A stretch of DNA of 63,659 nt, counting the filler, from Octopus bimaculoides (lineage: Eukaryota): the NCBI RefSeq assembly GCF_001194135.2. It is 8 parts of 6 records of this genome, joined end to end, with 100 filler letters (N's around TTAATTAATTAA, not from the genome) between each part and the next. Parts side by side here need not be neighbours in the genome. Positions count along the whole stretch, not along the records: positions 39,728 to 48,356 come from NC_068997.1; 7 more parts are not named here. One strand, given 5' to 3'. Of the stretch, positions 1 to 63,659 are shown piece by piece; positions within the stretch are counted from its first letter, which is position 1; each line of letters starts with the position of its first letter. The translations under genes were made by a program, and so were the position numbers. The notes below the pieces were generated by a model. It saw only the letters and a program-made list of their open reading frames with translations, did no database searches and had not been told where the DNA came from.

Positions 1-43
<43 letters not shown>

Positions 44-55
44 GCACATGCGCAC
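1..55. repeat. (CA)n microsatellite, representative of dozens of (CA)/(TA)/(GA)/(TATG)/(AAT)/(GAA) tracts in the window
   Basis: Direct sequence. Confidence 0.95.
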
Positions 56-318
56 ACAACACGATACACCCAATGCTTGTCGAATAAAAAAGTGAGCACC
101 ATAAAAATGAAGAATTAAGGAAAGAGGTGGGAAAAGATTATTAATAAGGAGAGAGGAAGGAGGATGAAGAACGATAAGGAGAGGAGGAAGAGGGGAATAA
201 AAGGAGGAAGGAGAAGCGAGCCCAGTTCTTCTTCTGGTGGTTGTCTTTTATTTCGGTTGACATGTGGTAAAGGTGCATAAAAAAGTACAACAGTTATTAG
301 AAGATACACACAGACATA

Positions 319-450
319 GGCACAAGAGTGGCTGTGTGGTAAGTAGCTTGCTTACCAACCACATGGTTCTGAGTTCAGTCTCACTGCGTGGCACCTTGGG
401 CAAGTGTCTTCTACCAAAGCCTTGTCAGTGGATTTGGTAGAAGCCCGTCG

Positions 451-483
<33 letters not shown>

Positions 484-703
484 GTACATGTATGTGTGTG
501 TATATGTTTGTGTATCTGTGTTTGTCCCCCCACCCTAACATCGCTTGACAACCGATACTGGTGTGTTTACGTCCCCGTAAACTAGCGAGGGACCGATAGA
601 ATAAGTATTAGGCTTACAAAGAATAAGTCCTCGGGTTGATTTGCTCGACTAAAGGCGGTGCTCCAGCATGGCCGCAGTCAAATGACTGAAACAAGTAAAA
701 GAA
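319..703 (+). mobile_element. tRNA-derived SINE family 1 (CORE-like centre, internal microsatellite, LINE-type tail)
   Basis: A-box-like TGGCTGTGTGG, B-box-like GTTCAGTC, GCACCTTGGGCAAGT core, tail GGTGCTCCAGCATGGCC...GACTGAAACAAGTAAAAG; homologous copies at 4855, 8067, 10770. Confidence 0.85.
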
Positions 704-1029
704 TGTGTGTGTTTGTGTGTCTGTATTTNNNNNNNNNNNNNNNNNNNNNNNNNNNNNNNNNNNNNNNNNNNNNNNNNNNNNNNNNNNNNNNNNNNNNNNN
801 NNNNNNNNNNNNNNNNNNNNNNNNNNNNNNNNNNNNNNNNNNNNNNNNNNNNNNNNNNNNNNNNNNNNNNNNNNNNNNNNNNNGGACCGATAGAATAAGT
901 ATTAGGCTTACAAAGAATAAGTCCTCGGGTTGATTTGCTCGACTAAAGGCGGTGCTCCAGCATGGCCGCAGTCAAATGACTGAAACAAGTAAAAGAATGT
1001 GTGTGTTTGTGTGTCTGTATTTGTCCTCC

Positions 1030-1430
1030 TGGGTATGAAATGCGAGCACAGTTGTTCATTGCAGCAACTATGTTCGTGAGTTGTGGGCGGAGGACTTGCT
1101 CCGCAACCCAGTTCAGATCGGTGGTCCCGGAAAGATAGTTGAAATAGACGAAACAGTGTACTCAAAACGTAAGTACAACCGAGGGAAGATATCACCTGAA
1201 CAGTGGGTCTTTGGATGAGTATGTCGCGAGACGAGGGAAGATTTCCTTTACGCTGTACCAAGTTGTAACCGCGAAACACTAGAGGGCTCAGTTCTTTCAG
1301 GAACCACAATCTTCAGTGACCCGTGGCGAGCTTATAATCATATCCCAGGCTATCATTTCAAACATAAAACTGAACCACAGCATTGAATTTAGAAATTCAA
1401 AAGATGGGACTCACACTCAACTAATGTGAA
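1030..1430 (+). mobile_element. Merlin (IS1595/IS1016-like) transposase fragment, pseudogenised
   Basis: Translation from 1060: ...QIGGPGKIVEIDETVYSKRKYNRG...WVFG*VCRETRE...GTTIFSDPWRAY...NHS...GTHTQ, matching DDE_Tnp_IS1595 motifs; contains a stop and a frameshift. Confidence 0.85.
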
Positions 1431-2572
1431 CAATTATAACGCCACGTTTGGCTAACAGCAACGTCAACAGCCACAAATAAACAAACAAAAAAGCGAAAAT
1501 AATTCTGAAACTTTTAATATTGGTAGCAAAAATGGAAATCTGACCACTTCTTTTTCTCACGCTACCAGAACAGATGGACACCAGCTGAAAGAACAACATT
1601 TTGACTGCACTGTGTAGTCAAAACAAGTGCATTTTGCCTAAAGCCTGAAGCTGTTGAACAAACAAGAGAAACGAGAGTAGTCTCTCGTTTGTGCATTTCT
1701 GAAGTTACAACGACTTCCTTTGTTCCTTCTGAAAATCAGTTGAAATGAGCTCTGGATAATATATGGAGCTTCTACCAAGCTGGGAAGGTCATATGGAATT
1801 TTATGTATCGCACGTAAAATCGAAGAAAACATGAGGAAATGTAAGATAGTACGGCTGCCTATAGGCTGGTTTTCTAATATAAGGAGTAACAAGTTAGAGA
1901 ACGAGTTATAGTTATTTTTTTTCAGTCGTACATTACATCGGAGTTATATCAGAATGTACAGATGTCTGCAGTTAAGTGGATTTTCATAATTACGTGTTCT
2001 AGTATTTGTCTGTTTGCCACTTTAATCACGTGAAAGAATTTGCGTCACTCAGTGGTTCTATGATCGTCGTCTTTATTTTGTTTTGATATTATTATACAAA
2101 AACATACGGCCACCAGTTAAACAGTCTCTTCCTCCTACAGACTCTGTGTGCACATACTGAGAGTTTTTAATGTATTTTTAAAGTGATGCAGCCCTCCTGA
2201 TATCAACACCAAACGACAGCCCTCGCTTCTATGATAAAAACTTCCCGTTTCAAAGTGATTTAAATATAAAACCTTTCATTAAATTTTTATCTTAATTTAT
2301 ATTCCAAATACTAGTTTACTCCTGAGACTGCTCCTGGTTCTCTGATACCAGCTTCATGTTTTCAAATGGTATGAAGTAAAAGTTTCCTTTAAAATTTCAT
2401 GTTAATTTAGGCTCCAAACACCAACTTAACAATGACAAAGTTATTTTACTAAATTCTTTCGTCATTTGTTGAAACAAAGGTAATCTATTTCAATAGACGT
2501 ATGGGAATAAAAGGATTAAAGTTACCGAAATTAAAACCATCTATCAAAATTTTATGTTACTCTATGTTCCAA

Positions 2573-2790
2573 ATAAGGCAGTGAACTGGCAGAGTTGTTA
2601 GCAAACCGGACAAAATGCTTAGCGGCATTTCGTCCGTCTGCACGTTCTGAGTTCAAATTCCGCTGAGGTCGACTTCGCCTTTCATCCTTTCGAAGTCGAT
2701 TACATAAGTATCAGTTGAGCACTGGGGTCGGTGTAACCGACTTTCCCCCTCTCCTGCAATTACTGGCCTCGTGCTAAAATTTATGTTCCA
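2573..2790 (+). mobile_element. tRNA-derived SINE family 2 (Meta-domain-like centre)
   Basis: CTGGCAGA..GTTAGC head, GTTCAAATTCC B box, GTCGACTTCGCCTTTCATCCTTTCG centre. Confidence 0.8.
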
Positions 2791-2916
2791 ACCATCGACT
2801 CAATAATCACAAAGTTACTCAGAGAATTCTTCACTATTTTCAGAGTTTATTGAAACAGTGTGTTTCAGCAGAAATTTCGTAAAAAGGGGTCAACATTATC
2901 AATATTGAAACATTCT

Positions 2917-3126
2917 AGGCAGCGAGCAGACAGAATCTTTAGCATGCCGGGAAAAATGCTTCGCGGCATTTTGCTCGTCATTACGTTCTGAGTTCAAATT
3001 CCGCCGAGGCCGACTTTGCCTATCATACTTTCGGGGCCAACCAAATAAGCACCAGTTGATCAATGGTGTCGATGTAATCAACTTTGCCCCCCCCCCCAAA
3101 TTGCTGGCCTTGTGTCAAAATTTGAA
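2917..3126 (+). mobile_element. SINE family 2 copy
   Basis: Homologous to 2573-2790. Confidence 0.8.
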
Positions 3127-3512
3127 ATCAATATTCTTCCATCAAAATTTCATGCTATGTTCCAAACGCCAGCTTGATAATGACAAAATTACCTTACTAA
3201 ATTCTTCATTATTTTCAAACTTAATTGAAACGAAAGTAGTATTTTTTTAAACAGAAATACGGGAACAAAAGGGTTAAAGTGACCAAAAAATAATACCGTT
3301 ATCCATCAGAATTTGAGATCAATTTGTGTTCTAAACATCAGTTTAATGATGAACAAAATAATTTTACTAAATCCTTCATTGTTTGAAACAAAGACAGTGC
3401 ATTTCAACAGAAATACGGTAATAAAAGGGTGAAAGTGATCTAAATTAAAACCTTCCATCAAAATTTCATGTCAGTTTATGTTACAAACACCAGCTTAATA
3501 ACGACAAAAGTA

Positions 3513-3739
3513 TTGGGTTGGTGCATAATTATTGCGACTTTTTTTCAACAAATTTTCTTCAACAGAAACTATAACACGCGTAACAAAAACATCTTTAAAT
3601 GATTATTCCGGAGCATATTCACCACCTACTTCAATTACTGCTTCCCATTTGCTTGGCAGACGGTCAAACCGTCATTTAAAGATGTTTTTGTTAAATATTG
3701 TTATTGTTATTGTTTTTGTTGAATTATGCACCAACCCAA
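3513..3739. mobile_element. Non-autonomous mariner-type MITE (227 bp)
   Basis: Perfect 18-bp TIRs TTGGGTTGGTGCATAATT (3513-3530) and AATTATGCACCAACCCAA (3722-3739), TA target duplication. Confidence 0.9.
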
Positions 3740-3829
3740 TATATTATTAAATTCGTTGTTCATTTTTTTTTTTTTTTGCCTTCACAATAAACTGAAACAG
3801 GCAATGTATTTCAACACAAATATAGTAAC

Positions 3830-4114
3830 TGTTATGGCGTACGTGTACAGGCTGGACGTAAAATAGTATTAGTCAAATAAATATTTGGATGTGGTTATCT
3901 AAGACAACCTATTGCAGATTTATTACGTTCACACAGAACTTACTTCGTACTACGCGAACGTAGATATGATATTGAACCAGCACAGGTCGCAATGAGACGG
4001 TATCCAATACCGTCGATCAACGTCGTCAACTGTTCCTGACAGTTCACACAGCTCTTTGTATATTGAAATCCGTTAGTCCACTTGTGGGGAGATGTACAGG
4101 ATTCTTCCGTAACA
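3830..4114. mobile_element. Solo LTR (285 bp), BEL/Pao- or Gypsy-type
   Basis: Termini TGTTATGG...CCGTAACA (7/8 inverted match) with 5-bp TSD GTAAC at 3825-3829 and 4115-4119. Confidence 0.75.
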
Positions 4115-4164
4115 GTAACAGAAGGATTAATGAAAGTCTTGCACGCTCAAAGCTGACCAGCAGC

Positions 4165-4355
4165 TAAAGAAGAAGAAGAAGAAGAAGAAGAAGAAGACGA
4201 CGGAGAAGAAGAAGAAGGAGGAGGAGGAAGAAGAGGAGGAAGAGGAAGAAGAAAAGGAAGAACAAGAAGAAGAAGAAGAAAGAGGAGGAGGAAGAAGAAT
4301 AAGAGGAAGAAAAGGAAGAAGAAGAAGAGGAAGAAAAAAGAAAAGAAAGAAGAAC
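4165..4355. repeat. (GAA)/(GGA) polypurine tract
   Basis: Direct sequence. Confidence 0.9.
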
Positions 4356-4767
4356 GACGACGATAATGTCAAAATCAACAAGAAATAAGCTAATTAGACG
4401 GCAAGCCTTATTATCTCGCATTTAATCGTGCAAAACAAGAGAATCAATAGAGAGACAAACAAACAACACATTTTGTTAGAAATATTTCACTAGGTTGCCC
4501 CCAATTAGAATAATTGCCGTTCCCTATTTGCCCCACTCCTTTTGCAACTGTTACATAATTGCAAGTTTTCGGTGATAAACCGAAGAGGACTTTAATTAAG
4601 GATGCATAATTAACGATTCGAAATTATAGAAGGCATTTAACATGTTTTTGCTAATTGTTGTCAGCTCTGCCTAATTGCCATGTGTCATGTATTTTCGGCA
4701 TTCACTCCACGCACACAAGCAACACACACTCCTACGCCAATATATATAAATATATATATACAGACAC

Positions 4768-4806
<39 letters not shown>

Positions 4807-4854
4807 GGCACCCCCCCCACACACACACATACATGTGTGCATATGTGTGTGTGT

Positions 4855-5024
4855 GTGCTTACCAACCACATGGTTCTGGGTTCAGTCCCACTGCGTGGCA
4901 CCTTGGGCAAATGTCTTCTGCAATAGCCTCGGGCTGACCAAAGCCTTGTGAGTGGATTTGGTAGACGGAAACTGAAAGAAGCCCGTCGTATATATGTATA
5001 TATGTGAATGTGTATGTATGTGTT
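4855..5024 (+). mobile_element. SINE family 1, partial
   Basis: Homologous to 319-703. Confidence 0.85.
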
Positions 5025-7212
5025 NNNNNNNNNNNNNNNNNNNNNNNNNNNNNNNNNNNNNNNNNNNNNNNNNNNNNNNNNNNNNNNNNNNNNNNNNNNN
5101 NNNNNNNNNNNNNNNNNNNNNNNNNNNNNNNNNNNNNNNNNNNNNNNNNNNNNNNNNNNNNNNNNNNNNNNNNNNNNNNNNNNNNNNNNNNNNNNNNNNN
5201 NNNNNNNNNNNNNNNNNNNNNNNNNNNNNNNNNNNNNNNNNNNNNNNNNNNNNNNNNNNNNNNNNNNNNNNNNNNNNNNNNNNNNNNNNNNNNNNNNNNN
5301 NNNNNNNNNNNNNNNNNNNNNNNNNNNNNNNNNNNNNNNNNNNNNNNNNNNNNNNNNNNNNNNNNNNNNNNNNNNNNNNNNNNNNNNNNNNNNNNNNNNN
5401 NNNNNNNNNNNNNNNNNNNNNNNNNNNNNNNNNNNNNNNNNNNNNNNNNNNNNNNNNNNNNNNNNNNNNNNNNNNNNNNNNNNNNNNNNNNNNNNNNNNN
5501 NNNNNNNNNNNNNNNNNNNNNNNNNNNNNNNNNNNNNNNNNNNNNNNNNNNNNNNNNNNNNNNNNNNNNNNNNNNNNNNNNNNNNNNNNNNNNNNNNNNN
5601 NNNNNNNNNNNNNNNNNNNNNNNNNNNNNNNNNNNNNNNNNNNNNNNNNNNNNNNNNNNNNNNNNNNNNNNNNNTTTTCTCTCTATATGTATCTCCATAA
5701 AAATATATACGAGTTTACCTCTTAGTTTATCCAGTTCTCTTTTAGTCTGTCCTTCTCTGCTTCGTTTTGAAGGAAGACAATAAACAACGTGAATGTTCTT
5801 ATAAATAGAATAATGAATTGACTATCTGTTTATCTGTTACGCTTTACTGACGAAACACAAACAGACTGAAACAGTCTGTTTATAGATACAGAAGAAATGT
5901 TCCATACTAGATGTGGTGACCAAGTAACTAGTAACTCGGTTTTATTAATGCTTACAATAAATACAAGCGTATAAATTTAATATATTTTGTTTGTGTAACA
6001 AAGAAAACGTGAAATAGCTGAAGAGAAATGAAGACATCCGAAATTTTTACAGTTTATCGCAGAGTTGGCAGTTTAATTTCATGGAAACTAATAGAAACTT
6101 TACAAAGTGCAGCAGATTGCATTATAAAGTACAAGAATTTTTCAAGAAAATCGAATCATTTAGTAGGAGATGTGCAAAAAGCATGTCTCTCAGTATTACA
6201 CAGCTCGTCCGCCGTTTATGACTACCTAATGTCAATACCAGTAAAGATGCATATATTACAGGATTTTACTTCAGGAATTCCTTGGTGTATTTGTTTTGCA
6301 AGATTCCGGATGTGAAATCATGTGTTGAAACAGATATTATTATACTTGCCAAAGAACCACACGCACTGTATACTTGTTCTTCACTTCAGCGTTGTTATTA
6401 TTCTTATTTCTGTGTTCTTTGTCAGTATGTGTGTATTATAATAATAATACTGAAGTGAAGGACAAATATATAGTGTCTGTGGTTGTTTAGAAAAAAAGTA
6501 AAAAAGACCATCTTGAAGTAGATCAATATATATCGACAGTGGCCATGCTGGGGCACCGCCTTTTAAGGATTTTAGCCTGGCGAATCAACCACACTATTTA
6601 CTTTTTTTCGTCATGCATGGTACTTATTCTATCGTTTTCTTTTATCGGACCTCTAAGTTAAAGGAACGTAAATACATCAAACGATGGTGTGGGGGGCAAA
6701 CACAGATAGAAAGACAAACACACAGACACACACACTTACACACATACATGTATAAAATGATAGGCTTCTTTCAGGTTCCGTCAGCCAAGCCTTCGCAGTG
6801 GTGCGTCTTTGTGTGGTGTGGTGTGTGTGTGTGTGTGTGGGGGGGGGGTATTTGAGGAAATTTCTTTGGAGATACTAAGCATTTTTTCCTTTGCAGAATC
6901 GTAAATTCCAGTTTATAAAACAGAAACTCGAAGAAATTTTCAAAATGAAATAAATAAATAACAATGAAATACAAATTAAGAAAAAAAGAAAAAATGAAAA
7001 ATAGATTAAAATGAAAATTGTAAAATTAGTGAAAAGGTCAGACAAGATGTCTAAGACGATATGTTTATCGTTTTATCTCGAGACTGGAATTTCCTCAAAC
7101 ATTATACAAGGTGTCACGCATAGTTTGATACGTTAATGACAACTTAAACAACAACAACGAGATCATGAACAATATTAAAAGCCACAATAACAATGAACAG
7201 TTTGTCCTGTCA

Positions 7213-7437
7213 CTCTGCTTTTCTTTACTACTCTAGGCAAAAGGCCCGAAATTTTGGGGGAGAGGGTCAGTCGATTAGATCGATCTCAGTACGCAACTGG
7301 TACTTAATTTATCGACCCCGAAAGGATGAAAGGCAAAGTTGACCTCGGCGGAATTTGAACTCAGAACATAAAGACAGACGAAATACCGCTAAGCATTTTG
7401 CCCGGCGTGCTAACGTTTCTGCCAACTTGCCGCCTTA
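7213..7437 (-). mobile_element. SINE family 2, full length
   Basis: Reverse complement of the family 2 head, centre and tail. Confidence 0.85.
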
Positions 7438-7444
7438 AAATCTG

Positions 7445-7600
7445 TGTTTACGTTCTGTGTTCAAGTTCGGTGTGGTCGACTTTGCCTTTCATCCTTTCGG
7501 GGTCGACAAAATAAGTACCAATTGCGTACTGGGGTCGATCTAATCGACTGTTCTCCTCCCTTCAAAATTTCGGGCCTTGTGCCTAGAATAGAAAAGAATA
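7445..7600 (+). mobile_element. SINE family 2, 5'-truncated, head-to-head with 7213-7437
   Basis: GTCGACTTTGCCTTTCATCCTTTCGGGGTCGA centre and TAGAAAAGAAT tail. Confidence 0.8.
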
Positions 7601-7700
7601 TTGTAATATAGACATCATCCTATCTAACCTATTATGTTATCAAAAAGATATAACAACCATTGAGGATATATTTAGTGATATCTATAATTTATGGACAACC

Positions 7701-7751
<51 letters not shown>

Positions 7752-8066
7752 ATGATATTTGCCACGTGAACTACGATGAGAAAGATATGGTATATAATTT
7801 TTTTTTGCAGGGGTTCCTTGCGACATGTAATTATTTTAAGGGTTACGCAAGGGTAAAAAGGTTCAGAAGCGCTGCTTTACTTCATAGGGGAAGAGAGGTT
7901 TGAGCAACATATCTCTGTGGAATGCTCAGCCACTTACACGAAGAAGGAGCGTCTTCTATATTTGGAATTGGTAGCAAATTCTTCCCGCGCTGTCAAAATC
8001 CATCCCATTACGGTTTTGAGGAATTCGGTTGATATTTCTTTCTAAATGTTTCTTTTCTTTGTGTCC

Positions 8067-8229
8067 AGGCACAGGCGTGGCTGTGTGGTAAGAATCTTGC
8101 TTCCCGACCACATGGTTTCACGTTCAGTCCCACTGCGTGGCGTCTTGGGCAAGTGTCTTTTACTTTAGCCTCGGGCCGACCAAAGCCTTTTGAGTGGATT
8201 TGGTAGACGGAAACTGAAAGAAACCCGTC

Positions 8230-8231
<2 letters not shown>
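8067..8231 (+). mobile_element. SINE family 1, 5' half
   Basis: Homologous to 319-703. Confidence 0.85.
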
Positions 8232-8276
<45 letters not shown>

Positions 8277-8451
8277 TGTGTGTGTCTAAACAACAACTTG
8301 ACACAAGTTAACAAGGGACTTCATACATTGCTAGAAATAACCGTTAAATATCGTTCAAACCAAATCTTCTCGTCTTAGAAAAGAACGGAACGTTCACAGA
8401 GGTTTACTAAATCAGAGATTTGCTAAGTCAGAGTTAAATAAAAACTACAAC

Positions 8452-8755
8452 AACAACTGGTTCTCCGTCGGTTACGACGACGAGTGTTGCAGTTGACTCG
8501 ATCGACGGTATATTCTTCTCGTTAAATTAACGTGCAAGTGGCTGAGAACTCCACAGACACGCGAACCCTTAACCTAGTTCTCAGGGATATTCAGCGTGAC
8601 ACAGAATGTGATATGGCTTGCCCTTTTGAATTATAGGTACAACACATTTTTCCAGCTGAAAGAACTGAAGCAATACAACTCGCTGGCAGGTATCGAACTC
8701 AGTAATCTTCTATCGCAAGCCGAATACCCTAACCACTAAGCCACGCGTCTTCATA
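8452..8755 (-). mobile_element. tRNA-derived SINE family 3, diverged
   Basis: Shares AATTAACGTGCAAGTGGCTGAG..CTCCACAGACAC with 42686-43078; tRNA-like head at the right end. Confidence 0.75.
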
Positions 8756-9436
8756 CCATCACCACAACCACAATAACAGCAATAACAATAAACATGACAG
8801 CAACAACAACAGCACCGCCAAAAACAACAGCAATAACATCAACAGATGCAAAAACAGAAAAGAATAATAATAACAGCAACACCAGCAATGTAGTGGGATG
8901 ATGAAAATTGTACGCTGAAAAAATAAATCAAACAGCGTTTCAACTCTGTGAATATATGTGTGTGTGTATGTAAAAGGAGGGCATGTGAATGTGTGTGTGT
9001 TTGTCTCTGTGTGTGCGTGTGCGCACGCAATGGAAGTGGGATGGTTCATCTTTGTTCGCTTAGTATTTGGGTTTATTTTTTGATTTGGCTGAATCTTGGT
9101 TGTTTTTTTCTTTTTTGTTGGTGAGTTATTTTTAGCAAATTGACAGAAAGAAGTCATTCTAAAATTGTTTTTTAACGTAAGCGTGCCCAAACAAGTCGAA
9201 TGCTTACACAGAGCAGGTTTTACAGCCACATCATCCAAATCGACCGGATGTAGCCGGGCTTAGCTGCTAGTATATACATATATATATATGAGGTACCCTG
9301 GCATGGCCACAGCCTCAGCGCTGAAACCTATAGAAGAATACAAGAACATATGTACACACACATACAAACGTATATATATATTGTTGTACTTGGGGATGGT
9401 CATATTGCCAGTTTAGCCAATAAAAACACACGCGCT

Positions 9437-9677
9437 GTATATTTGGTGTTAATTTGCTTCAGCTTTATATTACATTAATCTTAATCTTATTTCGGCCAGA
9501 GTTCTTTCGTCACACTTCTGTGACCTCATCAGTGGTCCTTTGTTTCCTTCCTTCTTATGTGTGTCTCCTCACCTTGCTAACTATAGTTAGCAAGGTGAGT
9601 GTGACGAAAGAACTCTGGCCGAAATAAGATTAAGATTAATGTAATATAAAGCTGAAGCAAATTAACACCAAATATAC
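9437..9677. repeat. Fold-back: perfect 80-bp inverted repeat (9437-9516 / 9598-9677) plus a nested perfect 32-bp palindrome (9568-9599)
   Basis: Arms read as exact reverse complements; the right arm ends at a gap. Confidence 0.9.
9494..9538 (-). ncRNA. Minimal type-I hammerhead ribozyme motif (Penelope-associated type)
   Basis: Minus strand GGACCA CUGAUGA G GUCAC-AGAAGU-GUGAC GAA AG-AA-CU C UGGCC: complete core, stems I/II/III, CUC cleavage triplet. Confidence 0.7.
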
Positions 9678-9920
9678 NNNNNNNNNNNNNNNNNNNNNNN
9701 NNNNNNNNNNNNNNNNNNNNNNNNNNNNNNNNNNNNNNNNNNNNNNNNNNNNNNNNNNNNNNNNNNNNNNCTTTAATATGGAAAGTGCAAGGAGTGTGAT
9801 AGGAAAAGTGGGCCTGGTGAAGAATTTAGGGTTAGATACGGTGTGTATGTCTGTCTGACTGGGTTTCTGTACGTTTGTTTGTCTGTGTGTGTGTATGTGC
9901 GTGTGTGTATGAGCGCGCGC

Positions 9921-9954
<34 letters not shown>

Positions 9955-10054
9955 CTCCGCGCTCGGCGTGTCTCGACTGTTTTGTTTTTTTACTCGTTTA
10001 TGTATGTATGTATGCATGTACCTGTCTGTCTGTTCTGTCTCTGTCTGTTCTGTC

Positions 10055-10099
<45 letters not shown>

Positions 10100-10148
10100 T
10101 TCTCTCTCTCTCTCTCTCTCTTTTTCTCTCTCTCTCTCTCTCTCTCTC

Positions 10149-10248
10149 NNNNNNNNNNNNNNNNNNNNNNNNNNNNNNNNNNNNNNNNNNNNTTAATTAA
10201 TTAANNNNNNNNNNNNNNNNNNNNNNNNNNNNNNNNNNNNNNNNNNNN
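10149..10248. other. Artificial scaffold linker 44N-TTAATTAATTAA-44N (12-mer also at 24375, 39672, 48401, 55301, 58505, 61872)
   Basis: Same 12-mer with stops in all six frames, centred in 100-bp gaps seven times. Confidence 0.95.
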
Positions 10249-10287
<39 letters not shown>

Positions 10288-10432
10288 CATCCGTTATAAA
10301 ATAATCTTTATACCCAACTTAACGTGAATGTCTTGTTAGAACGCTGAATACTGAGTTATTAGCCTCTGAAAAAATTGTTGACATTCTAAATATCGTGGAG
10401 GCGAGATTTGGCTGGTATGCTGTCACTGGATG

Positions 10433-10479
10433 CTTGCCACTGATGAAGTCTGGTAGACTGAAATCACGTGATATAGAAG
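10433..10479 (+). ncRNA. Minimal type-I hammerhead ribozyme motif with palindromic stem III
   Basis: CUUGCCA CUGAUGA AGUCU-GGU-AGACU GAA AUCACGUGAU A UAGAAG; stem I imperfect. Confidence 0.65.
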
Positions 10480-10769
10480 TTCCGGCGCCCATAACAAACG
10501 ATTCTTGTCAGTTACGATCTATGCGCCTATATGAGAGGATATTATGAGGCTAATAGCGCTGTGTTCGGCATTCAAACAAGACGTCCACGTTCAGTTGGAT
10601 ATAAAGATTGCCTTTTGGTACTAATACTGCTTCTCTCACCAATAATGTTGAAAAATAGTTTGGATAGTCTTGTGCCGATGTAAGAACACATTATTTTGAG
10701 GTCAGTAAAGAAATTATTGTTTGTGGTAATACCGAAGATAGTAATGATGGCAGTCAATAAATTTCCTTT

Positions 10770-10900
10770 GAAACCTCATGGTTTCAAGTTCAATCCTTGG
10801 TGCTGCGCCGTATCGTGTCTTCTAGTAATAGACCCAGACGGACCAATGTCTTTTGAGTGGTAGTCGGAAACTGATTGGAAGCCTGTCATATATCTGTGTA

Positions 10901-10942
<42 letters not shown>

Positions 10943-11133
10943 TGTTTGTCGTCCTGCCCCACGGCTCGACATCTGGTGTCGGTTTGTTCATATTCCGCTA
11001 CGTTAGCGGTTCGGCAAAAGACAGTAAAGAAGTACCAGATTTTAAAAGATAAGGACTGGGGTCGATTTGTTCAGTTGAAACCCTTCAAAATGGTATCCCA
11101 GCATGACCACAGTCCAATGACTGAAACAAGTAA
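10770..11133 (+). mobile_element. SINE family 1, diverged
   Basis: Head, internal (TG)n, tail CCCAGCATGACCACAGTCCAATGACTGAAACAAG. Confidence 0.8.
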
Positions 11134-11183
<50 letters not shown>

Positions 11184-39885: not shown

Positions 39886-40711
39886 GTAATGAAGAACAAA
39901 TAGTAAAAGGTTGTCATTATAGTAGTCGAGGTGTTTCGAATATCGGTGCGAAGGGCTACGAGGCATTCTCGTCGGCTATTAATACCAATAGATGCCATGA
40001 AGGACCGTTGAATAAAAGGGAAATTAATCCAATAGGTAGAAAAAAAAAAGAAATAATGATAAAAAATATTCACGCAATCATATTTTCACAATACATAGAC
40101 ATAAACCTCCTGCTTTCATAACGTCTTCATACGTACACACTCACCCAAGCAGGTATACGTACATTCACATACACAAACAAACATATATGTGCATGTACGT
40201 ACTCATACATATATACACTTATCCATGCACACACACACACATGTATATATATATATGCATATTTGTACGCAACTTCATCCTCACATGTATTATGTTATGT
40301 GTATGCTTGCAAACACTTATGTGTATATGAGGACGAAGATGTGTACACATATACATATATAAATGTGTGTATGTGTGTGGAAATGTGTGTATGTATGAGT
40401 ATGTACATGCACTTATAGGTTTGTGTGTGTATGTGCATGTACGTATACATATTTGTGTGAATGTGTACGTATGAAGACGTTATGAATGCAGGAGGTTTAT
40501 GGTTTATGTGTTGTGACAATATAGTTGCCTGAATTTTTTTCTTTTTTCTTTCTTTTTCTACCTATTAGAGTAACTTCCCTTTTATTCAAAAGTCTTTCAT
40601 AGCGTCTGTTGCCATTAATAGCCGACGGGAATATATCGTAGCTCTTCGCTCCGACATTTGAAACTCCGAGTACCATAATGATAGCCTTTTAGTGTTAGTT
40701 CAAATTATAAC
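39883..40711. repeat. ~830-bp diverged palindrome centred near 40300
   Basis: Colinear reverse-complement matches along both arms, e.g. 40100-40139 vs 40462-40501 (39/40). Confidence 0.85.
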
Positions 40712-40998
40712 ATATATAAATAATCTTCTATTTATCTAATATCGAGGTCTCATTTTTTTGTCACTTAATATTATCATAATTATTATTATGTTGTTTTTTT
40801 CTTCTTTCTTCAAATTTTTTTCTATTTCTCGCCGAGTGTTTTCCGTACACCTCGGGCAGAGAAGCTCATTGTATGCATTCCCTGTTTACACACGCAAATT
40901 CACAGGTAAAATATGTATTAAAAATATTAATAAACAAATAAATTCATGAATGGATGTTGTTTTCACAGCGATAATGCTCTATTATTATTATTATTATA

Positions 40999-41058
<60 letters not shown>

Positions 41059-41196
41059 TATATGCACACACACGGTGATCTTCCGCACACTTTTTCGCCC
41101 AACACACTTGTCCATGATCCTTCAGCGTGTGACCAAACTGGAAACCACTTCGTTGCAGCAATAGCTGAATAACAATATCCTTAAAATTAGATATAA

Positions 41197-42483
41197 CTAG
41201 CAGAAATACCCGGCTTTGCCCGGGTTAAAGAGAATAATGAAATCTAAAAACGCCGTCTAGACTACGCAACCCTCAACTGTTAGTAGCTACGATACCATAT
41301 TTCTACATTAATAACTCTCCAATCCATGCCAGCATGGAACATAGACATTAAGTGGAATGCCAGTCTCTCATCTAGGAGGGCCTTGAAATCAATGTTACCA
41401 ACTGGGGACTATGTGTGTCGTAGTGATAATAAAAAGACCCAAAGGAGGTCTGCAATGAAATAATTTTACTCAACACTTTGCAAGTGAATCAGTGGAGGCA
41501 AAGATGCGTCTCATTTACTTGACAATTTATGCACCACATTGCAGAAATCACAATGTAAGNNNNNNNNNNNNNNNNNNNNNNNNNNNNNNNNNNNNNNNNN
41601 NNNNNNNNNNNNNNNNNNNNNNNNNNNNNNNNNNNNNNNNNNNNNNNNNNNNNNNNNNNNNNNNNNNNNNNNNNNNNNNNNNNNNNNNNNNNNNNNNNNN
41701 NNNNNNNNNNNNNNNNNNNNNNNNNNNNNNNNNNNNNNNNNNNNNNNNNNNNNNNNNNNNNNNNNNNNNNNNNNNNNNNNNNNNNNNNNNNNNNNNNNNN
41801 NNNNNNNNNNNNNNNNNNNNNNNNNNNNNNNNNNNNNNNNNNNNNNNNNNNNNNNNNNNNNNNNNNNNNNNNNNNNNNNNNNNNNNNNNNNNNNNNNNNN
41901 NNNNNNNNNNNNNNNNNNNNNNNNNNNNNNNNNNNNNNNNNNNNNNNNNNNNNNNNNNNNNNNNNNNNNNNNNNNNNNNNNNNNNNNNNNNNNNNNNNNN
42001 NNNNNNNNNNNNNNNNNNNNNNNNNNNNNNNNNNNNNNNNNNNNNNNNNNNNNNNNNNNNNNNNNNNNNNNNNNNNNNNNNNNNNNNNNNNNNNNNNNNN
42101 NNNNNNNNNNNNNNNNNNNNNNNNNNNNNNNNNNNNNNNNNNNNNNNNNNNNNNNNNNNNNNNNNNNNNNNNNNNNNNNNNNNNNNNNNNNNNNNNNNNN
42201 NNNNNGTTAGTAGAATAGTTTCATTTTTAAAGTGAAAGTATTTGACATGAGTGTTTTTGTTTCACTTTTGACACGTAATACTTAAATAGTGGAGGAGATA
42301 TTATGTTGCTGTGGGCTCGAACTCTGCAAGAAGCTAAAATTTTTTTTGACTAAAACACAACTGGAACCCTACGTAAGGCATCTGTAAAATTTGAATGAAA
42401 TTGGTTGCGTAGTTCTCGAGTTTTAGGGATTCACACAGACAGACAGACAGACAGACACACATTCTCATTTTTATATATATAGA
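41197..42483 (-). mobile_element. Non-autonomous Helitron
   Basis: Minus strand 5' A|TCTATATATAT, 3' hairpin CCCGGGCAAAGCCGGG then CTAG|T; internal (ACAG)n; spans a gap. Confidence 0.8.
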
Positions 42484-42685
42484 TGACAATTTCAGCTTGT
42501 AGAGATAGAGGACGGCCTAATTACTCGCTGAAAACAGTAAACAAGAAAATGTCCAAAGAAGATATTAATTGTAAACTAAGTCTTGACTTGAAAAAATGAA
42601 TTTCATGATATCATGTCATAACATGGTAGTAACATTGATACTGGCGTATTTTTATAAAGAGATTTTACAAATTTATTGCTATATG

Positions 42686-43078
42686 TTGTTGGCACTCCGT
42701 CGCTTACGACGTCGAGGGTTCCAGTTGATCCGATCAACGGAACAGCTTGCTCGTGAAATTAACGTGCAAGTGGCTGAGCACTCCACAGACACGTGTACCC
42801 TTAACGTAGTTCTCGAGGGTAATCAGTGTGACACAGTGTGATACAGTGTGACAAGGCTGACCCTTTGAATTACAGGCACAACAGAAACAGGATGTAAGAG
42901 TGAGAGAAAGTTGTGGTGAAAGAGTACAGCAGGGTTCGCCACCATCCCCTGCCGGAGCCTCGTGGAGCTTTAGGTGTTTTCGCTCAATAAACACTCACAA
43001 CGCCCGGTCTGGGAATCGAAACCGCGATCCTATGACCGCGAATCCGCTGCCCTAACCACTGGGCCATTGCGCCTCCAC
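42686..43078 (-). mobile_element. SINE family 3, full length and apparently young
   Basis: Minus strand GGAGGCGCAATGGCCCAGTGGTTAGG (A box), GGTTTCGATTCC (B box), tail GACGGAGTGCCAACAAC. Confidence 0.9.
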
Positions 43079-43479
43079 TATTGTTATACAATACAAAGTA
43101 AAGCTGCGTGAAACTACATGATTTTATGTTATGTACTTTTGACACGTAAATTTTCAATAGCATATCTTTCTCCTCAGGGATTCCTTTGAAAGAAATACGA
43201 TGTTGAGATGTGAATGAAAGAGCGGTTGAAAGGTGGTTCGCTTCTTAGTTTGCACAGCTTCTTTTGTTTTTAATTGATTAAAATAGCCAATGATGATAAT
43301 GGCAAATCAATCCAGTAAACTTCAGACGTAAACAAAAACACACACAAATACACACACACGCACACATGCGCACACACACCTACACACGTACATATACATA
43401 ACAAATGCTCACAATGGAATATATAGATATATTCAAACTTGTATACATATACCCATACATACATACATACATACATACA

Positions 43480-43512
<33 letters not shown>

Positions 43513-43562
43513 TTATATATGTAATTATTTCTACGCATGCATGTATGTATGCTTGTCTGCAC

Positions 43563-43620
<58 letters not shown>

Positions 43621-45042
43621 TTATATGCCTTCCTTTCTAGTTGCATACTCTGTTTCCTAGTTACACTAGGTTCTGGCGTTCTCTCTCTGTCTGTCTGTCT
43701 CTCGCTCGCTCGATCTATCTATGATATTCAATTTAATCTCCATTTCAAAGTAAATCTTAGTAATTCATTGGGACCAACAACAATCATGTTGCAATATCTT
43801 GTATTTTATTTCGGTAAGTTCACCTTCTGTTTTCGCTTTGTTGTTGCTGTTGTTATTGCTGTTGTTGTTTGTTGCTGGTTTTCTTGTTGTGCAATATTTC
43901 ATCACCTTGGGCCCCGAAGACGTAGGATGAAATGCCTTGCAGAGTTAACTATAACGTGATTTATTTTATTCGTGTGAATAAAGTCTATCTAGGAGCACAT
44001 TATTCCATGTAACCTTTATGTTTTTAAAGACGACAATAGGCTCCATAATAAGAGGAGATTTAGTCGCTCTTTCTAGCAGGTTAAAACACTTTGTAAATGA
44101 ATCCTTAGCTGAACTGAAGAACGATTACATGGGCGAATTGAGGCACAGTAGCCTGAAATTGGCGCTACTTATTTTATTGCTAACTTGACCTCAGTTCAGG
44201 CTTGATACAGCAGCAGATCTGTAAAAAAAAAACAAAAAACTTTCAGCTTTGACCTTTGTACCTGCACTTGGTCACTTATAACTTGTTACGCACTTCATTG
44301 TTGAGTCGAGTCTTTGTAGTTGTTAGTATTGCAGAGTAGAATTTGAGGCATATTTGGCAACTATTTCTATCATCACAACCGTGTTTCTTAAATGCAATGT
44401 CGACGTTGGCCGTATTTAAACTCAAGACACGGAGAACTGAAACGAAATCTTGAGGCATTCTGACACGACTAATTCACCGATTTCTCATTATTATGAAGCC
44501 CCAAACCCAACGCTCATTGAGCACCCACTTATGCTCAAATACATTCCAGCCGTGATCATTCCGTATATTTTCTAAGAATACTAAACCCGCAACTTCAATA
44601 TTCAATAAGTTTTATTTTTCTGAAACAGGATGTAAAACACTTAAAAAACGTTTGGCTGCTATTTTTACCAGGTCAAGTGCCCAATTAGCGTAGGCTTCGG
44701 CAAACATCTTTTATCATCGACTCTGCCTTCGTTGAATCATTAATAAATTATCGATACACATCATGTAAATTTCTAACATGAAACTAAAATGTATGCTAAT
44801 TAAAAAAAAAAAATTTACAAGAATTCCTTCGTTATTTTGTGCTATTATAGATTTTTAATTAGAAGCATGAAAAGAAATTTAATGCAACTTATTAAAGAAA
44901 GTGATAAAAATAAAGATCATTAATTACCAATTTATTTTTTAAATAGCTACATAGACCCTCAGGGTTCAATATGGACCCCTTTGCGCCCACCTGTCCGAGA
45001 TACGCTTTTGTTGATTTTTTTCTTATTATTATCCTTGTTGCT

Positions 45043-45208
45043 GTTAAGGCGGCGAACTGGCAGAATTGGTAGCGCTCCGGAAGAAATATGTTAAGGGTAC
45101 ACGTGTCTGTGGAGTGCTCAGCCACTTGCGCGTTAATTTCACGAGCAGGCTGTTCCGTTGATCGGATCAACTGGGACCATCGTCGTCGTAACCGACGGAG
45201 TGCTCCTT
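45043..45208 (+). mobile_element. Chimeric SINE: family 2 head fused to family 3 tail
   Basis: AAGGCGGCGAACTGGCAGAATTGGTAGC followed by TTAAGGGTACACGTGTCTGTGGAGTGCTCAGCC...GACGGAGTGC. Confidence 0.6.
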
Positions 45209-45976
45209 TGATTAGGAATAGAACAGAAAAAAATTTAAGTGATTATAAAAATATCACGGATTAGCTGGAACACAATTTCTTGTATCTCGTAACATACTAG
45301 GAAGCAACAAATTTAATTCAAGTGATACAAATAATATCAAAAGAAAATCTAAGACATCTTTAAATCTATGATAATGAGGAAAGAAATTTTATCTAAATCA
45401 GTAATTAATCCTAAAGATGGATTTTAAACTATTATCTAATTAAATGAAAAAGCCAAAGGTGATATACTTTATCAAANNNNNNNNNNNNNNNNNNNNNNNN
45501 NNNNNNNNNNNNNNNNNNNNNNNNNNNNNNNNNNNNNNNNNNNNNNNNNNNNNNNNNNNNNNNNNNNNNNNNNNNNNNNNNNNNNNNNNNNNNNNNNNNN
45601 NNNNNNNNNNNNNNNNNNNNNNNNNNNNNNNNNNNNNNNNNNNNNNNNNNNNNNNNNNNNNNNNNNNNNNNNNNNNNNNNNNNNNNNNNNNNNNNNNNNN
45701 NNNNNNNNNNNNNNNNNNNNNNNNNNNNNNNNNNNNNNNNNNNNNNNNNNNNNNNNNNNNNNNNNNNNNNNNNNNNNNNNNNNNNNNNNNNNNNNNNNNN
45801 NNNNNNNNNNNNNNNNNNNNNNNNNNNNNNNNNNNNNNNNNNNNNNNNNNNNNNNNNNNNNNNNNNNNNNNNNNNNNNNNNNNNNNNNNNNNNNNNNNNN
45901 NNNNNNNNNNNNNNNNNNNNNNNNNNNNNNNNNNNNNNNNNNNNNNNNNNNNNNNNNNNNNNNNNNNNNAAATATG

Positions 45977-46023
<47 letters not shown>

Positions 46024-47316
46024 CTCAAAAGTAAATATACTCGCCTCATACCGTTTCTTTTTGTGCGGACACGACTCATTACTACGATGCATCAAAACGG
46101 TAACATCATTAAATACTGTACAAGGCGTTTGTAAAAATAGTAAATAAAATATTTCAACCTATCAGATGACATTATTTTGTTTGTTGAAAAATAAATCTTA
46201 TGGAAATGATGTCGAATATTTACTTTCAAGATGTCTGTGCATTTACGAGTGTTATACCGAAACTCATGCGAATGTGGACATAACATTTTTATTACTTCTT
46301 ATAAATCGTTCAAATTACAAAATATTGTTGCAAAGTTTTAGAACAGCAGATATTGTTAATACCTTGACAAACGCTACTATGTTTTCTTCTCCATGCCCTA
46401 TATCGCACAGCACCGAGAATCTCCGCTCAACATTTTATTAAATAAGTCCTCAATACTATATTCTGAGGCTGTCAAGCGAATCATTTTAGTTTAGTGGTCT
46501 TCATTCTTTTAGGGCACCAGAGTTTCCAAAACATAACGTCCAATATGATCTGGTGTTCAGGACGATATCGATGGCCAGCAACGCCTACACTCTGAAGAAA
46601 TCAGAGGAATTTGTAAATCTTGCATTTGGTGTTCTTCTCATGGCACGATATGTTTTGAGCCCTTATGAAAAGCCCGGTGTACCCACAACCAAAGTGTCCT
46701 TGAATATCATACTTCATAGTTATAGTTTCGGTTCCGTTGAAAAGAATGCTCTTTACATATGGCCTAAGAAACGTCAAAATTATTAAGTTGGAATTACTTG
46801 GTTCCAAGATGAGTGAAGTTTTCCAGATGTTGTTACAGGCATCAAATGGCTCCCTTCGGTCTCCGGATGTCTTTCTGACTGACGAAAGCATAAGAGTACA
46901 ATTGTTTTAAATCATTGAAGTCTTTCAGTTTTGTGCCATGTTTGAGACAAATAGGCTCGTAACATTTGATAGTGACAAAATAAGTGCAATATTACCCACC
47001 TTTTTTTTTTTTTTTGTAGTATCGCAGATAAGATTAAAAAAGCCGTCACTATTATCTTTGAAAACCTTTCAAACTATGCATTACTTTTCATTTTTCAAAT
47101 GTAATAATGAATAGATATTAATGAAACGCTTTTTAATTTTAATGAAGCGCTTGCACTAATTTAAGATAAATAAAACTCTCCGTCACATTTAGTGAAACAA
47201 AAGGCCAACTCTTGAGAACTAGAAGTCACAGCTCTACTATTGCAGTGAAGCAGCTTCTAGATTAATCCTAAATTTAATTTCTTTATAATTGAATATATTT
47301 CGACTTCTCATTTCAG

Positions 47317-47346
47317 GATTGGAAGCAGTGATGCAGAAGAAAAAAG
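47317..47346 (+). CDS. 30-nt phase 1-1 micro-exon, (G)LEAVMQKKK
   Basis: Acceptor CTTCTCATTTCAG, donor GTATGTAAGT, open in phase 1. Confidence 0.6.
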
Positions 47347-47380
47347 GTATGTAAGTTGAAAAGTACACCACACACACACA

Positions 47381-47466
<86 letters not shown>

Positions 47467-47574
47467 AATATGTATATATACACATACACACAGACATCTC
47501 AAAAGTAAATATACTTAGATTAATCCTAAATTTAATTTCTTTATAATTATATTTATTTCGTCTTCTCATTTCAG

Positions 47575-47607
47575 CAGTGAATCCAGTGGTGAATGATCTG
47601 GGAACAG
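47575..47607 (+). CDS. 33-nt (30-nt by NAGNAG) phase 1-1 micro-exon, (A)VNPVVNDLGT
   Basis: Same acceptor and donor context as 47317-47346; CAG|CAG tandem acceptor; open in phase 1. Confidence 0.6.
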
Positions 47608-47645
47608 GTATGTAAGTTGAGAAACACACCACACACGCACACACG

Positions 47646-47700
<55 letters not shown>

Positions 47701-47992
47701 NNNNNNNNNNNNNNNNNNNNNNNNNNNNNNNNNNNNNNNNNNNNNNNNNNNNNNTATATGCATTCACATACATGCATACATACATACATACATACATACA
47801 TACATACATACATACATGCTTGCATACGTACATACATACATACATACATACATACATACATACATACATACATACATGCATATATTTTATTTAAATTGCA
47901 TAAATATTTGTGTGTGAAAGAAATTCTTCAACGCTGATCGTTTGGCCCAGCAGTTTACTGTATCTTGTATTTATTTTCCTGTTTCGTTGCAG

Positions 47993-48247
47993 AAGACGTT
48001 GGTTTCCCGAACAGAAAGAAGTTTATGAAACTCTTCAACACTGGACCTGAAAAAAATGTTACGGGAATAAAAATGAATCTAACACTCGAAAATTGTGCAG
48101 ATGCATGTCTGAAAATGGAGACATGTAAATCTTTTATGGCCCACGATAATACAACCGAATGCATTTTGTACGAGACCTGGAGCGGCGAAATCAGATACCA
48201 ATCTTTAAAGGAAGAAAACTACTACTACTATCAAAAAATATTAGATG
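47993..48247 (+). CDS. 255-nt phase 1-1 exon encoding a PAN/apple domain of a probably extracellular protein
   Basis: Acceptor TTTTCCTGTTTCGTTGCAG, donor GTAAAC; CADACLKMETCKSF...ECILY four-Cys PAN pattern ending YYYQK; three N-x-T sequons. Confidence 0.8.
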
Positions 48248-48456
48248 GTAAACATTCTTCTTCTTCTTCTTCTTCTTCTTCTTCTTCTTCTTCTTCTTCT
48301 TCTTCTTCTTCTTCTTCTTCTTCTTCTTCTTCTTCTTCTTCTTCTTCTTCTTCTTCNNNNNNNNNNNNNNNNNNNNNNNNNNNNNNNNNNNNNNNNNNNN
48401 TTAATTAATTAANNNNNNNNNNNNNNNNNNNNNNNNNNNNNNNNNNNNNNNNNNNN

Positions 48457-48501
<45 letters not shown>

Positions 48502-49302
48502 AAGAAAAGAAATATATACATAAAATGTGCATGCGAAGAGTTTTCGTCAACTAATGTAATATAATAGGTATGTACTATAAGTACTCAATATAGATTACCA
48601 CTAGAACTCCGGCATGAACTGCAGCTGAAAAGGATGATATTGAAACTGCCTATCTGAGGCGGCTAGAAGTGGTTCCTCCTTGAGCAGGCGGATATAGATT
48701 AAAGTAAAAATGAAAAAAACAAAATAATTAGCATCACTCGGAAAAAAAATTATTTAATTTATACAGAGAATACAATCATATAGAGTCTCTTACAGCTATT
48801 TCTAGAATAGCCAATCGTGTGGATCATGATATTGAATGAGGATTCCATGAGCTGAGTATACCGTTATCAGAGACGGATAAGTCAGAGAAATGTAAAAATG
48901 AAAAAATATCCCCAATAGAGAATATTAGTATTTTCTAGTTTGTCAAAACGAATCAGAGTAAAATAGTATGCGTTACATAGTTCCATGATCAAATAAATAA
49001 TGAAGTTGTAGGTAAGGTCTGTTAGCAGTTTCAAATGAGAGTTCAATGATAATCCATGGCAAGAAATAGAGGAAGTTACCAGTTCCCTTTTTAAATAGAG
49101 AGTGAATGAGAGTTAAGTAGGAATAATATACTATATATGTGCATACTCTCACGCACACACGCAAACTCGCGCATACACACACAAACATAGATATATCGAC
49201 TTTGTCAAGGCTTTCAACAGCCAAACATGGGATATATCACAAATTGCGTGATCTTGCTATAATTGGTAAACTGGGTGAATGGCTGAATTAATTTTTAAAA
49301 GA

Positions 49303-50197
49303 CTATTCGTGACCCGTTGGGTCACCGGGAATGCCTGAGTTTCCCCGCAACAGAGTTTTGTTTCGTGTTTTTTTTCATTGCCAAGTTATTTCGCATGCTT
49401 TCAAAGAATGTAACATTGAAATCACGTGTAAGCGACTCCTTTCCCCAGAAAAGAAAAGATTTGGGTGCTATTTCTTGCACACACTGCTACCACGTAACAA
49501 GTATTTTGAGTCCTTTATCGCAAATAGATGTGGTAGCAAGGCGTGCTAGAAATAGCAGCCAAATATTTGGAGGTGAGATACGTTGAAAGCACTCGAAAAA
49601 TCCTATGGAAAAAAATTATTTCACACCGAGGTTACGAACGGGTCTTTTACGAAATATTGACCGTTTTTAAAGTCATTTTCACTTTAAGATATTTTTTTTA
49701 AAGTTTGCTAACAAAAATTTTGTAATGGTATTCACTTGAAAATAATTTTTAGCATTAAAATATTGACTGCTTAAAGAAAGCTAAAATATAAATACTTACT
49801 TTACAAACAATTTACATTTTTTAAATCACATTCACTTCAAAATATTTCTAGATGATTAAAATATTGCGTTTAACAAAAGCGAAAATAGAAGCATTTACTG
49901 TAAAAAATACAAATTGCATTTTTTCGCTGTCAAGTCAGTGTCTAATCGAAAGGTTAGAGTTTCTTCCCTTTCAGGATAAAGTTATATTCGGAATATTTTC
50001 TCATTATGCACTGTTTTGGGGATTTATACCCCCAGACCCCGAATGTGTCAATAACTACTGGTCCGGTTTACGCTAAACTTGTTTTATTCCGTCCGTATTA
50101 ACATTTCAGGAGCAACTTAATTCATAGTATTTTCCCATTATGCACCAGTTTGGTTGTGTAACATTGCAAGCAAGATTGAACTTCACTTTTATTAATA
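49303..50197 (-). mobile_element. Non-autonomous Helitron A inside the CR1
   Basis: Subterminal hairpin GTGACCCGTTGGGTCAC next to a degenerate CTAG end; AT-rich 5' end. Confidence 0.55.
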
Positions 50198-50739
50198 CTA
50201 GCAGGCGTACTCGGCGTTGCCTGGGGTATTAGTTAAGTATACCTGGTCAGCGTAGTCTCTCACGAAGTAGAGCTGAGGAAACTGAGGCGCGGTAGCGTCA
50301 TGCGGCTGCAGGGAACCAATTCTATGTTAAATCCGCCCCTGCACTTTAAAGGAAGGCATGAAATGTCCATCTCGTATGATGTTGGCGCCGAAGGAAGTCA
50401 TTTGGAACGCGCAGTTGTAAGCACGTATCCGCTTGAGAAAGTCATGAGAATAAGGAAACGCCCCTGTCAAAAGATCAACCAAAAGGAGTGGAGGATCTTG
50501 TAGAAGAGGTACTGTAATCTTATCGTTGGAACAGCACATGCCGGGAGTTTCTCCAGGCCATTTTTTAGTTCCGCAAAATTGGCAGATTGTGGACATGCAG
50601 CCTATTTGAACGTCAGGATAATTACTGAAGTCAATTGTAGGATCGTAGTTGAATGCTGTCATTGACCAACACGAGGAACATGACCTTGAGTAAGAACGTC
50701 GTGCAGTATCTCTTGTAAGTCGAACTGCGCGTTGTGCGG

Positions 50740-50745
<6 letters not shown>
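50198..50745 (-). mobile_element. Helitron B deletion derivative retaining the Rep-helicase N-terminal coding region
   Basis: ORF 50327-50662 AFNYDP...CQFCGTKKWPGETPGMCCSN...YNCAFQMTSFGA...FMPSFKVQG; CTAG end with hairpin at 50198-50226. Confidence 0.85.
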
Positions 50746-50776
<31 letters not shown>

Positions 50777-51399
50777 AAGACATCAATACTCAGTAGATCT
50801 TTCAGAAACTGTATAAGGACCACTATTGTCCGTGGTGTCTCTCTCTCTCAGGCATGCATTCAGCCATACAGTCAGCCATTCTCACCATCTGTGCTGATGA
50901 TATAAAAGTATCAGAAGCAATTAAAGACCTGAAGATAACTCAAAACAACAGAAAAATTTGATCGCAATCTACAAGTGGGCTGAAGAAAACAATATGCAAT
51001 TTAAAGCTGGCAAGTTTAAAATACTCCTACGTCGATCTACCAACAGATTTCGATCAAGATACACAAGACCATACAACATTGTAATCCTACACTCAGAGAC
51101 AAGTCGGTGCGTGACCTGCGAATTCACTTGAGTGGCGATGTATCATTCTGCATGCAATTTACTAAGATGGTAACAATGTGCTGGCGTCTCGCCGGTTGGA
51201 TTCTAAAATCATTCAGAACACGGAAAAGGGAAACCAAGTCGTTCTTACGGAGAACATTTGTGCTCAGTGGCAATCCAAAACCACAATACCAATAAGATTT
51301 CCACGGTCCAACAGATGGACTACCGGAAGAAGTTAAAAGAGCTGAGACTCTTCTCCCACGAGAGAAGACGCGAAAGATATGCAGTTTGATATATATACA

Positions 51400-52696
51400 C
51401 GAGGGTGGACTGAAAAGTTCATAGGCTGACTATGAAAGAGTGATGCTAGAGCTATGAAATCTCGCATGCATTAATTTCAACCCTACTTATTGATAACTGC
51501 ATTGTTTCTTTCCAAATAAACTAGCATCTGAATGTTCAAAGAACACTTTAAACGTAACTAGTAGCGATTCTTTTGAAAATGGACAAAATTTCGCATCGTG
51601 CTGTTATCAAGTACCTGAAGAAAAAGGATTTAGCATCCTATCCCCACCTCCCACAAGGACATTCAAGCTGACATGGTTGTTACATTAGGGGATGATACTC
51701 CGGCTTTATCAGCAGTACGAATGTGGACAGCTGAATTTAGGATGGGGAGAGAGAATCTTCAAGATGACCCAAGGTCTGGACATCCTGCAACTAACAGCAC
51801 CGAGGAAAACATTGATCGTGTTCACCACATGGTGATGGATGACAGGCGATCGATTATAAATCAAATAGCCAATGCTATTAATATATTTCGTGATGGAGTC
51901 GAGAATATTTTGCACAATGAACTTGACATGACGAAGGTTTCTGCTTGGGGTGGGCCACATTTTCTGACACTTGATCAAAGGCGCACCAAGCTGATCACAT
52001 CACGGAAAAATCTGAGATTGTCATATGTAGCTCCAGCTAGTTTCCTTGAAGGCTTCCTTAACCAAGATGAGTGTTAGCTTCATCACTTTAAACGAGAGAC
52101 AGAGACAGTCCATGTAGAGCAAAACACCCCTTCACATCTGCTCCAAAGAAGGCCAAAATAGTTTCATCTGCAGGGAAAATGGTGGTTTCAGCTTTGGGGG
52201 ATGCAGAAAGCATTGTGTTTACTGGCTATCTTCAAAAGGGTCCACAATCAATGGAGAGTACTGTGCCAACTTGCTGAGGTAGTTACGAAAAGCTATCAAG
52301 ATCAAAACCCAGAAAAACTGAAGGATGGGGTCTTGTTTCATCAGGATTATACTCCAGTGAACAAACCTTTCGTTTCAGTGACTGCTGTGCATGATTGTGA
52401 CTCTAAACTGGTTGATCACCTTCCCTGTTCTCCTGATTTAGCCCCCAACTATCATCTGTTCCTCACCATGACAAAACATTTGGCTGGAAACCAGTATCGC
52501 AGTGGTGATGACGTCATCCGCTGCTAGCGACTTATTGGGATCAAATGAACGAAAATTTCTTCACCAATGGGATCAAAGCACTGCAATACCGATGGAAGAA
52601 ATGTATGTGGACCGTAAAAGGGGAACTATGGTGAAAAATAAACCTCATTACATAAGAGTGTCTTGATCAGCCTATGAACTTTTCAGTCGATCCTCG
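51400..52696 (+). mobile_element. Full-length (~1.3 kb) mariner with inactivated transposase (~51579-52640)
   Basis: TIRs CGAGGGTGGACTGAAAAGTTCATAGGCTGA and TCAGCCTATGAACTTTTCAGTCGATCCTCG|TA; MDKISHRAVIKYL, DDPRSGHP, LFHQDYTP, CSPDLAP motifs with stops and frameshifts. Confidence 0.95.

Positions 52697-63659: not shown

Follow-up and report, generated by a model that had tools for sequence, protein, structure and literature searches.

In one gene of Octopus bimaculoides, a 33-nt exon that encodes part of a signal peptide has probably been duplicated in tandem, the downstream copy (exB) being the canonical exon and the upstream copy (exA) an optional extra. Judged by its sequence, the locus is the 5′ part of LOC106868212, the first member (copy 1) of a tandem pair of paralogues (the other being copy 2), both of which specify a secreted-type protein with three PAN/apple domains. 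The window analysed is a stretch of 63 659 nt made of 8 parts of 6 records of this genome. Since both micro-exons are real, annotated tandem copies of a signal-peptide exon, the case is regarded as ordinary exon duplication and not as a new diversification system. The features are as follows (window positions).

43786..43813, + strand: coding part of exon 1 (ATG, 25 nt and G; donor GTAAGT at 43814; MLQYLVFYF, phase 1), used in A0A0L8HWE5
45970..46327, + strand: orphan '(CA)n - tail - R flank' segment, beginning right after the assembly gap 45477-45969
46319..47078, + strand: intronic segment X, with the ORF MASNAYTLKK... (46571-46774) and poly-T at 47001-47016
47072..47257, + strand: upstream flank (upL + L) of the micro-exon block
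47258..47515, + strand: unit A, made of head 47258-47316 (branch-point/polypyrimidine/AG), exA, donor, (CA)n and tail
47317-47346, + strand: exA, 30 nt, AG/GT, phase 1-1, GLEAVMQKKK
47347-47359, + strand: unit A donor, 13 nt, GTATGTAAGTTGA
about 47365-47464, + strand: unit A (CA)n, followed by the tail at 47465-47515
47516..47700, + strand: unit B, made of head 47516-47574, exB, donor 47608-47620 and (CA)n 47624-47700, which reaches the gap
47575-47607, + strand: exB, 33 nt, AG/GT, phase 1-1, AVNPVVNDLGT
47701..47754, no strand: assembly gap within the intron that separates exB from the PAN exon, flanked by (CA)n and (ACAT)n
47755..47992, + strand: 3′ intron end, with (ACAT)n at 47766-47882 (TRF), unique sequence and the acceptor ...TTTCGTTGCAG
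47993..48247, + strand: PAN/apple exon, 255 nt, AG/GT, phase 1-1, EDVGFPNRKKF...YYQKILD, donor GTAAAC

The first-pass annotation had described a unit of about 260 bp that occurs twice and carries symmetric phase 1-1 exons in frame with a phase 1-1 PAN exon, and this was confirmed. The unit (59-nt acceptor flank, exon, donor, (CA)n and 51-nt tail) has a period of 258 bp; the repeat finder placed the copies of its family D3 at 47258-47333 and 47516-47591, with starts 258 nt apart and 87% identity over 76 nt. When the unit head was compared by BLAST with the 8.6-kb piece, only the two copies (59 nt, 93%, E = 1e-20) and a 15-nt donor match were found, and within the 125 kb examined the unit did not occur outside micro-exon positions, so that it is not a dispersed repeat there. 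All combinations of exA, exB and the PAN exon translate in frame. exB is open in one frame only, the phase 1-1 one, and has a NAGNAG acceptor whose alternative start at 47578 would yield a 30-nt exon. The splice signals of exA are nearly intact: over its final 20 nt the acceptor has a single change, and exA and exB share the same 13-nt donor. The pair therefore has the properties of tandemly duplicated exons, i.e. homologous adjacent exons and flanks, the same phase, compatible lengths and preserved splice sites. A CA-rich tract lies within about 20 nt of each micro-exon donor; only in O. bimaculoides is this (CA)n expanded, to 40-50 or more repeats. ARAGORN found no tRNA, and an Rfam scan returned only sub-threshold microsatellite look-alikes of miRNA families.

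The O. bimaculoides locus L001 has the same sequence as this part of the window, onto which the predicted protein P0001 maps (tblastn). The PAN exon scores 31.1 bits against Pfam PAN_1 (cut-off 21.4), and its translation displays a C-x3-C...C...C pattern; it is followed by (TTC)34 and then by the contig end. An exhaustive search of representative proteins found it 100% identical to residues 109-192 of P0002, which itself matches PAN_1 with 57.9 bits in three stretches, and its orthologue in the O. vulgaris locus L002 (4776-5033) shows 63% amino-acid identity. When the concatenated hypothetical protein was used as query, a word-indexed protein search gave no match, and a literature search on octopus PAN/apple proteins gave nothing relevant.

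The proposal of an undescribed system does not hold, both micro-exons being already annotated in XP_014768861.1/.2 and in UniProt A0A0L8HWE2 and A0A0L8HWE5. exB appears in its 33-nt form in 4/4 gene models. exA is included in three of them, namely P0001 and P0027 (...R/LEAVMQKKK/AVNPVVNDLGT/EDVG, slashes marking junctions) and P0026, where the start is the M within exA and is followed by exB and the PAN exon. A0A0L8HWE5 (P0002) reads MLQYLVFYF/AVNPVVNDLGT/EDVG; since exon 1 is joined directly to exB, exA is skipped in this model. At the level of predicted models, then, the suggestion that the micro-exons can be spliced in stands for both, and that of skipping for exA, which one model omits. 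The exA to exB junction was included by two independent annotation efforts. However, the NCBI models are partly wrong (the two paralogues are fused, and the start lies in an intronic ORF with the weak donor AAAC/GTCAAA), so inclusion of exA in them is no proof of its splicing. One UniProt model starts within a SINE.

What the exons encode was established by comparison with other copies. The predicted O. sinensis protein P0028 begins MRKRLLFCF/VLNILLNAQGT/VAEANIPSTSKF, and by tblastn its exon 1 is located at L001 22575-22601 and its micro-exon at 25766-25798; a look-up for the O. sinensis locus of P0028 returned no record. A single conserved 33-nt exon (VLNILLNAQGT) is found in the tandem paralogue, in O. 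vulgaris and in O. sinensis, with one block each in O. vulgaris copy 1 (L002 588-1127) and copy 2 (27583-28126). These N-termini have clear signal-peptide features (basic MRKR, core LLFCFVLNILL and cleavage at AQG^T), and on this comparison of sequences the 33-nt exon completes the signal peptide begun by the 28-nt first coding exon (MRKRLLFCF/VLNILLNAQG^T). Exon 1 of copy 1 has counterparts that are homologous in both sequence and flanks, namely MWKHLLFCF in O. bimaculoides copy 2 (L001 22575-22602) and MRKCLLFCF in O. vulgaris copy 2 (L002 22929). By the same alignments exB is the homologue of the conserved exon and exA a lineage-specific extra copy upstream of it. Relative to the ancestral exon, exA has a 3-nt deletion and many substitutions, no longer has the Gly-Thr cleavage motif and is rich in purines and in Lys. 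The best 11-residue Kyte-Doolittle window scores 2.94 in the paralogues, 1.96 for exon 1 plus exB and 1.83 when exA is added. Even without exA the copy-1 signal peptide looks degraded: it lacks a basic n-region, its core contains Asn and Pro, and Asp stands at -3; the term 'signal peptide' is therefore used there by homology and not by function.

The gene had been likened to schistosome micro-exon genes (MEGs). Spelled out, this reading supposes that symmetric micro-exons are multiplying in an array under diversifying selection and that combinatorial skipping makes a variable extracellular linker of them. In its favour are the symmetric 1-1 exons with a frame-neutral 3-nt indel, exon differences that are nearly all non-synonymous, exon divergence far above that of the flanks, the skipping of exA in one model, the orphan tail after the gap 45477-45969, which hints at another unit, and the fast evolution of the whole gene (dN/dS about 0.9). 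As in Schistosoma MEGs, as portrayed in PMC10526429 and PMC4350168, there are very short symmetric exons in a fast-evolving gene for a secreted protein, and skipping keeps the frame. However, the octopus gene had ancestrally a single micro-exon, of which one species now has two or three, and it lies in the signal peptide, outside the mature protein: the supposed linker is a conserved second coding exon that supplies signal-peptide core and cleavage site in the paralogue as well as in O. vulgaris and O. sinensis. The coding sequence of a MEG consists mostly of consecutive symmetric micro-exons that encode a variable mature region; here two are visible, and the remaining coding sequence lies in ordinary exons (255, about 240, 90 and about 195 nt) for folded PAN domains. 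The related-species comparison of unit number proposed in the first-pass annotation also speaks against expansion, with exactly one unit in O. vulgaris copies 1 and 2 and in O. bimaculoides copy 2, the exon varying at 0-1/33 nt among them. An array of this kind is thus highly improbable.

Another view is that exA, left over from the duplication, is decaying into a pseudo-exon that is seldom if ever spliced in and was modelled as any in-frame AG...GT segment would be, exB alone being functional. The ancestral length and cleavage motif are gone, KKK is put into the hydrophobic core, the canonical-looking P0002 lacks exA, and the NCBI models with exA are chimeric. An in-frame indel and the lack of a stop in 10 codons (estimated chance about 0.2) are weak evidence of selection. 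Conversely, the acceptor tract and donor are essentially intact, the exA to exB junction recurs in independent annotations, and a neutral copy would be expected to match the divergence of its flanks, not to change several-fold faster. We consider the pseudo-exon rather unlikely and retain exA as an optional exon of a duplicated pair.

The observation that splice flanks are nearly identical while the exon bodies have diverged was upheld. exA and exB differ at 12-13/30 positions plus the 3-nt indel (alignable at about 57-60%), and the flanks are 92-93% identical, with 4/59 differences upstream, 0 in the 13-nt donor and 3-4 in the following 12-18 nt; overall, 13/30 exon positions differ against 7/84 in the flanks (Fisher P = 5e-5 to 6e-5). 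The micro-exon differs at 0-1/33 nt among O. bimaculoides copy 2 and O. vulgaris copies 1 and 2; compared with these, exB differs at 9-10/33, exA at 12-13/30 and the flanks at 8-13%. Changes assigned to the exA branch number 8/30 in the exon and 4/83 in the flanks (P = 0.0025), and change faster than neutral looks, from these counts, to be restricted to exA. When the alignment was read codon by codon, nearly all micro-exon differences were non-synonymous; family-wide, dN/dS is near 1.

The further claim of faster change in the exon is not supported as it stands: the contrast is real, but this is one of two readings of it, and homogenization of the flanks is a serious alternative. Between copy 1 and copy 2 the micro-exon block of O. 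vulgaris is 96% identical, and in O. bimaculoides its R flank reaches 89%, compared with about 70% for the rest of the gene between paralogues and about 84% for orthologous blocks. Such figures indicate that a block of ~0.55 kb round the micro-exon evolves in concert between paralogues, as in a conversion block, and homogenized flanks can consequently account for part of the exon/flank contrast. In its full form this explanation holds that gene conversion, and not fast exon change, makes the contrast; exB would be the old copy-1 sequence, exA and exB perhaps older duplicates, and the flanks would have been homogenized between units and paralogues. The difference between exB and the copy-2 exon (10/33, 30%) matches the coding divergence of the paralogues (29.6%), the exB flanks differ from those of copy 2 by 12% against about 28-30% in other non-coding DNA (P = 0.001), and the two O. 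vulgaris paralogues agree throughout the block, with its exon (given above as 96% identity). Nevertheless, the conversion tracts would have to end at both exon borders, or converted exons be selected against, yet such an exon is tolerated in O. vulgaris; derived states are common to exA and exB in the flanks and at two exon positions, as in a recent duplication; and the (CA)n expansion, the probable driver of instability, is specific to O. bimaculoides. Conversion as the whole cause is thus somewhat less likely than not. The contrast is probably a mixture of rapid or complex change in a redundant exon copy and homogenization of its flanks by gene conversion. Each half has something awkward about it, namely a conversion tract that spares an exon on two sides and supra-neutral substitution within 30 nt.

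(CA)n tracts break short-read assemblies, and for this reason we also considered that the two units might stem from haplotypes joined by mistake or from a repeat contig that had been collapsed or permuted. The contig 45970-47700 has (CA)n at both ends and a gap on each side, and its order is circularly permuted relative to O. vulgaris (R-X-upL-L-H-exA in the window versus L-H-E-D-T-R...X...PAN). The gaps persist in the chromosome-level assembly GCA_001194135.2, where they are identical, none having been closed. On the other hand, the tail/head junction 47515/47516 and the junction from X to upL lie in unique sequence within one contig, and alleles would not be expected to differ by 43% in 30 nt beside 8%; moreover, gene models join exA to exB, so the two cannot be alleles. 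An artefact is accordingly very unlikely. The gap 47701-47754 is intronic, and the reading frame is thus independent of it; its right edge is orthologous to about L002 4522, just upstream of the O. vulgaris PAN exon, and 47755-47992, which is 81-88% identical to L002 4536-4756, is the ancestral sequence upstream of this exon.

The segments between the gaps are related to known parts of the other copies. The orphan segment, a sequence that in every other copy lies directly 3′ of a micro-exon, is 89-90% identical to L001 25999-26345, downstream of the copy-2 micro-exon, and 84-85% identical to L002 798-1127 and 27801-28126; its tail matches that of unit A. Segment X is 84% identical to L002 2331-3073 and 3129-3557, which in O. 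vulgaris copy 1 lie downstream of the micro-exon and before the PAN exon, and its ORF 46571-46774 is the first coding exon of the NCBI model (tblastn of P0001). A Pfam scan of ORFs in 46041-47257 and elsewhere gave no credible match, so that a transposon origin of X is unsupported. In the upstream flank, 47106-47258 aligns with L002 27542-27692 and 47158-47258 with L002 588-689, and there is also alignment with L001 25640-25707; the junction from X to upL is found in O. bimaculoides copy 1 alone. Two units are visible, a number made provisional by three assembly gaps, and a third may lie within the gap 45477-45969. Compared with the upstream sequence of the block in other copies, the contig end 45200-45476 scored no better than shuffled sequence, and the 12-mer ATTAATCCTAAA at 45404 (E = 0.04) is therefore no evidence for a hidden unit.

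Tandem exon duplication is said to have been surveyed by Kondrashov and Koonin in 2001 and by Letunic and co-workers in 2002. The octopus exons resemble such duplicates in being adjacent, with homologous flanks, the same phase, lengths that differ by a multiple of 3 and one copy optional in the models. They are atypical in that the exon is only 30-33 nt long and is part of a signal peptide, and in that divergence between the copies exceeds that of the flanks. In typical cases of duplicated or mutually exclusive exons, it is the introns that are less conserved. With models that contain A+B or B alone, nothing here points to mutually exclusive use. In toxin and secreted-protein genes such as those for snake PLA2 and conotoxins, exons diverge faster than introns. 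The octopus gene is similar in having a coding segment more diverged than adjacent non-coding DNA and dN/dS near 1; but in conotoxins the signal sequence is conserved, whereas here it is a signal-peptide exon that has diverged, in one paralogue of one species, with flank conversion as an alternative. Patthy's exon-shuffling rules describe phase-1 introns at signal-peptide boundaries and class 1-1 mobile extracellular modules. Exon 1, micro-exon and PAN exon are likewise joined via phase-1 introns, and the PAN exon is a 1-1 module; the difference is that an extra phase-1 intron splits the octopus signal peptide and leaves a free-standing 33-nt exon. Finally, hnRNP L reportedly binds intronic CA-repeat splicing regulators (work attributed to Hui and co-workers, 2003 and 2005); the octopus micro-exon donors have a CA tract close on their 3′ side, a likeness in sequence alone.

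Under the duplication that we favour, the ancestral exon 1 would have encoded M plus 8 residues (28 coding nt, phase 1), the 33-nt phase 1-1 micro-exon the 11 residues of the remaining hydrophobic core and cleavage site (...VLNILLNAQG^T), and a phase 1-1 PAN exon would have come next. The 258-bp unit, from acceptor flank through micro-exon, donor and (CA)n to tail, would then have been duplicated in tandem in O. bimaculoides copy 1, within a ~0.55-kb block that appears prone to recombination, given its expanded (CA)n, its concerted evolution and one further rearrangement in the same intron. exB, which retains the ancestral length and the 3′ GGAACAG (Gly-Thr), would be the canonical exon 2 (exon 1 to exB to PAN), and exA an optional cassette that some gene models include and one leaves out; owing to the phase 1-1 symmetry, the frame is kept with or without it. 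Inclusion of exA would place GLEAVMQKKK in the middle of the signal peptide, and in transcripts that start further downstream exA might provide an internal start (MQKKK). Either effect would be expected to weaken or abolish secretion, and the mature protein would not be diversified. A bolder version holds that the body of the micro-exon was rewritten well above the neutral rate while its flanks were kept, and that exA is a regulated secreted/retained switch of the PAN/apple protein, acting through the Lys-rich insert or the internal start, with its inclusion perhaps set by how long the adjacent (CA)n is; we think this improbable.

As it stands, the finding is of small general importance. It corrects the annotation, in that NCBI LOC106868212 fuses two tandem paralogues, and it corrects the reading of the micro-exon, which is seen to be half of a signal peptide, conserved and encoded on its own, and to have undergone duplication in one octopus lineage. 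The ~0.55-kb block is a compact natural example in which microsatellite-associated exon duplication, gene conversion confined to a block and a coding segment that outdiverges its flanks occur together. If inclusion of exA were regulated, the gene would be a tidy case of alternative splicing that acts on a secretion signal.

A unit of ~260 bp occurring twice, as described in the first-pass annotation, was recovered by repeat finding and alignment: the starts of units A and B lie 258 nt apart and the unit head is found only twice within the 8.6-kb piece (E = 1e-20). The head is 59 nt long and ends 3' in TTCTCATTTCAG, the donor of both units is GTATGTAAGTTGA, the (CA)n tract has ~50 repeats in unit A and at least 39 in unit B, and the 51-nt tail of unit A directly adjoins the head of unit B.

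Repeat units and exons (window coordinates)
47258-47515: unit A (59-nt head, micro-exon exA, donor, (CA)n, 51-nt tail)
47516 onward: unit B
47317-47346: exA, 30 nt, AG/GT borders, phase 1-1
47575-47607: micro-exon exB, 33 nt, or 30 nt via a NAGNAG acceptor; AG/GT borders, phase 1-1
47993-48247: PAN exon, 255 nt, AG/GT borders, phase 1-1

The three exons translate in frame in all combinations, as had been proposed, and the PAN exon matches Pfam PAN_1 with 31.1 bits (curated cut-off 21.4). A gap (N 47701-47754) falls in the intron that separates exB from the PAN exon, with (CA)n on one side and (ACAT)n on the other, so that no reading frame crosses it. Sequence from 47755 onward, (ACAT)n tract included, is orthologous to the O. 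vulgaris sequence directly upstream of the PAN exon and hence does not represent the tail that unit B lacks. The chromosome-level assembly GCA_001194135.2 (locus L001) has identical sequence and identical gaps. Elsewhere in the piece, ~330-nt inverted-repeat arms (39930-40262 and 40339-40667; ~81% complementary, 76 nt apart), rich in TG/CA and TA microsatellite, may represent an element of foldback or MITE-like type.

When the PAN exon was searched exhaustively with HMMER, two predicted proteins of the locus itself were returned, P0002 (UniProt A0A0L8HWE5; 100% identity over the exon) and P0001 (XP_014768861.2), whose database names give Octopus bimaculoides, gene LOC106868212. The predicted N-terminal part of P0001 and of P0027 (XP_014768861.1) reads ...WPKKR/LEAVMQKKK/AVNPVVNDLGT/EDVG, i.e. 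an exon from an intronic ORF (46571-46774, MASNAYTLKK), exA, exB and PAN; the ORF exon, first in both XP_014768861 versions, has a weak donor (AAAC/GTCAAA). P0026 (A0A0L8HWE2) is predicted to start at a Met within exA and to continue into exB and PAN, and P0002 (...MLQYLVFYF/AVNPVVNDLGT/EDVG) corresponds to exon 1, exB and PAN with exA skipped. All predicted models with exB use its 33-nt form. Both micro-exons are already annotated in public predicted models, one of which skips exA, and the suggestion of an undescribed system is therefore not supported.

A SINE-like repeat of ~390 bp occurs in several copies with 90-93% identity.

Copies of the SINE-like repeat
window 42684-43079, minus strand
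window 45082-45203
L001 18123-18500
L001 19662-20035

The first 45 residues of P0002 (MLLALRRLRRRGF...) come from an ORF inside this repeat, and that start is probably an error of annotation, the real start, MLQYLVFYF, lying further downstream.

By tblastn, L001 contains two tandem paralogous genes, copy 1 being the gene of the window. Both XP_014768861 versions merge them, so that copy 1 exons run on into the copy 2 micro-exon and PAN exon (L001 10001-27054; in the window from 46571, extending past the end of the piece).

Copy 2 exons (L001 coordinates)
22575-22602: exon 1, MWKHLLFCF
25766-25798: micro-exon
26824-27051: PAN exon

The O. sinensis protein P0028 begins MRKRLLFCF/VLNILLNAQGT/VAEANIPSTSKF, which reads as a textbook signal peptide (basic n-region, hydrophobic core, AQG ahead of the cleavage site) encoded partly by exon 1 (28 coding nt) and partly by a phase 1-1 micro-exon of 33 nt. 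In the window, exon 1 (43786-43813; donor GTAAGT) shows homology, flanks included, to the exon 1 of copy 2 and P0028 type, and exB lines up base for base with the conserved 33-nt exon, retaining its 3' GGAACAG (Gly-Thr). Judged by this homology, the micro-exon appears to encode the second half of a signal peptide and not the variable linker on a PAN protein previously envisaged; the mature part of P0002 has three PAN_1 matches. The hydrophobic window scores 2.94 in the paralogues versus 1.96 for exon 1 plus exB and 1.83 with exA. A (TTC)n tract (window 48255-48356) begins 8 nt past the PAN exon donor and continues to where the contig stops; copy 2 likewise has a degenerate TTC/TTG tract after its PAN exon (corresponding L001 intervals, 27060-27100 and 23860-23944), so the position of this microsatellite is conserved between paralogues.

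The orthologous O. vulgaris locus (L002) is gap-free and contains both paralogues with exactly one block apiece, in the order L-H-exon-donor-CA-tail-R (upL, L and H, upstream flank and head; R, downstream flank).

O. vulgaris blocks (L002 coordinates)
588-1127: copy 1 block, exon 747-779
27583-28126: copy 2 block

In O. vulgaris copy 1 the block is followed by an intronic segment, X, and then by (ACAT)n and the PAN exon. The window instead has gap 2 (N 45477-45969), (CA)n-tail-R (45970-46327), X (46319-47078), upL-L (47072-47257), unit A, unit B, gap 3 (N 47701-47754), (ACAT)n and the PAN exon, an order that requires two derived events in O. bimaculoides copy 1. One is the 258-bp tandem duplication, whose signature is the tail-to-head junction at 47515/47516; the other is a further duplication or a transposition that put a block copy downstream of X, the X-to-upL junction being found in none of the other copies examined. 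Since the orphan tail-R after gap 2 stands where the downstream flank of the ancestral micro-exon is expected, a third unit may lie within this gap (estimated 493 N); no homology was found between the contig end before gap 2 and the sequence upstream of the block. The expanding tandem cassette proposed earlier is not supported: two units, possibly three, are present in this gene, against a single block per gene in O. vulgaris. Long (CA)n tracts are peculiar to O. bimaculoides, the corresponding site in O. vulgaris being only briefly CA-rich. The O. vulgaris intron also carries a tandem duplication of X (L002 2331-3073 and 3129-3557) and a copy of the upL piece apart from its block (1847-1915), so this intron was rearranged in both species.

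Exon bodies are more diverged than their flanks, as first noted: exA and exB differ at 12-13/30 positions plus a 3-nt indel, versus 4/59 upstream and 3/25 downstream (Fisher P ~ 5e-5). The ancestral exon is itself conserved, since the other three copies (copy 2 of O. bimaculoides and both of O. vulgaris) differ at 0-1/33 exon positions versus 8/58 in the head. Compared with these exons, exB differs at 9-10/33 and exA at 12-13/30 positions, and the flanks by 8-13%. When changes were assigned to branches by outgroup polarisation, the A branch had 8/30 in the exon versus 4/83 in the flank (P = 0.0025) and the B branch showed no significant acceleration; both exons changed at five positions, to the same base at two. 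Against interspecific divergence as neutral reference (~16.5%), exA (13/30) is significantly elevated (P = 5e-4) and exB (9/33) is not (P = 0.08). Only exA thus looks faster than neutral, and faster exon change is one of two readings of the contrast.

Rapid or complex change of the exon bodies after a recent duplication must be weighed against retention of older exon sequences with flanks homogenised by conversion. The ~0.55-kb block is 96% identical between O. vulgaris paralogues (L002 584-1138 versus 27587-28137) and the R flank 89% between those of O. bimaculoides (L001 9410-9757 versus 25999-26345), compared with ~70% in the remaining gene and ~84% between orthologous blocks; this indicates localised gene conversion, and the block bears the marks of concerted evolution between paralogues. 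Moreover, exB differs from the copy 2 exon by 30%, equal to the coding divergence of the paralogues (29.6%), and its flanks by 12%. We consider the two explanations about equally probable for exB. In exA, at least part of the excess change is difficult to explain away, but many of its apparent substitutions could stem from a handful of multi-nucleotide events (the GAAGAAAAAAG run, the 3-nt deletion).

Both genes have intact frames and conserved cysteines, with dN/dS between O. bimaculoides and O. vulgaris of 0.90 (copy 1) and 0.88 (copy 2), and of 0.5-0.7 between paralogues. Only four database proteins match P0001, and the exhaustive search returned only weaker PAN-domain matches beyond P0001, P0002 and O. 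vulgaris P0007; these are fast-evolving secreted PAN proteins, apparently restricted to octopuses. A third, far more distant PAN-like exon lies ~33 kb downstream in O. vulgaris (L002 70276-70479; 29% identity to P0028), and the cluster may have further members.

Ordinary tandem exon duplication is the best fit, all its structural features tested here being present. A system like the schistosome micro-exon genes was rejected: there, many consecutive micro-exons form the coding sequence and encode variation of the mature protein, neither of which applies to the octopus gene. The phase-1 layout is what the established rules on signal-peptide boundaries and 1-1 extracellular modules lead one to expect. 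An exon that seems to change faster than its intron recalls toxin genes, but in the octopus the pattern concerns the exon for the signal peptide in a single paralogue, and gene conversion is an alternative explanation. We suggest that exB would serve as the working exon 2 and exA as an optional cassette, whose inclusion (MLQYLVFYF-GLEAVMQKKK-AVNPVVNDLGT), or alternatively initiation at MQKKK, would weaken or abolish the signal. The (CA)n tracts may have promoted the duplication and might affect splicing.

In sum, a signal-peptide micro-exon that was already annotated has been duplicated in tandem in one lineage, within a block prone to recombination; the importance of the locus would grow only with regulated exA inclusion in transcripts or with a larger array in long reads.
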